Of a DNA stretch of 64,000 nt, positions 1 through 64,000 are shown piece after piece. The stretch lies in the IMG/VR virus record IMGVR_UViG_3300045256_000050, positions 62,001 to 126,000 of that record, one strand, 5' to 3'. The notes beneath the pieces are model-generated. The model did no database searches. It was not told the origin of the DNA and was given only the letters and a program-made list of their open reading frames with translations. How positions within the stretch are numbered: the first letter of the stretch is position 1; each line of letters begins with the position of its first letter. A program made the translations under genes and the position numbers.

Positions 1-78
1 CCGAGTGCTGAGTTCAAACAGCTTTTGGATGTTCTCCGACGCTTGGGTCAATATCTGCATTTGTAGGTCTTCACGCAT
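1..78 (-). CDS. Partial hypothetical protein (5' end only; runs off left edge)
   Basis: Manual translation MREDLQMQILTQASENIQKLFELSTR..., AGGGGA SD-like sequence upstream; divergent from the 132 gene. Confidence 0.45.
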   Translation of the reverse strand, partial: MREDLQMQILTQASENIQKLFELSTR

Positions 79-131
79 GGTATTCCCCTAATATGTGGCT
101 TCGCAGCTATATACCATTAACAGGAGCAAAG

Positions 132-641
132 ATGGCAGAAACCAAGCAAGAAGTTAAGGTTGAGGAAGTGGATGAGGACGTGTTCGCCATCCCGACGGCC
201 GAAGTTATGGAAGACATGGGCGAGATCATGCCGACCATGAACGTCAACCCGTCCCTCCCCGCCCCGCAGCAAGAAGAGAAGTGCATCGTAGAAGACGAGA
301 AGATTCTGGGCCTCTACGACGAGATTCTGGTCAACTGTCGAGACGACCGAAAGCAATGTGACGAAATCCTCGTTCAGTTAATCAACATGGTGCTGAACGA
401 CGGTGACGCCTCCAGTGCGACGAAGGAGGCGATGGTCAACGTCCTCAAGGCGAAGACCGACGTGAGTGACAAGATGGCGAAGGTCGCCGATCTGATGACT
501 CGTATTAAGCTCAAGGACAAGGACACGTTCCCACGCTACCTCGCCGCTCACCAGCACAACAACGTGACGATTGAGAGTAACAACACGAAGCGTGACATCC
601 TCAAGGCACTTCAGACCGCAAAGAAAAAGGGTGGCAAATGA
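132..641 (+). CDS. Hypothetical helical protein
   Basis: ORF track 93..641; ATG at 132 follows GGAG SD; stop overlaps next start (ATGA). Confidence 0.75.
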   Translation: MAETKQEVKVEEVDEDVFAIPTAEVMEDMGEIMPTMNVNPSLPAPQQEEKCIVEDEKILGLYDEILVNCRDDRKQCDEILVQLINMVLNDGDASSATKEAMVNVLKAKTDVSDKMAKVADLMTRIKLKDKDTFPRYLAAHQHNNVTIESNNTKRDILKALQTAKKKGGK

Positions 642-1924
642 CAAACAGAATCAATGAGATGTACTGGCTCGCCGAAATGGACATTCCGGCCGCAGGTGGT
701 CAGCCCGACCCCGGTGCCGGTGGTCCGCCCACGTCGATGCCGGGCGGGCCGGGCGACCCGATGGCTCAGAACCCAGGCCAGTTGCCGCCGCAAGGTGGCG
801 GCTCGCCCGTCCCACAGCAAGAGCCGATGGAAGAACCGGACGCCCCGGACATGCCGGACATGGGCGAAGACGTGAACTTCGAGACATGGAAGAAGGAGTA
901 CATGAAGGCGTCCGTCAAGGGCGACCCGAACGTGCTGCTCGACATGATTGGTCAGGTGCGTGACAAGGAACTCGACCCGAACCCCCGTAAGTTCGTGGAA
1001 GACAACCTCCAGGTCTGTTTCCTCCGTCAGCACCAAGACTTCCTCATCCCGTCGAAGAAGCTCCGCACGATGGTCAAGGATCAACTCGACCGGACGGCCC
1101 CTGGTACTTCACTGATTCAATACTTGACACAGGTACTCGACGAGTCCCCGCTGGTCGCACAAATCCTCCTGAAGCTCCCGAACACGGGCGGCGGCAAGGG
1201 TGACTACCACCGGAAGTTCCTGGCGGCGATGCTCGGGGCCGTTCAGGTCGGTAGCGGTGCTGGCAACGAAGACTTGGTTTACAACGAGAAGGATTACAGC
1301 ATCCTGGTCAGCACCCGGTTCAACACCCGCTGGGGTGACGTGAACCTGGGCCGCTGGTCGATGAAGGAAGACGACGCTCAGCGGTACTTGAAGCCCGCCG
1401 AACTGCAACGCCTCGAAGGCGGCAGCCCGGAGGAGCGTGACGTTCTGCGTCGGCGTGTCGTGATGGAATCCATCTCCGAGACGTTCAAGCTGCGGGCGTA
1501 TTTGATTAACGCCGTGTCGGACGACGGCACCATCGGCCACCTGGGACTCGACCTGGGGAACTGCCTGCGTGCCGCCTACACCGACGGCAAGCTCGTGGTG
1601 CGGACGAAGGACAGTGACGCCCGGAGTGCGTTCATTGACGAAGAGGGTCAGGTCGTGCCGATCCCGGACATGAACATCTACTACGTCAAGCAGGCCGAAG
1701 ACATGGACGAGAAGGGCCAGCAGGACACGGAAGAGATCGAGTTCATCGCCTACCGGGACGGGAACCTGTACCTGACCGCCCAGCCGGACGTGTTGAAGGA
1801 AGCCGCCAGCACCTTGCAGGGGTTGGTGTACAAAGAGACGCCGTTCCAGGGCAACCCGACCGATCTGGTTCGGATCAGCCGGTGCGTGCCGTCGGCAGCA
1901 GAAGTCCTCATGAAGCAGTGCTAA
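638..1924 (+). CDS. Hypothetical protein with Gly/Pro/Gln/Met-rich N-terminal low-complexity region
   Basis: 428-aa ORF, translationally coupled, phage-like codon usage. Confidence 0.8.
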   Translation: MTNRINEMYWLAEMDIPAAGGQPDPGAGGPPTSMPGGPGDPMAQNPGQLPPQGGGSPVPQQEPMEEPDAPDMPDMGEDVNFETWKKEYMKASVKGDPNVLLDMIGQVRDKELDPNPRKFVEDNLQVCFLRQHQDFLIPSKKLRTMVKDQLDRTAPGTSLIQYLTQVLDESPLVAQILLKLPNTGGGKGDYHRKFLAAMLGAVQVGSGAGNEDLVYNEKDYSILVSTRFNTRWGDVNLGRWSMKEDDAQRYLKPAELQRLEGGSPEERDVLRRRVVMESISETFKLRAYLINAVSDDGTIGHLGLDLGNCLRAAYTDGKLVVRTKDSDARSAFIDEEGQVVPIPDMNIYYVKQAEDMDEKGQQDTEEIEFIAYRDGNLYLTAQPDVLKEAASTLQGLVYKETPFQGNPTDLVRISRCVPSAAEVLMKQC

Positions 1925-1927
1925 CCT

Positions 1928-2155
1928 ATGGCAAGTAGTGACAGCCGCAAGGCGACGGAAGATTTAGTGAAGGGCTTTAAGGATGTGTTCTCTCGGTACA
2001 CGAAGGGGACACGTCAGACGGCGTTTGACCGAATCTTCAGTGCAAAGGGGAAGGAAGAGATACATAGATTGGTAGACAACCCGTCCCGTTCGGTCGGGTT
2101 GTTCCGTAGCTTGATTACGTTCAAGGAGTGGTATGCTGCACAAGAGCTTCGGTGA
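1928..2155 (+). CDS. Small hypothetical protein
   Basis: 75-aa ORF filling the gap between neighbours; ends ITFKEWYAAQELR. Confidence 0.5.
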   Translation: MASSDSRKATEDLVKGFKDVFSRYTKGTRQTAFDRIFSAKGKEEIHRLVDNPSRSVGLFRSLITFKEWYAAQELR

Positions 2156-2642
2156 TTTCGTAGATAAGAAAAAGCGTGACGCCATGAAGCAACTGAAGCT
2201 CGTCGAGAAGTTGTTGCAGAAGGGCGGGTTCAAGGTTGAAGGGTTCTTGGCAGAGGACGCCGAGACGGAACCGTACATTTTTTGCTACAATCCACGTCGG
2301 CACGCCAGTTTCGACGGCGTGCGGATATATAAGATTGGCAACTCACTCGCCTTCCGCATCCAGCAGGAGGCAGAAACTCACCCCTACGGCAAGGCTTACC
2401 CGCTCAACATCGAAGAGATGTTTCAGGACTTTCTTTCGGACGACGGTGTAACCCAGCGGCAGGCAGCCGAGAAGTGCATCGAGGCCGTCAGCAAGGAACT
2501 CCGAATGTTCTTCGAGAAGAGTGAGGCGGCAGAGCGGGACGCCTACAAAGCCCAAGTGTTCGACCGGGACAACGGCGATGGCGACATCGGCATCAAGTCA
2601 ACTGGTACGGATTACTCGGCCATGATCTATAATAAGTCATGA
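2133..2642 (+). CDS. Hypothetical protein (start 2133 or 2184)
   Basis: 169-aa ORF, N-terminus MLHKSFGDFV. Confidence 0.75.
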   Translation: MLHKSFGDFVDKKKRDAMKQLKLVEKLLQKGGFKVEGFLAEDAETEPYIFCYNPRRHASFDGVRIYKIGNSLAFRIQQEAETHPYGKAYPLNIEEMFQDFLSDDGVTQRQAAEKCIEAVSKELRMFFEKSEAAERDAYKAQVFDRDNGDGDIGIKSTGTDYSAMIYNKS

Positions 2643-2884
2643 GAAACACCTGGGTATTGAAGCACCAGTTCCCCGTGGGAACGACGGTCGAAGTAGTTGG
2701 TGAAAGATTGTCCTTGTTCGGTTACGTCGGGGTGGTGGTGGATCACCACCGCTCAGGCTACATCGAAGTTCGTTTTGCAACGAGCGACATCGACGAGTTG
2801 TTTGCGGGCGACGAATGTATGCGTCCGCCGAACGACGACTTCATTTTCACGACTAATCAATTGAAGGTCTTAGTCAAATGGTGA
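2639..2884 (+). CDS. Small hypothetical protein
   Basis: 81-aa ORF with ATGA overlap. Confidence 0.6.
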   Translation: MRNTWVLKHQFPVGTTVEVVGERLSLFGYVGVVVDHHRSGYIEVRFATSDIDELFAGDECMRPPNDDFIFTTNQLKVLVKW

Positions 2885-2887
2885 GAT

Positions 2888-3562
2888 ATGGCCGGGCTAT
2901 TTCAGGACTGGAACCCGTTCGAGCGGGTTGCCAGTAATCAGTTCGGCTTCCAGGCCAATACCCTCGGGCGGGGCAGTTTGATTGCGTTCCAATACCCGAT
3001 CAGCCACGCCAGACGCCCGAACACCATCCACGACCCCTACCCGCTGCTCATCGTCACCGACATCTGGCCGCAGTACGTCCGGGGAGTGAACTTACACTAC
3101 CTGACGTTTCCCTACATAAAACGTGTTCTGACTTCCAATTGTAACAACAGAACATTCTCTTATTACAACGTCCGGCCGGATAAATACTTGGCGAGTGCAT
3201 TTCGCATGTACTACCGGACCGGCATGAGTCGGATTCGGGTGATGGATTGCCAGTTCCTTGTTCAACTACTGAACGGAATCCGGTCCTGGTCCGAGTCGGA
3301 GATCGAAAGGGTCCGGCTGGAAATCCGCCAGCAGATTCGCCAGCGGCTACAGGCTAAGGCGGACGAACTGGCGAACCTCAACAAGAGCCAGTACGAGCAG
3401 ATGCGGAGGAAGGCCGCAGACATTCAGCAGGCCGTGCAGTCCGGTGCGTTGGACAACCTAACCACCCTGCCGTCAGCAAGGAACCCGGCGAACTTCAACA
3501 CAGACGCAGGCCCGTTCGAGACGGGCGACATGACCCCGAATTTACCCGAAGGTACTGAGTGA
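2888..3562 (+). CDS. gp2: DNA end protector protein, T4 gp2-like
   Basis: HDPYPLLIV...RGVNLHYL matches the gp2-family YD.FPL...GLNLHYL motif; next to tail genes. Confidence 0.7.
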   Translation: MAGLFQDWNPFERVASNQFGFQANTLGRGSLIAFQYPISHARRPNTIHDPYPLLIVTDIWPQYVRGVNLHYLTFPYIKRVLTSNCNNRTFSYYNVRPDKYLASAFRMYYRTGMSRIRVMDCQFLVQLLNGIRSWSESEIERVRLEIRQQIRQRLQAKADELANLNKSQYEQMRRKAADIQQAVQSGALDNLTTLPSARNPANFNTDAGPFETGDMTPNLPEGTE

Positions 3563-6500
3563 TCTCCGATAGCATCAGAAGTTACGTTGACGTGATGAAC
3601 GGCGAGGAGTTGGCGAAAGCCCTCATGGCCGAAGTACGTCGTGACGCAGAGATTCGTGTTACCGACGACGACACTCACACCAAGCTCGACGACATCAAGC
3701 GTATTCTGGAAAATTGGGACAAGAACCTCACCAAAGAACTTAAGGAACTGTCCGATACGGTCGAACGCAACTTGAAGGAGTTGGCGAACCGTGTGCCGGG
3801 TGCTTCTACGTCTGCCGCCAAGACCAAGCCGCTCAATATGGGCAACCTCGCTGTGGTCATGGGCCGGACCTACAACGCCATCAACAACCTGAACAAGACA
3901 CTCCTCGGCGGCATCAACATTAACATGTCGAAGGCCGTCGAACGTGCCCTCGCCGGGGGTGGCGGCGGTGGAGGGGGCGGCGGTGCCGGTCCTACTGGTG
4001 GTGGAGGAGGGGGCGGTGGCGGGGGTTCCTTGCCTGCTGCTCTCGGTGACGCCGGGGACGCAGAAGCGAAGCGGATGACGAAGATCACGGGCGTGTTGGT
4101 GGCGACGAACATGGTCGTCAACAAGGCTCTCGGGATGCTCTCCAGTGGCCTCCAGAAGATCGGCCTCGACTGGCAAAACACGTTCAAAGGCATCGGGGAC
4201 GGGGTAAAGTTCACTCAAGACATGCGTATGTTCGCCTACGAAACGCAGGGTGCGGGCGTGGCGATGACGAACATGGAGCGTGAGTACATCAACCTCGCCA
4301 ACGTGGCAAGAGAAACGGGCCAGGAGTGGGGCAAGGCCGCAACCCTGTACCGGAAGGAAATGCAGCGTGGCTTGACCACGGAAGTCGTGGCCGGACGGGT
4401 GCATCAACGGACCGCCCAAGATGCGATGAGATTGACTAAGAACAGCTTGCGTACCGCCAACATGATCGGTGCGTCCGCCGAAGGTACGGCCGAGTTGTTC
4501 AGCGAGTGGAACCGGCACCTGGGGTTGACCAACGAGCAGTTGAGCTTCGTGGGTCGTGAAATGGAACAGGTTGCCCGGAACAGCGGCGTGACCGGCGACG
4601 AACTGTTGCAGGCCACGAAGGCTGCGTCCGTTCTCGTTAAGGAAGTCCGAAACTTCGCCGGTATCAGCCAGCAGGCTATGGCCCAGATCATTCAGACCCA
4701 GACTTCGTTGCAGAAGTTCGGTGCTGAAGACATCGGGGCACGGTTCAACCAAGCTATGTCCCAGGGTGTTCGTACTCTCGCACAGGCCGAGCCAGCCATC
4801 GCAAGCATCATCGCCGAGTCGGCACAGCGGGCGGGTCAGAGCATGACCGGCTCGATGTTGACGGGCGGACAGCAGCAGCGGCGGATGCAGCAAGAGATCA
4901 TGCGGACCCTGCGAGGGCGTTTGGCTTCCATCGGTCTTGGCGGCGTAGACCCATCTCAGTTGCTTGACCGACTCCAGCAGATGCGTGACGCCGGTCAGGA
5001 CACGGGCGTTCTTGAACAACAGATTCGGAACGTCACGGGTATGGGTGCCGGTGAACTTCAGAACTTGTACAAGGCGTACCAAGAATCCTCCATGTCGTTC
5101 GGCGACCGGATGAGAGGGTTCGAGGAACGCATCAACCGGGCCACAACCCCAGAAGGTCGTCAGCTTGCCGAGCGGCAGCGTGACACGTTCGTTCAGACCG
5201 ACCGTCGGCAGCAGGCGTCTCAGTTGACCGACCTGCTCAGCAGTCGTGGCAACTTGGGGCAGGCGTTGGAACAGTTCAACCAGCGGATGCGGCGGGAAGG
5301 CCGTGCCGACGCACAGCTACAAGGCCCGGAAGCGGCAGCGAGACTTATTCAACAAAGCGTCGGCGACCTTGCCAACAGAAGCCGGGCGTCCGGTGTCGAT
5401 TTCAACGCCGCACTACGCCGACGTGGTTTGACGCAGGAAGGGTTGCAGCGTGGGTTGCTTGACCCGGCGTCGGCCCGTGAATTCGGTGCGATCTTGCAGG
5501 AGGTTGAGAACGAGGTAATGACCCAGGAACGGGCCAACCAAGACCCGGTGGCGAAGGCCAACCTGGAGTTGAAGAAGGTTAACGAAATGTTGACCCAGGC
5601 CGTGACACGGCTTTATACGGCGTTTGCATCCTTCGAACTCATCATGGGTGCGGCTGTTGCACTGATGGCGGCTAAGGCGGGCATGGGCCTGTTGAGCCTG
5701 CCGACGGGTCTGCTCGGCCGTGGCGGAAGAATGCTTGGCGGTTTGGGTCGTGGTGCCGGTCGCATGTTGGGTATCGGCGGACGTGCAGGTGCCACCGTTG
5801 CTGCCGAAGCCGGGACTGCCGCAGCCGGTCAAGTTGCCGGGCGTGCCGCTGGTGCAGCCGCAGGTCGGGCCGGTGGTGCTGTTGCTGGACGTGCTGCCGG
5901 TGCAGCCGCTCCGGGTCTACTCGGACGGGCTGGTGCGGGCCTCGCAGGTATGGCGGGTCGTGCCGGTGCCGGTCTTATGGGTGCAGGCCGGGCAGTCGGC
6001 GGCGTTGCAATGCGTGCCGGTGGTGCTGTCGCTCGTGTTGCTGGCGGCGTCGGTAGCCGTGTGCTGGGTGCGATGGGTGTTAAGGCACTCGCCGGGGCCG
6101 GTGCTAAGGTCGCAGGTCTTGCTCTTGGTGCAAGCAACCCGATTGGCTGGGTCGTTACCCTCGCTACGGCGTTGGGCGGCGGCTTCGTCAACGCTATGGA
6201 AGCGGCAAGCAAAGCTACCGAAATCTTCAACGTTCGGCAGGAAGAACTCACCTACACGCAGAAGGCGGCTGCCAAGTCGGCTGGCTTCTTGACGGGTATT
6301 CTGGACTTCATCACGTTCGGTATCTTCTCCGAGTACATCGGGCCGACGGGCACATGGACCGTGGCCCTCGCCAAGTTCTTCGACAAGTTCTGGCCGCTCG
6401 CCCTGCTGGGTGACATGTTGCTCAAGCCGTTCGAAGTGTTGTGGGCGGTCATCAAGGGTATCGGTCTGGGCATTTGGGAATACTGGAAGGGTCTGTGGGA

Positions 6501-9084
6501 CGGCTTCAACGCTGTCTGGGAGCCGATCAACGAAGCCTTCCAGATGTTCAAGACGGAAGTCCTCGTGCCGATCAGCGGGGCGTTCGACGAAGTGTTCGGT
6601 GCCGGTGCTTCGACCTTCGACATTATGCAAGGTATTTCCGACGCCCTCAAGTGGGTCGGCAAACAGTTCGGTGACTTCGCACGCTGGATCGGTAAGGGTC
6701 TGGGGGATGCGATCCGCTTCCTGATGCCGTTCATCAAGACAACGGCTCAGTGGATCGCAGGCTTCCTCGTGCCTGCATTGAAGGGCGTGTTTGTCTTCTT
6801 CAAGGGGCTGTGGCAGGTGTTGTCGGGTATCTTCACCCTGGACGGCAGCAAGATTTGGGAGGGATTGACAAACATCTTCAAGAACTCTGGCGAGTTGTTC
6901 GGCAAGGCCATCAAGGCGTTCTTCAGCTTGTTCATTCAGGGCATACCGCTCGTGGTGAACTGGATCGTGAACGGCTTGAAGCAGGCGTTCAACTGGCTGA
7001 TCTTCGAGTTGCCTAAGTATCTCGCACAGGGCTTCATGTGGCTTGTGACGGGTATCGGGGAGTTGTTGGTGCAGGGCTTCAACTGGCTCGTTACCGACCT
7101 GCCCAATTTGGTATCTGGAGCATTCCAGTGGGCTATTGACCAAGTGCCTCAAGCAATTTGGGACGCACTCGGGGCGGGCTTCAACTGGATCACTACGGAC
7201 CTGCCGAGAATCTTGCAGGAGACGTTCCAGAAGGTCATGGACTTCATCCTCAGCCTCATTCCGGGCGGACAGCGAGTTGCGGAAGCGGCGGGCGGCGTAA
7301 GCGACATCATGAACGGAGACGTTCTCACGGGCGGGCGGAAGATTCTGAGTGCCGGAGCCGGGCTGGCAGCCGACGCTGCGAACACCGTCACGAACAACGC
7401 TGTCACTCGTGCCCTGGGCATCGACTTTGAGTTGTTCGACATCGGGTCGATGGGCATTCTGCAAGACGGTTTGGCGTTCCTGCACCGTGGCGAAATGGTC
7501 GTCCCGGAAGAGGACGCACAGGCATTGCAAGGCAAGGCCACGAGCCGTGGTGCCTTCAACGGCGGTCGGGTGTTCGGCGGCTTCGCTCGCAGCCTCGGCT
7601 TAGGTTTGTTCGGTAACGAACAGGGCGGCGAGGCCATGACGAGTGGCCTGGACTCGTTCATTACAACGCTAACTGCTCCGGTTTCGTCCATCGTGGACGG
7701 CATCGGCAGCATGTTCGGGTTCGGCGGCGGACGCCGTGAAGAACAACCGGCACAGGGCGGCGGTGGCACTGGCGGTGCTACCGGCGGCTCGTGGTGGGAT
7801 CGCATGTTGAACATGGTCGGCGTGAGAACGCCGCAGCCTGCCGCTGCCGTACAGCCGGAGCCACGTCGTAAGACCGTCGAAGAATTCCTCGGCGAGATCG
7901 CCTCGAACGGGGCGGAAACGAACCGTCTGTTGCAACAGCAGGCCAGCGTCGTGAACAGCGGCTTGTTCGACAACACGCAGGTGTCGGAGGCGATCTACGA
8001 GACGAGCGAGCAGGCCAACAAGGAGTTCTCGAACATGTTCGGGGAAGTCAACAGTGACGCCCTCGAATCGGTCATCATTGAAGCACAAGAAGTCCTCCTC
8101 GGCGACTTCGAGTTCCCGGAGATGGAATTCGAGATGCCCGAACCGCCGGGAGTCGTGGACGGTATCTTGGCGAGCGTGCAGGACATGGGTCTGTTCGCCC
8201 GTAACACCGTGACGGAAGCCCTGGACACGGTGAACAGCGAGACGATCCAACAGGGGTCGTTGTGGGAAAACGCCGTCAGCATGTTCGACCGGATGTGGAA
8301 CAGTTCTGAAACCGACCCGTCCCGTAACAACGGCAACCAGCCGACGTTCTGGGACCGGGCGACTCAGGTCTGGGACCAACTGACCGGCCGTACCGAGCGG
8401 GCAGCCTCGAACCCGGTGGAAACCGGCTTGTTCGCTGCGTCGAACGTGCGGGAGTCGTTCTTCGAGTCGATGCGAAACGGGATCAGCAACAGCCCGATTG
8501 GGGCGTTGGCTGACATGTTCGGCTTCGGCCCGACCGGCGGCACGGGCACCAACGCCACCACTAACAACAACAGCACGGCGTCGGCCGGTAGCGGGTTGTA
8601 TTACAACAATCAGAGCGAGTACCAGGAAGCGACTACGCAGGGCAACGCTTCTAGCGGCACGACGAATAACTACATTAACCAGTCACGCCGGGTGCGTGGT
8701 CTGCCGGTCCGGGGACGTGTTTCCTCGAACCTGCTGGCTTCCTCCGGGGACGTTGAGGAATACATCCTCCAGCGTCAGTTGCTCGACCAGCCGAGCGGCG
8801 GTAGCGGCGGCGGGATGGCTCTGCCGATCCTCGAACGGATTGCCGAAGCCGTTGAGAGCGGTCGCCTAGACGAGATCATCAACCTGCTCACGGCCATCCG
8901 TGACAAGGACACGAATGTTCTGGTTGCTGCCGGTGGCAGCAGTCCTGGCGGCGGTGCCCCGAGCGTCGAGAACTCCGGCCTGCGTGACGGCTACAACAAG
9001 TCGTGGCTGAACGGCGACTGGACGCACTTGGCCGACATGTCCTACAGCGACAACGCTAACATCCTCGGCACGTCCCGTGGTTAA
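3559..9084 (+). CDS. Tail tape measure protein
   Basis: 1841 aa, helical Ala/Gly/Gln-rich, amphipathic F.W repeats, FDIG...DGLAFLHRGEMVVP motif, directly upstream of baseplate genes; GTG start. Confidence 0.85.
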   Translation: MISDSIRSYVDVMNGEELAKALMAEVRRDAEIRVTDDDTHTKLDDIKRILENWDKNLTKELKELSDTVERNLKELANRVPGASTSAAKTKPLNMGNLAVVMGRTYNAINNLNKTLLGGININMSKAVERALAGGGGGGGGGGAGPTGGGGGGGGGGSLPAALGDAGDAEAKRMTKITGVLVATNMVVNKALGMLSSGLQKIGLDWQNTFKGIGDGVKFTQDMRMFAYETQGAGVAMTNMEREYINLANVARETGQEWGKAATLYRKEMQRGLTTEVVAGRVHQRTAQDAMRLTKNSLRTANMIGASAEGTAELFSEWNRHLGLTNEQLSFVGREMEQVARNSGVTGDELLQATKAASVLVKEVRNFAGISQQAMAQIIQTQTSLQKFGAEDIGARFNQAMSQGVRTLAQAEPAIASIIAESAQRAGQSMTGSMLTGGQQQRRMQQEIMRTLRGRLASIGLGGVDPSQLLDRLQQMRDAGQDTGVLEQQIRNVTGMGAGELQNLYKAYQESSMSFGDRMRGFEERINRATTPEGRQLAERQRDTFVQTDRRQQASQLTDLLSSRGNLGQALEQFNQRMRREGRADAQLQGPEAAARLIQQSVGDLANRSRASGVDFNAALRRRGLTQEGLQRGLLDPASAREFGAILQEVENEVMTQERANQDPVAKANLELKKVNEMLTQAVTRLYTAFASFELIMGAAVALMAAKAGMGLLSLPTGLLGRGGRMLGGLGRGAGRMLGIGGRAGATVAAEAGTAAAGQVAGRAAGAAAGRAGGAVAGRAAGAAAPGLLGRAGAGLAGMAGRAGAGLMGAGRAVGGVAMRAGGAVARVAGGVGSRVLGAMGVKALAGAGAKVAGLALGASNPIGWVVTLATALGGGFVNAMEAASKATEIFNVRQEELTYTQKAAAKSAGFLTGILDFITFGIFSEYIGPTGTWTVALAKFFDKFWPLALLGDMLLKPFEVLWAVIKGIGLGIWEYWKGLWDGFNAVWEPINEAFQMFKTEVLVPISGAFDEVFGAGASTFDIMQGISDALKWVGKQFGDFARWIGKGLGDAIRFLMPFIKTTAQWIAGFLVPALKGVFVFFKGLWQVLSGIFTLDGSKIWEGLTNIFKNSGELFGKAIKAFFSLFIQGIPLVVNWIVNGLKQAFNWLIFELPKYLAQGFMWLVTGIGELLVQGFNWLVTDLPNLVSGAFQWAIDQVPQAIWDALGAGFNWITTDLPRILQETFQKVMDFILSLIPGGQRVAEAAGGVSDIMNGDVLTGGRKILSAGAGLAADAANTVTNNAVTRALGIDFELFDIGSMGILQDGLAFLHRGEMVVPEEDAQALQGKATSRGAFNGGRVFGGFARSLGLGLFGNEQGGEAMTSGLDSFITTLTAPVSSIVDGIGSMFGFGGGRREEQPAQGGGGTGGATGGSWWDRMLNMVGVRTPQPAAAVQPEPRRKTVEEFLGEIASNGAETNRLLQQQASVVNSGLFDNTQVSEAIYETSEQANKEFSNMFGEVNSDALESVIIEAQEVLLGDFEFPEMEFEMPEPPGVVDGILASVQDMGLFARNTVTEALDTVNSETIQQGSLWENAVSMFDRMWNSSETDPSRNNGNQPTFWDRATQVWDQLTGRTERAASNPVETGLFAASNVRESFFESMRNGISNSPIGALADMFGFGPTGGTGTNATTNNNSTASAGSGLYYNNQSEYQEATTQGNASSGTTNNYINQSRRVRGLPVRGRVSSNLLASSGDVEEYILQRQLLDQPSGGSGGGMALPILERIAEAVESGRLDEIINLLTAIRDKDTNVLVAAGGSSPGGGAPSVENSGLRDGYNKSWLNGDWTHLADMSYSDNANILGTSRG

Positions 9085-9098
9085 GACTAAGGAGTAAT

Positions 9099-9632
9099 AT
9101 GCCAAAGGCAACAACTCCACTCGGGCAGATGCGGCAACTTGAAAAGTGCTACATCGACATTCCGGGTGCGATCAAGATTACGTTCACCAACCTGCCCGAC
9201 TTGAGTGATTCCAAGTCGGTCGTGTACAACGGCGAGGGCATCATCGGCCGGTCCTCGCCGCTCCACACCTACTCGCACTCCGACACCCGCAGCCTCTCGA
9301 TCCAGTTGCACTTCTTTGTTCTGGAAGAACAGGACATCCAGCGTAACTTCCAGGCGTTGCGGGCCATCCAGAGTGCCGCCTACCCCCGGCCGGGGACGGG
9401 CGGTGCCCCGTTCCTCCCGCCGGTGATCTGTAAAGTCCGGTGCGGCGACCTGTTGGCGACGGAAGACCTGTGCTGCACGTTGCAGCAGTACAGCGTGAAG
9501 TTCCCGACGGACGTGGCCTGGGACGAGGAAACCTACCTGCCTTACAAATTCGACGTTGATACGACTTGGCAGGTTGTATATTCCTCTTCCGAGCTACCTT
9601 ATAACAACCGAATCTTCCAGTCAGGTAGGTAA
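9099..9632 (+). CDS. Baseplate tube-initiator / CIS tube-like protein
   Basis: TRSLSIQLHFF...ALRAIQSAAYP...PPVICKVRCG pattern typical of tube-initiator proteins; lies between tape measure and LysM gene. Confidence 0.65.
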   Translation: MPKATTPLGQMRQLEKCYIDIPGAIKITFTNLPDLSDSKSVVYNGEGIIGRSSPLHTYSHSDTRSLSIQLHFFVLEEQDIQRNFQALRAIQSAAYPRPGTGGAPFLPPVICKVRCGDLLATEDLCCTLQQYSVKFPTDVAWDEETYLPYKFDVDTTWQVVYSSSELPYNNRIFQSGR

Positions 9633-9634
9633 AC

Positions 9635-9955
9635 ATGACAGTCCCCATCCAAGTGACCGACATCCGTGCCGAAACCCTCGTCACGGGGTCGAGTCGGTAT
9701 GCCACACGCAAGGTGATCTACTACGGCGAACAGAAGTTCATCACGTTCGACACCTACATCCGAACCAAGTACGAGCCGGATGGTAAAGAAAAGATCATGG
9801 TCATCAACAAGGGTGTTGAGTTCCGCCCGGACTTGGTTTCTTACGACTTCTACGGGTCCGTTGACTACTGGTGGAAGATCATGGAAGCCAACAACATCAA
9901 AGACATCTACGACTTCAAAGCGGGTCGTACCATCCTCCTTCCCCATTTGTTCTAA
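9635..9955 (+). CDS. gp53: Baseplate wedge protein gp53-like (LysM-type)
   Basis: RPDLVSYDFYGSVDYWWKIMEANNI...GRTILLP. Confidence 0.8.
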   Translation: MTVPIQVTDIRAETLVTGSSRYATRKVIYYGEQKFITFDTYIRTKYEPDGKEKIMVINKGVEFRPDLVSYDFYGSVDYWWKIMEANNIKDIYDFKAGRTILLPHLF

Positions 9956-9961
9956 GAGATT

Positions 9962-11479
9962 ATGTCAGGAGCCTGTAATTTAGCAACCGATTGCATCAAG
10001 CGTCCGCCCGAGGGGCACACGCTTTCGCCGTTCGTCCGCATCAAGTTCAAGGTGTCGGGCATCGAGATCAGCGTGGGCAACGACTCCGCTCCGTCCATCG
10101 AGAACCGTGCCTGCATCAAGGACTTCGAGTTCGGGCACGGCAACGGGTTCGAGTGCCGTGTTACGATTCACGATGACTTCGGCGGCTCGTTCACGAAGTT
10201 CATGGAAGACATTCTGAAGGACGCCAAGTGCGCCACGCCCGCCGGTGGCGTGACGATGGAGGTTGACTTCGGGTGGATCAACTCGCTGTGCGGCGGGGGC
10301 GGCGGCATCGTCGAGAAATCTCCGAAATATCACATGATGTGCATGGACATCGTGTGTAACTTCGCCGGTGGTAAGTTCATGTTCGAGGTTACGGGCAAGG
10401 ACATTACCGCCGTGGCTGCCGACGCCAAGTTCACGAAGATTTACGGCGGCGAGGGCGATCAGGCCGAGTTCTTGACTGAGGCTATCAAGAAGATGTTCAA
10501 GGAGGGACCGACTGAACCCATCGTGGCGGACGTGAAGTTCCTCCGGGTGGGTAGCGGGTCGTGCGGCGGCAGCCCCGAGCCGTGCGGGTTCGATAAGTTC
10601 GACAACGGCGACCGGATGAGGGGGCCGAAGGGCAAGTGGGAGGCCAACAACGTAGACAAGATCACGGCCGCACTGAACTGGCTGAAGGACTACAACACGG
10701 ACCGGAAGAAGGGCTGGATTCCCGCCTACAACTCCGAGGCCGAGGGCGGCGAGATGATCTTCTGGGAAGACACGAAGCCGAACTGCGGCGAGACGCTGGA
10801 TTGGGAAGGCCGGATGTTGGGTGCCTACGTCATCAACGGCGGGCAGTACAGCAAGGTCGTCGAGTTCAACCCGAAGATCAAGTGGAACTTCTCTTCACTG
10901 ACGAACGCCGGTGGTAGCATGGGTGAAGCCCAGACCAGCGGCAACCCGGACACGGGCGGTCGCAACGAGGGCATCTACGACTGCGAATCTTTGCGTCGTG
11001 AACGACTCGGCGACACGGGTTCGCAAACAACTTCCGCCGCCGACGAGAACATGGTCAACCGGGAAGGCGGGCGGGCCAACATCGAAACCGAGCGGGCGCA
11101 AAGTAAGCAGCAGAAAGCCTTTAAGTTGGATCACTACCCCATCGAGGCGGACCTTGTGGTGGTAGGCGAGCCGACGCTGCTGCGGCCGAGTTTGTGTCTT
11201 TACCGCAATCTCTGGCTTATCTTCTTCAACCCTTTCTTTATTAACGGAGGGGGGCAGGGTAGGTGTGGGGACTGGTTGTCGGTCCCGCCGCCGGGCTGTA
11301 ACCCCATCTTGAGTAACAAGGCTTGGTTGATTAAGCAGGTGGTTCACCGAATCACCGGGGACGGGAAGTTCACCACCAACTTCCAGGTCTTCTTGACAGG
11401 CCCAGGCGTTGACACGAACGTGGGCGAGCCGGTGGGTGGATTGGGATCGGGCGGCTGGGTGCCGCCTGCGAATTGCTAA
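9962..11479 (+). CDS. Baseplate hub protein (gp27 / late control D-like), Cys-rich
   Basis: Synteny between LysM and spike genes; C-terminal IEADLVVVGEP...WLIKQVVHRI...FTT resembles hub proteins. Confidence 0.6.
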   Translation: MSGACNLATDCIKRPPEGHTLSPFVRIKFKVSGIEISVGNDSAPSIENRACIKDFEFGHGNGFECRVTIHDDFGGSFTKFMEDILKDAKCATPAGGVTMEVDFGWINSLCGGGGGIVEKSPKYHMMCMDIVCNFAGGKFMFEVTGKDITAVAADAKFTKIYGGEGDQAEFLTEAIKKMFKEGPTEPIVADVKFLRVGSGSCGGSPEPCGFDKFDNGDRMRGPKGKWEANNVDKITAALNWLKDYNTDRKKGWIPAYNSEAEGGEMIFWEDTKPNCGETLDWEGRMLGAYVINGGQYSKVVEFNPKIKWNFSSLTNAGGSMGEAQTSGNPDTGGRNEGIYDCESLRRERLGDTGSQTTSAADENMVNREGGRANIETERAQSKQQKAFKLDHYPIEADLVVVGEPTLLRPSLCLYRNLWLIFFNPFFINGGGQGRCGDWLSVPPPGCNPILSNKAWLIKQVVHRITGDGKFTTNFQVFLTGPGVDTNVGEPVGGLGSGGWVPPANC

Positions 11480-11488
11480 TGAGGATAG

Positions 11489-13699
11489 ATGACTCAACAA
11501 CAGAACGTGAGCCTGGGCAGTTACATCGACGCCCTGCATACAAAGATTACGCAACTGGAGGCAACGGTTAACGAGATGGCGGTGGACGTGAAGTCTGCCC
11601 GCCGCACCAAGTTCCCGAAGAAGACCCAATCTCCGTCGTTGCACAATATGTCCCGTGCCCTGTGCGTGTCCACCCTGGACCCGCTGAAGGAGAACCGGGT
11701 CCGCTTCTACCACCCCGTTTTACACTCCCCGGACACGCCGATCAAGTCCCTGCCGTTCGCCAAGCCCGTCAGCACGATGGGCGGGTTCGACGACTGCGGC
11801 TTGAATTGGGTGCCGCCGCCGGGATCGACCATCTGCATGTTGTTTGAGAACGGCGTCCGGTCGCAGCCGTACTACATCGGGACGATGTGGCACCGGGACC
11901 GTGGGCCGGGCGGGAGCAAGTTCGGCTTCCCGGTTCAGGAATACTATCAGGTCTACAGCGGCCACCGGAAGGGCTACCTCGTCGGCCCGAACGACGAGTC
12001 CCAGGTTCTCCCGCCGTGGAACACCGAGTCGTACAACGGCAAGGACTTCAACTCCCTGCGTGAGTTCGTGAACAACTCCGAGGAGCAACGCCGCCTCACA
12101 TACCCGAACATCTACGGGTTCAAGACGCCTGAAAAACACATGCTGAAGATGGTGGACGGTGACGCCAAGTGTAACCGCCGCTGGAAACGTATCGAGATCA
12201 TGTCCGGTTGCGGCAACTGGATGATCTTCAAGGACGATCACATCCACTACGGCGGGCAGTGGTCCCACCCGAGTTGTCCGCCGACCCCCGGCGGTAGCGA
12301 CCTGGGGCCGTGTTCGGAAAACCAGGGGGCGTTGCCGTACTTCACCGACCCGCACGGCAAACCGATTGAAAAAGAGGACAACTGCGACGACCCGATCCTG
12401 GGCGGGCACCCGAGTACGCCCGACCCGAACTCGAAGTATTACAAGTCGCAGAAGGGTGCCAACAAATACTTCAAGCACCAGAACGAGTGCCGCCCGTACC
12501 GTGGGCCGGGTACGCCGCAGAACAACAAGTGCGACCTGCCGCAGTCGGGTGTGCAGATTCTCTCGATTGGCGGGCACACGATGGTGTTCGACGACTCGGT
12601 TGAGGAACCCCGTGGCAAGCCGATCTGGGAGCGGTCGATGGATCAGTTCGACTTCGGCTGCACGGACAAGTTCGAGGGCCGGATGTACATCAAGTCGGCC
12701 ACGGGTCACGCCTTCATCATGAACGATAAGGAGGAGGACACGGGCCTGCGTGGGAAGGACAACTACATCCGTTTGCAGACGGCGACGGGCAACAAGATCG
12801 AGATGAACGACGAGACGATTGGCTCGCCGGGGTGCATCCCGTGTCCGCCGAACTACGCTGGTGAGAACCGTGGTATTCACCTTCAGTCCACGAGCAACCA
12901 CCAGATCAACATGGTTGACCACATGAACAAGCAGTGCGGCCCGTGCCGCACCGAGGGTGGCACGCCGCAGGCGAAGGCGACGAAGGCGTACATTCAGATT
13001 CGGTCCGGGTACGGGCTGGAGATGCGGTACAACGACGACAACAGCCAGGAGGAGACGCAGAACCAGTGGATTCAGATCACGCACCCGCAGTGCGTGGACC
13101 CGCAGAACGACCCGAAATGTAACCGGGAGCGTGGGCCGCACTTCCTGCGGTTCCAGGGTCGGCCGCAGGGCCAGCCGGGCGTTGTTATGCTACGGGCCGG
13201 TGGTCACGCCATCCGACAGACGTATGACATGGACATTGTTTTGGTCGGGGATAAAGATAAGAACCCGTCCGACAAGTTTACATATGTTTCTAAGCGGCAC
13301 ATTCGGGCGACGGAGGAAACTGACTTCCGGTATGCCGGTGATCTACATATTCTCTTTGCCGAGAAGTACATATTGCTGATGGCCGGTCGGGACTGCCCGC
13401 CGCCTGCTGGCAAGAAGTGTTGTGGTCCCTGCCTTTACCCGGTCATTCTCGGCCGGTGCCCGGTCATCTGTCCTCTCACCGGCATTGTTCACTGGACCGA
13501 GATGGCTATGAGCGAGCGTGTGTTCGCCTCCGGTTACATGGCACCGCCGTGTCCGCCTGCTCCTGGTTGCTCGGGTCCGGGAGCCAAGAAGGGCTGCAAG
13601 GAGGATGACGAGCAGACGCAGGACATTGACACGGGCAACGGCTCGGTCACTGTCGGCGGCGGCTTGAACTTTAACGCCACCGGAGGCCCGACCTTATGA
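11489..13699 (+). CDS. gp5: Baseplate central spike, gp5/VgrG-like OB-fold plus beta-helix repeats
   Basis: DPLKENRVR...WVPPPGSTICMLFENG...PYYIG OB-fold motif; repeated G/H-x-hydrophobic-x-M/F-x-D strands. Confidence 0.8.
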   Translation: MTQQQNVSLGSYIDALHTKITQLEATVNEMAVDVKSARRTKFPKKTQSPSLHNMSRALCVSTLDPLKENRVRFYHPVLHSPDTPIKSLPFAKPVSTMGGFDDCGLNWVPPPGSTICMLFENGVRSQPYYIGTMWHRDRGPGGSKFGFPVQEYYQVYSGHRKGYLVGPNDESQVLPPWNTESYNGKDFNSLREFVNNSEEQRRLTYPNIYGFKTPEKHMLKMVDGDAKCNRRWKRIEIMSGCGNWMIFKDDHIHYGGQWSHPSCPPTPGGSDLGPCSENQGALPYFTDPHGKPIEKEDNCDDPILGGHPSTPDPNSKYYKSQKGANKYFKHQNECRPYRGPGTPQNNKCDLPQSGVQILSIGGHTMVFDDSVEEPRGKPIWERSMDQFDFGCTDKFEGRMYIKSATGHAFIMNDKEEDTGLRGKDNYIRLQTATGNKIEMNDETIGSPGCIPCPPNYAGENRGIHLQSTSNHQINMVDHMNKQCGPCRTEGGTPQAKATKAYIQIRSGYGLEMRYNDDNSQEETQNQWIQITHPQCVDPQNDPKCNRERGPHFLRFQGRPQGQPGVVMLRAGGHAIRQTYDMDIVLVGDKDKNPSDKFTYVSKRHIRATEETDFRYAGDLHILFAEKYILLMAGRDCPPPAGKKCCGPCLYPVILGRCPVICPLTGIVHWTEMAMSERVFASGYMAPPCPPAPGCSGPGAKKGCKEDDEQTQDIDTGNGSVTVGGGLNFNATGGPTL

Positions 13700-14127
13700 C
13701 AACGAAACCGAAGTTCATCGGGTGCCAGTACCCGTTGATGAAGACGCCTCGGGGCATCATGGCCCAGAAGAACGGCGTTGACCAGATCAAGGCCGACATG
13801 CTCCAACTCCTGCTCACCAACCCCGGCGAGCGGGTGATGTTGGCTGACTACGGTGTGCCGTTGCGGAAGCTGATCTTCGAGCCGAACGACGTTGGGCTGG
13901 AGATTCAGGCCCGGAACATGATCGCCGAAGCTATTACTAAATGGGAGCCACGGGTTGTTCTGCAACAGGTTCAGGTGAGTTCGGTCGTCGATATCGGCGA
14001 CCTCGCCCCGGACGACCCCCGTGAAGACACGCCGCACGTCTTGTCGATCAAGATATTGTTCTACGACCCGCAGAACATTACGGAAGTGCAGGAATTGAAA
14101 CTCGAAGTGCCACTAGGGAGCGTCTAA
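13696..14127 (+). CDS. gp25: Baseplate wedge protein gp25-like
   Basis: LLLTNPGERVMLADYG...AITKWEPRV. Confidence 0.9.
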   Translation: MTTKPKFIGCQYPLMKTPRGIMAQKNGVDQIKADMLQLLLTNPGERVMLADYGVPLRKLIFEPNDVGLEIQARNMIAEAITKWEPRVVLQQVQVSSVVDIGDLAPDDPREDTPHVLSIKILFYDPQNITEVQELKLEVPLGSV

Positions 14128-15680
14128 TGCAAGCAGGATGTCCGGTAGTAGTCGTACCTTACGACCAGAGTAGGTTAATCAAGAATCCGAACTTGGTGTC
14201 CATCAACTACACCAACCAGGACTTCTGGTCGATGAAGGCACGCCTTGTGGACTACATCAAGGAGAAGTTTGCGGACGATTTCAATGACTTCGTTGAGTCG
14301 TCCATCGCCATCATGTTGATCGAGAATTGGGCGTATATCGCAGACACGCTCTCGTTCAAGATCGACCAGATCGCAAACGAAATCTTCATCGATACCGTCA
14401 GTGAAACCGACAACGCCTTCCGCCTGTCGCAACTCGTCGGGTTCAAGCCGACCCCGCCGATTGCGGCCCGGAGCTTGTGGAGCGCCACGTCCACCCAGGT
14501 TCTCGAAACGGACCTGACCATCGACGTGCCGGTAGCCATCGACATCACGACCGAAGTCGGTGCCCGGACCATCGAGCTTTTCGCCGCCGACAGCAACAAC
14601 AACCCGATCTTTAACGAGCCGATCATCATCCCGGCCGGGAGCTTCATTAACACGTCCATCGTGGGCGTCGAGGGGCAGACCCGTGAGCAGATCGAACGGG
14701 GCGACGGGTCGATCAACCAGTTCTACCAGTTGGGCTTCGGCCCGGTGATCTGGAACTCGATCCGGGTGTACGTTGACGGGGTGCCGTGGGAGCAGGTGGA
14801 TTACTTCACCGATTCGCAACCCCGGCGGGAGTTCCGGGTGGAATATGACCCGGATTACAACGCATTCATCTTGTTTGGAAACAACCGGGCGGGTATGATC
14901 CCGTCTAACAACTCCGAGATTCGGATTCTGTACCGGACGGGCGGTGGCGTGGCCGGTAACATCGTGACCGGATCGGTGGAATTGCAGAGAAACTTCGTCC
15001 TTCCTGGGTTCGATTTGCGTATCCCGGTGACGTTCCGAAACTATACTAAGGGTGAGTTCGGGTACGCTGGCGACGGCATCGAAGACATTAAGAGAAAGCT
15101 GCCGCCGTACCTCAGAACGCAGAACCGCTGCGTGACGGGCGACGACTACCAGACGTTCGCCAACCAGTTCGTGACGCCGTACAACGGCCAGATCGGCAAG
15201 GCGACGGCGGTGTTGAGAAACTACGGGTGTGCGGCGAACATCGTTGACATCTACGTTCTGGCCCGATCCGAGGAAGACCAGTTGGTCGAGGCCGGGAACG
15301 AACTGAAGCGGGCGTTGAGCGATGCCCTCAGTGAAGTCAAGATGTTCACCGATTACGTCTGCATCAAGGACGGGTCGGTCATCGAGGTTGACGTGCAGAT
15401 CGACCTGACGATGGACAAGTTCTATAAGAAGTTCGAGGACGAGTTTAAGCAGCGGGTGACGAACCGGCTGGTGACGTTCTTCTCACTGAACAATTGGGAC
15501 TACAGCCAATCGCTGAAGGCCATTGACATTGTGAAGGAAGTGTCCGACATCAAAGAGATCAGGACGGTGGACGTGAACCTCGTGACGGACGACGAGGACA
15601 ACTCCGGGCAGTTGGTGGTGGCTCAGTTCTACCAAATCATCCGTCCCCAGGTGGTCGAAGTTAACTTCATCTACGAGTGA
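14127..15680 (+). CDS. gp6: Baseplate wedge protein gp6 / baseplate J-like
   Basis: NYTNQDFWSMK...DFNDFVESS..MLIE; YRTGGGVAGN; QNRCVTGDDY. Confidence 0.9.
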   Translation: MQAGCPVVVVPYDQSRLIKNPNLVSINYTNQDFWSMKARLVDYIKEKFADDFNDFVESSIAIMLIENWAYIADTLSFKIDQIANEIFIDTVSETDNAFRLSQLVGFKPTPPIAARSLWSATSTQVLETDLTIDVPVAIDITTEVGARTIELFAADSNNNPIFNEPIIIPAGSFINTSIVGVEGQTREQIERGDGSINQFYQLGFGPVIWNSIRVYVDGVPWEQVDYFTDSQPRREFRVEYDPDYNAFILFGNNRAGMIPSNNSEIRILYRTGGGVAGNIVTGSVELQRNFVLPGFDLRIPVTFRNYTKGEFGYAGDGIEDIKRKLPPYLRTQNRCVTGDDYQTFANQFVTPYNGQIGKATAVLRNYGCAANIVDIYVLARSEEDQLVEAGNELKRALSDALSEVKMFTDYVCIKDGSVIEVDVQIDLTMDKFYKKFEDEFKQRVTNRLVTFFSLNNWDYSQSLKAIDIVKEVSDIKEIRTVDVNLVTDDEDNSGQLVVAQFYQIIRPQVVEVNFIYE

Positions 15681-15682
15681 GA

Positions 15683-18600
15683 ATGGCTGAGAAGAACTAC
15701 AATGACAATCCAAGAGTAACCGACACGGTTGTCTTCGATTTTACAACTCCCGACGCAGAAGGGTGCCTCACGTCCGATCCGTACAAGGTGGATCGGCTGG
15801 TGGTCTACTACGTCGAGCGGAACTTCCTCGGCAACAACTTCGGCGAATACGAACAAGTAAAATACAACGACACGCTCCTGTCTCAGACCCTTGCGGCCGA
15901 GCAGTTGGCGTGTACCGCACCTACCCCGGCGAACATTTTCGCTGCCCAGCAGCTAAGAAACGAATTGGAGTCGAAAGCTCAACGGAACCAGTTCTTCTTC
16001 AAGGATGCCGTGCCGGTAGAAACCGTTGGGACTCCACTTAACCCGGCGTGGCTCTCGTCTGACGAGGCCAACGCCCAAATCGAACACGTCACTGAAGATG
16101 AGGATGGGAACCCTCAGTTCGGCCGGTTCCGATTTAAGTGGATGCCCAACGGCTCCGTGCGGGAAGGCGACTACTTCATCTGTTGGACGTGGACCCCACT
16201 GCCAGCGGGTGACAGCCTTTCCGCACACGAATCATTCAGTATGTTGGGCGACCCTCGGGCCGTCATCACCATCCCGTCCCACATCACCCCGGAAGAGAAG
16301 TACGAGGTTCTGTTAGAACGCTACCTGCCGGAGATGTACAAGAACTATCTGGCGGACAAGGACATCACGCCCGAGACGACCGACAAGCTCAACCGGGCGG
16401 TGGCGAAGGGCTTCAAGTACCTGGAAGACTTGGCGAACCAGATCATCGACCTGTACGACGCCAACGCCCTCCATGAGAGCCTGTTGATCTACCTGTCGAA
16501 CCTGTTCAACCTCAAGCTGAAGTCCGACGACCCGACCCTGTGGCGGCGTCAGATCAAGGAGGCGATCACCCTGTTCAAGAAGAAGGGGACGCTCCAGGGC
16601 TTGCGGGATGCGTTCGCCCAGGCGGGGATGAAGCTCGAAAAACTGACTCAACTGTGGCAGGTGGTTTCGCCTTACACCTGGGTGGAGTCGTTCCGTGTTA
16701 AAGACAGCCCGGTGTTCACCCTGAGCAAGCGGGCACTGCCGGTTGACCCGGACAACTTCGGCCTGTGGATTCGGCGGGAGGGCGACGGCGTTTACCAAGA
16801 AGTGCAGAGCGACTGCGTGATCTTCGAGGATACCGATTGCAACTTCGCCACCCGGATGACCTGGGTTGGGGACGAACTGTCGTCGAACCCGATCAGCCTG
16901 TTCGAAGGCGACATCATCAAAGTGATGTACAAGTACAAGGAAGTCCCGGCCGGGCAGCAGTCCATCGAGAACTACATCCGTTCTCTGGAGTTGGCCGACG
17001 AGCGGGACGAGGTAGACCAGGAGTTCCCGCCGAAGAACTGGAACGTGAGAGTGATTGAGGAAGATGACCCGCTGTTCAGCGTGGTCGTCCCGGTCCGCCA
17101 CCCGTTCCACGAGGCGTTGGTGTTCGGGTGGATTCGCACGGAATTCCCGTACTCCGAAAACGTCTATAACATGGAAGAATATAACGGTTCGACCCGTGAG
17201 ACGGGCGACCCGTGTTTGATTGACAAGTCGTTCACCGACCCGTGCGGGGCGTGTATCGGCAGCAAGTTTAACATCGACGTGTCGGTGGAGTCGCTGAGCG
17301 ACGACCGGCTGAGCGAAGTCCGGGACATCATCCGGGAGTACACGCCGTTCCACGCCCAGGTTCACCGCATCAACTTCTACGGCTCGGTCAACGAGTTCGT
17401 GCCGCCGCCGGTGGAAACCATCGAATGCCTCGTGACCTACCGTGTCACAGACATCGTTCTGTCGGGTAACTCCAACCCATTCTTCACCCGCATCATGCCG
17501 GACGGCTGGAACCTGGAAACTCTCGGCGTGGCCCGTGACGCCCTGGCCGAGAACACGCTTGTTGTTAGTGAAACTTCCGGTATTGGCTACAACCCACGGA
17601 TTGCGGTCGTCACGCCGAACGTGAACCTTCAGAAGATCGGGTTGAACCTAGCGAAACACGTCTTCGAGGTACTGTCCCCGTCGTCGAACGCCGGGTCGTA
17701 CACAATCAGCAATCCGATCATGGAGACGGCGACGGTGGACGGCGGGGTGAGCGAGCCGATCAACGAGGCCATGTTCACCTTCCAGTTGTCTAACATCACC
17801 TACGACAACAGCCAGACGATCATCACCCAGGACGACAAGTTCAGCTTCACGTCCGACTCGGTTGACTTTGTATCGCTCGGCGTGAAGACGTTGTGGGACG
17901 TGGACAACACCCCGAACTACACGGGCGGGTCGTGGAAGGTGTCGATCCCGGCCTATGACGCCACGCCGTATGAGATTAAAGAAATCGTCGAGGGCGTGCT
18001 GATCCTGGCCGACCCGAACCGGACGCTGCCGACGACGGCCACTTCGAGCATCACGTTCGAGTTGTTGGATGACACGGACGTGACACGGGGCAGTGCCGTG
18101 GACGGCAGTCTGGAAGTCGAACGGTACGGTCGGGTGGACTTGAACGACACGGCCATCGTGGACATCCGGGAGTTCGTGCAGGTGAACGACAAGTTCATCT
18201 ACAACAACTTCGAGTACCGGGTGAGCGGGCTGGACGATCAGGAATTCATCATCGAAGACTATGTTGATGGTGATGTCAGCGGGGCGACCGTCGAGATTCG
18301 GCGGCGGCTGGTTGAGAATGACATCGGCTTCTTCGGCTACGCCGGGTTGAAGCTCCAGACGGCGGTTGACTACGAGAACTCGTTGGGGATTCTGAACGGC
18401 GAGAACGGCCCGGAAGACGAGGACGAGATCACTGACAACAGCCAGTTCAAAGAGAACTTTCTGGTGAAGATCGGGGACGACTACTACAAGATCGTCGCCA
18501 TCAACGCCACGGACATCACGCTGGACGGGCCGTCGAACGACTGGATGACGCTGGATGCGGGCGGGACGCTCGTCAACTTCTCGATCCACCAGTTCGTTGA

Positions 18601-18829
18601 GACGCCCGTCGCTACCTCGTTCATGGTGTTCGATCAGATCGACCGGCGGGGGCGTGACACGGTGGTGCGGGAAACCTTCTCGACCGTCACCGAGGATACC
18701 GAAGTGGTGGCGTTCGCCACGGGGGAAGAACCCCGGCCGACCGGCTTCTTCGATAAGGTCGAGCAGAGCGAGAAGGTGAGTTACACAATCGAGTATAAGA
18801 GTGGCAAGAAGTCCACCGGAGAAGTATGA
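15683..18829 (+). CDS. Baseplate wedge gp7 / gpI-like tail protein
   Basis: YLPEMY...LLIYLSNLF...WRRQIKEAITLFKKKGT motif; follows gp6. Confidence 0.75.
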   Translation: MAEKNYNDNPRVTDTVVFDFTTPDAEGCLTSDPYKVDRLVVYYVERNFLGNNFGEYEQVKYNDTLLSQTLAAEQLACTAPTPANIFAAQQLRNELESKAQRNQFFFKDAVPVETVGTPLNPAWLSSDEANAQIEHVTEDEDGNPQFGRFRFKWMPNGSVREGDYFICWTWTPLPAGDSLSAHESFSMLGDPRAVITIPSHITPEEKYEVLLERYLPEMYKNYLADKDITPETTDKLNRAVAKGFKYLEDLANQIIDLYDANALHESLLIYLSNLFNLKLKSDDPTLWRRQIKEAITLFKKKGTLQGLRDAFAQAGMKLEKLTQLWQVVSPYTWVESFRVKDSPVFTLSKRALPVDPDNFGLWIRREGDGVYQEVQSDCVIFEDTDCNFATRMTWVGDELSSNPISLFEGDIIKVMYKYKEVPAGQQSIENYIRSLELADERDEVDQEFPPKNWNVRVIEEDDPLFSVVVPVRHPFHEALVFGWIRTEFPYSENVYNMEEYNGSTRETGDPCLIDKSFTDPCGACIGSKFNIDVSVESLSDDRLSEVRDIIREYTPFHAQVHRINFYGSVNEFVPPPVETIECLVTYRVTDIVLSGNSNPFFTRIMPDGWNLETLGVARDALAENTLVVSETSGIGYNPRIAVVTPNVNLQKIGLNLAKHVFEVLSPSSNAGSYTISNPIMETATVDGGVSEPINEAMFTFQLSNITYDNSQTIITQDDKFSFTSDSVDFVSLGVKTLWDVDNTPNYTGGSWKVSIPAYDATPYEIKEIVEGVLILADPNRTLPTTATSSITFELLDDTDVTRGSAVDGSLEVERYGRVDLNDTAIVDIREFVQVNDKFIYNNFEYRVSGLDDQEFIIEDYVDGDVSGATVEIRRRLVENDIGFFGYAGLKLQTAVDYENSLGILNGENGPEDEDEITDNSQFKENFLVKIGDDYYKIVAINATDITLDGPSNDWMTLDAGGTLVNFSIHQFVETPVATSFMVFDQIDRRGRDTVVRETFSTVTEDTEVVAFATGEEPRPTGFFDKVEQSEKVSYTIEYKSGKKSTGEV

Positions 18830-19302
18830 AACTTGAATCAAGAGTAGATGTATACGGTCACGTCTTTGGCGTGATCGATTACAAAGACGGACGGAGCGAG
18901 AGGTTCGACTTCCCCAACACGATCCTTCGTGGTGGGCGTCGTGCCCTGGCCCTGGGCCTCGCCAATCAGGTCGGGGACGCCTTCGAGTTCTACGTCACCC
19001 GCATGATGTTCGGGGACGGCGGGACGTTCAACGGCGTGAAGAAGTTTGTGAACGCCGACCGGAATGGGTTGTTCGGCGTTACCCGGCTGTCGAAGCCGGT
19101 GATTGCAAACATCGACATCAACGTGCCGACGCAGGTCATCTTTACCTCGGTCATCACGTTCGACGAGGCGGTTGGCGTCGTCCTGAACGAGATGGCCTTG
19201 CAGATGGCGACCGGCGACTTGTACAGCATGGTGACGTTCCCGGACTTGAGCAAGACTGAGGAAATGCAGATCACCTGGAACTGGCACATCTCTTACAGCT
19301 AA
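18826..19302 (+). CDS. Tail fibre attachment / tail-collar-type protein
   Basis: NTILRGGRRALA...VTRMMFGDGG...VIFTSVI...LNEMAL pattern found at fibre N-termini; follows gp7-like gene. Confidence 0.55.
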   Translation: MKLESRVDVYGHVFGVIDYKDGRSERFDFPNTILRGGRRALALGLANQVGDAFEFYVTRMMFGDGGTFNGVKKFVNADRNGLFGVTRLSKPVIANIDINVPTQVIFTSVITFDEAVGVVLNEMALQMATGDLYSMVTFPDLSKTEEMQITWNWHISYS

Positions 19303-19310
19303 AAGGTAAC

Positions 19311-19754
19311 ATGAAGACTGTTGAAGAATGGATTGCGAAGTGGAATGAGACTCGGCTGTTGACCAACCTGCCGGAAGAGAAAGTCAGGCCGACGGCCTGT
19401 GCGTTGTCCAACCAGATCGGCTACAACGAGCGGAGTCAATTCCTGCCTGCGTTCCAGCGGTTGTCCATCCCCATCCTGCGGCGGGTGTTCGGCGGGATGA
19501 AGGCTAAGAATGTGACATCCAAGTTGGTTGAGACGCCGACCAAGAGCCACGTCGTCAACCTAGACCCTTTCAACGTTACGGAACTACAGTATGACGGTCA
19601 TGGTGGATACAACCTTGAGTTTGAGGCCCAGCGGACCGCCGAATACTGTGTCAAGCTCGCCGAGTACATCGACGAGTTGGCTTCGAAAGTTGATGAATTC
19701 GTCCTGCTCGGGATCGGGTGGAACGGATCAAACGTCGTCCTCTATACTGAATGA
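19311..19754 (+). CDS. Small protein whose N-terminal half is paralogous to the N-terminus of the major capsid protein
   Basis: KWNETRLL...TACALSNQ...FQRLSIPILRRVF aligns with KWAKTKLL...TAVLLENQ...FKRISIPLVRRIY of the capsid gene at 63114. Confidence 0.75.
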   Translation: MKTVEEWIAKWNETRLLTNLPEEKVRPTACALSNQIGYNERSQFLPAFQRLSIPILRRVFGGMKAKNVTSKLVETPTKSHVVNLDPFNVTELQYDGHGGYNLEFEAQRTAEYCVKLAEYIDELASKVDEFVLLGIGWNGSNVVLYTE

Positions 19755-19761
19755 AGGAAAG

Positions 19762-20433
19762 ATGAAGATTTACTTAGCAGACATCAAGCCGCAACTGCGG
19801 ATCGCCTGGAAGAATGCCTTCAGGGGCGTAGAGAACGTCCAGGTGTACGAGCGGGGCATTGGCTCCATTCTCGACCTGGAGGTTGACGCCCTGGTCAGCC
19901 CGGCCAACAGCTTCGGGTTTATGGACGGCGGGATCGACGAGTTGTACTCGGAAACCCTCGGGTGGCATGTTTCGGAACGTTTGCAGGATCACATCGTCAA
20001 GGATTTCAACGGCGAGTTGCTGATCGGGCAGGCGACCATCGTGCCGACCGACCATGCGGTGTTCAAGTATTTGATCGCCGCCCCGACGATGCGGGTGCCG
20101 ACCCGTCTGCCGGACAACACGGTGAACGTGTTCCTGGCGACTCGGGCGGCGTTGTTCCTGGCGGACAAGATGGCAAAGCGTGGGCTACTGACTTCCGTGG
20201 CGTTCCCCGGCTTGGGGACGGGCATCGGGGCGGTATCCCCGGAGAAGTGCGCACTCCAGATGCGTGCGGCTTACGATTGGGTGTTCAACAACGAACGCCC
20301 GGAGATGGAGTGGAAGAAGGTTCTCGACCACCACACCTACCTCTACACTGGACTTCGGGCAACTAACACTTGGGAGATGTCCGATAACGACCCAGACCCG
20401 GAACTCGGGTGGGAAGACGAACTAGAACAATAA
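19762..20433 (+). CDS. Macrodomain (ADP-ribose binding/hydrolase) protein
   Basis: DALVSPANSFGFMDGGID and SVAFPGLGTGIG motifs; ATG at 19762 after GGA SD. Confidence 0.9.
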   Translation: MKIYLADIKPQLRIAWKNAFRGVENVQVYERGIGSILDLEVDALVSPANSFGFMDGGIDELYSETLGWHVSERLQDHIVKDFNGELLIGQATIVPTDHAVFKYLIAAPTMRVPTRLPDNTVNVFLATRAALFLADKMAKRGLLTSVAFPGLGTGIGAVSPEKCALQMRAAYDWVFNNERPEMEWKKVLDHHTYLYTGLRATNTWEMSDNDPDPELGWEDELEQ

Positions 20434-20445
20434 GAAAGGACGAAC

Positions 20446-20694
20446 ATGGACATTTCGCATGTAATGATTGGTTTCGACAAGCTGGAGGAAGCCCTGGGTC
20501 TGCGGGGCTACGCAACCATCGTGGCTTGTAAGGAACACGAAAGTGGGCGGCACTTAACTCTGCGTTTGATTTCAGAACGTGCCCCGAGAGAGATAAATAT
20601 CCAAGAAGGAGAGCCGCTGTCCAAGCTGGGTGAAGCCTACCGTCCGGTAGAAGTCGCCGAAGTGCAGGTGGTGAAGGCTCCCGCCATCGAGTAA
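20446..20694 (+). CDS. Small hypothetical protein
   Basis: 82-aa ORF with AAGGA SD. Confidence 0.7.
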   Translation: MDISHVMIGFDKLEEALGLRGYATIVACKEHESGRHLTLRLISERAPREINIQEGEPLSKLGEAYRPVEVAEVQVVKAPAIE

Positions 20695-20704
20695 AAGGTG
20701 AAGA

Positions 20705-21490
20705 ATGCCTCGTATTGAGCTAATCACAGTCCCACTGTACAACCCGACTGACCCGTACCACTTTGAGTTCGACAACATCCCGTTGAAGAACATCTTGCGG
20801 CGGCAGAACCTCATCAATCTGTCGCTCGACAACGTGATCGAGCAGATTCGGGATGCCATCGGCACGCAGGGGAGCATGGCGAACCGGCTCAACCAGTCGA
20901 TCAACGCCGACGGTAGTCTGAAGACGGACGCCATTGACGAGGCACTTCACAGCGTTGAGGAACACGAAGACACGGTAGACTATGTTCGTATGCTCCGGTC
21001 CGAGTCCGACAAGCTGGCGTTGATCGCCGACGAGGCGACCAACACTTCTTTGGAAATTCAGCTTGACGACGACGGGGATGATGTCGTAACATTAGACAAT
21101 GGTCCGGCGAGACTCGTCCCCAGCAACACGGTGACGTGGAGCGTCGAGTCCCCGAACAAGATCAGTGCAAATCTGGCGTTCCCGGCCGAGGCTGCCCACA
21201 AGCATTACTACGACCAGGAACCAGTTCCCGCCGATCTCACCGAGCCGGACTACATTAACTACAAGGTAAACTCAGCGGCCACGCCGTTCGTCGAAGGCAC
21301 CCTGCGTGTCTACATCAACGGCGTGCGGTTGTCCGCCACAACTTCCATCTACGTCCCAGGCGCACTGGTAAACGACCCCTGGACGCTGATGACCTACACG
21401 CCCGACTTCGAGAACGGCACGTTCGCCCTTTCTACCGCCGTGTCCGAAGAGGACGTAGTAAGAATTGACTATGACATCTCGTACATCTAA
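20705..21490 (+). CDS. Putative virion structural (tail-associated) protein
   Basis: C-terminal GTLRVYINGVRL...VVRIDY beta-domain common in tail proteins; acidic. Confidence 0.6.
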   Translation: MPRIELITVPLYNPTDPYHFEFDNIPLKNILRRQNLINLSLDNVIEQIRDAIGTQGSMANRLNQSINADGSLKTDAIDEALHSVEEHEDTVDYVRMLRSESDKLALIADEATNTSLEIQLDDDGDDVVTLDNGPARLVPSNTVTWSVESPNKISANLAFPAEAAHKHYYDQEPVPADLTEPDYINYKVNSAATPFVEGTLRVYINGVRLSATTSIYVPGALVNDPWTLMTYTPDFENGTFALSTAVSEEDVVRIDYDISYI

Positions 21491-22046
21491 GAAAAAGGCA
21501 GAGGTAGTACGTCCCGAGTTCGGGTTCGTGATCCTCTGCCCGGAACGCAACCTCGGTGGGTTAAAGAACACCGTCAACTCGATCAAGAGCCACTTCCCGG
21601 AATGCTCCTACGTCTGCACCGTCGGCGACGACGTGCAGAAGGACGAGTTGGCCGAGATGATCGGGATTTGCAACACCGTCAAGGCCGGGAACACGATCAC
21701 GTCCCTCATCAACGTGGGGATGAAGCACTCGGACGCCGAGTGGAACATCATCGTCTTTTCCGGTAGCTGGCTCCGCACCAGCCTCATCAACAAGGCCAGG
21801 ACGTTCATCAAGAGCGACCGGGATGTGTTGTTCCCGGTGGTTGACTGGAAGACGAACTTCGTGGACGGCTCGATGAACGGCATATTCCTGCACCGCAAGA
21901 TGTTCGAGGACGCCGGTGAGTTCCCCGCCGGGGCGATGGAGAAGGCGGGCGTGAGCGACATCGAGATGGCGAAGCTGTTTTGGGCGGCTGAGGCCATCGA
22001 GAAGGGTGCGATCTTCAAAGCCATCGTGGGAATGCGAGTGTGTTAA
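21471..22046 (+). CDS. Degenerate GT-A (family 2-like) glycosyltransferase-fold protein
   Basis: FVILCPERN...LINVGMKHSDAEWNIIV resembles the GT2 N-terminal domain; no clear DxD. Confidence 0.45.
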   Translation: MTSRTSKKKAEVVRPEFGFVILCPERNLGGLKNTVNSIKSHFPECSYVCTVGDDVQKDELAEMIGICNTVKAGNTITSLINVGMKHSDAEWNIIVFSGSWLRTSLINKARTFIKSDRDVLFPVVDWKTNFVDGSMNGIFLHRKMFEDAGEFPAGAMEKAGVSDIEMAKLFWAAEAIEKGAIFKAIVGMRVC

Positions 22047-22556
22047 ATGCCAGTCCTGTCCGACGTTACCCGTGCCCGCCTCCTAGACGCCAACCAGAAC
22101 CCTCTTACGGAATGGCACGCAGTTTATAACCTAAAGCCGGAACTGTCGGGCGGGAACAGCATGTTCCTGGTGGACTTGGCCGTTGCCGCCCGGAACGACA
22201 GCTTCGGCTCGGCAATCGTCACCCGTGACCCGTTCAGCAACATGATGCTACTGGTGCAACGGTCCGGCGACAACCACCACAACTACTACCTGTTCAAGAA
22301 CTGTATCTTCCAGAGCTTCAATGCCCTGGATATTGCGGAAGGGGTTTGGTACGGGGAGACGACGTTCTACTGTCAGTTTTACGAGATTCACACGGGGGAC
22401 AGGCTCCAAATCATCCGGCCCATCAGAAGTCAACAATCACGGACCCAGGCTAATCCCGACACCGAGATTAGAAACAGGTTGCAAGACCTGGGGAGAAACC
22501 CGGATTGCGGCAGAGACTCTGATGGGCCGGTGGATTGGCTCAACAACGGCTTTTAG
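22047..22556 (+). CDS. Hypothetical protein ending in DWLNNGF
   Basis: 169-aa ORF abutting the previous stop. Confidence 0.65.
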   Translation: MPVLSDVTRARLLDANQNPLTEWHAVYNLKPELSGGNSMFLVDLAVAARNDSFGSAIVTRDPFSNMMLLVQRSGDNHHNYYLFKNCIFQSFNALDIAEGVWYGETTFYCQFYEIHTGDRLQIIRPIRSQQSRTQANPDTEIRNRLQDLGRNPDCGRDSDGPVDWLNNGF

Positions 22557-23092
22557 ATCAAGCCGTAGGTGAACGACCAGCGGTCATTCTCCTTATGTTT
22601 ACCCTGGTTCACTTCGTCCAGGTAGTTATACAACTCGTCCCAAGACCCGAACATGAAGTCCAGCGGGATGAACCCGTAGTACCACAGCGGGACGTATTCC
22701 TTGCCCTGCGGACACATCAACAGTGTGGGCTTCTTTTGGTTGCTGCTGTTGATGATCTCGTGGTGCGTGCCGGTCGTGGGCACCTTCCGGGGAAGGTACG
22801 AGATCACGATGTCGGCCCGGTCCACCATCTTCAGGTCTTTCTTCACGAACTGGCGGGCGATCCGCTGCATCGTGTCGAAGTCCTTCTCGGCCTGAGCTTT
22901 CGTGAGTGAAGGCACCCACTGCTGCTTCGGGTCGTCGAACGGGTCGAACAGATCGAGGCCGAACCGCTCGGTCAGCACCTTCTTCGGTTCGGTCCGCCAG
23001 TTGTGGCCGGACGTGTCGTGTTCAATCGGCCCGGACAGGTAGACTCGCTGTCCGGCCAAGTAACTTGTCTTTCCTTCCGTGGACACGAACAT
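22553..23092 (-). CDS. Nucleoside 2-deoxyribosyltransferase / nucleotide N-glycosidase-like protein
   Basis: VYLSGP, DLKMVDRADIVI and TGTHHEI...KKP motifs; GGAGG SD. Confidence 0.8.
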   Translation of the reverse strand: MFVSTEGKTSYLAGQRVYLSGPIEHDTSGHNWRTEPKKVLTERFGLDLFDPFDDPKQQWVPSLTKAQAEKDFDTMQRIARQFVKKDLKMVDRADIVISYLPRKVPTTGTHHEIINSSNQKKPTLLMCPQGKEYVPLWYYGFIPLDFMFGSWDELYNYLDEVNQGKHKENDRWSFTYGLI

Positions 23093-23141
23093 TCCTAGTC
23101 CTCCTTAACTTTCATAATCACAGTACCGAAACGAGGAAAAT

Positions 23142-23876
23142 ATGTCAAGCATCGACCCCCAGAAGTTGTTCGAGAACATTCAGGAACTCCTGGCGAAAGC
23201 CGAAATGCCGGAGCGGCACACCTTCTTTCAGATGAAAAACTTCATCGTCGGCAAGGAATGCACGGTACAAGGCCAGTTGTGGCAGATCACCCGTGAACTC
23301 CGTGCCCGGTCGGACTCCCTCCTGGCCCTCCACGACCAGATCGCCGACTCCCAGGATAGCATCGAATTGCTGAACATTGCAACTGAGCGGCTGCGGATTA
23401 ACCACAAATCCTCCGGCACGATGGGGAACGACGAACTGGACGAGCGGGAAAAGCAGGTCAAGTTGCGGAAACTGGACCGGGAGCGGGCTTCCCTGGAAAG
23501 AACCGTGGAAACCCTGAAGAATAAATCTAAATACCTTCTGGAAGAGATGGCTTACCTTTACAACGCCCACGAGACGTTGAGTAAGGTTCAGGCCATGAAG
23601 CCGCTGGATGACGTGCAGGCACAGCAGGAATACTGGAACGAAAAGCTCACCGAAGAACTCAATCTTCGCCTACTCCTCCGTAACCCGCTCGACAGCGATT
23701 TTGTAAAGACCATCCTGGCCCTCGAAGACACGTCGCCTGTCAAGAAGCAGATGGTCGAAATCCTCGGCAAAGTTCAGAAAAACATGCTCGAAGAACGTGA
23801 CCGGCAGTTGGCCCTCGCCGCCGACAAGCAGACCGGCCAGCACAAGGCTTTACTGAGAAAACAAGGTGGTAAGTAA
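23142..23876 (+). CDS. Hypothetical coiled-coil protein
   Basis: 244-aa ORF, GAGG SD, heptad-rich centre. Confidence 0.8.
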   Translation: MSSIDPQKLFENIQELLAKAEMPERHTFFQMKNFIVGKECTVQGQLWQITRELRARSDSLLALHDQIADSQDSIELLNIATERLRINHKSSGTMGNDELDEREKQVKLRKLDRERASLERTVETLKNKSKYLLEEMAYLYNAHETLSKVQAMKPLDDVQAQQEYWNEKLTEELNLRLLLRNPLDSDFVKTILALEDTSPVKKQMVEILGKVQKNMLEERDRQLALAADKQTGQHKALLRKQGGK

Positions 23877-24919
23877 TGGCTATCGACAGAATCTCCTCAC
23901 TGGATGAAGGTTACGCAACAGGGGATTTGTCCGTCTTCCCGACCGCCCTGGACGACAAGAACATTCTGTACACGGCCACGAACAACTCCAAGACTTCACT
24001 GAAGCAAACCCTGTCCTACAACGGCCAGATCGTCGTCGTGGACGACACGACCGGGTTCCCGGACCGGGGCATCATCCGCATCGGGTTCACCGGCGAGGGC
24101 GAGGGGAACTTCGAACTGATCGCCTACAACAAGAAGACGGGTAACACCTTCCAGCAGTTGAAGCGGGGGTTCGCCGGGTCCAAGCAGGGCGTATGGCGTC
24201 CGGGGCAGGCGTACATCACGAACAGCGTCGTGGCGGAACACCACAACGCCATCAAGGACGCCATCCTGAACATTGAGAAAGACCTGGGGACGAAGGAAGA
24301 CCCGGACCCGCTGTCGCTCAACGGCATTCTGAAACAGCAGGAAGTACGTTTCCTAACGCCGAAACCCCTGTTCCGGGCGTTCCCGACGAAGGGGCCACCC
24401 CCGCATCAGGTCCGGTTCCAGAACTTCACGACGGGGCACATCGTCCGCAACCTGTGGGACTTTGGCGACGGCGGTACGTCCCTGGAGAAGAACCCGGTCC
24501 ACACCTATCTGCAAGAGGGTGTGTACACGGTGAAGTTGAACATCATCACTTCGACGGGTGCCCAGGGGGTTGCGACGAAGACCGGCTACATCACTGTGGA
24601 CAAGGACGAGAACATTCCGTTCGTCTACGTTGACTCGCTGCTCAACCCGTACTCCGTGGAGACGGCCTCGGCGTTGACCGACGGCGGCAACCCGACGGAG
24701 CCGAAGACGTTCGTCTTCGTGGATCAGTCGGACGGCGACATCGTTCAGCGGAATTGGGTGTTCGGCGACGGACAGCAGTTCACTGAGAACGACCCGGACA
24801 TCCATACGATCTCCCACGTCTACGACAAGCCCGGAACGTATGACGTGACTCTGATCTTGATCTACAGCAACCGGCGGCTGAAGAAAGTGAATTTGTCTGA
24901 AGAACTGGTGGTTTTGTAA
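23876..24919 (+). CDS. PKD-domain virion/fibre protein, paralog 1
   Basis: Two WDFGDG / WVFGDG PKD motifs; N-terminal VAEHHNAIKDAI block. Confidence 0.85.
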   Translation: MAIDRISSLDEGYATGDLSVFPTALDDKNILYTATNNSKTSLKQTLSYNGQIVVVDDTTGFPDRGIIRIGFTGEGEGNFELIAYNKKTGNTFQQLKRGFAGSKQGVWRPGQAYITNSVVAEHHNAIKDAILNIEKDLGTKEDPDPLSLNGILKQQEVRFLTPKPLFRAFPTKGPPPHQVRFQNFTTGHIVRNLWDFGDGGTSLEKNPVHTYLQEGVYTVKLNIITSTGAQGVATKTGYITVDKDENIPFVYVDSLLNPYSVETASALTDGGNPTEPKTFVFVDQSDGDIVQRNWVFGDGQQFTENDPDIHTISHVYDKPGTYDVTLILIYSNRRLKKVNLSEELVVL

Positions 24920-27204
24920 TGACGATCCCTACAGCGAGTGACTACCCGGACGCCTTCGACTCGGACACTAACCTGTTCGCAGTTCATGACGGTCTGCGGG
25001 TCCGTCTTGCCGAAGATTACAACCCCGGCGATACCGAGATCACGGTGGAGGGCGACCTTCTCATCCTGTCTCGGTTCCCGCCGACGGGCATCATCACGCT
25101 CACCGAGCAGTGCAGCGACATCGACAAGCGGGCCATCTCGCTGTTCTACTCGAACATCGACACGGCCACGGGCGTCATCAGCGGCCTCGAAGTCCTGCCG
25201 ACGTTCGTAGATGTTCCGAAACTCAAGCGGATCACGAACGTCACGCAGAACGTCATGGCTCAGCACCACAACGCCCTGAAGGACGCCCTGATCGCTATCG
25301 AAGAGTTCATCGGCGTCAAGGGCACCGTGGACGACCTGCCGTTCGGGCCGACGATGGAAGGCCGGGTCAACTTCTTACGCAAGGTGGTTCTCATCCCCCG
25401 TGCGTGGTTCACCGCCGACAAGCGGACGGGCATCGTCCCGCTCGACATCGAGTTCCGTGACCTGAGCTTCCGCCTGGGTACTGACGGCACCGCCGGTCCC
25501 GTGACGATCTCCTGGGACTTCGGCGACAACACGACCAGCAACATCTCGCTCATCAGCGTCATCAGTGAAACCTCCGTAGTTCCAGAGGACGCCGAGAACG
25601 TGTTGGTTTACGACACGGACGGCGGGACGATCAAGAAGACCTACCTGCGGCCCGGCATCTTCGACGTGACCCTGACCGTCACGAACGACTTCGGCAGCGA
25701 CTCCTGCACCTTCCCGGCCTTCATCAAGGCTCGGGTGAAGGCACCGGACGAGGCCATCATCAAGTTCCAGAACGGCGAAGGGCAGACGATCACCCCAGGC
25801 GTGCCGGTCAACGGACCGTACACCGTGAACCCACGGGTGCGGGCACCGATCAACACCATCATCAATCTGTTCATCCCGGACGGAGAGAACCTGTCCACGC
25901 CGGGAATCAGCTTCGGCGGGGAACCGCTCGACGGCAGCGGCTCGCCGATTGACCCGATTGTGAACTACACCTGGAGTCTGGGTGACGACCTGAACCACCC
26001 GAACGCCTCCAGCACGAAGGCGTCTTACTCTATCGGCGGGTTGTACGACCTGAAGCTGCGGGTGGACACGGACTTCGGGGCTTACAGAATCACCACCTAC
26101 GAGAACTGCATCGACGTGGTGGAGAACGTGAACCTGTGGCTGTGGACGTTCGACACGGGCGTTACGGTCCGGGCCTACGAGTATGGGTTGATTAGCGAAA
26201 CATTCAAGCTCAACAGCAACTCGTCGCAGATCGTGTTGCGGGACGACAGCTTCTTGGACAACGTGCCGTCGGCCTCGCAGCAGAAGCGGGAGTTCAAGCG
26301 GAACACCGGCTTTGCTCCCCGTGGTACGCTGGAGTCGGGCCGTGGCGGCTCTGTGTTGCTTTATTGGGCGAGCGGCCGGTCTGGTTCCGACCCGATCAGT
26401 GCCGAGGAGATTCGGTTCGTTGAGTACACCGGGTTCAGCGACACCTACATCACCCGGTCCGAGGTTAGCCGCCCGTGGAATTGGGCGACGTTCAATTCCG
26501 CCGGGGCTGCGTTCTTCGTGTTCGGTGCCCCGACCACCGTGCCCTCGCCATCGACTTCGCCGACCAACCCGACGAAGACGATCCTCGACCTGACGTTCTT
26601 GACGACCACGGACGAAACGCTGACGGTGGACAACTTCAGCAACGGTGCCCAGGAATTGTTGAGTAACGTGGCCTCGTATGACGACGACGGCAACAGCATC
26701 TACGGTAACTTCAGCGTGTACCGGACGGCCTGGAAGGACAACACCGGGTACATCACCCGGAACTCGGGCATCGGCCCGTTCTTCCGCATCAAGAGCTTCT
26801 ACCGGACGGAGGGGACTGTGGGCAACCCGTTCCAGACGATCCGCAAGCTGACGGACATGCAGGGGCCGACGAAGACCGAGGGCCAGTTGACTAACTTGAG
26901 CCAGGGTGTGTACTTCTTCAACAACTCCGGGTCGATCTCGGCGTTCAGCGACACGAGCTTCACTTGGTCTACGGGCGGTCCTGGGTTTAACTCCGTGGCG
27001 TACCGGGCTTTGCAAGATACCGGCGTTCCGGGATACGATAATACATCGAACACGCTGCTGTGTACCTCGGACGGGGACAAGCGGGCGTACCTGAGCTTCG
27101 ACTACAGCGAGAACGTGTTCCTGAAGTTCTCTGAGACGGACCTAACATTCACCGCCCTGGGCGCACGGCCGAGCGGCGAGCAATGGATCATGGGAGTTTA
27201 CTAA
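24919..27204 (+). CDS. PKD-domain virion/fibre protein, paralog 2
   Basis: WDFGDN and WSLGDD PKD motifs; MAQHHNALKDAL block; beta-rich C-terminus. Confidence 0.85.
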   Translation: MTIPTASDYPDAFDSDTNLFAVHDGLRVRLAEDYNPGDTEITVEGDLLILSRFPPTGIITLTEQCSDIDKRAISLFYSNIDTATGVISGLEVLPTFVDVPKLKRITNVTQNVMAQHHNALKDALIAIEEFIGVKGTVDDLPFGPTMEGRVNFLRKVVLIPRAWFTADKRTGIVPLDIEFRDLSFRLGTDGTAGPVTISWDFGDNTTSNISLISVISETSVVPEDAENVLVYDTDGGTIKKTYLRPGIFDVTLTVTNDFGSDSCTFPAFIKARVKAPDEAIIKFQNGEGQTITPGVPVNGPYTVNPRVRAPINTIINLFIPDGENLSTPGISFGGEPLDGSGSPIDPIVNYTWSLGDDLNHPNASSTKASYSIGGLYDLKLRVDTDFGAYRITTYENCIDVVENVNLWLWTFDTGVTVRAYEYGLISETFKLNSNSSQIVLRDDSFLDNVPSASQQKREFKRNTGFAPRGTLESGRGGSVLLYWASGRSGSDPISAEEIRFVEYTGFSDTYITRSEVSRPWNWATFNSAGAAFFVFGAPTTVPSPSTSPTNPTKTILDLTFLTTTDETLTVDNFSNGAQELLSNVASYDDDGNSIYGNFSVYRTAWKDNTGYITRNSGIGPFFRIKSFYRTEGTVGNPFQTIRKLTDMQGPTKTEGQLTNLSQGVYFFNNSGSISAFSDTSFTWSTGGPGFNSVAYRALQDTGVPGYDNTSNTLLCTSDGDKRAYLSFDYSENVFLKFSETDLTFTALGARPSGEQWIMGVY

Positions 27205-27206
27205 AG

Positions 27207-29078
27207 ATGCCATTTCCGCCGATTCCTGCGTACCCGAATGCGATTGACTCGGACTACACTTTGTTCCTGGTGTACAACACCACGGAGACGAAGCTGTGCG
27301 CAGACAACGCCGCCTGGGCGGAAACCATCGAACTCCTGCCCGTGGCCTCCGACAAGCCGGAAATCTGGGCCGACAACGGGTTCGGAAACATCGACGGCGA
27401 GTTGTTCTACTACGACTCCGTGGAGAAGGACTCCAACGGCAAGGTGAACAAGCTCAAGGGCTGTGCCCGAGCGTTGCTCGGCAAGTCCAAGTTCAACCCC
27501 CGTGGCACCTGGGTTCGCAGTTACGTCATTGCCGAACACCACAACCAGTTGGTCGATGCGATCCTGAACGTCGAGAACTTCGTGGGGTTCAACTTCGACC
27601 CACGGCAGGAAACCCTCGACTGGCGTATCCGCAACCTTCAGGCGTTGGCGATCATCTTCGACGACTACGCCTGCCCGGACGTGAACTTCACGTTCAACAT
27701 CGTGGAGAACGACAAGGAAACGGGTATCCTCGCCAACTATATCGTCGAGCTTACACAACCCACGACGGCCAACTCGTTCCGCTTGGACTTCGGCGACGGC
27801 GAGTCCACGACGACGGCCCTGTCCGGCAGCCACCGCTACGCCCTGAACGCCACGATTGACCCCGTGGTGACTTTGAGTAACGACAAGTGCCAGATCATCG
27901 TGACGCCGGTCGAGCGTGAGAACCCGAGTGAACCGCCTGCCGTCATTGAAGACGTGTTCGACATCCCGATTCCGACCGTGCCGGATATCCCGGACTTCAC
28001 CTTCGTCCCGTGCGAAGTGCCGGAGCCGAACATCAACCTGCCGCCGCTGGTCTTCCCGTGCATCTCGCTGGAAGGTCAGATCGGCCCGCTGCCGTCGGTC
28101 ATCATCGGCCCGGACATCCAGTTGGTTTCGAACGTGGTGATCGAGGGGCCGGACAACCCGGTACAGATTCTCCACAGCACCGTTACGATTGAGGGCGGGT
28201 TCAGCCTGCCGTCGATCATCTTCGTTGACGTGCCGCCGACGATTGTCATCGACCCGCCGATCCCGCCGACGATTGTCATCGTGGCTCAGTCGAGCATTGC
28301 GATGGGCATCGACTACGGCGAGTTGCCGAAGTTCGAGATCGACTGGAGCAACATGCCGGAGATGACCATGCAGATGACGATGGTCCGTCCGGTCACGAAG
28401 CCGCAGTTGATGGCCCAGAACGTGCAGAACGAGTTCGGCGACGAGTTCGCCGACTTGTTCCAGGCGTCCGAGCAACTGAAGGTGGAGTACGAGACGGTCG
28501 GGATGCCGGAAGAGATCAGGATCGTGATGCCGGACGAAATCCCGGACATCAAGATCGACGCCACCAGTGTGCCGAAGACGATCAAGGTTGTTACGGAAGA
28601 TTGCCACCTGCCCGAGATCATCCGAATCTTCGGCCCGGACAAGCCGCTGCCCGACGTGATCCACATCCACGGGCCGGAGACGCCGCTGCCGGACCAGATC
28701 GAGTTGGTGAACCGTGACGTTCCCCGTCAGATCGAATTGGTCAACAAGGACGTGCCGCACGAGATGGTGTTGCGGATGGAACACCCGATCCCCGAGAAGA
28801 TCACGGTCGAGATGGTCGAACCCATTCCGAGCAAGATCATCTTGGACGCCTCGGGTGTGCCGACATCGCTGCCGGTCACGGGTATCCCGGAAGCCCTGAC
28901 GGTCGTGGGCTTCCCGGAGGGCATCCCGATTCTCTTCCCGAAGGAAGAAGATATGCCGAAGATGGAGCTAGTTTATAAAGGTGCCCCGCTGGAACTGAAG
29001 ATCACGATGGACAAGATGATCGCAGCAGCGGAAGGCGAAGACGCACCGTGCGTGCGGATCATGCCTTGTATAAAGTAA
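27207..29078 (+). CDS. PKD-domain virion/fibre protein, paralog 3, with Pro/Ile repeat stalk
   Basis: LDFGDG PKD motif; IAEHHNQLVDAI block; repeated P-x-x-I-x-hydrophobic units. Confidence 0.85.
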   Translation: MPFPPIPAYPNAIDSDYTLFLVYNTTETKLCADNAAWAETIELLPVASDKPEIWADNGFGNIDGELFYYDSVEKDSNGKVNKLKGCARALLGKSKFNPRGTWVRSYVIAEHHNQLVDAILNVENFVGFNFDPRQETLDWRIRNLQALAIIFDDYACPDVNFTFNIVENDKETGILANYIVELTQPTTANSFRLDFGDGESTTTALSGSHRYALNATIDPVVTLSNDKCQIIVTPVERENPSEPPAVIEDVFDIPIPTVPDIPDFTFVPCEVPEPNINLPPLVFPCISLEGQIGPLPSVIIGPDIQLVSNVVIEGPDNPVQILHSTVTIEGGFSLPSIIFVDVPPTIVIDPPIPPTIVIVAQSSIAMGIDYGELPKFEIDWSNMPEMTMQMTMVRPVTKPQLMAQNVQNEFGDEFADLFQASEQLKVEYETVGMPEEIRIVMPDEIPDIKIDATSVPKTIKVVTEDCHLPEIIRIFGPDKPLPDVIHIHGPETPLPDQIELVNRDVPRQIELVNKDVPHEMVLRMEHPIPEKITVEMVEPIPSKIILDASGVPTSLPVTGIPEALTVVGFPEGIPILFPKEEDMPKMELVYKGAPLELKITMDKMIAAAEGEDAPCVRIMPCIK

Positions 29079-29081
29079 ACT

Positions 29082-29987
29082 ATGCTCAACCTACCTATCG
29101 ACCTGACTCAATCCAAGAACACCTTGTTCTTGGGCATCGGGGGCGGCTTCGACATCTACGGGGCCGTCCCTTTGTTTGCGCAAAACCACAACGCCAACAC
29201 GAGACTCTTCTTCGCCAATGTCAACGCCTCGGTCAAGAGCGTGTTGAAGTTCCCCAGGGACGATCACCCGTGTCCCGAAGGCTTCCTGGCCGGGTGGCTG
29301 GAGAAGCAGGAATACAAAACCACCGTCTACGCCCTACCTCGTGCCGGTGTGATCCCAACCCGGAACATCCTGCACACCATCATGAAAGAACACGCCATTG
29401 ACACGATTGTGTGCGTGGACGGCGGGGTGGATTCACTGATGGTGGGCGACGAGGAAGGGGCCGGGACGATTCTGGAGGACTTCGTGACGATGCAGGCGGT
29501 GAGTGCCCTGCGTGTGGCGAAGGTTCTGGTCTGCCTGGGTTTCGGCACGGAGACGGACGAGGACGTGTGCCACAACCATGCGTTACAGAACATGGCGGCT
29601 CTGGCTGCCGACGGGGCGTTCTGGGGTTGTTCTTCACTGACGAAGGACGACCCGGAATACCAAGCCTATCGAGAAGTGTGCGAGTACGCATGGGCCGACG
29701 GGAGGCGTAAGAGCCACGTCCACACGAAAGTCATCTCGGCCGTCGAGGGGAAGTTCGGGAACGACTCTCTGTACTCGGACGTGGACCCGCAACTCGCCGG
29801 GAAGACGAACACAGTAAACTACATTAACCCGTTGATGCCGATCATGTGGTTCTACGATCTCGACAAGGTGCTGGCCCGTAACAAGCTGGCGAAGTTGTTC
29901 GAGAACACCAACCTCAGCACCGACGTGTTGATGTTGTACAGGTCTAACAAGTTACCACTGAGGGAGCGACAAGCTATTCCGCTATGA
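29082..29987 (+). CDS. DUF1152-like protein
   Basis: GIGGGFD and VDGGVDSLMVGDEEGAGTILED motifs. Confidence 0.75.
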   Translation: MLNLPIDLTQSKNTLFLGIGGGFDIYGAVPLFAQNHNANTRLFFANVNASVKSVLKFPRDDHPCPEGFLAGWLEKQEYKTTVYALPRAGVIPTRNILHTIMKEHAIDTIVCVDGGVDSLMVGDEEGAGTILEDFVTMQAVSALRVAKVLVCLGFGTETDEDVCHNHALQNMAALAADGAFWGCSSLTKDDPEYQAYREVCEYAWADGRRKSHVHTKVISAVEGKFGNDSLYSDVDPQLAGKTNTVNYINPLMPIMWFYDLDKVLARNKLAKLFENTNLSTDVLMLYRSNKLPLRERQAIPL

Positions 29988-30847
29988 GAATCCGAAAAGA
30001 CGAAAAGACTCGTAACAATTTCATTCGTGCAGGCGGGGTCTGGGTCCGGGACTTCACTAAACCCAACTCCATGCCCGTGACGCCGAACGCCCTGGTCCGT
30101 CCGGCCGACAAGCCGTTGATCGTGCAGAACGAGTTCCAGAACCGGGCGTTGAACATCGGCAACATCTGCGACGAGAAGTTGGTGTTCCCGAAGGTGGTCA
30201 TCATCTCCGACGGCTACTCGTTTGCCAAGCGGGTAGACTTCATCAACAGCCTGCCGAACGACGTGGCGGTCTTCGCCGTCAACCATGCGTTGAACAAGTG
30301 GCGGACGACCGGGTTCAAGAAGCCCGTAAACCTGTATGTGGTGAATAACCCGTACCCGGAGGCGACAAGCTACCTGCCGAGAAAGTCGAAATACTACCCG
30401 GCGTGCGTGGCGTCAATGCGGACCAATGCGAAGTTCCTGAAGGACTACAAGGGGACGACGTATGTGTACGAGCCGGTTCCCGAGGAAGGGTTCGGACAAA
30501 AGGGTGACAGTCTTTACTATGTTGATGACTACCGAAACCCGGTGTGTGCGGCGATTGGCCTCGCCTACCGGATGCGTGCCCAGAAGATCATGCTCGTCAG
30601 TTGCGACGAGTCATTCGGTGAGAAGAAGGACGGGGCTGAGGAATTACCGAACGGCCTCTATACCTATCCGCAGCAGTTGATGGCCCAGGAGTTGATCGAC
30701 GCCAACCTGTACTGGTTTACTAAGAAGAAGACCGGCGAGGCGAAGGCCGCAAACTACTCAGACGGCCCAGAAAACAAGCATGCTACATATATAACCCAAG
30801 ACGAGCAGGCATTGGCATTCTTTGCGGATGAAGATGAAGACGCCTAA
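29984..30847 (+). CDS. Maf / DUF115 (MptE-like) fold protein, possible glycosyltransferase
   Basis: VIISDGYS...VFAVNHAL and PVCAAIGLAYRMRAQKIMLVSCD motifs. Confidence 0.55.
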   Translation: MRIRKDEKTRNNFIRAGGVWVRDFTKPNSMPVTPNALVRPADKPLIVQNEFQNRALNIGNICDEKLVFPKVVIISDGYSFAKRVDFINSLPNDVAVFAVNHALNKWRTTGFKKPVNLYVVNNPYPEATSYLPRKSKYYPACVASMRTNAKFLKDYKGTTYVYEPVPEEGFGQKGDSLYYVDDYRNPVCAAIGLAYRMRAQKIMLVSCDESFGEKKDGAEELPNGLYTYPQQLMAQELIDANLYWFTKKKTGEAKAANYSDGPENKHATYITQDEQALAFFADEDEDA

Positions 30848-30911
30848 AGGATGTGCTGTGCGGGCCTGAATGAATGCAGTGCTTACACGGGTACATTCTT
30901 CGGAGGACTTA

Positions 30912-31244
30912 ATGAGTAACGAACGACCATCGTTTTCGCTACACGATTTCAAGAACTGGCTGTCCCAACAGAAGGATATGTCCGAGTTCTTCAACATCGA
31001 GAAACCCACCGCCTCGAAGGCAGAGGGCTTCATCGGGATGAGTGTGACCCCAAAGGTGGGGATGAAGAAGTTGCTTGAGAAGGCTCACGCCGACGACGGC
31101 GATGCGGAACAAATGGTTCACGAACTCGTCGAGGAAGGCGGCGTGATCGTTGACACGAAGGGCAAAGAACTCTTAATTGAGGTTGATTCGGGTTGTTTTT
31201 ACCTGCCCCGCTTCTGCGTCCGACTGGTTAAGGACGAGGAGTAA
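30912..31244 (+). CDS. Hypothetical protein
   Basis: ATG at 30912 after GGAGG; N-terminus contains DFKNWL. Confidence 0.75.
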   Translation: MSNERPSFSLHDFKNWLSQQKDMSEFFNIEKPTASKAEGFIGMSVTPKVGMKKLLEKAHADDGDAEQMVHELVEEGGVIVDTKGKELLIEVDSGCFYLPRFCVRLVKDEE

Positions 31245-32036
31245 CGCCTTCCACATGTCGTCCACCGAAACCCGGCTGATGCACGCCTGATCGCCGGTTT
31301 CGCAAACATCCGTGCAATACGTTAGCCCTGTCTTGCGGCTGTGACAGCCCAGACAGGGCAATTCTTTTGCCGTCACCGGCACCACGTTACTGTTGAACAC
31401 CCGAGTGTTCGGGGCCACGCTCCCGAAGAACACCACCGCCGGAGTCTCGACGGCCTGGGCGACGTGGAACGGGAACGAGTCTACCCCCACGAACGCCTTC
31501 GCATCTTTGATGATGGTCGCCAGTTCGCCGACCGTCGTCTTGTTCCTCACGTCAACGTGGCTCGGGACGAAGTGGTCGCCCTCGCCGCCCACGCACACGA
31601 TCTGGTAGCCCGCATTATACAACCGAAGGGCGAGTTCCCGCCACTCGTTCTTGCCCCACGCCCGGCCGACCCAGCCTTCCGAAACACCGGCGTGGACGAC
31701 GACGTAGTTCACCACTTCCGGCTTGTTCACCGGGTCGTTCTTGACGAACAGTTCGCAGTCCTCGACGGGAACCCCGGCCTTGTCGGCGTAGCACTTCAGG
31801 AAGTTCTCGCTCTGGCGGGCCTCGTAGGCGGCGTCCAGGTTGATGACGAGATCGAACTGTCGTTGTGGGTCCGGCTTGATGATGAAGTCCACGAACGGGT
31901 TGCCGTGGAGGGAGTGGTGGCACTCGGTAGCGAAGTAGATTCGGCAGTCCGGGTACTTCTTTTTGAGGGCGGGGCAGACGGCGGCGGCTACGAAAACGTC
32001 GCCGGTCGAACCCATTCGGTTGATGAGGATGTCCAT
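31173..32036 (-). CDS. Glycosyltransferase family 9 (heptosyltransferase-like)
   Basis: RMGSTGDV...KKKYPDCRIYF; FVGVDSFPFHVAQAVETPAVVFFG; C-terminal CxxC...C...C. Confidence 0.9.
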   Translation of the reverse strand: MDILINRMGSTGDVFVAAAVCPALKKKYPDCRIYFATECHHSLHGNPFVDFIIKPDPQRQFDLVINLDAAYEARQSENFLKCYADKAGVPVEDCELFVKNDPVNKPEVVNYVVVHAGVSEGWVGRAWGKNEWRELALRLYNAGYQIVCVGGEGDHFVPSHVDVRNKTTVGELATIIKDAKAFVGVDSFPFHVAQAVETPAVVFFGSVAPNTRVFNSNVVPVTAKELPCLGCHSRKTGLTYCTDVCETGDQACISRVSVDDMWKALLLVLNQSDAEAGQVKTTRINLN

Positions 32037-32404
32037 TACGATTCTTTCTTTCTGAGCATTGTCTTCACCACCTTACACCCGCTCGTGTTGGCCTTCGGGG
32101 CTTTGTGGATGTTGGTGAAGTGGATCATGGGGATTTCCCCCATCGGTAGATTAGTGAAACCACGGTCTTTTAGCCGCTGTCGAAGGTCGGCGTAGGAGTT
32201 GGCCGTCTCCAGGCGGGCCTCGTACATCATCTTATTTTCATTCAAGACCCGGCCGACTGCCATCTTCCACTGCGGCGGGAGTTCCAGTTCCTCCAGGCTC
32301 GCCAGCGGCGAGTTCACTTCCTTGTCCGTGTCCGCCTTGAAAGTGGTCACTATCTTGACCCCCTGTTTGGACCGACTCGCCAAGTAGAGATACAACTTTC
32401 GCAT
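32036..32404 (-). CDS. Hypothetical protein
   Basis: 122-aa ORF with GAGGAG SD, coupled to the GT9 gene. Confidence 0.75.
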   Translation of the reverse strand: MRKLYLYLASRSKQGVKIVTTFKADTDKEVNSPLASLEELELPPQWKMAVGRVLNENKMMYEARLETANSYADLRQRLKDRGFTNLPMGEIPMIHFTNIHKAPKANTSGCKVVKTMLRKKES

Positions 32405-32528
32405 TAAACAACTCCTCTAGTAGTATAGAAAGTAAATCGAAGGTGTACTTCCCGTCGGGTCCGCCGAACTGCTGGAAGAAGTCCTTCACGGTGACGGCGG
32501 CGAGTGCCGCTTTTTCTTGTTCATTCAT

Positions 32529-33185
32529 ATGATACCGTTCCCGAAATACGCCAAGATCAAAGACAACTACTGCGTGGCCTACCTGGGGCAGTGCAACGAG
32601 TACCTGTTGTTATTGAACTACTTCGTGCCCCGGCTGGAAGTGCTACACCCCGGCATCAATATCTATCTCTGCTGCCGTGACGAATATCTGCCAATTCTGA
32701 CCCACCCCCGGTCCTTCCCCATCTCCCTGCTCAAGCAGAAGAAAGAAGAACTCGTCTACGTCAAGGAGATCGTTTACGACGGGAACGGGCACCCCATCGA
32801 GAATTTCCTGACCGAGAGCGGGCTGACCAACGTCCGGGTGGACGTGACCCCGCCGCCAGTGACGACGAGGGCCGTGGTCTTGACTAAGGGCAACTTCCCG
32901 ACGACCGGCCTGAACACGCAGGAGACGGAGTGGCTGCTGATGAAGGCCCAATCGGAAGGGTTCCACCCGGAGGTAGACGTGCCGGTGGACAACGCAGGGT
33001 ACGTCCTGGGGGTGGAATGTTACGAAATGTACCGGGCCGGGTTCGCTGGGGTGCGGACGGCGTTGGTCGCTAACGGCGTTGGGACGGGGTTCTACAAAAA
33101 GTTGTTCCCCGAGTCGGAGATTTTAGAACTGGCGGGATATATAAAATCGAAGACGGGCAAAGTACCTAACACTCTTAGGAGATAA
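32529..33185 (+). CDS. Hypothetical protein, possibly a degenerate GT9-like fold
   Basis: LEVLHPGINIYLCC and YVLGVECYEMYRAGFAGVRT loosely echo GT9 motifs. Confidence 0.5.
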   Translation: MIPFPKYAKIKDNYCVAYLGQCNEYLLLLNYFVPRLEVLHPGINIYLCCRDEYLPILTHPRSFPISLLKQKKEELVYVKEIVYDGNGHPIENFLTESGLTNVRVDVTPPPVTTRAVVLTKGNFPTTGLNTQETEWLLMKAQSEGFHPEVDVPVDNAGYVLGVECYEMYRAGFAGVRTALVANGVGTGFYKKLFPESEILELAGYIKSKTGKVPNTLRR

Positions 33186-33190
33186 AGAAT

Positions 33191-33766
33191 ATGTCAGTAT
33201 TCAAGGTCAAGTTGAACAACGTCGGCCAGGGTCGTCTGGACATCGATCCGACCACGGGTGTTCCTTTTGCTACGTCGAACCAGCGTAGCATCTACGTCGC
33301 TGGTCCGGGCCGCAAGTACCGGAAGCTGCGTGACGGTGAAACCTTCACCGACAACAACTACTGGAAGCAGTTCACTGCCGAGATCGCTGGCTACGAAGCC
33401 GCTTTCATCGAGGTTGTGAGCGACGACGGTTCGGTTTACTCGGACATCCCGGAAGAGAACACGTTCGCTATTGGTCACACGTTCACGAACCTCTCGACGA
33501 GCTTCAGTGACAACGTTATCGACTTCGTTGACACCTACGGCGGTCCGGCAACGTTCCTCCAGGTCACGAACACGACTGGCTCGACCCGTTCGATCCAGGG
33601 CGAAGTCAACGGCGACACGAACGTCATCTTCACCCTCGCTGACGGCGAAACCCAGGTCTTCAACACCGGCGATGTTCGCATCACCATGTTGCGGCTCAAG
33701 GGCGTTGGCGGCACCGACGGTGACGCTCAGGTTATCGGCTCCGTCCGGTCCCTGTCCCAGAGCTAA
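33191..33766 (+). CDS. Putative abundant virion protein (beta-rich)
   Basis: Uses GGT/GCT/CGT/GTT codons as the capsid gene does; TATATAA upstream and terminator downstream. Confidence 0.6.
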   Translation: MSVFKVKLNNVGQGRLDIDPTTGVPFATSNQRSIYVAGPGRKYRKLRDGETFTDNNYWKQFTAEIAGYEAAFIEVVSDDGSVYSDIPEENTFAIGHTFTNLSTSFSDNVIDFVDTYGGPATFLQVTNTTGSTRSIQGEVNGDTNVIFTLADGETQVFNTGDVRITMLRLKGVGGTDGDAQVIGSVRSLSQS

Positions 33767-33786
33767 GTTTGACAAGACAAACAACG

Positions 33787-33819
33787 AACACCCGGCAGAA
33801 ATGCCGGGTGTTTTCTTTT
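33787..33819 (+). terminator. Rho-independent terminator
   Basis: AACACCCGGCA-GAAA-TGCCGGGTGTT followed by TTCTTTT. Confidence 0.9.
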
Positions 33820-33826
33820 ATACGGC

Positions 33827-34066
33827 ATGAACGCCGGTTACTTTTACTGCCCGTACATCCCGTTGCAAGATTCACCCACGGTTCTTGCGCCGGAGGGGAC
33901 GGAGTTCCCACAGGATGACGCCAGAACCATTAACGACATCGTGAACGGTCATGAGCGGTGGCGGTACGACGAGGACGACTACGACCCGTACTTCGATCCG
34001 GCCTCCGTGTTCTACATGGGTGGCAGTCTGCCCATCGACTTTGACTGGCTAAAGGAAGGATTCTGA
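33827..34066 (+). CDS. Small protein with gp23 C-terminal motif and DWLKEGF end
   Basis: MNAGYFYCPYIPL matches the gp23-family AG.FYCPY.PL motif. Confidence 0.65.
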   Translation: MNAGYFYCPYIPLQDSPTVLAPEGTEFPQDDARTINDIVNGHERWRYDEDDYDPYFDPASVFYMGGSLPIDFDWLKEGF

Positions 34067-35046
34067 TGAAGATTGTTACCCGACGGGTAGAGAACCGCAG
34101 GCCCGACAAGCTCCAGCGAATCATGTCCCTGGGCGACTTCGCCGAGAAGCGTAACCAAGTGCTGATTCAGCGGAACGTCGGCGGGTTGGGCGACATCTTC
34201 ATGCACCGGATGATGTTCGAAGATTTCAAGCGGGTCATGCCCGACGCCAAGATTCACTTCGCTTGCCCCCGTCAGTACCACGACGCCGTGACTGACCACC
34301 CGTTCGTGGACAAGGTACTGGACTCGGCGACGGTGGATCGGTTTCAGTACATCGTCTCGTACAACACCACCACCGCCTGTGGCCGGTACGAACTCCGTAT
34401 GTTCCCCTATTCCGGCTTGCACCGGAGCGACATCTGGGCGCAACACTGCGGGGTTCACCTGACGAACCACAACATGCACATACGCATGACGGCCGAGGAA
34501 GTCGCCTGGGGGCGAGCGAAGTTGGAGGAGAACCGGGACCGGCCGGGGCCGATTGTCCTGATGTCGCCGGTGAGTGCGATGGAGAACAAGAACCTGCTCT
34601 ACCACCAGACGGAGGGGACGGTGAAGGGGCTTTGGGAGCGGGGGAATTGTGTGATCGGACTGCACTACAACCCGCTCATGCACTTCACCAAGTTAAACGC
34701 CCCGTGTATCTACAAGCTCTCGGTTCGGCAGTGGATGAGCGTGATTGCGGCGGCGGATTACGTCGTGAGCGTGGACACGGCGGCGTTCCACTGTGCAGGC
34801 GGGATGGGGAAGCCGCTGACGGGCATCTTTACTTTCGCCGACGGGAAGGTGTACGGGCGGTATTACAAGGGGTTCGAGTTGGTTCAACGGCACCGGGACG
34901 ACGGGGATTGGGACTGCGGGCCGTGTTACGATTGGGGCCGTTGCACGAAGACGAAGGCAAACCCGAAGCCGTGCCTGACCGAGATCACTTCGGACATGAT
35001 TCTGAAGGCAACTGACAAAATGTTTGCGAAACACTCATCTAAATAA
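34066..35046 (+). CDS. Glycosyltransferase family 9 (heptosyltransferase-like)
   Basis: GGLGDI...PDAKIHFAC; VVSVDTAAFHCAGGMGKPLTGIF; C-terminal CxPC...C...C. Confidence 0.9.
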   Translation: MKIVTRRVENRRPDKLQRIMSLGDFAEKRNQVLIQRNVGGLGDIFMHRMMFEDFKRVMPDAKIHFACPRQYHDAVTDHPFVDKVLDSATVDRFQYIVSYNTTTACGRYELRMFPYSGLHRSDIWAQHCGVHLTNHNMHIRMTAEEVAWGRAKLEENRDRPGPIVLMSPVSAMENKNLLYHQTEGTVKGLWERGNCVIGLHYNPLMHFTKLNAPCIYKLSVRQWMSVIAAADYVVSVDTAAFHCAGGMGKPLTGIFTFADGKVYGRYYKGFELVQRHRDDGDWDCGPCYDWGRCTKTKANPKPCLTEITSDMILKATDKMFAKHSSK

Positions 35047-35049
35047 GAC

Positions 35050-35292
35050 ATGCCTCAGCGTATTACACCCGTGAAGGTCATGTCCGTGAGCCAGAATGGC
35101 GAGTGCCATCTGACGATCACGTTGGAGTTGAACATCAATTTGACCGCCAACGGTGAGATCGGTGCGTCACTGCAAGCTCAGGGAGAGAAGCCTATGAAAG
35201 CCCGGCCGATTCAGGAAGACGATGATGTCGAACTTACGGTCCCGGATTTCGTATCGGGTATGAAGCTGGACTTTGGTAAACAAGTGGAGTGA
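35050..35292 (+). CDS. Small hypothetical protein
   Basis: 80-aa ORF directly upstream of the actin-like gene. Confidence 0.7.
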   Translation: MPQRITPVKVMSVSQNGECHLTITLELNINLTANGEIGASLQAQGEKPMKARPIQEDDDVELTVPDFVSGMKLDFGKQVE

Positions 35293-35297
35293 AAGAA

Positions 35298-36308
35298 ATG
35301 GCTATTGGATTCGACGCCGGAACCTACAACTTGGTGTGCTGCCACCGCAACGATAAGGGAGACTTCCTTTACCGCCGGGAGGTTAACGCCTTCTTGGAAA
35401 TGCCTCTTGAGAACAAGTTCGTCTACAACATGATGAAGAAGGCAGGCGTGCCGCTGATCCTCCGGGAAGATGCGAACGTCGCCTACGCCATCGGTGAGGC
35501 CGCTGTCGAGATGGCTTACACGATGCCCCAGATCGAGCTTCGCCGCCCGATGAAGGACGGCTGTGTCAACCCGAAGGAGCGTGACGCTTTTCAAATCTTG
35601 AACATCATGGCCCACAGCCTGATCGGGGACGTTGCGGAAGACAAGACGACCCTGTACTACTCCGTCCCGGCCAACGCCGTGAACACAGAGACGGACGCTG
35701 ACTACCACCGCAAGATTCTCGACGCCATCTTCAAGGCGTACAAGAGCAAGAATGGGTACATCGTCAACGCCCACCCGATCAACGAAGCCCTCGCCCTGAT
35801 CTACGCCGAGTTGGCGAACAAGGCGTTCACGGGCATCGGCATCAGCTTCGGGGCCGGTATGGTCAACCTGTGTTACTCGATCTTCGCCGCCCCGGTGTTC
35901 CAGTTCTCGCTGGTCAACTCGGGCGACTGGATCGACAAGCAGGCCGCTAAGGCTCTCGGCGAGAGCGTGGCGTTCGTCAACAAGGAGAAGACGAAGATTG
36001 ACCTGGGCAAAGAGCCGACGAACAACACCGAGCGGGCCATCGGCACTCAGTACAAGCTCATGATCGAGAAGACCGTCGCCGGGATCAAGAAGGGTCTGGA
36101 AGACAGCAAGAAGGGTAACACCGCCGAGGCCGTTGACGTGGTGATCGCCGGTGGCACGTCGAGTCCTCCGGGCTTCGACAAGCTGTTCGAGACGGTGCTG
36201 CGTGAGGCCGAACTGCCGATCAAGATTGGCAAGGTCATCCGCCCGGCCGACCCGCTGTACAGTGTGGCCCGTGGCTGCCTCGTAGCAGCGGAGAACGCCA
36301 ATGTCTAA
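35298..36308 (+). CDS. Actin-fold ATPase (MreB/FtsA/ParM-like)
   Basis: Phosphate-1 IGFDAGT, phosphate-2-like GISFGAG, adenosine motif IAGGTS, terminal PLYSVARGCL. Confidence 0.85.
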   Translation: MAIGFDAGTYNLVCCHRNDKGDFLYRREVNAFLEMPLENKFVYNMMKKAGVPLILREDANVAYAIGEAAVEMAYTMPQIELRRPMKDGCVNPKERDAFQILNIMAHSLIGDVAEDKTTLYYSVPANAVNTETDADYHRKILDAIFKAYKSKNGYIVNAHPINEALALIYAELANKAFTGIGISFGAGMVNLCYSIFAAPVFQFSLVNSGDWIDKQAAKALGESVAFVNKEKTKIDLGKEPTNNTERAIGTQYKLMIEKTVAGIKKGLEDSKKGNTAEAVDVVIAGGTSSPPGFDKLFETVLREAELPIKIGKVIRPADPLYSVARGCLVAAENANV

Positions 36309-36717
36309 CCGTCAGATGGCGTGCCTCGTCCCGATCTTCTGTTTCGTTGTCGGCGTGGCGGTGATGCTCAGTTGTATGGTCTGGCGGGTGGTTCCACCCG
36401 TCGGCCAGCCGATGAACCAACCCGCCCCGACAGCCCCGCCCGAGTTGAAGGGCAACAGGACGGTGATGGGCCACATCAGCACTCACCGCCTGGACGCCGA
36501 CGGGTTGATGCTGATGGTGTGTACGGACCAGTCCTGTCACAACGTTAAGATCACGAACAAATCCGAGATCATCGTAACCAACCTCAACGGTCGGCGTGAA
36601 CTCCACCACTCCTACGAGTCGGTTGCGGACATCTTGAGCAAGACCAAAGACTGTAACGCCGCCGTAGGAATCAGCGGCGGGAACGTGGAGATGGTCATCA
36701 TCTACTTGCCTGAATGA
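36301..36717 (+). CDS. Membrane-anchored hypothetical protein
   Basis: N-terminal hydrophobic segment LVPIFCFVVGVAVMLSCMVW; overlaps the actin-like gene stop. Confidence 0.7.
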   Translation: MSNRQMACLVPIFCFVVGVAVMLSCMVWRVVPPVGQPMNQPAPTAPPELKGNRTVMGHISTHRLDADGLMLMVCTDQSCHNVKITNKSEIIVTNLNGRRELHHSYESVADILSKTKDCNAAVGISGGNVEMVIIYLPE

Positions 36718-36726
36718 AAGGAAACA

Positions 36727-37191
36727 ATGGCAGCTAACATGTTTGGAATCGATATGGAAGAGAGTTTCTTGGATCACGACGAAGTGGTCAAGATGCTGGA
36801 GGCGGCGGGCACCCGATGTGCCTGGGATTTCAACACGGCCCTGGGCGACACGATCCGTGAGAAGTACGAATCCCTGTACATCAAGGTTGTGGAAGTCACC
36901 AACGTCCTGATTCGTAAGGGGGCGAGCGGGTTGTTCTGGATTTGTGCCTCGCCGGAAGTCGCCTCGATCTTCGAGGTTGCGACGATGGGCTTCTACCCGA
37001 CCAGTGCGGAACAGATCGAGTTGGGCACCAAGAAGGTTTACAAGCTCGGGGTCATGCAACGCCGGTGGAGCATCTACGTTGACCCGTCGCTCGACGGCAA
37101 CAAGGTTTTGATCGGGTGTGGCGAACACAAGATGCACGAGGGCGACGAAAAGAGCTACGCCGCAATGACCGTGGCTAACTTTGTCATCTGA
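36727..37191 (+). CDS. Small protein paralogous to the C-terminal half of gp23 major capsid protein
   Basis: WICASPEVASIF...GVMQRRWSIYVDP...NKVLIG resembles gp23-family FII.S..VAS.L...G.L.G.Y.VY.D...VGYKG. Confidence 0.7.
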   Translation: MAANMFGIDMEESFLDHDEVVKMLEAAGTRCAWDFNTALGDTIREKYESLYIKVVEVTNVLIRKGASGLFWICASPEVASIFEVATMGFYPTSAEQIELGTKKVYKLGVMQRRWSIYVDPSLDGNKVLIGCGEHKMHEGDEKSYAAMTVANFVI

Positions 37192-37217
37192 TATTCACTG
37201 ATTGTCTTTCTTAACAA

Positions 37218-37258
37218 GAGCCGCAGCATTTTCGGGTGCTGCGGCTTATATATTTCTT
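37218..37258 (+). terminator. Rho-independent terminator
   Basis: GCCGCAGCA-TT-TTCG-GG-TGCTGCGGC followed by a T-rich tail. Confidence 0.8.
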
Positions 37259-37312
37259 GTCTTACACCTGGGTAACGTGTGGGACATAGGTAAAAAATGT
37301 CAAAGGCAGTCT

Positions 37313-37858
37313 ATGAATTACACCGAAACGAAGGACGTGAAATCCGAGCGCACTAAGTGCGCATCAATTCCATTCCACTCACTGAATAACATTTGGAACA
37401 TGGACGGGCGAGAAGTGCGCCTGATCTATGAGCGTGAGTTCTTGAAGCAGATGAGTGCGTTCGGCATGCCGACGCTCGTCCGTCTTCCCGTCGATCCCAA
37501 TTTCGAATATCCGTTAACGTTCGAGCAACTGGTTGCTGCCGGTGTCGAGCAGTACGTCGTCGAGGACTACAAGGGTTACTCCTGGTATCCGCACGACCTG
37601 CTGGTGTTGGCGGGTGTCGTGGCGTCGTCGGAGCCGGAAGTGGTGGAAGAGGAAGAAGAAACCTTCGAGGAACCAGTCGTCCTCACCTACGTCGAACCAG
37701 AATCTCGTGCAACCCGCTACTCTAAGTTGATCGGCGGTTGCCTGAAAAATTGGTATCGGAGTTGTGTCGCCGGGACTAGATACCTGCGAAATCATCTGGT
37801 GCAAGCCAAGCGGTTTGCCCGGAAGAAACTGAAATGCCTGTACAAAGAAAGAGAGTGA
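37313..37858 (+). CDS. Hypothetical protein with acidic stretch (start uncertain)
   Basis: ORF track 37202..37858; the track start overlaps the terminator, so ATG 37313 is preferred. Confidence 0.6.
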   Translation: MNYTETKDVKSERTKCASIPFHSLNNIWNMDGREVRLIYEREFLKQMSAFGMPTLVRLPVDPNFEYPLTFEQLVAAGVEQYVVEDYKGYSWYPHDLLVLAGVVASSEPEVVEEEEETFEEPVVLTYVEPESRATRYSKLIGGCLKNWYRSCVAGTRYLRNHLVQAKRFARKKLKCLYKERE

Positions 37859-37862
37859 AAAG

Positions 37863-38363
37863 ATGGTTGAAGAACGTACCTTTATCCACAAGTTCGTGAA
37901 CGACTTGGGCGTTGCCGCCTACCTGCTGATGCACGGGTACACCGTGATCGGGAAGAAGGCTAAGTCGATCTTCTTCGAGTGTCATAACGAAGAAGAGGCC
38001 CAGGAGTTCGATAAGATGGTTCTCGAATATCAGCCGCCAAACGAGTTCTACACGTTTGATAGCTGTCTGATGTTCTTGAAGAAGATCAACGAGCAAGTCC
38101 CTGCTCAACTGGACGATTCCATCCACAAGGTCGTCAGTGACCTGGGTGTGGCTGCGTACTTGCTAATGCACGAGTACCGGCCGAATGCGATGGGCCTGAA
38201 GGTGATCGGGAAGCGTGGTAAGCACGTTTACTTCGAGCATCCGGCTGGTCGGGGCGAGGACTTCAAGCGGCTGAGCTACGAGTATCTGCCGAGCCAGTTC
38301 CAGACCTACGACAGCAACCTCATGGCATTGAAGAAGATTGGGGAATATCTACCCGACGAGTGA
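37863..38363 (+). CDS. Tandem two-domain protein (DUF5659-like)
   Basis: Internal duplication IHKFVNDLGVAAYLLMHGY / IHKVVSDLGVAAYLLMHEY. Confidence 0.7.
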   Translation: MVEERTFIHKFVNDLGVAAYLLMHGYTVIGKKAKSIFFECHNEEEAQEFDKMVLEYQPPNEFYTFDSCLMFLKKINEQVPAQLDDSIHKVVSDLGVAAYLLMHEYRPNAMGLKVIGKRGKHVYFEHPAGRGEDFKRLSYEYLPSQFQTYDSNLMALKKIGEYLPDE

Positions 38364-38381
38364 TTTTGATCCTTTTTCGGG

Positions 38382-38388
38382 TATATAA
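38382..38388 (+). promoter_or_regulatory. Candidate late promoter box TATATAA (also at 2326, 30788, 33138, 41760, 59483)
   Basis: AT-only heptamer recurring upstream of gene starts in a GC-rich genome; resembles the T4 late promoter TATAAATA. Confidence 0.5.
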
Positions 38389-38410
38389 ATCATTCGAGAG
38401 GGGAAACGTT

Positions 38411-41005
38411 ATGCTATTGAGTTTTGACGATTTCCGAAAGACTCGGCGGCAATCCGCCATTGCCGAGTCTTCGGTACTGGAAGCAATCGACCACATGTTC
38501 GACCAGTTCAAGGTCGATCTGTCCGAGTCCGCACGGCTCAACGTCGTTCTTACTGAACACTACGACCCGCTGGCACATTTCGTAATGGAATCGGTTCTGC
38601 GGGAAGACGAGCGTCAAAACAAAATCTTCCTCGAAGCCTACATCGACTACTGCAAAAAGAACTTCCATAACTACATTATCGAGGCGACCAGCACGGGCGG
38701 GGCGTTCGACGCAACTGCGTTGAAGAAGAACCTCGTCAATGCACTGAACCAATTCTCCAAGCAGGTTAAGGTTCAGATCGCCAAGATCATCAATACATCT
38801 CGTACATCAGCCGATCCGTCAGCGGATTCGTCTTTAAGTCCTCCTCCTCATTCTCACAGCGGAGACGAGGGCGGGTCGGCTGGTATTACACCCCCAGGTC
38901 CGAGTGGTATGCCGAAACCGGCAACCGCCGCTGGGTTGGCGGGGGCAGGGTTCAAACCTGCCGGTTCCGCCTCGACTCCACCGTCTGCCCCGGCACCGGG
39001 TTCTGAAGAAGAAGCCCCGACATCCGCAGCCGCACCGGCACCCAAGAAGGGAGGCTGGCCGTGGCGGCGTTTCGATACGTCTAAGGGCAACCTCCTGAGC
39101 CGTGGCCTGAAGGGCGTGGCGAACCTCGTTCGCACCCCGCTCCATTGGGCTGCTAACAAAATCCGTAGTGCGTGGAGAGGCGACAGCCTGCCCGAAAACG
39201 TCGTCAATGCGATGGCCCTCCTGTTGGAAGAGGCCGCTAACGAGCAGCTTGAGAAGCTGATGAAGGACGTTGACGAGTTGACGGCAACTCTTGAGAAATA
39301 CATCAGCGACCAGATCGACAAGTACGCTGCGGCCCTCGGTGCGATGCCGAAGCCGACCGGCCCGACTGGCACGCCTGAAGTGACCCCGACCGGCCCGGCC
39401 GGTGCCGCTGATGCGGTCAAGCCGGAAGCTCCGGCCGAGAAGGCATTGCCGCCTGAGAAAGTTGCAGCCGCTACGGGCGTTGACCCCGAAGCTGCTAAGG
39501 CTGGTGCGGCTGAAGGTGCAGACCCGCTCGCAGAACGGGTGAAGTTCCTGAAGTCCATCCTCGGCGGGCATCGGTTGAACAACTCGTTCCTGAAGGCTCT
39601 CCAGGCCGCACTGACGAGCGTGGACAGCGGGGCCGCTATCCGTGCCCGGCCGATGATTAAGAAACTGATCGCTGGCATCGCCAGCGACACTCCGAACGAC
39701 GACTGGAGTCGGTTCGGCGGCACCGCTAAGAAGTGGCGTAGTCGGGCCATCCCGGCTATGGATATTCTGAAGCAGGCCGTGTACAACGCCATGCAGAAGA
39801 AGAACGCCGGTCAGCCGGTTGACCTGTCCGACGAGATCATCGACCTGATGCGTAACGAGGACAAGCGGGCGAAGGTAGACATGGCTGGCATCTTTGACAA
39901 GATCAAGGGTAAGGCCGCTGCCGCTACCGGCACCACGCCTCCGGCCGCAAGCACGCCGCCGCCTGCTGGCTCTAAGCCAGCAGCAGGTTCGCCGCTCCCG
40001 AAGCCGCCGCTTCCGGGTACGGCACCGATGGATACCCGTAAGCCGGGTCAGCCGCCAGCCCCGGTTAGCGGCACGGCCCCAGGGGCGGGTGCGTCGAAGA
40101 TTAAGGGCGATGCCAACACCGACGTGACTGGCAGCGGTACACAAACCGTCAACGTGAACGGCAAAGAAGTTGATCCGACGACTGCTGTGAAGGCGGTGGT
40201 GGCAAGCGTCACGAACGCCAAGCCGGGTTCGCCGCTCGAAGTCTTCGCCGACATGGACGAGAACGACGACTTCTTCACCAAGTACCTGCCGCCGCTCGCA
40301 CAGCGGGCCGTCAGCCTGTCCTTGTTGAAGAACGACCCGTTGACGCCGGACAAGATCGTTGAACTGGTGAAGGCGGCTGTTCGCAACACGAAGGACAAGG
40401 TTCCGTTCCCACCGGAAGTGCTGGCGTTCGCCGGGGTTGATGCAACTCCGTCGTCCACGCCTCCGGCAAAGCGTCCGGGGTCTGAAGCCCCGACCGCTGC
40501 TCCCGAGGCTGGCAAGGTTGCTCCTGAAGCCAAGCCGGAAGCCGGTAAGCCAGAAGCACCGAAGGTTGCTCCTGAAGCCAAGCCGGAAGCCGGTAAGCCA
40601 GAAGCCCCGAAGGCTGGCGGCATGAAGATGTCGGAAGACCCGAATGCCCAGAAGGCGTTGGAAGCGTACCTCGCTGCTAAGAACCCGAAGGCTGCGGGCA
40701 ACGCACACTACCCGGTTTCGATCCGGCTGACGGCCATCCGTAACGCTATGGCGAAGGACGGCCTGGGTTCGATTGAAGAACTGGAAGGCATGTCGCCGGA
40801 ACAACTGGCACTCAAGATTAAGGGTGCGGAAGTCGGCGTAGAGAAGCCGACCGAAGCCCCGAAGGAAACTCCGAAGGAGGCTCCAAAGGAAGCCCCGAAG
40901 CCAGAGGCTAAGAAGGGCGAGGAGAAGAAGCCGGAAGAGAAGAAGGAAGCTCCGAAGCCGGAAGAGAAGAAGAAGGACGGCGAGGGCGACGTAAAAAAAA
41001 AGTAA
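38411..41005 (+). CDS. Large Pro/Ala/Lys-rich low-complexity protein, putative internal head protein (864 aa)
   Basis: N-terminus MLLSFDDF; TATATAA 29 nt upstream; capsid-like codon usage. Confidence 0.8.
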   Translation: MLLSFDDFRKTRRQSAIAESSVLEAIDHMFDQFKVDLSESARLNVVLTEHYDPLAHFVMESVLREDERQNKIFLEAYIDYCKKNFHNYIIEATSTGGAFDATALKKNLVNALNQFSKQVKVQIAKIINTSRTSADPSADSSLSPPPHSHSGDEGGSAGITPPGPSGMPKPATAAGLAGAGFKPAGSASTPPSAPAPGSEEEAPTSAAAPAPKKGGWPWRRFDTSKGNLLSRGLKGVANLVRTPLHWAANKIRSAWRGDSLPENVVNAMALLLEEAANEQLEKLMKDVDELTATLEKYISDQIDKYAAALGAMPKPTGPTGTPEVTPTGPAGAADAVKPEAPAEKALPPEKVAAATGVDPEAAKAGAAEGADPLAERVKFLKSILGGHRLNNSFLKALQAALTSVDSGAAIRARPMIKKLIAGIASDTPNDDWSRFGGTAKKWRSRAIPAMDILKQAVYNAMQKKNAGQPVDLSDEIIDLMRNEDKRAKVDMAGIFDKIKGKAAAATGTTPPAASTPPPAGSKPAAGSPLPKPPLPGTAPMDTRKPGQPPAPVSGTAPGAGASKIKGDANTDVTGSGTQTVNVNGKEVDPTTAVKAVVASVTNAKPGSPLEVFADMDENDDFFTKYLPPLAQRAVSLSLLKNDPLTPDKIVELVKAAVRNTKDKVPFPPEVLAFAGVDATPSSTPPAKRPGSEAPTAAPEAGKVAPEAKPEAGKPEAPKVAPEAKPEAGKPEAPKAGGMKMSEDPNAQKALEAYLAAKNPKAAGNAHYPVSIRLTAIRNAMAKDGLGSIEELEGMSPEQLALKIKGAEVGVEKPTEAPKETPKEAPKEAPKPEAKKGEEKKPEEKKEAPKPEEKKKDGEGDVKKK
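40514..40612 (+). repeat. 48-bp tandem duplication (KVAPEAKPEAGKPEAP x2)
   Basis: AAGGTTGCTCCTGAAGCCAAGCCGGAAGCCGGTAAGCCAGAAGC at 40514 and 40562. Confidence 0.95.
40982..41005 (+). other. Candidate -1 programmed frameshift / slippage site (A9 run, A_AAA_AAG)
   Basis: Codons GTA AAA AAA AAG TAA; GAGGG 9 nt upstream of the heptamer; -1 frame open to 41280. Confidence 0.6.
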
Positions 41006-41280
41006 TTGACGCCGGAGACGAGTATGTCGCCCCCGACAGCGTGGACGCAGTGATCGATAACGTGAGCGACGAAGACTTGCTCGGCAAGGTCGATGTGGTG
41101 CTGGGTAGCCGCTGGGGCGAAAAGTTCAGAGACTACCTGCAAGACATGCTCGACCAGGAGATGACGGGCACGCCCGACAAACTGGTCAGACGTGCCCTGG
41201 CTAAAGTCTCTGCGGCTCGGAAGGCGAAGAAGAATCGGTTCGCCGACGATCACGACGACGACGCCTGGGGTGAAGACTAA
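41002..41280 (+). CDS. -1 frame extension (about 92 aa) of the 38411 gene, or a separate small ORF from GTG 41041
   Basis: Open frame VIDAGDEYVAPDSVDAVIDNVSDEDLL...WGED; no SD near GTG 41041. Confidence 0.6.
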   Translation, partial: VIDAGDEYVAPDSVDAVIDNVSDEDLLGKVDVVLGSRWGEKFRDYLQDMLDQEMTGTPDKLVRRALAKVSAARKAKKNRFADDHDDDAWGED

Positions 41281-41738
41281 CGCTTCTTGTTGTCGAAGCC
41301 TTCTTTCGATTGCTTCGCCAACTGCGTCAGACGCCGAATATCAACGAACGCCGCCTCTTGCTGGGGCGGCGTTTCTTCTTTTACGGCCGGGGGCGTGGCG
41401 GTGGTCGGGGCAAGGTGCGGACTCACGTCGCTGACGACCTTCTTGCCGGACTTCTTCTCGTACTCCTCGATCATCTTTCGGTGTTCGGGGTTGTTCACCG
41501 GGTCCAGCACGATCTCCTCTTGGATGCTGATGACGCTCTGCATCGGGAAGAAGGCGACGGTCCCGTTGTAGGGGTGCGTCCCCCAGATGCACTCACGGCC
41601 GATTTCCTGAACTTCCACAACGAAGTGTTCTCGGGCGAACGTCTCGTTGAACTCACGGTTGATGGGGCTGGTCAGGATGGTGCAGACCTTGCCCTTGAAG
41701 TATTGCAGCCTCTCGACTGTCTTGGCGGTGATTTCCAT
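41277..41738 (-). CDS. Hypothetical protein
   Basis: 153-aa ORF with GAGG SD. Confidence 0.75.
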   Translation of the reverse strand: MEITAKTVERLQYFKGKVCTILTSPINREFNETFAREHFVVEVQEIGRECIWGTHPYNGTVAFFPMQSVISIQEEIVLDPVNNPEHRKMIEEYEKKSGKKVVSDVSPHLAPTTATPPAVKEETPPQQEAAFVDIRRLTQLAKQSKEGFDNKKR

Positions 41739-41770
41739 ATGATCCTCAATTCGGGTTGATATATAAGAGC

Positions 41771-41998
41771 ATGCCAGCTAAAAGTAAATCCCAACAACGG
41801 TTCTTCGGCATGGTACACAAGTGCCAGAAGACCGGCAATTGCGCCAGCCCCGAAGTCAAGAAAGTTGCGGGGGACATCAGCTACGACGATGCGGACGACT
41901 TCGCCTCGACCAAGCACAAGGGCTTGCCCGAAAAGAAAGAAGAGGGCTACAAAGGCCCGTTTAGCCGGTGGCTAGAAGCTAAGCTCGCTTCATCCTAA
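41771..41998 (+). CDS. DUF3008-like small basic protein
   Basis: MPAKSKSQQ...FASTKHKGLPEKK. Confidence 0.7.
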   Translation: MPAKSKSQQRFFGMVHKCQKTGNCASPEVKKVAGDISYDDADDFASTKHKGLPEKKEEGYKGPFSRWLEAKLASS

Positions 41999-43028
41999 GC
42001 ATCTCTTCGGTCCACATGTTGAAAGGCATCTCGAACTTCTCGATGTATGCCTTGACGACGGCATCGCCCTTTTTCTGGTAGAGTTCGTTCCAGTCCTTGT
42101 ACCCCTTCGGGGGTCGGACGTAATGGACTTCAGTGAAACCGGCAGCCAGCAGCTTGTTTCCGTTCTCGATGGTGGCCTCGAACCCCGTGTCCTTCCGTTT
42201 CCCTTCGTCGTTGTCGTAGGCCAAGACCGGGATGTAACCCCGGAGCATGTTGATCTGGGCGTCGGTGATCGACTTGCCGCCCTGCCCGCACCCGTTCAGC
42301 CCGCACAGGTCTAGCACGATGGCGTCGAACTCGCCCTCGGTGATGTAGAGCTTCTTCCCTTTTCTCGGCCACTGACGACAGAACAGGACGTTTTCCTGTG
42401 ACAGATTCGGGTCGTCGGGCTTCATGTATTTCAGCCCGCCCTCTTTCACGTTCCGGGCGTTCCAGTAGATCAATCGGCCTTGCTGGTCGAAGTACGGGAT
42501 AACGATCCGGTTGCGGTAATCCCCGTCCGTGCAGTAGTACAGCCCGTCGCTCGGCAGGTTCCGGGAGCGGAGGTAGTTGCAGGCGATTCGCTTGTTACGA
42601 CTCAGTGAGGGCATGTCGTCGATCTTGTAGGTGTCCGGCGGGAACTCGATCCCGGCGTTCACCGGCTCGTCGGGGGCCGGGGCCACTTCGTCCATCGGGC
42701 TGTTGAAGAAGGCATGGACACGGGCTTCGAGTGCCCTCAGTGAAGGGATGTTGCAGATCGTCTCTTCGGCTTCCTCGAAGGTGCATTTATCGACGTAGGC
42801 GACGAGGGAGACGAGACTTCCGGCCTTGTGGGTCTTCCAGCAGCGGTAGGAGCCACGCTCGCCGTGCTTCGACTTGCCGCCGCTGGGGTTCATCCACAAG
42901 TGGAACTTGTGGTCGTCGTTGACGAACACGGAGTTCACTTTGATTTCGTCGCCGTGGACACGCACGTTTTCAACGCCAAAGCGTTCTTGTGCCCACTTCA
43001 GGAATGTTTCGTAATCGACGTTGCTCAT
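41979..43028 (-). CDS. DNA primase (DnaG/Toprim type)
   Basis: RNRIVIPYFD, LYITEGEFDA, VLAYDNDEG and KDWNE motifs; N-terminal Zn-binding-like HLWMN...YRCWK. Confidence 0.9.
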   Translation of the reverse strand: MSNVDYETFLKWAQERFGVENVRVHGDEIKVNSVFVNDDHKFHLWMNPSGGKSKHGERGSYRCWKTHKAGSLVSLVAYVDKCTFEEAEETICNIPSLRALEARVHAFFNSPMDEVAPAPDEPVNAGIEFPPDTYKIDDMPSLSRNKRIACNYLRSRNLPSDGLYYCTDGDYRNRIVIPYFDQQGRLIYWNARNVKEGGLKYMKPDDPNLSQENVLFCRQWPRKGKKLYITEGEFDAIVLDLCGLNGCGQGGKSITDAQINMLRGYIPVLAYDNDEGKRKDTGFEATIENGNKLLAAGFTEVHYVRPPKGYKDWNELYQKKGDAVVKAYIEKFEMPFNMWTEEMLRMKRA

Positions 43029-43102
43029 TAGTGAATCTCGTCTGGACTTACGCCCTGCAAATAGCTATATTACTTTAGTCTCTAACAGGAAACAAGTGCA
43101 GG

Positions 43103-43945
43103 ATGCTTATCGAACACATTTCCATTAGCCGGTCGAAAAGCTGGAAACAGTGCGACTGGTACTATAAACTCAAGTACCACGAGAAAATCCCCAACCCTGG
43201 GCCGGAGCAGTGGTACTTCACCTATGGTAAGATCGTCCACAAGTGCGCCGAACTTTACGTCCAGTCGAAGGGCGAGCGGGCGATGGGCGAGATCATGACC
43301 GACGTGACCCGAGGGAAGGTCGAGCTAGAGCCGGGCAAGAAAGCCCCTCCCCGCCACCCCGATTATACCACAAGACTGCCCACCCAATTGCGGAACATCC
43401 AGAAGATTTCGCACCAAATGGGGTTCGACGGGCACTGCGAGTACAAGTTCACCTACGACCTGGACCCGCCGCACAACCGGAACATCCTGGGGTTCATCGA
43501 CCGGATTATCATCCGGGACGACAAGGCGTGGATTCTCGACTACAAGACGACCAAGAAGGGGCCGTACCGGGAGACTCGGGAAACCATCGTGCGTGACCCG
43601 CAGCTTCGGATGTACGCCCGTGTCGTTAACAAAGACTTCGGGATCGCCCCGGAGAACATCAAGTGCGCCCTGTACTACGTTGACGGCGGCGACCTTGTGG
43701 GATCGACCTACAGCGAGGAGTCCATCCTGGCGATTGAGCAGGAGCTTCTGCAAGTCTACAAGGACATCCAGAACAAGCCGCCGGAGGCCGCTCGTGGGAA
43801 GATCGGCCCGCACTGTACCCGGTGCGAGTACAACAACATGTGTACGTTCTACCAGAACAGTGCATACGGCAAGGCGGGCGGCGTCTCGGCCTCGGAGGCG
43901 TGGGACGGCGACCTGAGCAAGCTCGGCAGAACCAACCTACTGTAA
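43103..43945 (+). CDS. PD-(D/E)XK RecB-family / Cas4-like nuclease
   Basis: GKIVH, GFIDRI, ILDYKT and QLRMYA motifs; N-terminal Cys plus C-terminal CxxC...C. Confidence 0.9.
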   Translation: MLIEHISISRSKSWKQCDWYYKLKYHEKIPNPGPEQWYFTYGKIVHKCAELYVQSKGERAMGEIMTDVTRGKVELEPGKKAPPRHPDYTTRLPTQLRNIQKISHQMGFDGHCEYKFTYDLDPPHNRNILGFIDRIIIRDDKAWILDYKTTKKGPYRETRETIVRDPQLRMYARVVNKDFGIAPENIKCALYYVDGGDLVGSTYSEESILAIEQELLQVYKDIQNKPPEAARGKIGPHCTRCEYNNMCTFYQNSAYGKAGGVSASEAWDGDLSKLGRTNLL

Positions 43946-43954
43946 AGGAATATC

Positions 43955-44203
43955 ATGAACGAAACGATTGTGTGCCCGACGTACATCCTGACCGACACGA
44001 CGCAGATTGCTTGTCACGGGATGAGCTTCCCGTCGGTCGAAGATGCGATTGCTTACGCCAAGCAGTTGCAGGAGTTGGGGCTGTGTCAAACGTTTACCGT
44101 CGGAGGTTACTCCGACGGCAAGTACGTTAACGTCTTTACTTCTTCCCCGGAGTCGGGATATAGTCCGGCGGATACTGTCCTTGCGGGTTGTTTCGGTCTT
44201 TGA
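43955..44203 (+). CDS. Small hypothetical protein
   Basis: 82-aa ORF with AAGGA SD; 3' end overlaps the convergent protease gene. Confidence 0.55.
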   Translation: MNETIVCPTYILTDTTQIACHGMSFPSVEDAIAYAKQLQELGLCQTFTVGGYSDGKYVNVFTSSPESGYSPADTVLAGCFGL

Positions 44204-45077
44204 TCGGAATACGGCGAACCGGATTCTGACCAACCTCGTTCAACCAGTCGTACCCGTTGATCTTATTCTGATTACGGACGGTTCCTAGTGGGGTGAACAG
44301 GCCGATGCCGTTGCCGGTCTTATCGGACGTACCCCAACAGATACCGACGTAATACCCGTCGTCACTCATCAGCCCGCCGCCGGACCGCCCCGGCCGTGGG
44401 CTGTTGTTCTTCGTAATCAAATCCTGGTACTGGCCCCGAGCGGCCTGCATACCGACGACCTGTACTTCGTAGTGGGCAACTTCCCGCCCGCCGTCACATC
44501 CGACCGAGTGCAACTGCGTCCCTGCGTTGAGGGTGTAGTTCTCAGGGGCAATCGGGAAGTAGTCCGGTGCGTAGTCCGGGTTGAACTTCACGAGGCTGCT
44601 GTCCCGACCACGGTCGTTGCAGTAGTACAGCACGGTGCCCTTGTAGGTCTTCGTTTGCGGAAGCTTGTTCATGTTCTGATACCAGATGATGATCTCGCAT
44701 TCCACGTTCTTCTTCTTAGCCTCCTCGCCAGACATGTTCCCGTTCCACAAGTGGCCGCAGGACTGGACGTAGGCGGTGTTATCCTTCGTGTCGTAGTAGA
44801 CGATGGTGCCTGAACCGGACGCCCCACGGACGCCGATCTTCACCGACGGTGCGAGCCACTTGCGCACGGCCTCGTCCCGCTGTTCGATGGGAGCCATGTT
44901 GCTCCCATAGATCGCAAGCGGGTGGTCCGGCACAACAGGCATGCCCTCGATCAATTGAAAGTTCCCGTAGTCACGCTGAACCACGGGCGGCTTTACTTGT
45001 TTATCTGAGACGACCACGATGGTCATGCACAGTAAACTCAGGGCGATGGACGTAATGGCAATAGCTATTTTCTTCAT
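44136..45077 (-). CDS. Trypsin-like serine protease with signal peptide
   Basis: SGSGTIV, SCGHLW (His), RDSSLV (Asp), PGRSGGGL (Ser); hydrophobic N-terminus. Confidence 0.9.
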   Translation of the reverse strand: MKKIAIAITSIALSLLCMTIVVVSDKQVKPPVVQRDYGNFQLIEGMPVVPDHPLAIYGSNMAPIEQRDEAVRKWLAPSVKIGVRGASGSGTIVYYDTKDNTAYVQSCGHLWNGNMSGEEAKKKNVECEIIIWYQNMNKLPQTKTYKGTVLYYCNDRGRDSSLVKFNPDYAPDYFPIAPENYTLNAGTQLHSVGCDGGREVAHYEVQVVGMQAARGQYQDLITKNNSPRPGRSGGGLMSDDGYYVGICWGTSDKTGNGIGLFTPLGTVRNQNKINGYDWLNEVGQNPVRRIPIKDRNNPQGQYPPDYIPTPGKK

Positions 45078-45103
45078 AGCGCCCTCCTTCTCACCGGATA
45101 GCT

Positions 45104-45643
45104 ATGACTAATAACACCCAACCTCTCACCCTCGCCGTTCATCACCTGATTCACCTGACTCGGGAGCAGCGGTACGCACTTCACGCAGGAGAACAAGTGA
45201 AAACGGTGGGCGTGAGCGTCCCGGTGTGGTTCATCGGCGAGAACTCGACCGAACCGGCCAAAGAAGTGTTCTGTAACTACTACCTGTCGAACCCGAAGGG
45301 CGACTTCCCGATTGGGATAAGAAAAGACGGCTATTCGATCCCGCTGCCGCACAAGCCCGCCCCGCCGCTACCGGAAGTAACGGACGAGGAGTGGTTCAGG
45401 ATGAACAAGGAGGAGCGGGCGGCTTACGATGAGCAGGTGAAACCGGGGTTCACGTCGGAGAACTTGCTGGACATCCCGGACGGCGGCAGCAAGTTCCTGT
45501 ACTACCGTGAACACAACAGGATCAAGCACGAAGGGCGGTGGCTGACCATCATCCACTTCGTACAGATATCGGACATGGCGGACCTGACGGAATCTCTTAC
45601 TCTACAGGACAGTCCCGAAGCTGAATCGCCAGCCGAAGAGTGA
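45104..45643 (+). CDS. Hypothetical protein
   Basis: 179-aa ORF. Confidence 0.7.
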   Translation: MTNNTQPLTLAVHHLIHLTREQRYALHAGEQVKTVGVSVPVWFIGENSTEPAKEVFCNYYLSNPKGDFPIGIRKDGYSIPLPHKPAPPLPEVTDEEWFRMNKEERAAYDEQVKPGFTSENLLDIPDGGSKFLYYREHNRIKHEGRWLTIIHFVQISDMADLTESLTLQDSPEAESPAEE

Positions 45644-46121
45644 CCGTCTCGCCGTCGTTAACGGTGATCGGCGTCTGGATCGTGGCCGTGGCGATGAGGA
45701 AGCCCGTGTTGTCCGTGCGGTCCGTCAGGAAGAGGTTCTGCACCGGCCCCCAGCTACCGCCTGCCGCCTGGAACGCCACGATGGGCGACACGGCCCGGAA
45801 GTGACTGCTGTCTTCCACTACCGTGAAGTCACCGGCCGAGCTAATCGGCTGCCTCGTATAGCCGTTCGCCGTCGGCTCTGCGATCAGGCTGTCCATCGTG
45901 TCCGAGGCCACCGGGGTCTGGCGGTTGTCCAGACCCATGTAGAAATTCTCGGGGATGATATTACTGACCCGCCCGCCGTTGAATGCGGCCCGTAGGACGA
46001 ACTCTTCGCCGTCGTTGTGGAGCAGGTTGAGGATGTTCTTCTGCTCCCAGATTACTTTACCGTCTCGAATGTGTTGGATTTCCAACACCTTCATGATGCC
46101 ACGCCAGTTTGGATTACTCAT
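45597..46121 (-). CDS. Putative tail/virion structural beta-protein
   Basis: FYMGL...EPTANGYTRQ...F.AAGGSWGPV..LFL...GFLIA pattern seen in phage tail proteins. Confidence 0.55.
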   Translation of the reverse strand: MSNPNWRGIMKVLEIQHIRDGKVIWEQKNILNLLHNDGEEFVLRAAFNGGRVSNIIPENFYMGLDNRQTPVASDTMDSLIAEPTANGYTRQPISSAGDFTVVEDSSHFRAVSPIVAFQAAGGSWGPVQNLFLTDRTDNTGFLIATATIQTPITVNDGETVTLRLAIQLRDCPVE

Positions 46122-46129
46122 GACAATAT

Positions 46130-46366
46130 ATGAGTATGCTGAGTTTCAAATCGTGGTTCTTGAAAGAAGTGGGGGACGGCGGATACGCCGAGCCGATGAA
46201 GGAACTGCCGAACCTGTTCTTTAAGGCGAATCCGGGTGAAATCAGGCCGAAAGAGTACCCGCCGAAGGGTCCGCAGACGGCGACTTCGAAGTATGTTCTG
46301 AAACAAGACCCGAACAAGAAGGCGATGCGTCCCGAGCCGAATATCGGTCTAAGTAGACAGGGCTAA
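46130..46366 (+). CDS. Small protein with SFKSWFLKE N-terminus
   Basis: 78-aa ORF. Confidence 0.6.
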   Translation: MSMLSFKSWFLKEVGDGGYAEPMKELPNLFFKANPGEIRPKEYPPKGPQTATSKYVLKQDPNKKAMRPEPNIGLSRQG

Positions 46367-46973
46367 ACGCCAACTCTCCCGCCACGCCCCGCTCGGTCAG
46401 CTTCATCATGCTCTCGGGCATGATGATCCGCTTCCAGAGCAGCCAGTGCGTCCACAGGTACTTGTCCTTCCGTGCGAAGTCCTTCGCATTCATCCGCACG
46501 AGTTCTTCTTCCAGTTCGTCCCAGGCGGCTCCCTTGCTCTCAGTGAAGGGGAGCATGTAGATTTCGTAGAACGCACGCCACAGCCAGCTTTCCTTGACGC
46601 TGCGGTGGTAGCCGCTGTTGAGCAGGTTCAGGGCGTAGTAGTGGTAGACTTCGGACTCGATGGGTCGTCGTGGTGAGTTGAGGGAGGCTTCGACGGGTTC
46701 CTCGACATACGAGATCGGGTGCATGCCATCGATCACGATGCGAGGGTCACTGAACATCGCACTGGACTTGATGACAAACTCATCGCAGGGCGGTAGGGCG
46801 GCTTTGGTGTCGGTTCGGTCGATCAGATAGCGGCGAACCAGAAGCTTCGTATTACCCTTCCGGTCGAACGTGAGAGCAACCCGCTCAGCCCCTTCGAGGA
46901 ACAGGCTGAGCGGGTATTCCACCATATCTTCGACGATGCGGTGACGGATCAGGTACTCCATGCCAAGCGTCAT
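46242..46973 (-). CDS. Hypothetical protein
   Basis: 243-aa ORF; 3' end overlaps a convergent small ORF. Confidence 0.65.
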   Translation of the reverse strand: MTLGMEYLIRHRIVEDMVEYPLSLFLEGAERVALTFDRKGNTKLLVRRYLIDRTDTKAALPPCDEFVIKSSAMFSDPRIVIDGMHPISYVEEPVEASLNSPRRPIESEVYHYYALNLLNSGYHRSVKESWLWRAFYEIYMLPFTESKGAAWDELEEELVRMNAKDFARKDKYLWTHWLLWKRIIMPESMMKLTERGVAGELAFSPVYLDRYSARDASPSCSGLVSEHTSKSPSADPSAGTLSA

Positions 46974-46976
46974 GGA

Positions 46977-47321
46977 TTACTCATCCTCTTCGTCGTCGTC
47001 CAGGTCCGAGTCGAAGTCGTCGTCATCGTCGTCATCGAGATCGGAGTCCCAATCGTCGTCGTCGTCATCATCGAAGTCATCGTCATCGTCGAAGTCGTCG
47101 TCGTCTAGGTCCGAGTCCCAATCGTCGTCATCGTCGAGATCGGAATCCCAATCGTCGTCGTCGTCCAGGTCGCTGTCGAAGTCGTCGTCATCATCGTCGT
47201 CGAGATCGGAGTCGTAGAACTCGTCATCGTCGTCGTCATCATCCACGGAGGCCGTCATGAACGACCCCTCGTGGCGGGCCAGGATTTCGTCTTCCAGGGC
47301 TTCGTTGAACAGATCGGACAT
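46977..47321 (-). CDS. Extremely acidic Asp-rich repeat protein
   Basis: GGAGG SD 7 nt before ATG 47321; six [FWY]DSDLDDD units. Confidence 0.75.
   Translation of the reverse strand: MSDLFNEALEDEILARHEGSFMTASVDDDDDDDEFYDSDLDDDDDDDFDSDLDDDDDWDSDLDDDDDWDSDLDDDDFDDDDDFDDDDDDDWDSDLDDDDDDDFDSDLDDDEEDE
46980..47240 (-). repeat. Imperfect tandem repeats encoding [FWY]DSDLD(D)n
   Basis: Recurring GAGTCCCAATCGTCGTC-like units on the + strand. Confidence 0.85.
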
Positions 47322-47363
47322 CACCGAACCTCCGTGCTTGGTTGGACCGAACTTAAGGTAGTG

Positions 47364-48911
47364 TTACTTAACCACCTTGTACCGTGTAAAGCAACCCCGT
47401 TTCACTTCGGGTTTCTTAGGTTCTACCACGTTCGTGTTTTGTTGGCAACCACATCCTGCGTTATTTTGCGGTTTGTATCTTCTCATGTACTCGGGAGAAG
47501 ATTTAGCCGGTTGGCGGCAGCCGCATCCGCAGGCAAAGTGCGATCTCGTGATCTTGTTGTCACAAACCTCGAACGGGGTGAACTCCGATTGAGATACTTT
47601 ACCTCGGGTGTGGAGGTAATGCAACGCCGCACCTAGCTCCTCGCCGTCTTCTTCAGGAACGTGGCAGTGGAACTGGTGGAGCGGGTTGTGGCCGCTCTGT
47701 GCGGAAACGCAGAGATCGCAGGCCCGAACCAACTTTGGGGCCGAAGGTTGTTCCGAAACTGCCTGGGCCTGGACGCCCGAAATGATCTGGCGGTCTTGGA
47801 AAACCTCCCACATCATGTCGTGGTACGGCCGGAGCGGGCTGGTGTAGTCGGCCCACAGGAGGGTGTTGGCGAACGAGGCGTACAGTTTGTTGCTCAAAGG
47901 CATGTAGCGGATCGCCCGAAGAACATACCGCATCATCGTGTCACGGGCCACCTTGATCGCCCCTGCCTGCCCGTGGGCGTTGATGTTTGTCTCATAAATT
48001 CGGACGAAACAGTCGTACAGTGCCCCGCTCATGACACGGGAGAAGCTGTGGGGTTCGCCCGTCAGTACAGTGTCCGGGCCGTCCGTACCCAGCAGGGCTG
48101 GCGGGGTGTACTTGTAGCCGTTGTACGCACACCGTAGGTAGTTCTGGCTCAACCGACCCTTCCCCTGCTTCTGGTGCCAGATGACAAGGCCGAACTCTTC
48201 TGCGAGGTTGCTGCACAAGTTGCCCGTGCGGAGGTTGCCCCCGGTTTGATTCAGTAAATAGGCGATGGCCTCGTCGCACATGATTGCGTTCATGGCGGAC
48301 CAGAAGTCCCCGAACGCTTCGTGGAATGCCCATACCTCCAGTGAAACCATGTTCCACAACTCCGGGCGGTAGGAGTCGAGGATGGCGTGGCCGAGTTCGT
48401 GGGATACCACGTCGGCCGAGTCGGCACAGAAGAAGGTCTTATTCGTCACCGGGTCTACGTCGTAGAAGAACGCAAGGTTCCGCCGGTCGTAGAAGGCGTT
48501 CATCATCTGTCCGGCCCGTGGGATCACGTTCAGTTGAGAAACAGCGGCCCACCGGGTTATCGGGGCGTCCGACGAGTAAAGGTTGACGTTGTTGATGCCG
48601 TTGGCGACGGTGACGTACACGCCACCGGCCTGTGCCCCGACGGTGCCGAGGGCGAAGCCGGGGCCGGTGTAACCGATCACCTTGAAGGCGGGCTTTGCCG
48701 GGACGACTGGCGGCACGACTTCCTTAACCAGCGTCGGGTTCACCGGATCGCTGAGGTAGTATTTGATCGTTTTCGGAGCGGCCGGTGTGCCGACCTTTCG
48801 GGTCACGGTCGAAGGCGTGACCACTTTCTTACGGATGACGGGCGTCCGTTTTACAACGAAACGCATGGCCTGATTCTCATCTAGGCGGCGAAGTTTGTGT
48901 AACCAATCCAT
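47364..48911 (-). CDS. Zinc metallopeptidase (M4/M36 thermolysin/fungalysin-like)
   Basis: NAFYD, VVSHELGHAILD (HExxH), FHEAFGD third ligand; Cys-rich C-terminus. Confidence 0.9.
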   Translation of the reverse strand: MDWLHKLRRLDENQAMRFVVKRTPVIRKKVVTPSTVTRKVGTPAAPKTIKYYLSDPVNPTLVKEVVPPVVPAKPAFKVIGYTGPGFALGTVGAQAGGVYVTVANGINNVNLYSSDAPITRWAAVSQLNVIPRAGQMMNAFYDRRNLAFFYDVDPVTNKTFFCADSADVVSHELGHAILDSYRPELWNMVSLEVWAFHEAFGDFWSAMNAIMCDEAIAYLLNQTGGNLRTGNLCSNLAEEFGLVIWHQKQGKGRLSQNYLRCAYNGYKYTPPALLGTDGPDTVLTGEPHSFSRVMSGALYDCFVRIYETNINAHGQAGAIKVARDTMMRYVLRAIRYMPLSNKLYASFANTLLWADYTSPLRPYHDMMWEVFQDRQIISGVQAQAVSEQPSAPKLVRACDLCVSAQSGHNPLHQFHCHVPEEDGEELGAALHYLHTRGKVSQSEFTPFEVCDNKITRSHFACGCGCRQPAKSSPEYMRRYKPQNNAGCGCQQNTNVVEPKKPEVKRGCFTRYKVVK

Positions 48912-48940
48912 AGAAATCTCCTCCTACCCTAGATATTATT

Positions 48941-49465
48941 ATGAACCCCAAAGAGATAATGATTGCCGAGAAGCGTCAGATCGAGGCCACCCGGAAGAAC
49001 CTGATGGGTGCCAGCGGTAAGCTCGGCATGATCGCCAAGACGCTCGGGACGCCGATCCAGCGGCAGGGCAGTCCGTTGTTTGATATGTCGTACCTGGACG
49101 ACCCGTTCGCCCTGCACGACCCGGACGAGATTCCGATGTTCAACGGCACCCAGGACTACGTTGTTACGGAAGGCTTCCTGTTCGACGGGACGACCAGCGG
49201 CATCCACATGGAGATCAAGCTGATGGCGGCTGAGAACAAGCTGCGGGTGACGTGGAAGGGCCACACCGTCTTCGAGGAGAAAGCGGGCGACCTGCTCGGG
49301 TATGTACCGAGTGAAGAGTGGGAGGGCTGGGTGGACAAGCTCTACAAGCGGGCCAAAGAGAAAGGCCAGCGTGAGATGGAGCGACTGAAGCCCGAGATCG
49401 AGGAGCAGACCAAGAACCAGTTAGGTCGGTTCATGGATCGGCTTCGTCAACGCTGGGGCATATAA
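48941..49465 (+). CDS. Hypothetical protein
   Basis: 174-aa ORF, no SD, TAGATA 11 nt upstream. Confidence 0.75.
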   Translation: MNPKEIMIAEKRQIEATRKNLMGASGKLGMIAKTLGTPIQRQGSPLFDMSYLDDPFALHDPDEIPMFNGTQDYVVTEGFLFDGTTSGIHMEIKLMAAENKLRVTWKGHTVFEEKAGDLLGYVPSEEWEGWVDKLYKRAKEKGQREMERLKPEIEEQTKNQLGRFMDRLRQRWGI

Positions 49466-49615
49466 GTGGTCGAACATCCCGGCGATGTCCTCGTCGGGGA
49501 CGACCGGGATTTCCGGGACCGATTGAAGCTCCAGATAAACGAACGGCCCGCTCTGTTGAGCGGGCCGTACTTCTGTTATACCTGGAGGAAAGTTAACGAG
49601 TTCGTATTTCCACAT
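49421..49615 (-). CDS. Small hypothetical protein
   Basis: 64-aa ORF starting 3 nt after the upstream stop. Confidence 0.4.
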   Translation of the reverse strand: MWKYELVNFPPGITEVRPAQQSGPFVYLELQSVPEIPVVPDEDIAGMFDHLYAPALTKPIHEPT

Positions 49616-49617
49616 GG

Positions 49618-50175
49618 TTACTGGCCGAACAACAAGTAGCCGAAGAAGCCGACTTGTGCGATCAGTGCGATAACCATGACGCCGATCCAGAGGGCGTCAT
49701 TCTTTTTCTTGGCAGCAACGTTTTCTTCCACAACGCTCTGCGCCCGGAACAGCGGCTTCGGAGCCGGGGCGGGCTGCTGAACGGCGACCTGCTGGGGCTT
49801 TGCAGCCGCAACACCGGCGACGACAGCCTGGGTTACTACATCGATCAAGTCCTTCTTCGTAGCATAATTGAGTGCCCCGATCTCAGACTTGTCGGTCTTT
49901 GCGATGTGTTCACGAAGTTCCATCTTCACGTTCGGCTCGGTCGAGAGAACCTTCACTTCGACGACTTCGCCGTCCTTGATGGTTTCGACCTTCTGCTCGT
50001 GAACGACTTCCTTTTTCTTTTCCGTGATACGCTTTTCGAGCTTCAGCGGCAGCTTTTCTTGTACGAAGACTTCTACAACCTTCTCACCGGCTGGGTTGAG
50101 AGTGATGTGACGCTCGGCCATCCGGCCGTCTTCCAGCGTGAACTTCTCGACGGTTTTGGTTACTTTGTTGTCCAT
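49618..50175 (-). CDS. Tail-anchored membrane protein
   Basis: Charged N-terminus, C-terminal hydrophobic helix ALWIGVMVIALIAQVGFFGYLLF; GGAGG SD. Confidence 0.8.
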   Translation of the reverse strand: MDNKVTKTVEKFTLEDGRMAERHITLNPAGEKVVEVFVQEKLPLKLEKRITEKKKEVVHEQKVETIKDGEVVEVKVLSTEPNVKMELREHIAKTDKSEIGALNYATKKDLIDVVTQAVVAGVAAAKPQQVAVQQPAPAPKPLFRAQSVVEENVAAKKKNDALWIGVMVIALIAQVGFFGYLLFGQ

Positions 50176-50197
50176 ATCCCCCTCCGAGGTTGACTAT

Positions 50198-50267
50198 GCA
50201 CAATCTGAAAGAGTTGTGCGACAACGATATTTATGCCGCATCGGTAGGAATTCTACCGTGCGGCATA
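50198..50267. promoter_or_regulatory. Two adjacent intergenic inverted repeats
   Basis: GCACAA-TC...GA-G-TTGTGC (50198-50219) and TATGCCGCA-T-CGGTAG-GAATT-CTACCG-TGCGGCATA (50232-50267). Confidence 0.6.
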
Positions 50268-50294
50268 GTAGGAAAGGGAAGTTGCTTAATAACC

Positions 50295-50645
50295 TCACGC
50301 ACCGTTCTTGACCAGATCGAACATCTCGGCCCTGGTCAGGGTGCTTTCGCTGTCGTTGCGGTTGTAGTTCTGACGGTTCTTACGGAGGCGGCTGTAGTCG
50401 CCGAACTTGGCGATCCGGTCCTTGCGGTAGCTGCGGATCACGGCGTCCCCGTAACTGCGGATGGTCTTGCCTTCACGCAGTTCGTAGCCGGTCAACATGG
50501 TCGGGGTTTCGTCCACAATCAGCACCGTCCGGCGGATCGGGTGGCTGTGGCTGCCCTGGTAGTAAAATCGGGCCACCGGCATGCTCGATACCGGCTCGTA
50601 CTGCTTCGTCGTCTCAGTCCTGCGTTGCGTCCTTGCGTTAGACAT
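50295..50645 (-). CDS. WYL-like domain protein
   Basis: FYYQG...RTV...LTGYELRE...IRSYRKDRI resembles the WYL R.F..DRI signature. Confidence 0.55.
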   Translation of the reverse strand: MSNARTQRRTETTKQYEPVSSMPVARFYYQGSHSHPIRRTVLIVDETPTMLTGYELREGKTIRSYGDAVIRSYRKDRIAKFGDYSRLRKNRQNYNRNDSESTLTRAEMFDLVKNGA

Positions 50646-50648
50646 TGG

Positions 50649-51185
50649 TCACTCCTTTTGTTTGCCAAGCGTCTCGTAGAGATTCTTGGCATATTCCAAG
50701 TCTCCCAATCTTTTATTCGCAAAACGGTCATCTGTCAAGGGGACTTCGTACACCAAGTAGTCCTTAATGAATCTTGGCGTGGCCGGTCGGCCGTGCCCCT
50801 CCTCGACTTCCACTTCCGCCATTGCGAAGTACAGGCATTGTAGCGGGTCGTAGAAGAAATCCAACTCCCACTTGTGCCCTACACTGTCTTCGAGTTCGTA
50901 GCGGTATTTCTTTAGCTTTCCGATGCAGGTTGCCCAGAGTTCCTGGCCGTCCCGCTCGTCCAGTTTTTGTTCTAATTCGATGACCCGATCCCCGACCTTC
51001 TGCTTGTAAGTGAAGAAATACTTCTTCTTCCCGCTGTCCTTCGTCACCACCCGGATTCTGGCCGAAACCCCCTTGTTGAACACCGTGTACCCCTGCTCTA
51101 TCTCCTCGACCTTCTTCGCCAGTCGCTTAGCGTTGTCCAGGGCATCCTTGCGGATCACATACTTGTACTCGTGTTCGGTCGGCAT
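50649..51185 (-). CDS. CYTH / triphosphate tunnel metalloenzyme
   Basis: EHEYKY (ExExK), IEQGY, RIRV, KYRY, WELDFF, AEVE. Confidence 0.9.
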   Translation of the reverse strand: MPTEHEYKYVIRKDALDNAKRLAKKVEEIEQGYTVFNKGVSARIRVVTKDSGKKKYFFTYKQKVGDRVIELEQKLDERDGQELWATCIGKLKKYRYELEDSVGHKWELDFFYDPLQCLYFAMAEVEVEEGHGRPATPRFIKDYLVYEVPLTDDRFANKRLGDLEYAKNLYETLGKQKE

Positions 51186-51613
51186 CAGTCGTCCTCTCGG
51201 TAGGAATCGCTCCAGCAGTTGACCCGCTCGTGGCCGTCGTCGTAGTCCTCGACTTCGGCAAAGACTTTCACTTTGACCACCTTCAACCCGTGAATGTGGC
51301 CGTAGTAGGACTCCGGGTAGGAGTCGTCTTTGTGAACTTCGTGCAGTGCCCGAACGCAGTCGATCAAGTCCTTCTGCGTGCGAAAGGCGAGGCTTTCCGA
51401 CCGGGGGTGATAGTACCAGTCGGAGAAGCCTTCAACGAGGTAGTTAAGCGGCCAGTCGCCCTTCTTGTTGTAATCGTATTCCGATTCTTTAACGACCTTC
51501 CAGCCCCGGTTCTCCATCAGCCACAGAGCCATCTCCGTGTCGATGTGGAACCCGCCGTACTTTCGGTGAAGGACGACTTCCATCTCGAAAACCGGGCCTG
51601 ACTTGTCGAACAT
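51185..51613 (-). CDS. Conserved-looking phage hypothetical protein
   Basis: VVLHRKYGGF...DLIDCVRAL...EVEDYDDGHE pattern. Confidence 0.7.
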   Translation of the reverse strand: MFDKSGPVFEMEVVLHRKYGGFHIDTEMALWLMENRGWKVVKESEYDYNKKGDWPLNYLVEGFSDWYYHPRSESLAFRTQKDLIDCVRALHEVHKDDSYPESYYGHIHGLKVVKVKVFAEVEDYDDGHERVNCWSDSYREDD

Positions 51614-51614
51614 T

Positions 51615-52067
51615 TTACAACCTCGCAAGCATCATCTGGACTTCATGCACCGTCTTGTGCGAGTCCATGATCTGATCCTCGTAGAAGATGTGGAGAAGCT
51701 GGCCGAACGGTCCCGGCCACCCTTCCGTCTCTTTCAAACGATCTGAGAAGATGGTAACGACTTCTTTCTCCATTAGCAAGACTTGTTGCAGAATCTCCTT
51801 CGGCCCGCCGTTGACGTAGCTCGGCAGGTTTTCGGTGACTTGTTTCGGTAAAAGCGGCACGCCGCCGTGGGCCAGGATTTGATCCGTGAACTCCCGGACG
51901 TGTTTCAACTCGCTCTGAGCCTCTTCGAAAAGGAACTCGCTGATCTCGTGCCGGTGCAGGCCGGTGACGAGGGCACTGGAGTGGAGGTAGAACAGCATGT
52001 GCTGGTACTCCCGCTTCAGGTCTTCGTTCATCAATGCAAGGAATTCTTCTTGAGTCATTCTTTTCAC
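51615..52067 (-). CDS. Ferritin / bacterioferritin-like protein
   Basis: REYQHMLFY, EEAQSELKH (ExxH), ILAHGGVP, LLMEKEV. Confidence 0.85.
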   Translation of the reverse strand: MKRMTQEEFLALMNEDLKREYQHMLFYLHSSALVTGLHRHEISEFLFEEAQSELKHVREFTDQILAHGGVPLLPKQVTENLPSYVNGGPKEILQQVLLMEKEVVTIFSDRLKETEGWPGPFGQLLHIFYEDQIMDSHKTVHEVQMMLARL

Positions 52068-53131
52068 TTCCTGTTTGAGTTCACGCCCAGCACTTGCTGG
52101 TCGTACTGGTATACCAAATCCATGCCCGTCTTGGCAACCGCTACGAGGCCGTCGAAGTTAATCAACGCCACCTTATCGGTCGCCCGGTGGTACTGCGGGT
52201 GCATCCCCGTGAAGAAGAAGCACACCGGAATCCCCCGGTCGTAGAACGGGGCGTGGTCGCTGTTCCCCTGGCCGTCGCCGGTCTTCGGGTCGAGCGTCTT
52301 GATCGGCGGGTACTTGCCGTCGAGTTTCTGCAACAAGCTGGTGACGGTGGCGGACTTGCGTGCCCCGACGCACTCGACGTAGCCGTTGTCCTTCAGCCGA
52401 CCGATCATGTCATAGTTCACCATCAGGTCGATCTTCTTCAACTTGTCGGCCCCGAGTTGCGAGACGTAGTGCTTCGACCCGAGCAGCCCCATCTCCTCGC
52501 CGCTGAACAGCACGAAGATGATGCCGTGCCGCAGGGGAGGCAGCTTACTCATCGCCTGTGCCGTCAGTAAAACCCCCGTCGTGCCCGAGCCGTTGTCGTC
52601 GGCACCGGGGTGAATGGCGATGCCCTGGTCGAGTGCCATCGCCGGGCCGTAGCCGACGTGATCCAAGTGGGCACCCACGATGATCCAGTAGTCGGTCGTC
52701 CCCGGCTTGTAGGCGATCACGTTCTGCGTGAAGTCGTCGCCCTGTTCGCCCTTCGGTCCGGGGTTGACCCGTCGGATGTTGAACTTTTGCAATTCGGTTT
52801 TGTAACCCCAGCCCTCGAACTTCTTTTGGGCGAAGGCGGCGGCGAGCTTGTTGCCCGCCTTGCCGGACATCCGCCCTTCGAGTTCATCGGACGTGAGGTA
52901 GGTCAGCCATTCTGTAGCGTCGGCCTTGTTGACGAGGGCGAGTGCGTCGTCGAACGTGTACGTCTTCGGCCCGACCGGAGGTACGGGCGAGACAGGTTGC
53001 ACCGGAGTAACCGGACCGGCTTGCGGCCCGTATTTGCTCTCGGGTTGTTTCTTGTGTGATTGTTTGTAAAGGTAGAGGCCACCCGTCATCAGCGTGCTGA
53101 AGATCAAGGCGACGAATAGAAGTTTCTTCAT
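52064..53131 (-). CDS. M28 family peptidase with signal peptide
   Basis: GAHLDH, GADDNGSG, FSGEEMGLLGS, NYDMIG, SDHAPF, YHRATD. Confidence 0.95.
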   Translation of the reverse strand: MKKLLFVALIFSTLMTGGLYLYKQSHKKQPESKYGPQAGPVTPVQPVSPVPPVGPKTYTFDDALALVNKADATEWLTYLTSDELEGRMSGKAGNKLAAAFAQKKFEGWGYKTELQKFNIRRVNPGPKGEQGDDFTQNVIAYKPGTTDYWIIVGAHLDHVGYGPAMALDQGIAIHPGADDNGSGTTGVLLTAQAMSKLPPLRHGIIFVLFSGEEMGLLGSKHYVSQLGADKLKKIDLMVNYDMIGRLKDNGYVECVGARKSATVTSLLQKLDGKYPPIKTLDPKTGDGQGNSDHAPFYDRGIPVCFFFTGMHPQYHRATDKVALINFDGLVAVAKTGMDLVYQYDQQVLGVNSNRK

Positions 53132-53234
53132 TTGCCCCTCTGGCGTAAATGCCCCATAAGTTAGTTCAAAAATGAACGTTTCTTATTATCTACTTCCAGG
53201 TAACTGAAAGGCTCTATGATTTAAGGAACACCAA

Positions 53235-55028
53235 ATGCCATACAAACCGCAAGATGCTGTAGACCCGAACTGGAGGGGCAAGTACGACTCTCTGGAGGCG
53301 TTTTACAAAGACAACTACCCGGACGACTACTACGAGTTTGAGAAGTTCGAGTACACCATCGACCCGATGGAGACGGAAGACTCCATCGAGGCTTACGACG
53401 AGAAGCGGCAGCAGCTAGAGATCAAACGTTGCGCCCTCTCGTTCAACTACTTCTGCCACAAGTACGTTAAGATCGCCCACCCGAAGAAGGGTCTTCTGCC
53501 CTTCATCACCTACGCCTACCAGCGTTACGCAATCCGCAAGTACGACGAACACCGCTTCAACATCATCCGTAAGTTCCGGCAGGGCGGTCTGACTACGGTC
53601 ACGACCATCTGGGCACTCTGGCGGTGTTTGTTCAAGATGGACGAAACGATCATGGTCGTGTCGAAGACCGACCGTGAGGCCATCGCCGCCGGTGAAATCG
53701 TGAAGCGGGCCATCGAGGAGCTACCGAGTTGGATGGCCCCGGTGATGGAGAAGAACAACGACCACCAGAAGATTTTCAACGACACGGGCTGCAAGCTGTT
53801 CTTCTACACCCCGGAAGCTGCCCGTGGTCGTGCTATCTCCTACCTCATCATCGACGAGGCGGCGTTCATCCCGAACATGCACAAGTTCTGGAACGACGTG
53901 TTCCCGACGATTAGCACGGGTGGTAGCGTTATCGTCGTCTCCACGGTGAACGGCGTCGGCAACTGGTACGAGGAAATGTACCACCAAGCCGAGCGGGGCG
54001 AGAACGACTTCAACATCATCCAGTTGGATTACAAGCAACACCCGGAATACAACGACGACGAGTGGGTGAAGGTCATCCGCTCGCAGCTTGGCGAGAAGGG
54101 CTTCGCCCAGGAAGTCTTGGGCGACTTCCTCGGTGGTGGTGACACGTTCATCCCGTCCAACATCCTGAACGACCTGGACTTGGCGGTCCGGGAGATCGAA
54201 CCCGTCCGCTATCTGTTCGAGGATTGGGCGAACAAGGCGACCAAGTTCCAGGCCCGAGCGGACAAAGCCGCCATGTTGGTCTGGCGGGAACCGATTGAAG
54301 GCCGGGAGTACATCATGGGCGTGGACGCCGCCGAAGGCGTCGGCGACGACGGCGACAACTCCACGATTGAGGTTATCGACGCCAACACGGGCGAGCAGTG
54401 CGCTCAGTTCTACAGCAACAACTGTCCGCTGCACATCTTCTCGCAGATCGTGGCCCAGGTCGGGATCATGTACAACACCGCCCTGTGCGTGGTCGAAAAG
54501 GAAAAGTGCGGCCTGACCGTGTTGAGTAAGCTCGAACACGACCTGGACTACGAGAACCTGTACTACGACGAGAACCACCAAGCCGGGCTGAAGACGACCA
54601 AGAACAGTCGGCCGATGCTGCTGGAAACCCTCCAGACCCGGTTGTTGATGAAGTCCATCATCCTCCGCAGCCGCCGGACGGTGTACGAGTTGAAGCACTT
54701 CATCTTCAACAAGGCGACGAAGAAGGCCGAGGCACCGAAGGGCTACCACGACGACTCGATCATGAGCCTGTGTTTCGCCCTGTACATCCGGGAAATCTCC
54801 GGCCGGTCCGCCCCGATTGTCGGCGACGGCATGCCGGAGGAGTTGACCGAGACGTTCAAGGCGAAGGTGTACGAGGAAATCAAGAAAGAACTCGAAAGAG
54901 GGGCACCGGAAACTTGGTTAAGTCCGCAGGACTTGTACAAGGACGAGTTCGACGTGGAAGTGGACGAGGCCGTGAAGAAAGAATACAAACGGCCGTTCGA
55001 CACGCTGTTCAAGGAATTCGGGTGGTAA
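53235..55028 (+). CDS. gp17: Terminase large subunit (T4 gp17-like)
   Basis: KFRQGGLTT Walker A, LIIDEAAFI Walker B, VSTVNG, MGVDAAEG nuclease motif, HDDSIMS. Confidence 0.95.
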   Translation: MPYKPQDAVDPNWRGKYDSLEAFYKDNYPDDYYEFEKFEYTIDPMETEDSIEAYDEKRQQLEIKRCALSFNYFCHKYVKIAHPKKGLLPFITYAYQRYAIRKYDEHRFNIIRKFRQGGLTTVTTIWALWRCLFKMDETIMVVSKTDREAIAAGEIVKRAIEELPSWMAPVMEKNNDHQKIFNDTGCKLFFYTPEAARGRAISYLIIDEAAFIPNMHKFWNDVFPTISTGGSVIVVSTVNGVGNWYEEMYHQAERGENDFNIIQLDYKQHPEYNDDEWVKVIRSQLGEKGFAQEVLGDFLGGGDTFIPSNILNDLDLAVREIEPVRYLFEDWANKATKFQARADKAAMLVWREPIEGREYIMGVDAAEGVGDDGDNSTIEVIDANTGEQCAQFYSNNCPLHIFSQIVAQVGIMYNTALCVVEKEKCGLTVLSKLEHDLDYENLYYDENHQAGLKTTKNSRPMLLETLQTRLLMKSIILRSRRTVYELKHFIFNKATKKAEAPKGYHDDSIMSLCFALYIREISGRSAPIVGDGMPEELTETFKAKVYEEIKKELERGAPETWLSPQDLYKDEFDVEVDEAVKKEYKRPFDTLFKEFGW

Positions 55029-55029
55029 C

Positions 55030-55461
55030 ATGAAAGAAAAGAAAATACAAGAAGCTCTGGCCCATAGCCAGCACGCCGTTCGGGTACTCAGTCAATTGGC
55101 CCAGGGCAGCCAGGAACTCCGGGAGGCTTACGGCCACCTGAAGATGGCGGTTCAGAAAATGGAACACCAAGCCCACAAGGCTGCCAAACGGCAGGAGGCC
55201 AACCAGACCGCCGCCCAACAGTGGTGGGGGACGGTGCAGTCCGGGGCGACGAGCATGGCTGCGACCGCCAACCAGCCGTCGAGCAAGATGGCCGAGCAAG
55301 CCGCCATGCGGACGCTTAAGGAACTCGACCGGATGCTCTCCGTGGAGCAGAAGAAGCTCAACGAGTTGGAAAACAAGGTCAAACCTCAGCCGAAGCCGGA
55401 CCAACAACCGGCCGACGACGGCCCGTCCGACCCGCAATCCGGTCAGGTGTTTTTTGGATGA
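55030..55461 (+). CDS. Hypothetical coiled-coil protein
   Basis: 143-aa ORF. Confidence 0.75.
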   Translation: MKEKKIQEALAHSQHAVRVLSQLAQGSQELREAYGHLKMAVQKMEHQAHKAAKRQEANQTAAQQWWGTVQSGATSMAATANQPSSKMAEQAAMRTLKELDRMLSVEQKKLNELENKVKPQPKPDQQPADDGPSDPQSGQVFFG

Positions 55462-56015
55462 TCCGGCTAGATACCGGAATCATGCCTGCTCGACACGGCT
55501 TTTCTTCCGTCTACATCCCGATTACCGGCTCCCTCGCCGAAGCGATCTTAACCTTCGGCGAGGATTCCGTTGGCGAGGGCGACCTGTTCATCGACAACGA
55601 GACGCAGTTCTACGGCCGGGAGGACGAACCCCACATCACCGTCGCCTACGGGATGCACGCCGACTCCCCGGAGGAGATCGCCCGCATCTTCGAGAAGCAC
55701 TTGCCGTTCACGGTCACGCTCGGTCAGGTTGACATGTTCAACCGGATGGAGTTCGACGTACTCATCATCCGGGTACACGGCAGGCAACTTCACGAACTCC
55801 ACCACGAAGTCATGAAGGCGACCAAGACCACATCCAAGTTCAAATACTACGAGCCGCACTGCACTCTGGCGTACATCCAGAAGGGGAAGTGTAAAGACAT
55901 GCTGGGGGACGAGACGTTCGTGGACGTGGAGTTGGAAGTCGAGAAGCTGGTCTTCTCGAACAAGGTCGGGGTTAAGACAACTCTGCCGTTGGGAAAGCGG
56001 CCCTCACTAACTTGA
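55458..56015 (+). CDS. 2H phosphoesterase, T4 57B / Acb1-like
   Basis: Two HxT motifs: GREDEPHITVAYG and YEPHCTLAY. Confidence 0.85.
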   Translation: MIRLDTGIMPARHGFSSVYIPITGSLAEAILTFGEDSVGEGDLFIDNETQFYGREDEPHITVAYGMHADSPEEIARIFEKHLPFTVTLGQVDMFNRMEFDVLIIRVHGRQLHELHHEVMKATKTTSKFKYYEPHCTLAYIQKGKCKDMLGDETFVDVELEVEKLVFSNKVGVKTTLPLGKRPSLT

Positions 56016-56424
56016 CCAGCCGGGGCGACTGCTCTCCGGGTTCACTGATGACAAGTGCCTTCTTGCGTGCGACGAACTGGCTGATGCCCGTCAGCCGGTT
56101 GACGTAGTAGTCCTGTGCCCTCTCCCGGTACACACCTTTCAGTATGTCCTCGCACACCTTAGTGGTGCTGACGTAGGCGATCACGTCCACGAACGGTAAC
56201 AGGAACCGACTCAACCCGGCGTTGTCGAGGATCACGTCGCCCCAGACGGCGGCGGCGTTCTTGGCGTGGTGGGGCAATGAGCGGAGATATTGCAGGTCGT
56301 CGTAACTCTGATACTGAGTGCCGTTACAGAACAGATGGACGTTGGGCCGGACGGCGTAGATGGCTTCTTTGAGGGAGGCGATCTCTGCCCCGGTGTGGGT
56401 CAGAACGAATAAAACGTTGCGCAT
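55972..56424 (-). CDS. Hypothetical protein
   Basis: Likely start MRNVLFVLTH at 56424; the track's longer start overlaps the portal gene. Confidence 0.6.
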   Translation of the reverse strand: MRNVLFVLTHTGAEIASLKEAIYAVRPNVHLFCNGTQYQSYDDLQYLRSLPHHAKNAAAVWGDVILDNAGLSRFLLPFVDVIAYVSTTKVCEDILKGVYRERAQDYYVNRLTGISQFVARKKALVISEPGEQSPRLVKLVRAAFPTAELS

Positions 56425-56488
56425 ATACAGAGAAATAGGGTGTTTGTTAATACCTAACTCCAGGTAACAGTCTACAGGAGTTTCATTT

Positions 56489-59065
56489 ATGGCTTGGTAC
56501 GATTTCTTCAAGCTTTTTACACGGGCGTTCCAGAACGACCCGCTCGCCCAGAAAGACGGGCGGGACTTCCCGAACGCCGGTGTTTCACAACCGGACGCCA
56601 TGCCCGACGTGCGGGCGATGGCCGACGGCACGCTGGGTGGCCGTGGGTCCGTTCGCCTTCGTGACACGAACGAGATGGTTGACCTGTCCACGGTCACGAA
56701 CCGCCTCCACCGTTATAAAGAGTACGAGCGGTTGCGAAACATGCCCGAGATCGAGATGGCGATGACCGTCTTCGCCGACGAGGCGTGTCTGGCGGGCGAT
56801 ACTAAGATCGCTACCCCGGCATACGACGGGGGGTTTCGCACTCTCGAATGGCTCGCAGAGAACAAGAAGGGCGAACGCTTCCTGGTATATTGCTGGGACT
56901 TCGCAAAAGAAGACTACACGTTGGGCTGGGCCTACGACCCCCGGCTCGTTAAGGAAGAGGAAACCGTCCGGGTCATGCTCGACGACGGTAGCTCGTTCGT
57001 CGCCACCCGTGACCACCGTATCTTGACTAAGGATCAGAAGTGGCGGAACGCAGGCGAACTGAAGGAAGGCGACCTGCTGATGCCGTTCTACCGGGTGAAC
57101 CCTCGGGTCGGCGAGGATCAGCCGAAGGTCCGCCAGTTCCCCCGAATCTTCACCAACCGCAAGGGGTGGATCAACGAGCGGCAGTTCGTGGACGAATGGA
57201 AGACCGGCCGGGACGACCCGTTCTACGAGAAGGGTAACAAGTTCTGCCGAATGCTGTGCGAGGGCTTGACCGTCCGTCAAATCTACGGCGGCGGGCACGG
57301 CGACTTCGACACGATCAAACGGCACATGGAGAAGTGCGGGTTTAGTAACGCTGAACTCAAACAACTGGCGAAGAAGGAACCGGCTCGGCGGGTGATCGGG
57401 GTTGCCCCGAACGGCGTCCAGAAGGTGTACGACCTGTCGGTTGAGAAGCACGAGAACTTCTGCACGGATTGGGGTGTAGCCCACAACTGCCAGAAGGACG
57501 ACAGCGGCCGGGCGTTCCAGATCGTTTGCAAGAACCAGGACATTCAAGAAGAACTGGAGTTCCTGTGCTTCCACCGCAAGATGCTGAACCTGGATCAGAA
57601 GAAGTGCTGGAACCGGGCGAAGCAGTTGTTCATCAACGGCGACGACTTCTGGGAAGTCGTGATCGACCCGGAGAACCCGTCTCGGGGCATCGTTAACATC
57701 GTCCCGCTCCCGCCGGACACGATGTACCGTATTGAAACCACGAAGGGGCGGCTGGTCGAGTTCCAGCAGTCTAAAGAAGGCCCGGACTACGATTCGCTGG
57801 CCCGTGTCGAGGTTACGAAAGCGACTGACCTGGACTTGATGCAGGCGAAGGCCATCCGGTTTGCGCCTCAGCAGATCGTCCACATCCGTATCGGCGACGA
57901 CCGGAAGACGTTCTACCCGTATGGTGTTTCACTGATCGAAGCCGCCCGTGGCCCGGCCCACCAGTTGCGGCTGATGGAAGACGCCATGTTGGTGTATCGG
58001 TTGACCCGTGCCCCAGAACGGCGTGTGTTCTATATTGATACACAACAGTACAGCGGTGCCCGTGCCGAAGCCTTCATCGAGCGGATGAAGGATCAGTTCA
58101 AGAAGAAGAAGGTTCCGAAGCAGTTCAACGCCGAAGGGGCGAGTGCGGTTGAAGAACGGTGGCACGCACCGGCTGCGGACGAGGACTACTGGATTCCGAT
58201 CCGGCCGAACTCGAACACCCGTATCGAAACCCTCCCAGGGGCACAGAACTTGGGCGAAATCGACGATACGGTCTACTTCCGTAACAAGCTGTTCGTGTCG
58301 ATGAACTTCCCGAAGAACTACTTCAACAACGAGGACGCCCAGGCGACCAGAATCAGCCTGTCCGCCCAGGACGTGAAGTTCGCCCGGATGATCGAGCGGC
58401 TTCAGAGCCACATGGAAGACGGGCTGTGGGAACTGTGTGACCGCCACCTGAAGCTCCGTGGGTATCCCGAGGAGATGTACGAAGACCTTGAGATCAAGAT
58501 GACCCCGCCGAGCGATTGGCGGGAACTCACCCGGTCCGAGGTTGTTACGGCTCGCATCGGTAACGCCGGGTCGTTGAAGGGTTCTCAGTTGATGAGCGAC
58601 TTCGACATCCTGACGAAGTGGATGAAGTACCCGGACGACGAGGCCAAGATCATGCTGGCCCGGCTGAAGATTCAGAAGATCGAAGACCTGAAGTTGCAGA
58701 TCATCGCCCAGAACCCGCAGTTGTTGGGTGTTGGTCTACCGTCGGATGACGAACAACAGGTCGGTGCCGAGGCCGGGTTGGGCCAGCCGATGTTGGGCGG
58801 CGACCCGATGGCTGGTGGCGGTGCCCCTCCGGGCGGTATGCCACCGGCTCCGGGTGGTGCCCCGATGGGTGGCGCTCCTGGTGCGGCCCCGCCGCCTCCG
58901 GGTGGCGGTATGCCTGGGATGAGCATGGCGGCGGAAACCCCGCCTGTGGGTGGCGGTCAGCCGCTCCCCCAACCGGCGTTGGACGACATCGCCAAGTACG
59001 ACCTGGAGATCAAGGATTACGGGTCGGAGCAGGACGAAGAAGAGATCGACAACTCGGAGATGTAA
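56489..59065 (+). CDS. gp20: Portal protein (T4 gp20-like) with intein
   Basis: PEIEMAM..FADEA, FINGDDFWE, QLRLMEDAMLVYRLTRAPERRVFYID, EDYWIPIR...IETLPGAQNLGEIDD. Confidence 0.95.
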   Translation: MAWYDFFKLFTRAFQNDPLAQKDGRDFPNAGVSQPDAMPDVRAMADGTLGGRGSVRLRDTNEMVDLSTVTNRLHRYKEYERLRNMPEIEMAMTVFADEACLAGDTKIATPAYDGGFRTLEWLAENKKGERFLVYCWDFAKEDYTLGWAYDPRLVKEEETVRVMLDDGSSFVATRDHRILTKDQKWRNAGELKEGDLLMPFYRVNPRVGEDQPKVRQFPRIFTNRKGWINERQFVDEWKTGRDDPFYEKGNKFCRMLCEGLTVRQIYGGGHGDFDTIKRHMEKCGFSNAELKQLAKKEPARRVIGVAPNGVQKVYDLSVEKHENFCTDWGVAHNCQKDDSGRAFQIVCKNQDIQEELEFLCFHRKMLNLDQKKCWNRAKQLFINGDDFWEVVIDPENPSRGIVNIVPLPPDTMYRIETTKGRLVEFQQSKEGPDYDSLARVEVTKATDLDLMQAKAIRFAPQQIVHIRIGDDRKTFYPYGVSLIEAARGPAHQLRLMEDAMLVYRLTRAPERRVFYIDTQQYSGARAEAFIERMKDQFKKKKVPKQFNAEGASAVEERWHAPAADEDYWIPIRPNSNTRIETLPGAQNLGEIDDTVYFRNKLFVSMNFPKNYFNNEDAQATRISLSAQDVKFARMIERLQSHMEDGLWELCDRHLKLRGYPEEMYEDLEIKMTPPSDWRELTRSEVVTARIGNAGSLKGSQLMSDFDILTKWMKYPDDEAKIMLARLKIQKIEDLKLQIIAQNPQLLGVGLPSDDEQQVGAEAGLGQPMLGGDPMAGGGAPPGGMPPAPGGAPMGGAPGAAPPPPGGGMPGMSMAAETPPVGGGQPLPQPALDDIAKYDLEIKDYGSEQDEEEIDNSEM
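56786..57487 (+). mobile_element. Intein (234 aa) in the portal protein
   Basis: Block A CLAGDTKI, block B VATRDHRIL, block F VYDLSVEKHENF, terminal HN followed by +1 Cys. Confidence 0.95.
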
Positions 59066-59067
59066 CG

Positions 59068-59098
59068 AAAGAACCCGGCGAAAGCCGGGTTCTTTTTT
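59068..59098. terminator. Bidirectional rho-independent terminator
   Basis: AAAGAACCCGGC-GAAA-GCCGGGTTCTTTTTT between convergent genes. Confidence 0.9.
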
Positions 59099-59417
59099 AA
59101 CCTTCGCCGCCGTTGGACCCCCGGTCGGCCATCGGGGCTACAACCTCGTCGGGTTCCTTGTTACGCAAGTCCCCGTCCCGGAATGCGCCCTTCCGCTCGT
59201 GGGCCACCTTGTCCATCAACTCTTGGAGTTCCGAGTTGCCCTCGTCGTCGGCTAATTGCTGGAGAAACGTGAAGAATTCGGTGTGGTAGGTACTCACTAA
59301 TAACTTAGCGAGATTCTTCAGGTCGTTTTCGTAGTCTCCAGCCTTGTCTTGGTCGAGGCCGTACTTCGCTCCAAATGACTCCCGATGCTGCCTGACCCAA
59401 TCTTTGAATTTGCCCAT
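59097..59417 (-). CDS. Small acidic protein with MGKFKDW N-terminus
   Basis: ORF track 59097..59447; ATG 59417 preferred. Confidence 0.7.
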   Translation of the reverse strand: MGKFKDWVRQHRESFGAKYGLDQDKAGDYENDLKNLAKLLVSTYHTEFFTFLQQLADDEGNSELQELMDKVAHERKGAFRDGDLRNKEPDEVVAPMADRGSNGGEG

Positions 59418-59567
59418 GATGCCTCTGAAAAAACGACCGTGCGGCATAACTACAGGTTAGTAGGCATTATTTGCCGCCACCGTATATAAGCGAACGTACC
59501 GTCAAATCGGCCGCACGGACCATAGATAATAGCGAGAGTGGCAAACATTATCGAGGAGTTAAGAGAT

Positions 59568-61400
59568 ATGCGACGTAAACTCATCAAGCAAGATGCCTTC
59601 GAGCAGATCGCCAATACCTCAATCAATGCAGCAGCTACCGAGTTAGTCGAAGCCGGTGATGTCCTAGCCAAGAAGCTTGGCAAGGGCACTCTCTCGCTTC
59701 ACTGCTTTAATGAATCCACTGCTGTTTACGAATCGGATGACGAAACCTACGTCCACGCCGGTTACGAGATTGAGAATGGTAAGATCACCTTCCAGAACAT
59801 CGAGGAACTGGTTGTAGACCACGACTCGAAGAAGGAAAAGCAGAAGGCAATTCTGTCGGAAGTTCTCGATGCCGTTTTGACGGATAACAACGAGAAGGCA
59901 TCCGAACTGTACAAGGGCTACCTGGGCCTTCACTCGTGGAACGAGTCGAAGAAGATGTTGTTCGGTAAGGACGACAAGAAGGACGGCAAGAAGATGCCGC
60001 CGTGGCTCAAGGGCAAGAAGGATAAGGATGGCGATGACGAGAAGGACGGCAAGAAAGTTCCGGCCTTCATGAAGAAGAAGGGCGACAAGAAGGACAAGAA
60101 GGGTGACAAGAAGTCCCCGGAGTTCATCAAGAACCTGAAGGGTGCTGGCAAGAAGATCGAGGAAGCTTGGCACGTTGCTAACAACGTCCTCAGCTACGTC
60201 GAGTTCGTCAACCTCGGCCCGGTTCTGTCTGAGTCCGCAGTCGCTACCGACGACAACGGCAACGTTGTTGGCGTTCAGATTCCGACCGTTAAGGTTCGCA
60301 ACGAGGGTAAGGTTCTCAAGTTCAACTGGCGCACTCTCAACGAGAAGTGCAAGAGCCTGCGTGAGTCCGCTCTTTCCCTGTGGGAGAACCAGAAGTTCTG
60401 CAAGTTGGTTGCGGAACTGAAGAAGCAGAACAACGTCTCCAACCCGCAGGCTCTCGAAGAGTCGCTGGAAGAGATTGTCAAAGAATTCCCGCAAGTCCTC
60501 TACGCCACCCAGAGCGAACTCGCTCAGGTGATCGGCGAGTCGCTGCGTCTTGTTGGTGTTACCAACTACGGCGACCGGGACTGTGAATTCTTGGCCGAGG
60601 GCGTTCTGCGTCACGCACACGGTTCGTACTCCGAGCGTGTTAACCAAATCCTGCATCTCGCTTCCGCCCCGAAGGTTGAAGAAGGTACTGATCCTTACGA
60701 GTTCTTCCAGAGCGTCGTAGAGCAGTTCTTCCCGGCCGTGGACGAGAAGTTCGAGTTGGAGCAGCGTGTGTTCAGCGACTTGTACGAGTCGTTCGAGAAC
60801 ATCTACAAGGCCGCAGACCGTCGTGGCGACCGTGAAACCATGAAGGTTTCCGCCAGCTACCTGAACGATCTGGCCGACGTACTCAACGGCGATGCGAAGG
60901 CAGATGTCTCGCTGGCCGAAGAAGCTGCCACCTTCCTCGTTGACTTCATCGAAGCCAACCTGCCGGGTGCTGGTAGCTGGAACGTAAGCAACAAGCCGCA
61001 CGTCACGGTTGTGGGCGACCACCCGGACATGGCTAAGAAGGCTTCCGTTGACGGCGTGCCGGGCAAGTACAAGGGCGATTGGGGTGACGAAGCCCCGATG
61101 ATCGGCCAGGACGACAACAACTACAAGGGCAAGCACTCCAAGACCGCACGCAAGTCGTCGTGGGGCAACGAGGGTGGTAGCGATACCTTCCCGAGCTTGA
61201 AGAACCCATACGTTCCGAAGCCTTTCGGTGATTACACAATGAAGGGCGAGAAGGGCGTTGATAAGGAAGCAACCGGCCAGCACCACTCGACGTGGCAGTC
61301 TAAGGACACTTGGCCGACCCTCCAGAACCCGTATGTCCCGAAGGCCGAGACTCCGAAGTCTTACAAGATGAAGGAAAAAGACCTGATCGTAGACAAGTAA
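59568..61400 (+). CDS. Large putative prohead core protein
   Basis: Lies between portal and protease; GAGGAG SD; Lys/Asp low-complexity block; capsid-like codon usage. Confidence 0.6.
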   Translation: MRRKLIKQDAFEQIANTSINAAATELVEAGDVLAKKLGKGTLSLHCFNESTAVYESDDETYVHAGYEIENGKITFQNIEELVVDHDSKKEKQKAILSEVLDAVLTDNNEKASELYKGYLGLHSWNESKKMLFGKDDKKDGKKMPPWLKGKKDKDGDDEKDGKKVPAFMKKKGDKKDKKGDKKSPEFIKNLKGAGKKIEEAWHVANNVLSYVEFVNLGPVLSESAVATDDNGNVVGVQIPTVKVRNEGKVLKFNWRTLNEKCKSLRESALSLWENQKFCKLVAELKKQNNVSNPQALEESLEEIVKEFPQVLYATQSELAQVIGESLRLVGVTNYGDRDCEFLAEGVLRHAHGSYSERVNQILHLASAPKVEEGTDPYEFFQSVVEQFFPAVDEKFELEQRVFSDLYESFENIYKAADRRGDRETMKVSASYLNDLADVLNGDAKADVSLAEEAATFLVDFIEANLPGAGSWNVSNKPHVTVVGDHPDMAKKASVDGVPGKYKGDWGDEAPMIGQDDNNYKGKHSKTARKSSWGNEGGSDTFPSLKNPYVPKPFGDYTMKGEKGVDKEATGQHHSTWQSKDTWPTLQNPYVPKAETPKSYKMKEKDLIVDK

Positions 61401-61418
61401 TCGAATGGGAAGTCCAAC

Positions 61419-61447
61419 AGGGGGCGGTTCGCCGCCCCCTTATTTTC
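61419..61447 (+). terminator. Rho-independent terminator
   Basis: AGGGGGCGG-TTCG-CCGCCCCCT followed by TATTTT. Confidence 0.8.
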
Positions 61448-61467
61448 ACAATCTGGAAAGAGGTTAA

Positions 61468-62133
61468 ATGGACAAGATTTTGCTGATCGATTGCTGTGAC
61501 CACGGCGGGGTTACTCTCAATCTTAATGAATCAACTACCGTGCGCAACGGTAAGACCATCTTCCGTGGTAAGTTCCAAGAAGCGGAAGCCGTCAACAAGA
61601 ACAAGCGTAGCTACCCATTCGACGTGTTGGACGAGAACGTTCACGGTCTTCAGGCAGCTATCAAGGACCGTCGTCTCATCGGTGAATTGGATCACCCGAC
61701 GGACTCTATCGTACACTTCGCCAACGCATCTCACCTTGTTACGAAACTGTGGTGGGAGGGCAACATCCTGATGGGTGAGGGCGAAATCCTGAACACCCCC
61801 AGCGGCAAGGTTCTTAAGGCACTCCTTGAGGACGGCGTGAAGGTGGGTATTAGCTCCCGTGGCGTAGGCAACGGGAAGGTAAACGAGGACGGCGTACTCG
61901 TTATTGGTGAAGGCTACAAGCTTATTACCTTTGACGCTGTTGCTGATCCTTCCACGTTCGATGCCTTCCAAGAGAAGGTTGTATCGGGCCGTCGGAACGA
62001 AAGCCGTGAAACGAAGGAAATTGCTAAGAATGTGACTGTGAAAAATGAGAGCAGTCGCATAGATACCACCGTAATCAAAGAGACGTTGATCGCAGCCCTC
62101 GGTGGGATCGTGAACTCAAAGGTTGCTGAATAA
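61468..62133 (+). CDS. gp21: Prohead core protease (T4 gp21-like)
   Basis: GELDHP, SHLVTKLW, NTPSGKVL, VGISSRGVG, TFDAVADPS. Confidence 0.95.
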   Translation: MDKILLIDCCDHGGVTLNLNESTTVRNGKTIFRGKFQEAEAVNKNKRSYPFDVLDENVHGLQAAIKDRRLIGELDHPTDSIVHFANASHLVTKLWWEGNILMGEGEILNTPSGKVLKALLEDGVKVGISSRGVGNGKVNEDGVLVIGEGYKLITFDAVADPSTFDAFQEKVVSGRRNESRETKEIAKNVTVKNESSRIDTTVIKETLIAALGGIVNSKVAE

Positions 62134-62152
62134 CATAGGCGAGGTTAACAAT

Positions 62153-63076
62153 ATGAACAAGGTACTAGAAGCTTTGAAGAAGATTCTGCCTGCCGAGCAT
62201 GTGCAAGAAGTCGCAACGGCCGTTGAAGCCATGATCGCTGAAGCCGAGGCGAAGATCGAAGCTAAGAAGGAAAAGGAATTCAACGCTAAGCTCCTCGAAG
62301 CTTACGACAAGGTTTCGGCTGAACTGCAAGAAGCAGAAGCAACGGCCGAGACGGGTTACAAGCAAGCTTTCGCTCACATTCAGGAGTTGACTCTGCGTCT
62401 GGAACGCCAGCAGGAAGAGTTCGACAACCTGATGGACGAGGGCTTCAGCGAAGCATACGAGATGCTGGAGAAGGAACAGGCCAAGAACAACAATCTCGAA
62501 GTCGAGATGTACGAAGAGTTCAACAACCGCCTGAAGCGGATGAAGGACATGTTCGTCGAGAAGTTCGACCAGTTCAGCCAAATCCAGTACGCCGAAATCT
62601 ACGAAGCCGCTCGTCGGGACATCATGAATGACCCACGGATGGTGGAACACAAGGTCGCTCTGGACAAGATCATCGACATCGTTGGCAACTACGTTAGCGA
62701 AGAAGACTTCGCTGGTGTAAACAGCACGAAGGTCAATGAGGCGTTCAAGGCGGTCGAAGACCTGAAGGGTCAAGTCCGGGTGCTGGAAGCCCGTAACGTG
62801 CGTCTGTCCACTCAGAACAACAAGCTCAACGAGCAGGTTCGTGAGATGAACAACATGCTTACGGAAAGCACCAAAGTTGAAAAGCAAGAACGGAAGCGAG
62901 TAGCAGGAACAGCAAGTGGGCGTGGAAGCAAGGTGCTTGGTGGTAAGGAGCAGATCATTGCCGAATACCACAATCCGCAGGCACAACAACAAGATGATGA
63001 CGGTCAATCGTTGGTTGAAAACAACGCAGCGTTGGAAGACCTGCTCGCTCTCGCCGGTTTGACGGAGCAAAAGTAA
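62153..63076 (+). CDS. gp22: Prohead scaffolding protein (gp22-like)
   Basis: Acidic coiled-coil protein between protease and capsid genes; GAGG SD. Confidence 0.75.
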   Translation: MNKVLEALKKILPAEHVQEVATAVEAMIAEAEAKIEAKKEKEFNAKLLEAYDKVSAELQEAEATAETGYKQAFAHIQELTLRLERQQEEFDNLMDEGFSEAYEMLEKEQAKNNNLEVEMYEEFNNRLKRMKDMFVEKFDQFSQIQYAEIYEAARRDIMNDPRMVEHKVALDKIIDIVGNYVSEEDFAGVNSTKVNEAFKAVEDLKGQVRVLEARNVRLSTQNNKLNEQVREMNNMLTESTKVEKQERKRVAGTASGRGSKVLGGKEQIIAEYHNPQAQQQDDDGQSLVENNAALEDLLALAGLTEQK

Positions 63077-63113
63077 GGTTCACTAACACTGAGAAATAAA
63101 GGAAACATAACCT

Positions 63114-64000
63114 ATGATGAATTCCCGATTCTTGAACGAAGCTAAGGCCATCGAACAAAAGTGGGCCAAGACTAAGCTTCTCAACAAGATTGAAGACCGC
63201 TTCACTCGTTCCGCCACTGCTGTTCTTCTGGAAAACCAGTGGTTGATGAATGAAGCGATGACGGATACGGGCGACATTGCCAGCTTCAAGCGTATTAGCA
63301 TTCCGCTGGTTCGCCGTATCTACCCGCAGTTGATTGCGAACAAGATTGTGTCGGTTCAGCCGCTTCTCGGCCCGACGGGTCTTGTGTACTACCTCCGCTT
63401 CCGCTACTCGTCCAACAAGGGCGGCATGCGTGGCGCAAGCCTCCAGGGCGGCTACCCGAGCGACGACGCAGCATCGCTGCAACAGTTGGCTTCCGGTGAC
63501 GGCAACCTGGAAATCTACTACACCCACCAGTTCGTACAGAACGAAGTTTCTTCGACGCATCCGGGTGGTAGCAGCGTAGCAGCAGTGTACGCACCGCTGG
63601 AACACACTCCGGTTCTTCCGGGTGCGTTCACCGGCACCGTGTACGACGGCAGCACCGCAATCCAGACCTTCATTGTGTCCACGTCTGGCGTGTTCACCTT
63701 CACGGACATCGGCACCCCGACCGTCAAGGCTCAGTCGAGCGGTTCGTCCATCGACCTGAACACCGGCGAAGTTGTTCTGCAATGGACCGGCGGCGATCCT
63801 GGTGACAACCACTTCGTTGCCTCCTACGAGTACAACATGGAGTGCAACCAAGACCTTCCTGAAGTCAACCTCGTCGTTGAGTCGGAAGAAATCGCAGCCA
63901 AGACCCGTAAGTTGAAGGCTGTGTGGAGCTACGAGGCTCAGCAAGACCTGCGTTCCCAGCACAACCTGGACGCCGAAGCTGAGTTGACGAGCGTCCTGGC
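63114..64000 (+). CDS. gp23: Major capsid protein (gp23-like), partial; runs off right edge
   Basis: Manual translation (absent from ORF track): TAVLLENQ, IPLVRRIYP, VSVQPLLGPTGLVYYLR, AAKTRKLKAVWSYEAQQDL...LDAEAEL. Confidence 0.97.
   Translation, partial: MMNSRFLNEAKAIEQKWAKTKLLNKIEDRFTRSATAVLLENQWLMNEAMTDTGDIASFKRISIPLVRRIYPQLIANKIVSVQPLLGPTGLVYYLRFRYSSNKGGMRGASLQGGYPSDDAASLQQLASGDGNLEIYYTHQFVQNEVSSTHPGGSSVAAVYAPLEHTPVLPGAFTGTVYDGSTAIQTFIVSTSGVFTFTDIGTPTVKAQSSGSSIDLNTGEVVLQWTGGDPGDNHFVASYEYNMECNQDLPEVNLVVESEEIAAKTRKLKAVWSYEAQQDLRSQHNLDAEAELTSVL

What the first reader, a model, noticed from the sequence alone, without database searches (positions are those of the whole stretch)
33827..34066. 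79-aa peptide beginning with the gp23 AGYFYCPYIPL motif
The first 23 residues (MNAGYFYCPYIPLQDSPTVLAPE) resemble the near-terminal gp23 strand. They are followed by an acidic linker and a DWLKEGF end, so the protein looks like a two-motif adaptor linking a capsid-like peptide to a terminal tag. It starts 8 nt after a terminator and overlaps the start of a GT9 gene.
Basis: partly seen in the sequence, partly recalled or inferred. Interest (0 to 1): 0.6.

Follow-up and report, generated by a model that had tools for sequence, protein, structure and literature searches.

The report
Capsid-strand mimic with portable tail tag
A real 79-residue gene of a huge phage joins a copy of one strand of the phage's own capsid protein to a ten-residue C-terminal tail that also ends dozens of unrelated small phage proteins; this points to an undescribed family of tagged mini-proteins whose binding partner is still unknown.

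Summary
The ORF at 33827-34066 exists as described. It is a real gene: three diverged lineages keep it, with dN/dS of 0.04-0.15 at dS of 0.9-1.8 and only in-frame indels.

Residues 1-23 are homologous to residues 425-447 of this phage's own gp23-type major capsid protein (MCP; 15/23 identical, shuffle z = 18). That segment is the P-domain beta-strand that carries the T4 gp31-bypass site A455.

The last ten residues belong to a portable C-terminal motif, consensus E-[ED]-V-D-W-[VMLI]-K-E-G-F-COOH. It ends at least 50 otherwise unrelated small ORFs in phage and metagenome contigs. These ORFs often sit in tandem arrays whose stop and start codons overlap.

Other members also carry MCP peptides: three in G001 and three in metagenome contig L158. 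A second tail type, I[DT]DPWE, does the same in two other relatives.

ORF79 is a lineage-specific insertion between a conserved terminator cassette and a GT9-like gene that exists without it in relatives. The adaptor function, the tail's partner and any link to the GT9-like enzyme are not shown.

My best reading is an accessory mimic or adaptor protein. Pfam, PADLOC and the papers I searched describe nothing like it.

The parts
33786..33819 (+). Intrinsic-terminator-like hairpin (12-bp stem, GAAA loop) plus T-run. It is part of a repeated cassette, hairpin-TTTTCTTTTATA-N5-ATG.
   Evidence: dG -28.6, z -6.3. Two compensatory pair changes appear among relatives. A near-identical second copy lies at G000 127,810-127,873. 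Relatives carry it in another context.
33827..34066 (+). ORF79 (P0002), a 79-aa accessory mini-protein that is predicted to be disordered on its own.
   Evidence: Homologues P0004 and P0005. dN/dS 0.04-0.15. The Atlas model has pLDDT 0.33. There is no SD-like 4-mer upstream, although 53% of long ATG ORFs in this genome have one against 16% of random positions.
33827..33895 (+). Residues 1-23: a copy of MCP P-domain beta-strand c1 (MCP 425-447, equivalent to T4 gp23 444-466). Met1 aligns with MCP Met425.
   Evidence: T4 mapping from the alignment plus PMC9546572: T4 A455 aligns with MCP P436 and ORF79 P12.
33905..33949 (+). Residues 27-41 (FPQDDARTINDIVNG): a possible second MCP-derived peptide, similar to MCP 114-128.
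   Evidence: z = 4.8, reached by 1 of 2000 shuffles; the segment was chosen post hoc. hhalign gives probability of only 2.8%. Tentative.
34034..34063 (+). Residues 70-79 (IDFDWLKEGF): the portable C-terminal tail motif.
   Evidence: Codon third positions vary freely.
34052..34068 (+). AAGGAAGGA (SD sequence) inside tail codons K-E-G, followed by the TGATG stop/start overlap with the GT9-like gene.
   Evidence: Sequence. Conserved in L010-L012. The same arrangement is seen in 30 of 75 tagged ORFs.
34066..35046 (+). GT9-like glycosyltransferase gene, a core gene of the clade that is present without ORF79 in relatives.
36727..37191 (+). P0003, a 154-aa ORF that holds only the MCP A-domain (MCP 303-428 plus 470-481). 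It lacks exactly MCP 429-469, the hairpin whose first strand ORF79 carries.
63114..64000 (+). Cognate gp23-type MCP gene (481 aa). It runs off the window and is complete in L001:1339-2784.

Best explanation
ORF79 is a translated accessory gene of a huge phage with a T4-type capsid. The protein is a disordered, two-part mini-protein. Part 1 (residues 1-23, possibly also 27-41) is an old, exapted copy of a conserved MCP peptide: the P-domain beta-strand that in T4 gp23 carries the chaperonin-bypass site A455. Part 2 (the last ~10 residues) is a short linear motif with a free C-terminus. It is shared by dozens of unrelated small phage proteins, and I infer that it docks them all on one common partner. 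That partner is probably not encoded next to them and may be a host protein. I propose that ORF79 works as a mimic or adaptor. The MCP-like peptide would occupy a site that normally recognises this strand in unfolded or unassembled MCP. Candidate sites are a host receptor that senses MCP, a chaperonin or EF-Tu-type folding partner, or MCP itself. The tail would then couple or sequester that factor. I favour an arms-race role as an anti-defence decoy, because the family is accessory, lineage-specific, arrayed and hypervariable. Shown here: the gene is real and under selection, its N-terminus is homologous to the MCP, the tail is portable and conserved at the peptide level, MCP-peptide members recur, and ORF79 is an insertion. 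Inferred: any binding, the identity of either partner, and the direction of the effect.
For: Gene under selection: two full-length homologues from three contigs. dN/dS is 0.04-0.15 at dS 0.9-1.8, in both the MCP-like part and the rest, with only in-frame indels. MCP origin: with T4 mapping. Tail: 8 tagged ORFs in G001, 2 each in G016 and G017, and none in 13 other relatives. In metagenomes, 41 of 56 true-stop matches have an open frame of at least 35 aa with a start or a contig-end cut, against roughly 19% that I estimate by chance. Positions -8 (V in 32 of 52), -9 and -10 (acidic) are conserved although they were not in the search pattern. Codon third positions vary freely. G016 shares no detectable genes with the other tagged genomes yet has two tagged ORFs, and no neighbouring family recurs; both fit a partner that is not encoded locally. 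MCP peptides recur: three tagged minis in G001 carry MCP 47-106, 249-304, and 453-478 plus 420-447. L158 carries the same three segments in a different gene order. The I[DT]DPWE tail system in G004 and G005 carries MCP 401-466, 403-451, 320-372 and 452-465. Accessory status: ORF79 is absent at the syntenic site in G002-G005. Rationale for the decoy reading: MCPs are common triggers of bacterial immunity (Lit/Gol with EF-Tu, PMC3014915; Avs7 and Dsr1; CapRel, PMC9712102, listed).
Against: No partner was identified for either half. No expression data exist, because the only runs that hold this DNA are DNA metagenomes. ORF79 lacks an SD sequence and starts 7 nt after a terminator, so how it is translated is unclear. 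The MCP-like strand is buried in a beta-sheet in folded MCP, so it could only be recognised in unfolded states. A free MCP peptide might trigger a sensor rather than block it, as the Gol peptide activates Lit. No precedent for MCP-peptide decoys turned up in the papers searched. The family was found through a fixed pattern, so the columns D, W, K, E, G, F are fixed by ascertainment.
Confidence: 0.4

Rival explanations
1. Packaging tag. The tail is a capsid-targeting sequence that loads diverse small proteins into the prohead so they can be ejected into the next host. It would be analogous to the T4 internal-protein CTS or to the C-terminal cargo-loading peptides of encapsulins. ORF79 would then be one such internal protein.
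For: [quoted passage not shown] That is the same logic as diverse small ORFs sharing one terminal tag, arranged in arrays and specific to lineages. The tail contains [VLIM]-K-E, which resembles the T4 prohead-protease site L/I-x-E (from my own knowledge, not tested). Encapsulin shells have the HK97 fold and bind C-terminal cargo peptides (structure titles listed).
Against: G016, which shares no detectable gene with the gp23-clade phages, has the same tail. A capsid- or scaffold-specific tag would be expected to co-vary with the capsid module. At least one tagged ORF has an N-terminal transmembrane-like helix, and two more appear to by eye. The position is C-terminal rather than N-terminal, and the sequence differs from both the CTS and the encapsulin peptides. 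The idea also does not explain why MCP peptides would be cargo.
Confidence: 0.2
2. Split or auxiliary capsid paralogue. ORF79 donates the missing P-domain strand to the A-domain-only protein P0003 or to other MCP-derived pieces, rebuilding a capsid-like module that takes part in head assembly.
For: The boundaries are exactly complementary. P0003 and its homologues lack MCP 429-469, and ORF79 starts at MCP 425. The three tagged minis in G001 together hold all the P-domain elements (fold assignment by inference). P0003 is predicted to fold as an HK97-type domain.
Against: LR756511, G005 and G015 have P0003-like ORFs but no ORF79 homologue. G001 has tagged MCP minis but no separate P0003-like ORF in its 158 kb. 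In P0003 the deletion closes the sheet with a short loop, so no strand needs to be supplied (inference). ORF79 carries only one strand of the hairpin.
Confidence: 0.1
3. Adaptor for the adjacent GT9-like glycosyltransferase. ORF79 would recruit the enzyme to capsids or act as its acceptor or regulator.
For: The TGATG translational coupling is conserved in all three ORF79 lineages. The neighbourhood is rich in glycosyltransferase-like genes.
Against: The GT9-like gene sits at the same locus without ORF79 in G002, G003, G004 and G005. G001 has 8 tagged ORFs but no GT9-like match. Coupling to whatever gene follows is a generic feature of the tail cassette.
Confidence: 0.07
4. Relic. ORF79 is a leftover of a partial MCP duplication, kept only as an upstream ORF that lets ribosomes reach the GT9-like start. 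On this view the peptide itself has no function.
For: It starts at an internal MCP Met codon. It has no SD of its own. Its 3' end provides the SD and start overlap for the next gene.
Against: Purifying selection acts on the amino-acid sequence along the whole ORF, at saturating synonymous divergence. Relatives translate the GT9-like gene without any such leader. The same tail and the same MCP segments recur independently elsewhere.
Confidence: 0.04

Closest known systems
T4 internal proteins (IPI, IPII, IPIII) with their capsid targeting sequence (CTS)
   Same: These are diverse, fast-evolving small accessory proteins of a gp23-capsid phage that share only a ~10-residue terminal tag. Their loci are polymorphic between relatives, and they are thought to act in phage-host conflict (PMC3012670).
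   Different: The CTS is N-terminal and its sequence is unrelated. It binds the scaffolding core and is cut off by the prohead protease. Here the tag is C-terminal, packaging is unproven, the tag also occurs in a phage contig that shares no detectable genes with this clade, and some members carry capsid-protein peptides.
Encapsulin cargo-loading peptides
   Same: They are short C-terminal peptides on unrelated cargo proteins, and they dock onto a protein with the HK97 fold.
   Different: The consensus sequence is different. Nothing here shows that the tail binds the MCP. Encapsulin cargo proteins are enzymes, not fragments of the shell protein.
Gol peptide of T4 gp23 (Lit / EF-Tu exclusion system)
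   Same: It is a short, highly conserved gp23 segment that acts as a free-standing recognition element for host factors (PMC3014915). By its alignment to MCP 47-106 and the MCP-to-T4 gp23 alignment, segment 'a' of the tagged minis in G001 and L158 appears to fall in the first quarter of gp23, where that review places the Gol region. I did not check the exact Gol residue numbers.
   Different: ORF79 carries a different segment, the C-terminal P-domain strand (T4 444-466). Gol is not a separate gene and has no tail.
gp23 / gp24 major capsid and vertex proteins (Pfam PF07068)
   Same: ORF79 residues 1-23 are homologous to one strand of this family, and P0003 is homologous to its A-domain.
   Different: ORF79 covers about 20 of the 376 profile positions and scores below the family cut-off, so it cannot form the fold. 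It is a derived peptide, not a capsid protein.

Membership tests
Gp23 major capsid protein family (PF07068, HK97 fold) | The whole-protein score reaches Pfam's gathering cut-off and the match spans the fold. | tested here: not met
   16 bits against a cut-off of 24.4. Only residues 1-21 match, at profile positions 313-332 of 376. The cognate full-length MCP scores 281.6 bits.
Gp23 major capsid protein family (PF07068, HK97 fold) | Homology of the matched segment to a bona fide member. | tested here: met
   15/23 identical to MCP 425-447, E = 1e-10, shuffle z = 18.
T4-type internal proteins with CTS | One short conserved terminal tag shared by otherwise unrelated small phage proteins. | tested here: met
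   52 non-identical tails share E-[ED]-V-D-W-[VMLI]-K-E-G-F. 75 distinct tagged ORFs lie in the fetched loci.
T4-type internal proteins with CTS | The tag is N-terminal and resembles the T4 CTS. | tested here: not met
   The tag is at the extreme C-terminus, directly before the stop codon.
T4-type internal proteins with CTS | Encapsidation through the scaffold and removal of the tag by the prohead protease. | not testable with these tools
   No virion proteome exists for this uncultured phage.
Encapsulin-type C-terminal cargo-loading peptide | The peptide binds the inner face of the HK97-fold shell protein. | not testable with these tools
   No usable evidence was obtained. It needs a binding assay or a structure.
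Rho-independent terminator (upstream element) | A G+C-rich stem-loop followed by a T-run, with the structure conserved through covariation. | tested here: met
   Compensatory G-C to C-G and G-C to A-T changes occur in relatives and in the second genomic copy. Termination itself was not measured.
Known anti-phage defence or anti-defence protein families (PADLOC models), Pfam, PHROGs | A significant profile match. | tested here: not met
   PADLOC: none for ORF79, P0003, their neighbours or the three G001 minis. Pfam: none for 10 tagged proteins. PHROGs: only a 13.5-bit, 9-residue match for ORF79.

The most novel reading that the evidence does not exclude
Huge phages, and some unrelated phages, may run a modular 'bait plus handle' system. 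Arrays of mini-genes would each display a different bait on a constant C-terminal handle. The baits include peptides copied from the phage's own capsid protein, which is what bacterial immune receptors and folding factors recognise. The handle would plug every bait into one host or phage hub, for example to sequester, relocate or destroy whatever binds the bait. Two interchangeable handle types (DWxKEGF and I[DT]DPWE) would then mark different hubs or hosts. That would make this a new class of viral counter-defence built on self-mimicry.
Probability: 0.25. Interest if true: 0.9.

Novelty: new variant of a known kind. Interest (0 to 1): 0.72.

Why it matters
The tail would define a large, unannotated family of small proteins in uncultured huge phages, where most genes have no known function. 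It also offers a direct experimental route: a ten-residue peptide can be synthesised and used to fish for its partner. Capsid-protein fragments have been turned into selected, tagged mini-proteins repeatedly and independently. That is an unusual case of a virus copying pieces of its own most conserved structural protein. Many bacterial immune systems are triggered by capsid proteins, so this gives a concrete hypothesis for how phages might blunt that recognition. Alternatively, it may show how they load or organise capsid-associated factors. For annotation, it shows that weak, sub-threshold Gp23 hits in small ORFs can be real exapted fragments rather than noise or pseudogenes.

Tried and rejected
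(1) Complex prediction on MCP plus ORF79, using my own alignments, returned 'no answer'. It counts neither for nor against binding.

(2) The AF2 model of the full MCP from a 22-sequence, low-diversity alignment was too poor to use (pLDDT 44.7). I mapped the fold through the HMM alignment to solved T4 gp23 and published residue assignments.

(3) Co-occurrence with the actin-like gene was rejected. That gene is core to the clade, and it is present in tag-free, near-complete genomes.

(4) A search for a recurrent neighbour of tagged ORFs, as a receptor candidate, found no convincing family.

(5) I scanned one genome for each of 185,579 prokaryote species for a host protein ending in the same tail. 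The 17 hits match my chance estimate of about 17. Only two look real. One is a Pirellulaceae MAG contig whose ORF is homologous to a metagenome member. The other is a 145-aa ORF in a mobile-element-like island of Novipirellula. So no conserved cellular protein with this exact tail was found, and the Planctomycetota host hint is weak.

(6) I tested whether the rest of ORF79 is a permuted MCP copy. Residues 42-70 are not significant (p = 0.18). Residues 26-41 are nominally significant (1 of 2000 shuffles) but were chosen post hoc, and hhalign gives a probability of only 2.8%.

(7) RNA evidence: none of the runs that hold most of this DNA is RNA.

(8) No sigma-70-like promoter was found. Whether TTTTATA acts as a phage promoter, or the mRNA is leaderless, stays open.

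(9) The exhaustive protein-representative search was not run. The tail is too short to reach significance there, and no claim here rests on the absence of relatives.

Full report
**Observation.** The window is bases 62,001-126,000 of a 244,986-bp IMG/VR virus record, estimated 48% complete. Its closest GenBank relative is the 595-kb uncultured huge phage LR756511 (MCP 75% identical). The DNA comes from a hot-spring / microbial-mat metagenome.

The genome encodes one full-length gp23-type major capsid protein (MCP, 481 aa). Its gene starts at window 63114 and runs off the window. ORF79 residues 1-23 align without gaps to MCP 425-447, with 15/23 identical, E = 1e-10 and z = 18 against shuffles. 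Met1 of ORF79 falls on MCP Met425.

**It is a gene.** The word-index protein search found two full-length homologues of 75 and 77 aa, 84% and 78% identical. They lie on three short Logan contigs with the same gene order: a 191-aa gene, the hairpin, the small ORF, then the GT9-like gene.

Pairwise dN/dS is 0.04-0.15 at dS 0.9-1.8. The values are similar for codons 1-26 and for the rest of the ORF, and comparable to the neighbouring GT9-like gene. Only in-frame indels occur. The Atlas model of the protein alone has low confidence (pLDDT 0.33), which fits a disordered, peptide-like protein.

**Where the copied strand sits in the capsid fold.** A profile of 22 clade MCPs aligns to solved T4 gp23* (E = 2e-37). 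In that alignment T4 A455 corresponds to MCP P436 and to ORF79 P12.

[quoted passage not shown] It reports that A455V removes the need for the gp31 co-chaperonin, as do changes at 292, 306 and 307 in the spine helix (PMC9546572). ORF79 therefore carries a folding-critical P-domain strand. My own AF2 model of the MCP was too poor to use.

**A complementary neighbour.** The ORF at 36727-37191 (P0003) matches Pfam Gp23 positions 191-311 (E = 1.6e-8). It equals MCP 303-428 plus the last 12 residues.

P0003 and its homologues in G015 and G005 share one precise 41-residue deletion, MCP 429-469. That is exactly the hairpin whose first strand ORF79 carries. The LR756511 homologue (33% identical) looks the same by eye but was not in that alignment.

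The P0003 model (pLDDT 71, pTM 0.71) matches HK97-fold capsid proteins: P1, T4 gp23 and gp24, and encapsulins. These A-domain-only ORFs are sporadic in the clade and do not co-occur with ORF79.

**The tail is portable.** Searching related huge-phage records with the ORF79 profile found extra small ORFs that carry the MCP motif.

- In G001, three consecutive ORFs with overlapping stops and starts carry MCP 47-106, MCP 249-304, and MCP 453-478 followed by 420-447. Each ends in ...DW/EW-V-K-E-G-F.
- A degenerate DNA pattern for D-W-x-K-E-G-F-stop gave 10 stretches in IMG/VR.
- The same pattern gave 61 stretches in JGI metagenomes. There were 56 true-stop matches, and 41 had an open frame of at least 35 aa with a start or a contig-end cut.
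- In one genome for each of 185,579 prokaryote species it gave only the number of hits I estimated for chance, with two plausible exceptions in Planctomycetota.

Over 52 non-identical tails the consensus is E-[ED]-V-D-W-[VMLI]-K-E-G-F. Positions -8 to -10 were not in the search pattern, so they confirm the motif independently. Third codon positions vary freely, for example GGA/GGC/GGG/GGT at 23/13/15/24. The conservation is therefore at the peptide level, even though the K-E-G codons often double as the SD sequence of the next gene.

The parts upstream of the tail are diverse. They include repeat proteins, transmembrane-like helices and unknown domains, with a median length of 95 aa. They match no Pfam family and no PADLOC model.

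Tagged genes often sit in arrays. G001 has 8, and one metagenome sample has at least 12 across its contigs. In 30 of 75 cases the stop overlaps the next start. G016, a 29-kb contig that shares no detectable gene with the others, has two tagged ORFs.

**MCP peptides recur, in two tail systems.** Metagenome contig L158 holds five consecutive tagged minis. Three carry the same MCP segments as in G001 (a, b and c) but in reversed order, so this is not a decaying colinear pseudogene.

G004 and G005 lack the DWxKEGF tail. They have a second tail, I[DT]DPWE, 2 and 7 times respectively, with none in 14 other genomes and none in the controls. That tail is attached to MCP 401-466, 403-451, 320-372 and 452-465, and also to non-MCP ORFs.

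All MCP-derived minis are about equally distant from every MCP of the clade. They are therefore not recent captures from the resident MCP gene.

**Genomic setting.** In G002-G005 the 191-aa gene is followed by the GT9-like gene after 15-85 nt; G002, G004 and G005 have a terminator hairpin of different sequence in that gap. ORF79 is thus a lineage-specific insertion between a terminator and a core gene.

Its upstream hairpin shows two compensatory pair changes among relatives. A near-identical cassette (hairpin, TTTTCTTTTATA, 5 nt, ATG) recurs downstream of the MCP and HNH genes. There too a small 96-aa ORF sits between the cassette and the gene that directly follows it in relatives.

ORF79 has no SD-like 4-mer, although 53% of long ATG ORFs here do. 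No sigma-70-like promoter was found, and no RNA data exist.

**Interpretation.** The evidence establishes a bipartite, selected mini-protein: an exapted MCP P-domain strand plus a portable C-terminal short linear motif. It does not establish what either half binds.

I favour a mimic or adaptor role in phage-host conflict. The family is accessory, arrayed, hypervariable and specific to lineages, like the T4 internal proteins that share only a targeting tag (PMC3012670). The MCP is also a frequent trigger of bacterial immunity.

The main rival is a capsid-packaging tag. A strand-donor role towards P0003, a dedicated GT9 adaptor and a functionless relic are each disfavoured by specific observations; see the rival explanations.

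**Comparison and novelty.** ORF79 is not a member of the Gp23 family; it is a fragment that scores below the cut-off. It resembles the T4 internal-protein / CTS system and the encapsulin cargo peptides in logic only.

The Pfam, PHROGs and PADLOC scans I ran found no family for ORF79 or for the other tagged proteins I tested, and none of the papers I searched describes the tail or MCP-peptide mini-proteins. I rate it a new variant of a known kind: small phage accessory proteins that share a terminal tag. There is a real chance that it is something categorically new.

Noticed in passing
window 36727-37191 (P0003); G015:19196-19750; G005:524328-524810; L009:1459-1965: These are small ORFs that hold only the MCP A-domain. 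P0003 and the G015 and G005 homologues share the same precise 41-residue deletion of the P-domain hairpin; the LR756511 copy (L009) looks the same by eye. P0003 is predicted to fold as an HK97-type domain. They are sporadic in the clade, and their function is unknown.
   Followed up: yes
G005:517817-518784 and 351044-351618; G004:177688-179873: A second, mutually exclusive C-terminal tail (...KKYRSI[DT]DPWE...) sits on arrays of small ORFs. Several of them carry MCP fragments, including A-domain helices and strand c2.
   Followed up: partly
window 35289-36308; G007:124937-127042; G011:45192-47303: An actin-like gene (Pfam Volactin, E = 3.6e-68) is core to this phage clade. In G007 and G011 it is interrupted by an in-frame insertion of about 1.1 kb inside one 711-716-aa open frame, which looks like an intein.
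   Followed up: no
window 35050-35292: An 80-aa ORF lies directly upstream of the actin-like gene. It is conserved in all relatives examined (MPQLIKP... start, ...IPDF-SG-KL-FGK end) and may be the filament's adaptor.
   Followed up: no
window 29082-32036 and 34066-35046: A cluster of glycosylation-type genes is present: DUF1152 (29082-29987), MptE-like (29984-30847, below Pfam's cut-off), and two GT9-like genes (31173-32036 on the - strand and 34066-35046 on the + strand). They flank a 191-aa gene that is followed by a strong terminator.
   Followed up: no
window 19311-19754 and 19591-20430: A 147-aa ORF has weak similarity to the MCP N-terminus (MCP 11-80, tblastn E = 2e-4) and overlaps a macro-domain gene. 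In G017 a homologue of that macro-domain gene lies directly upstream of a tagged ORF.
   Followed up: partly
G000 127,810-128,160 (outside the window; L240:111-461): This is the second copy of the hairpin-TTTTCTTTTATA-ATG cassette, followed by an inserted 96-aa ORF. Two HNH-endonuclease-like ORFs lie between the MCP gene and the cassette.
   Followed up: partly
L143:3460-3897 (Novipirellula chromosome); L142 (Pirellulaceae MAG): Tail-bearing ORFs occur in Planctomycetota assemblies. One lies next to an HNH-type ORF in a mobile-element-like island. This is a weak hint at host range.
   Followed up: partly
window 43982-44143: A small ORF is 43% identical to a tagged ORF of G017 (34955-35182) but lacks the tail here. 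The tail can apparently be gained or lost within one protein family.
   Followed up: no
G000 203,301-203,375 (-) and 241,564-241,701 (-), outside the window: Two further weak MCP-like pieces were found (MCP 78-102, E = 0.09; MCP 13-73, E = 0.15). They may be additional untagged MCP-derived ORFs or chance matches.
   Followed up: no

Follow-up and report, generated by a model that had tools for sequence, protein, structure and literature searches.

The window analysed here is a 64,000-nucleotide stretch (positions 62,001 to 126,000) of the IMG/VR virus record IMGVR_UViG_3300045256_000050, a 244,986-bp sequence from a huge phage that CheckV estimates to be 48% complete. At 36727–37191 on the + strand it contains an ATG-initiated open reading frame of 154 codons, which we refer to as mini-A. 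An AAGGA Shine–Dalgarno-like sequence is located at 36718–36722, 4 nt upstream of the ATG and directly after the stop codon of the upstream ORF (36715–36717). An intrinsic-terminator-like hairpin with a 13-bp stem, seven GC pairs and a T-rich tail follows at 37218–37247, 27 nt after the mini-A stop. A second hairpin of this type (12-bp stem, seven GC pairs, T tail) is found at 33786–33813, and together the two bracket a six-gene unit that begins with mini-B (33827–34066) and ends with mini-A. The genes between them, all on the + strand, encode a glycosyltransferase family 9-like protein (34066–35046; PF01075, 24.8 bits against a cutoff of 22) that is translationally coupled to mini-B, an 80-residue protein with no family match (35050–35292), a volactin-family actin-like protein (35289–36308; PF25216, E = 3.6e-68) and a 138-residue protein with an N-terminal hydrophobic helix (36301–36717). 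No T4-type late promoter (TATAAATA) occurs in the window, and only one weak sigma-70-like site was found.

The phage's own major capsid protein (MCP) gene begins at window position 63114 on the + strand, runs past the end of the window at 64000 and encodes 481 residues in full (L001:1339–2784). Mini-A matches the Pfam Gp23 family (PF07068) with an E-value of 1.6e-8 and a score of 34.8 bits against a curated cutoff of 24.4 (31.8 bits in the genome scan), over mini-A residues 20–135 and profile positions 191–311 of 376. PHROG 138 ‘major head protein’ matches with an E-value of 3.7e-5. In a BLASTP comparison with its own MCP, residues 15–139 of mini-A are 47% identical to MCP residues 303–428 (E = 1e-27), and the last ~12 residues align with the MCP C-terminus. 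The original prediction, which described a stand-alone protein resembling the gp23 C-terminal region with a good Shine–Dalgarno sequence and a terminator, is therefore supported. It requires one refinement: the match is not to the whole C-terminal region, since MCP residues ~428–468 are absent from mini-A.

An alignment of 14 stand-alone homologs with five MCP C-terminal regions indicates that every mini lacks the same ~40 residues and retains the terminal strand. In mini-A, a short linker at the deletion junction (about residues 131–141; 37117–37149) replaces the missing segment and is followed by the terminal β-strand (YAAMTVANFVI; 37156–37188), which is homologous to the C-terminus of the MCP itself. 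The block most conserved between minis and MCPs spans W33–L50 (WDFNTALGDTIREKYESL; 36823–36876) and covers a loop and the start of the long A-domain helix. The corresponding block, WDFNTALGDTI.EKYESL, is invariant or nearly so in both minis and MCPs, while the rest of the sequence diverges. The minis also share a signature (KGA.G.FWI) at a position where the MCPs have TLRGG.NW.

The AlphaFold2 model computed from this alignment has a pLDDT of 77 and a pTM of 0.73. It contains a tail predicted to be disordered (residues 1–12, pLDDT below 50; 36727–36762), a short helix (17–26) that aligns with the end of the long MCP helix, a strand, a long helix (43–63), a strand, a second helix (76–85) and a five-stranded sheet region that ends in the C-terminal strand (144–150). 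The sequence of the tail is conserved in the 91% and 69% relatives; in other lineages this position carries a shared peptide tag (described below), Tat-type signals or a Zn-ribbon-like motif. A PDB sequence search with mini-A found nothing significant, but Foldseek returned HK97-fold capsid and encapsulin shell proteins (phage P1, T4 gp23, T4 gp24 and encapsulins). An exhaustive VIA-align search placed T4 gp23 first (Z = 12.4, 142 residues aligned) and also identified 2PK8, the prototype of the Family 4 ‘A-domain encapsulins’, aligned over 88 of its 94 residues (Z = 7.4, rmsd 2.6 Å). The predicted fold is thus that of a free-standing HK97 A-domain. In the general HK97 topology the chain leaves the A-domain for a P-domain excursion and returns for a final A-domain strand, suggesting that the deletion in mini-A corresponds to this excursion. 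This assignment is an inference, because our AlphaFold2 model of the full MCP is reliable only in the insertion domain and A-domain (pLDDT below 50 at residues 48–125, 244–302 and 422–466).

Comparisons with relatives indicate that mini-A is a working gene. Relative to its 91%-identical relative, mini-A has a dN/dS of 0.09 at a dS of 0.67; more distant pairs are saturated at synonymous sites, with dN/dS values of about 0.2–0.3 where these can be computed. The 69% and 91% relatives retain the same neighbors, a volactin-like actin and a ~140-residue membrane protein; in the relatives L014 and L015 the actin gene and genes for 131–147-residue proteins are syntenic with those next to mini-A. A single-sequence search identified 13 stand-alone homologs of 137–212 residues, and a profile built from these identified 157 proteins. 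By simple motif criteria, these include at least 45 minis and 19 ‘midi’ proteins of 277–330 residues. The midi proteins consist of the MCP insertion domain joined directly to a mini-type A-domain. In P0034, for example, residues 5–130 align with MCP 113–242, MCP ~246–300 is skipped and residues 150–282 align with MCP 300–418 (E = 2e-68). ‘Micro’ proteins of 79–108 residues hold only the two A-domain helices. Family members are located on contigs of 331, 476, 477, 634, 664, 669 and 673 kb, and the only hit in the annotated-phage collection is LR756511.1, an unannotated 595-kb uncultured phage.

In a maximum-likelihood tree of A-domain regions (63 rows), the ten MCPs form one clade with 100/100 support on a long branch, with tips of 0.008–0.16. 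The mini and midi proteins interleave, requiring at least nine changes of state, and their tips lie mostly between 0.3 and 1.4 (the median across the whole tree is 0.42). Mini-A from the window groups with its orthologs rather than with its own MCP. The MCPs of the clade are at least 79% identical to the window's MCP in the 80 best of 386 IMG/VR matches. Mini-A therefore belongs to an old paralog lineage that evolves much faster than the MCP while remaining under purifying selection. A sliding comparison of synonymous divergence between mini-A and its own MCP, intended to detect gene conversion, was ambiguous: pS dips over the conserved helix but also over a divergent stretch. The gene is accessory. 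The profile finds it in G001, a complete 533-kb relative, and a divergent form is present in LR756511.1, but it was not found in G002 (459 kb, 91% complete), which has the same MCP, or in the assembled parts of three partial records (G003–G005).

Two additional MCP-piece genes are present in the window. Mini-B (79 residues) begins with a 23-residue stretch that is 65% identical to MCP 425–447 (E = 1e-10; Gp23 profile positions 313–332), inside the segment missing from mini-A, followed by an acidic linker and a C-terminal DWLKEGF. Its dN/dS is 0.04–0.15. Its stop codon overlaps the start of the glycosyltransferase gene, and the same overlap arrangement with the next gene is kept in three close relatives (L016–L018). 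Homologs exist in a distant relative (L006) and in LR756511.1, where the piece spans most of the missing segment and is preceded by a Zn-ribbon-like motif. Mini-N (19311–19754, + strand, 147 residues) resembles MCP 15–80 over its first ~70 residues, a region that includes part of the conserved N-terminal block (35% identity, E = 2.4e-4 in a search of the phage's own genome; 33% over 73 residues, E = 2.6e-5 by BLASTP). We do not regard mini-A and mini-B as a dedicated split pair, since they lie about 390 kb apart in LR756511.1 and are parallel members of one tagged family in G001.

Further pieces are found in relatives. Pfam detects Gp23 profile positions 3–72, 146–196, 205–258 and 296–331 in separate ORFs of G001 and others in G003 and G005, all above the cutoff, and all of these ORFs end in a short shared peptide. 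In G001, 17 ORFs carry [YH]RS[ILV]DD[DP], against none in shuffled controls, and in 15 of them the peptide lies 6–14 residues from the C-terminus. Its codons vary freely at synonymous positions, indicating that conservation is at the level of the peptide rather than the DNA. Five of the 17 are MCP pieces (residues 55–102, 218–310, 318–368, 400–448 and 438–463, at 43–88% identity). One is a piece of the gp21-type prohead protease in which the motifs expected to contain the catalytic His and Ser are replaced, and which is thus presumably inactive, and one matches the PrkA C-terminal domain. The mini-A of G001 carries the tag at its N-terminus, as do the homologs P0023 and P0086. The window's lineage and G005 use a different C-terminal tag ([DN]W.[KRQ][ED]GF), present on mini-B and on one other ORF of the partial genome. 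Judging from sequence comparison, the window's mini-A has no recognizable copy of either tag.

Mini-A retains the end of the spine helix, the two A-domain helices, the A-domain sheet and the terminal strand, but lacks the N-arm, insertion domain, E-loop and most of the P-domain in addition to the ~40-residue segment, and it therefore cannot by itself join a shell. We hold the identification as an A-domain paralog of the MCP with high confidence; the mechanism is inferred from metagenomic sequence alone, and we favor the following only tentatively. Mini-A may display the conserved capsomer-forming face of unassembled MCP and thereby occupy a factor that would otherwise bind the MCP. The partner has not been identified. 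Our preferred candidate is a host MCP-sensing immune receptor of the Avs7/Dsr1 type, which is reported to grip this A-domain region, with a capsid-binding protein of a satellite or competitor as the alternative. Lacking the other MCP parts, the mimic would bind without completing the signal, or would simply titrate the binder. A nearly invariant MCP, combined with variable, fast-evolving stand-alone copies of its recognizable parts, fits a conflict role. The pieces vary between genomes and include the conserved N-terminal block: MCP 57–101 aligns with the conserved N-terminal region of T4 gp23, the candidate equivalent of Gol, the EF-Tu-binding trigger of Lit, and relatives encode this block as a separate tagged gene. 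Some observations argue against this model. Expressed Gol fragments activate Lit (PMC3014915), so a fragment that binds a sensor could activate rather than block it. Two mini-A variants (P0013 and P0091) carry twin-arginine export signals, which are not expected for a cytoplasmic decoy, and the window's mini-A appears to be untagged. The tagged set in G001 is enriched in head-morphogenesis proteins, which also fits a role in prohead biology. No published precedent for phage MCP mimics was found. Mini-A, mini-B, mini-N and the midi protein have no PADLOC hit, the only match being a sub-threshold one to REase_II (E = 0.0088, 13.3 bits) for the micro protein P0116; none has an NCBIfam hit, and the ESM Atlas added nothing beyond HK97 families.

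The main rival model, which we consider less likely, is that mini-A binds the MCP or capsomers directly. It could cap the A-domain interface of unassembled MCP as a chaperone or modulator, preventing premature or aberrant polymerization or tuning the size of a very large capsid, or it could sit on capsomer centers as a minor or decoration protein. Mini-A retains the helices that form the contacts around the capsomer axis in HK97-fold capsomers (PMC8346489, PMC8569155), its most MCP-like block is its most conserved, and the tagged relatives in G001 include pieces of two prohead components, the MCP and the prohead protease. MCP paralogs with assembly roles are also known (gp24 and Ccm). On the other hand, the gene is accessory, lies ~26 kb from the head module in a unit with a glycosyltransferase and an actin-like gene, and evolves far faster than its supposed partner. 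The Tat-type signals of some variants and the PrkA fragment that shares the tag also argue against this model. A complex prediction for full MCP plus mini-A gave no answer (score 0.00, without controls) and is not counted either way.

It is unlikely, though possible, that mini-A is a dominant-negative weapon that enters the capsomers of co-infecting related phages or satellites through A-domain contacts and poisons shell assembly. The accessory, fast-evolving and lineage-variable repertoire would suit this role, one fragment would fit many competitors given the conservation of the MCP, and mobile elements are known to use capsid-protein homologs to redirect another element's assembly (PMC8569155). 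However, the producer's own MCP carries the same conserved interface, so self-poisoning would be expected, and no immunity mechanism is visible. Similarly doubtful is self-assembly into pentamer- or hexamer-like rings or larger scaffolds that organize the products of neighboring genes, as hypothesized for Family 4 A-domain encapsulins. The match to 2PK8 and the position of mini-A as the last gene of a conserved unit are consistent with this idea, and Family 4 proteins occur in operons with enzymes and were found in complex with one (PMC8346489). Mini-A does not belong to PF08967 by sequence, however, its neighbors differ between lineages, and self-assembly of Family 4 proteins is itself unproven. 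A non-functional remnant of a partial MCP duplication is very unlikely: although one HNH endonuclease gene lies just downstream of the MCP and another near mini-B in L006, and partial copies of conserved genes are common debris, the low dN/dS, a frame kept intact from 91% down to ~30% identity, an excision that follows domain boundaries, the confidently predicted fold, and the Shine–Dalgarno sequence and terminator all contradict it.

A broader and more speculative possibility, which we consider unlikely but not excluded, is that huge phages of this clade, whose capsid protein is too constrained to change, keep a modular and rapidly turning-over library of small genes that each display one piece of a head protein: the N-terminal conserved block, the E-loop and spine helix, the α5–α6 pair, the strands after the A-domain, the whole A-domain, the insertion domain plus A-domain, or a presumably dead prohead protease. 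Many of these are joined to a common short peptide tag, and mini-A would be the most widespread member. Such a library would work as self-mimicry against host sensors or parasites that recognize these proteins and would represent a new class of counter-defense. If the pieces are mimics, they would show how a phage with an immutable capsid can answer immune receptors that read capsid folds, and would provide probes for such receptors; if they bind the capsid protein instead, they bear on how very large capsids are assembled. In either case, the family provides natural domain excisions of the HK97 fold, of roughly 150 and 300 residues, that can be expressed directly.

We found no description of phage-encoded A-domain-only MCP paralogs, of the midi architecture or of the tags in full-text literature searches or in Pfam, PHROGs, NCBIfam or PADLOC. 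Mini-A satisfies the sequence criterion for the Gp23 family, and T4 gp23 is its best structural match, but it lacks the complete HK97-type architecture that allows shell formation and belongs to a separate, fast-evolving lineage. The only described proteins that consist of an HK97 A-domain alone are the Family 4 A-domain encapsulins (PF08967/DUF1884; PDB 2PK8, Pyrococcus furiosus PF0899), a small set whose function is also unknown (PMC8346489). Mini-A shares this architecture, with about 40 additional N-terminal residues that form a tail, the end of the spine helix and one strand, but there is no detectable sequence relationship: a Pfam scan at E-values up to 10 returned only Gp23. The Family 4 proteins are cellular, from hyperthermophilic archaea and a few Bacteroidetes, and are located in two-gene operons with metabolic enzymes, whereas mini-A is phage-borne and derived from a gp23-type MCP, and its origin looks independent. 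The T4 vertex protein gp24 is likewise a gp23 paralog encoded by the same phage as the MCP, but it is a full-length HK97-fold protein that forms pentons; only one full-length Gp23 match was found in each of the two complete genomes and in G002. SaPIbov5 Ccm is a capsid-protein homolog kept by a mobile element in a conflict setting, where it redirects helper capsid size (PMC8569155), but it has the complete HK97 fold, occupies pentamers and is encoded by a satellite rather than by the phage whose MCP it resembles. Finally, the T4 Gol peptide shows that an isolated gp23 segment can be biologically active and is read by host immunity (PMC3014915). Gol is a region of the full-length protein studied as an artificial fragment; it is not the A-domain, and it activates the defense system rather than blocking it.

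Mini-B is encoded by a 79-aa gene at positions 33827–34066 (+) of the window. Its first 23 residues are 65% identical to residues 425–447 of the major capsid protein (MCP), which lie inside the segment missing from mini-A, the small capsid-paralog protein. This region is followed by an acidic linker, and the protein ends in DWLKEGF. Mini-B is under strong purifying selection (dN/dS 0.04–0.15) and is conserved in distant relatives. Its stop codon overlaps the start of the next gene, and a GT9-type glycosyltransferase (34066–35046, +) is translationally coupled to mini-B in this window. The mini-B stop likewise overlaps the start of the next gene in three close relatives (loci L016–L018), and a GT2+GT9 fusion lies near mini-A in a distant relative (L006:4689–6605). 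A phage-encoded actin-like protein of the Volactin family (PF25216, E 3.6e-68; window 35289–36308, +) is syntenic with mini-A in close relatives. An 881-aa Pro/Ala/Lys-rich, low-complexity protein with repeated KPEAGKPEAPK-like units and no family match is encoded at 38360–41005 (+).

A further capsid-like ORF in the window, mini-N (19311–19754, +), encodes 147 aa. The first ~70 residues resemble MCP 15–80 (33–35% identity, E about 1e-4 to 1e-5), whereas the C-terminal half is unrelated to the MCP. Elsewhere in the phage's own genome (G000), a second ORF (29763–30101, −) ends in the lineage tag (NWKRDGF), with no parent found, and a 791-aa protein (145689–148064) has short partial look-alikes of 135 aa (156777–157184) and 156 aa (128106–128576). 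A weak further MCP-like stretch (about MCP 78–99) lies at 203235–203369 (−). Fragment genes may extend beyond the MCP in this genome too.

In a relative, a 118-aa ORF in locus L113 (positions 19525–19881 of the partial record G005) carries two MCP C-terminal pieces in permuted order, with a stretch resembling MCP ~454–478 preceding one that resembles ~426–447, followed by the tag EDVDWVKEGF. HNH-type endonuclease genes lie next to the MCP gene (L001:2861–3481, just beyond the window and downstream of the MCP gene) and near mini-B of a distant relative (L006:12315–12896), and could play a part in generating gene pieces.

Two sister mini-A variants from short metagenomic contigs, P0013 and P0091, start with twin-arginine (Tat-type) signal peptides (SRRNALKG... 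and SRRQAIQG...). This suggests export of a folded A-domain and is not explained by any cytoplasmic model. Two different mini-A proteins, P0058 and P0069, are both listed with a longest contig of 669,302 bp from the same source, indicating that some genomes probably carry two mini-A paralogs.

In G001, the complete genome of a relative (the IMG/VR record of L081; loci L116–L142), 17 small ORFs share the peptide [YH]RS[ILV]DD[DP](W), usually located after a Lys-rich linker near the C-terminus and often in overlapping tandem arrays (e.g. 58150–58437, 351043–351617, 453411–453812, 517817–518784 and 524328–524810). Shuffled controls give none. Five of these ORFs are MCP pieces and one is that phage's mini-A, which is tagged at its N-terminus. 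A tagged 127-aa ORF (G001 247046–247429, −; L128:7049–7429) matches the PrkA serine kinase C-terminal domain (PF06798, 40 bits). No full-length parent was found in that genome, so the tagged family is not restricted to head proteins. A tagged 156-aa ORF (G001 238157–238627, −; L127:18160–18627) is a fragment of the gp21-type prohead protease (PHROG 207, E 1.5e-15) and is 39% identical to residues 44–166 of the 228-aa Peptidase_S77 gene in the head module. The motifs that hold the expected catalytic His and Ser are replaced, so the fragment is probably an inactive pseudo-protease.

What the first reader, a model, noticed from the sequence alone, without database searches (positions are those of the whole stretch)
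40982..41280. Canonical A_AAA_AAG -1 frameshift candidate at the stop of the 864-aa low-complexity gene
The gene ends GTA AAA AAA AAG TAA although nearby lysines are almost all AAG, so the A9 run stands out. A_AAA_AAG is the slippery heptamer of E. coli dnaX and many IS elements. An SD-like GAGGG lies 9 nt upstream, similar to the dnaX stimulator. The -1 frame stays open for about 92 acidic/helical residues and has no good start of its own. Inference: two isoforms (about 864 and 955 aa) made by ribosomal frameshifting or by transcriptional slippage on A9. It is not in the usual tail-chaperone location. I saw only a weak downstream hairpin.
Basis: partly seen in the sequence, partly recalled or inferred. 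Interest (0 to 1): 0.72.

Follow-up and report, generated by a model that had tools for sequence, protein, structure and literature searches.

The report
Conserved poly-A slippage site, two isoforms
A run of nine A's at the end of an 864-residue gene of a huge hot-spring phage is a conserved slippage site that very probably lets the phage make the protein both without and with a 92-residue tail domain, a known kind of trick in a new gene family.

Summary
The gene 38411..41005 ends GTA AAA AAA AAG TAA, and the -1 frame stays open for 92 codons to 41280.

I found eight lineages below 85% nucleotide identity to each other.
- All carry an A run (A7 to A11) at exactly this junction. It is the only A run of 7 or more in most loci.
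- In three lineages the body and the C-terminal domain form one open frame.
- In five lineages, the window included, the domain lies in the -1 frame.
- Every lineage has T-R-A-N-T-G-A directly after the run, which puts stops in both non-extension frames.
- The extension is under strong purifying selection right from the run, even between two out-of-frame lineages (dN/dS 0.08).
- Three out-of-frame lineages have no start codon at the junction.
- A9 is reproduced in four assemblies.

No RNA structure or SD-like stimulator is conserved, and run lengths of 9 to 11 exceed what a heptamer needs. I therefore favour RNA polymerase slippage, as in Thermus dnaX and tssM, with -1 ribosomal frameshifting as a possible contributor. 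No RNA or protein data were available.

The protein family has no known function. This is a new member of a known kind.

The parts
38396..38403 (+). Shine-Dalgarno-like GAGAGGGG, 7 nt before the ATG of the body ORF
   Evidence: the start at 38411 matches the N-terminus MLLSFDDF / MLISFDDF of homologs P0001 and P0002
38411..41005 (+). Body ORF, 864 aa (the short isoform). Small helical domains joined by Pro/Ala-rich disordered linkers. Ends ...GEGDVKKK then TAA
   Evidence: AlphaFold model of homolog P0002. No Pfam or PHROG family
40982..40986 (+). Present here and in L008/L009 but not conserved as a motif in the other lineages
40993..41001 (+). A9 homopolymer, the slippage site. It contains the in-phase heptamers A_AAA_AAA and A_AAA_AAG (40996-41002)
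   Evidence: The same junction carries A7 to A11 in eight lineages. A9 is reproduced in a second IMG/VR contig and in Logan contigs of two runs
41003..41009 (+). TAATTGA: TAA stops the body frame and TGA (41007-41009) stops the third frame. Only the -1 frame continues. The motif T-R-A-N-T-G-A is invariant in all lineages
   Evidence: The rare codons GTA (7% of Val) and ATT (18% of Ile) create it. Only 3.9% of comparable tripeptides in this genome carry both out-of-frame stops
41002..41280 (+). Extension ORF in the -1 frame, 92 codons plus TAA. It encodes an acidic linker and a small four-helix domain with the motif LDQ-x-TGTPDKLV-RA. Joined to the body it gives the 956-aa long isoform
   Evidence: alignment A1; purifying selection; pLDDT 74-95 in P0002 and 78-88 in the stand-alone model
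41346..41374 (+). Terminator-like 12-bp GC-rich hairpin followed by a T-rich tail. It is the first such site after the gene and lies beyond the extension ORF, not between body and extension
   Evidence: consensus scan only
41277..41738 (-). Convergent conserved 153-aa gene whose stop overlaps the stop of the extension ORF. The same arrangement is found in every relative, and it served as the anchor to find them

Best explanation
The body ORF (38411..41005) and the 92-codon -1 ORF (41002..41280) are one gene that makes two proteins. Faithful transcription and translation of the A9 run end at TAA and give the 864-aa short form. Some mRNAs gain one extra A when RNA polymerase slips on the nine-base rA:dT hybrid. 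In those the frame runs GTA AAA AAA AAA GTA ATT GAC... and the 956-aa long form is made, carrying a C-terminal four-helix domain. Ribosomes shifting -1 on A_AAA_AAG would give the identical protein and may contribute. Stops placed in both other frames directly after the run ensure that every mRNA or ribosome not in the extension frame ends at the same point, so only two products arise. Shown here: the anatomy, its conservation, and selection on the extension. Inferred: that slippage happens, which machine slips, and the isoform ratio. The protein's function is unknown. By its architecture and neighbours I guess it is a flexible multi-domain scaffold or adaptor of the phage's intracellular or assembly machinery, whose C-terminal domain adds one more binding module.
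For: (1) Homologs fuse the two parts. P0002 (956 aa, 45% identical) reads ...DGDEKKKVSDP... through an A11 run in one frame. L006 and L013-L015 (A10 and A11) and L012 (A7) are also in frame.
(2) Out-of-frame lineages all put the extension in -1: window A9; L005, L007, L016 and L008/L009 A10.
(3) The run is the only A run of 7 or more in most loci and goes against codon bias.
(4) T-R-A-N-T-G-A after the run is invariant, and is rare for such tripeptides elsewhere in this genome.
(5) There is purifying selection in the extension frame from the first codon after the run. For the 13 codons before any start codon, window against L006 gives pS 0.82 and pN 0.13. Between two out-of-frame lineages, L007 against L016, dN/dS is 0.078 at dS 1.5.
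(6) The window, L007 and L016 have no start codon at the junction.
(7) The frame state changed at least twice among lineages while the extension stayed intact.
(8) A9 is identical in four assemblies, and L013-L015 give A11 in three samples.
(9) For RNA polymerase rather than the ribosome: seven of eight lineages have 9 to 11 A's, at or above the length reported to give efficient slippage (PMC5009743). No RNA structure is conserved. In-frame lineages keep the long run plus stops in both other frames, as in Thermus thermophilus dnaX (PMC5009743). Both polarities occur, as in tssM of Citrobacter rodentium and Yersinia pseudotuberculosis (PMC4256274).
Against: There are no RNA or protein data. No RNA run holds this phage, and the DNA runs are kept only as contigs, which hide minority run lengths. 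Every out-of-frame lineage also has an in-phase X_XXY_YYZ heptamer followed within 0 to 1 codons by a 0-frame stop, so -1 ribosomal frameshifting fits equally well. L012 has only A7, too short for efficient polymerase slippage but enough for a ribosomal shift. All five out-of-frame lineages need exactly one more A, which is also what a systematic homopolymer undercount would produce. Host, host tRNA-Lys set and transcribing polymerase are unknown, and no tRNA-Lys or RNAP was found in the 245 kb, which is only about 48% of the genome. Default and minor isoforms swap between lineages, so a fixed ratio cannot be essential.
Confidence: 0.8

Rival explanations
1. Programmed -1 ribosomal frameshifting on A_AAA_AAG (dnaX or IS type) is the main route to the long isoform, and the mRNA is faithful.
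For: An in-phase heptamer is present in all five out-of-frame lineages, and the needed shift is always -1. A 0-frame stop lies 0 to 1 codons after the heptamer. SD-like GAGGG sits 9 nt upstream in the window and in L008/L009. L012 keeps only A7, exactly a heptamer. A_AAA_AAG is reported as the most shift-prone heptamer in E. coli (PMC5009743).
Against: No downstream hairpin or pseudoknot is conserved: single-sequence z-scores run from -1.8 to +1.7, and the alignment gives zero consensus pairs. The SD-like word is not conserved and the whole linker is purine-rich. Selection for 9 to 11 A's is not explained by a 7-nt signal. Efficiency depends on the host having a single tRNA-Lys, which is unknown.
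Confidence: 0.27
2. Homopolymer miscount: the real genome has A10 and a single 956-aa ORF, so the stop is an assembly artefact.
For: All out-of-frame lineages would be mended by exactly one extra A. The data are metagenomic assemblies of about 10-12x depth. The four assemblies of the window lineage come from one or a few related hot-spring samples.
Against: A9 is identical in two IMG/VR contigs and in Logan contigs of two separate runs, with no indel reported. L008 and L009 give A10 in two runs. L013-L015 give A11 in three samples, so runs of this length are assembled reproducibly. A plain ORF would have no reason to keep a slippery run against codon bias or to keep stops in both other frames.
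Confidence: 0.06
3. The extension is a separate small gene translated by its own initiation or by termination-reinitiation. There is no fusion protein.
For: Gene callers annotate separate ORFs. GTG overlaps the TGA stop (GTGA) in L005 and L008/L009. The window has GTG at 41041.
Against: The window, L007 and L016 have no start codon at the junction. The first start in L007 lies 36 codons in, after conserved residues. Codons before the first start are under purifying selection. There is no SD before GTG 41041. Three lineages are fused in frame.
Confidence: 0.05
4. Heritable phase variation: the run is a DNA-level contingency locus. Replication slippage switches phage sub-populations between short-default and long-default states, and this switching, not RNA or ribosome slippage, is what selection maintains.
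For: The frame state differs between fairly close lineages: L004 A11 is in frame, while L007 and L016 A10 are out, at 81-84% nt identity. The window is out against L006/L013 in, at 78%. Both states co-occur in one hot-spring sample.
Against: Within a lineage the length is stable across samples and assemblies. The extension is strongly conserved between two out-of-frame lineages at saturated dS, which needs expression while out of frame. Contigs cannot show minority lengths, so this is not really tested. It is not exclusive of the main explanation.
Confidence: 0.1

Closest known systems
Thermus thermophilus dnaX (tau/gamma by transcriptional slippage on a 9-base homopolymer; as reviewed in PMC5009743)
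   Same: A homopolymer of about 9 lies inside a coding region. Stop codons follow closely in both non-zero frames, so all off-frame mRNAs give one truncated product. The result is two isoforms that share the N-terminus and differ by a C-terminal part. The in-frame lineages here (L004, L006/L013) have exactly this layout.
   Different: In the window the polarity is reversed: the genomic frame gives the short form and slippage gives the long one. The protein is unrelated, this is a phage gene, and no transcript data exist here.
tssM of the type VI secretion system: Citrobacter rodentium tssM1 (A11, out of frame) and Yersinia pseudotuberculosis tssM3 (A9, in frame) (PMC4256274)
   Same: A poly-A run directly precedes a premature stop, and the C-terminal domain is encoded in another frame. 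Relatives carry the same run in frame, so recoding yields the long form in one and the short form in the other. No SD-like or structural stimulators are present.
   Different: In tssM the slippage was demonstrated by mass spectrometry of cDNA and by western blot, whereas here it is only inferred. Here eight lineages show the pattern with an invariant double-stop motif. The protein families are unrelated.
E. coli dnaX -1 programmed ribosomal frameshift (A_AAA_AAG with upstream SD and downstream stem-loop)
   Same: The same heptamer is used, with an SD-like GAGGG about 9-10 nt upstream in the window and a stop close to the shift site. Both make two isoforms with a common N-terminus.
   Different: In dnaX the shift makes the short form, and it depends on a strong 3' stem-loop. 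Here no conserved structure exists, the SD-like word is not conserved, and the run is longer than the heptamer.
Phage tail assembly chaperone G/GT-type -1 frameshift
   Same: It is a conserved phage recoding event giving a C-terminally extended minor product.
   Different: The genomic position is wrong: the neighbours are an actin-like gene and a primase, not major tail and tape measure genes. The body is 864 aa rather than about 100-150 aa, and there is no similarity to chaperone families.

Membership tests
Programmed transcriptional slippage sites (dnaX-Thermus / tssM / IS-element type) | Homopolymeric A or T run of about 9 or more inside a coding region | tested here: met
   A9 at 40993-41001. 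Seven of eight related lineages have A9 to A11 and one has A7
Programmed transcriptional slippage sites (dnaX-Thermus / tssM / IS-element type) | The run is conserved at the same position in diverged relatives although it is disfavoured by codon usage | tested here: met
   Eight lineages at 58-85% nt identity carry it. AAA is 16% of Lys codons, and KKK is written A9 once in 46 cases
Programmed transcriptional slippage sites (dnaX-Thermus / tssM / IS-element type) | Alternative frames are arranged so that slipped and unslipped mRNAs give two defined products | tested here: met
   Invariant T-R-A-N-T-G-A closes both non-extension frames within 0 to 3 codons
Programmed transcriptional slippage sites (dnaX-Thermus / tssM / IS-element type) | mRNA population heterogeneous in run length while the DNA is homogeneous | not testable with these tools
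   No RNA run holds this phage. DNA runs are available only as contigs
Programmed transcriptional slippage sites (dnaX-Thermus / tssM / IS-element type) | Two protein products detected, with loss of one when the run is broken synonymously | not testable with these tools
   Needs expression, western blot or MS
-1 programmed ribosomal frameshift, dnaX/IS type | X_XXY_YYZ heptamer in phase with the 0 frame, and a -1 frame that is open and coding | tested here: met
   A_AAA_AAG at 40996-41002. All out-of-frame lineages have an in-phase heptamer. The -1 ORF is under purifying selection
-1 programmed ribosomal frameshift, dnaX/IS type | Conserved 3' stimulatory stem-loop or pseudoknot 5-9 nt after the heptamer | tested here: not met
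   100-nt downstream folds give z-scores of -0.2, -0.6, -0.65, -0.4, -1.8 and +1.7. RNAalifold finds 0 consensus pairs
-1 programmed ribosomal frameshift, dnaX/IS type | Conserved upstream SD-like stimulator at fixed spacing | tested here: inconclusive
   GAGGG lies 9 nt upstream in the window and in L008/L009. Other lineages have AAGGA-type words at other spacings, and the whole linker is purine-rich
-1 programmed ribosomal frameshift, dnaX/IS type | Host decodes AAA and AAG with a single tRNA-Lys (UUU) | not testable with these tools
   The host is unknown. The phage fragment encodes only tRNA-Glu and tRNA-Leu
Phage tail assembly chaperone frameshift (G/GT) | Small chaperone gene located between the major tail or tube gene and the tape measure gene | tested here: not met
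   Neighbours are a Volactin-like actin, a gp23-like fragment, a primase and a PD-(D/E)XK nuclease. Baseplate genes lie more than 20 kb upstream
Phase-variable contingency locus (DNA slipped-strand mispairing) | Run-length polymorphism within one strain or population | tested here: inconclusive
   The same length is found in four assemblies of the window lineage and in three of L013-L015. Contigs drop minority variants, and the length differs only between lineages

The most novel reading that the evidence does not exclude
Homopolymer slippage is a general isoform-control device of this clade of huge T4-like phages, and the run length is an evolvable dial. Single-base changes of the run flip which isoform is the default; this happened at least twice among eight lineages. 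Slippage by the polymerase keeps the other isoform available in either state. The same genome has a second candidate: a T10 run in frame in an unrelated ORF, with a stop directly after it in one alternative frame and four codons later in the other (G000:C1:192212). More distant homologs of the protein keep an A9 or A10 run at another conserved KKK position. Together these would make a combined heritable and non-heritable rheostat for C-terminal modules.
Probability: 0.25. Interest if true: 0.7.

Novelty: new member of a known kind. Interest (0 to 1): 0.55.

Why it matters
The finding corrects the annotation. What gene callers split into an 864-aa gene and a 79-aa orphan is one gene with two products, and the same correction applies to at least four other lineages in public metagenomes.

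It adds a well-supported natural case of poly-A recoding in huge phages. I found no paper in the held library that links transcriptional slippage to jumbo or huge phages.

The natural series of in-frame and out-of-frame relatives with A7 to A11 is a ready-made experimental set. It could be used to separate polymerase slippage from ribosomal frameshifting and to ask whether the isoform ratio matters.

It also warns that homopolymer 'frameshifts' in metagenomic phage genomes should not be auto-corrected or dismissed as errors.

Tried and rejected
- Relatives by scanning. Scans of viral contigs with the body, the extension and the alignments found only the identical twin contig. Two metagenome-contig scans and one genome-contig scan found nothing. 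tblastn against cultured phages found nothing. Relatives came from the protein databases and from walking out from the conserved convergent neighbour gene.
- Function. There are no Pfam or PHROG hits for the body, the extension or five homologs. The ESM Atlas gave only weak look-alikes, 0.63 at best. Foldseek of the C-terminal domain model against PDB and AFDB clusters gave nothing below E 0.5.
- RNA evidence. The only 'RNA' run offered was a wastewater library with a distant relative, probably present as DNA, and it was of no use.
- Stimulatory RNA structure. Downstream folds, upstream folds and the alignment fold showed nothing conserved. Upstream hairpins with z-scores of -1 to -3 end 3-6 nt before the run in some lineages but differ in shape, so I leave them as unproven.
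- Pseudogene reading. Rejected on dN/dS 0.078 between two out-of-frame lineages.
- Tail-chaperone reading. Rejected on gene context.
- Phage-encoded RNA polymerase. None was found in the 245-kb fragment, but the record is only about half a genome.
Full report
WHAT IS THERE

The window is bases 62001-126000 of a 244,986-bp IMG/VR virus record that CheckV rates about 48% complete. It is a huge phage from hot-spring or microbial-mat metagenomes. It carries a T4-type portal with an intein, a T4-type large terminase and baseplate genes.

The gene in question starts at ATG 38411 behind GAGAGGGG. This start matches the homologs' N-terminus. The gene encodes 864 aa and ends GAC GTA AAA AAA AAG TAA.

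The A9 run (40993-41001) is the only A or T run of 7 or more in the 64-kb window and the longest A run in the 245 kb. In this genome AAA is 16% of lysine codons. In the gene the count is 11 AAA against 77 AAG.

The -1 frame is open from 41002 to 41280 (92 codons). Its first start codon is GTG 41041, and no SD precedes it. A single A9 in 64 kb is not significant by itself: 26 of 100 shuffles have one.

RELATIVES

Protein searches gave P0002 (956 aa, 45% identity) and P0003. A profile-free HMMER scan with the 92-aa extension gave P0005 to P0007. Homologs of the conserved convergent 153-aa neighbour led to further contigs. Reading the DNA gives eight lineages that are 58-85% identical in nucleotides.

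Out of frame, with the extension in the -1 frame:
- window, A9: GTA AAA AAA AAG TAA
- L005, A10: CAA AAA AAA AAG GAG TGA
- L007, A10: GAA AAA AAA AAG TAA
- L016, A10: the same as L007
- L008/L009, A10: GCA AAA AAA AAA GAG TGA, seen in two runs

In frame, as one ORF:
- L004 (= P0002), A11
- L006 (A10) and L013/L014/L015 (A11, from three samples, 99% identical to L006)
- L012, A7

P0002's C-terminus aligns with the window's -1 ORF at 49% identity, E 9e-17. In most loci the junction run is the only A run of 7 or more.

THE DOUBLE STOP

Directly after the run every lineage has T-R-A-N-T-G-A. The variants are TAATTGA, TAAGTGA, TGATTGA, TGAGTGA and TGACTGA. This places stops in both frames other than the extension frame.

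In the window the motif is built from GTA (7% of Val codons) and ATT (18% of Ile codons). Only 3.9% of comparable V-(Axx)-(D/E) tripeptides in this genome carry both out-of-frame stops. The motif is therefore selected at the nucleotide level. Whatever the run length in an mRNA, there are only two outcomes: stop at the junction, or read on into the C-terminal domain.

THE EXTENSION IS EXPRESSED WHEN OUT OF FRAME

For the 13 codons between the run and the first possible start in the window, comparison with L006 gives pS 0.82 and pN 0.13. L007's first start lies 36 codons in, after invariant residues.

Between the two out-of-frame lineages L007 and L016 the extension has dN/dS 0.078 at dS about 1.5. 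The frame state changed at least twice on any tree of the eight lineages, yet no extension ORF is broken. This excludes a decaying pseudogene and a universal independent start. In L005 and L008/L009 a GTGA overlap would allow reinitiation, but the window, L007 and L016 have nothing comparable.

IS A9 REAL?

A second IMG/VR contig is identical over 10.6 kb including A9. Logan contigs of two runs of a hot-spring sample span the run with no difference (records 4 and 10). L013-L015 reproduce A11 in three samples, and L008/L009 reproduce A10 in two runs.

Contigs cannot show minority lengths, and the window's assemblies may share a source. I therefore leave 6% for a miscount. Even then the conserved run and the double stop would mark a slippage site.

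WHICH MACHINE SLIPS?

No downstream structure stands out: z-scores run from -1.8 to +1.7. The alignment has no consensus pair within 60 nt on either side of the run. Upstream hairpins are unremarkable and not alike.

Seven of eight lineages have 9 to 11 A's. Efficient slippage by bacterial RNA polymerase is reported at this length, and Thermus thermophilus dnaX uses it with nearby stops in both non-zero frames (PMC5009743). The pair of polarities seen here parallels tssM. C. rodentium tssM1 has A11 before a stop, and the long form was shown to come from transcripts with extra A's. Y. pseudotuberculosis tssM3 has A9 in frame and makes the short form at 15-25% (PMC4256274).

I therefore favour polymerase slippage, at about 0.55 of the total. 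A ribosomal -1 shift on A_AAA_AAG gives the same protein, fits every out-of-frame lineage and fits L012's A7, so I give it about 0.27 as the main route. It may well contribute alongside. The fragment encodes no tRNA-Lys and no recognisable RNA polymerase, so host enzymes probably act. The first terminator-like hairpin on the + strand lies after the extension, at 41346-41374.

WHAT THE PROTEIN IS

It matches no Pfam or PHROG family, has no cultured-phage relative and gives no structural match. AlphaFold models show small helical domains on long Pro/Ala-rich disordered linkers. The C-terminal part is a confident four-helix domain (pLDDT 74-95) carrying LDQ-x-TGTPDKLV-RA.

The gene order is conserved: Volactin-like actin, small genes, a 166-aa protein, this gene, then the convergent 153-aa gene and the primase. 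Function is unknown. A flexible scaffold or adaptor whose last module is dosed by slippage is my guess, not a result.

More distant homologs (L017, L018, L019/L020) share the N-terminal domain but not this C-terminal domain.

VERDICT

This is a real and conserved recoding site. It is a new member of a known kind, found in a new family of huge-phage proteins.

Noticed in passing
G000:C1:192212-192221 (outside the window; L023:1713-1722): The genome's other long homopolymer is a T10 run lying in frame (ACT TTT TTT TTT AGT, read T-F-F-F-S) at residue ~213 of a 314-aa ORF (from its ATG) that has no Pfam family. One extra T gives TAG at once, and one T fewer gives a stop after four codons. The layout is the same as the poly-A site. 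T10 is reproduced in the twin IMG/VR contig L024. No diverged relatives were found.
   Followed up: partly
L018:6258-6266 (-) and L020:1548-1557 (-), L019:6042-6051 (-): Distant homologs that lack the TGTPDK domain carry an in-frame A9 (GTA AAA AAA AAG, GC 53% locus) and an in-frame A10 (GC 34% locus) at a homologous KKK position, about 190-275 residues before their C-termini. The post-run parts align from the first residue (E 9e-4). In L020 one alternative frame stops at once. This may be a second, older slippage site in the family, or chance in an A-rich Lys context.
   Followed up: partly
L007:4830-4840 (-): An A11 run on the coding strand lies in frame inside the Trypsin_2-like protease gene (4259..5200, -) of one relative. 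The window's ortholog (44136..45077, -) has no such run.
   Followed up: no
window 35289-36308 (+): A 339-aa actin-fold protein matches Pfam Volactin end to end (E 3.6e-68). That family is named after a Haloferax volcanii cell-shape actin. It is conserved next to this gene cluster in relatives L004 and L017. A volactin-type actin in a huge T4-like phage may deserve its own look.
   Followed up: no
window 36727-37191 (+): A 154-aa ORF matches only the middle of the T4 gp23 major capsid profile (positions 191-311 of 376, E 1.6e-8). It is a stand-alone capsid-protein fragment or insertion-domain homolog.
   Followed up: no
window 56489-59065 (+): The T4-type portal protein (Portal_T4, E 5.7e-70) is interrupted by an intein splicing domain at about residues 156-333.
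   Followed up: no
L004:2174-3331 (+) and L017:1579-2748 (-): TnpB / Cas12f-like (OrfB_IS605, Cas12f1-like_TNB) genes are inserted at different places of this conserved cluster in two relatives. They are absent from the window's cluster.
   Followed up: no
window 37863-38363 (+): The 166-aa protein just upstream of the gene is an internal duplication: the block DLGVAAYLLMH.Y...IGK...F.E occurs twice. It is conserved in all relatives, including the distant ones (164-172 aa), and has no family.
   Followed up: no
window 40842-41122, in the sequencing run X3: The same hot-spring sample holds a second lineage of this phage group (Logan contig of 1723 bases = L015, depth about 8) with an in-frame A11 version of the gene. 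It sits beside the window's out-of-frame A9 lineage (depth about 12).
   Followed up: yes
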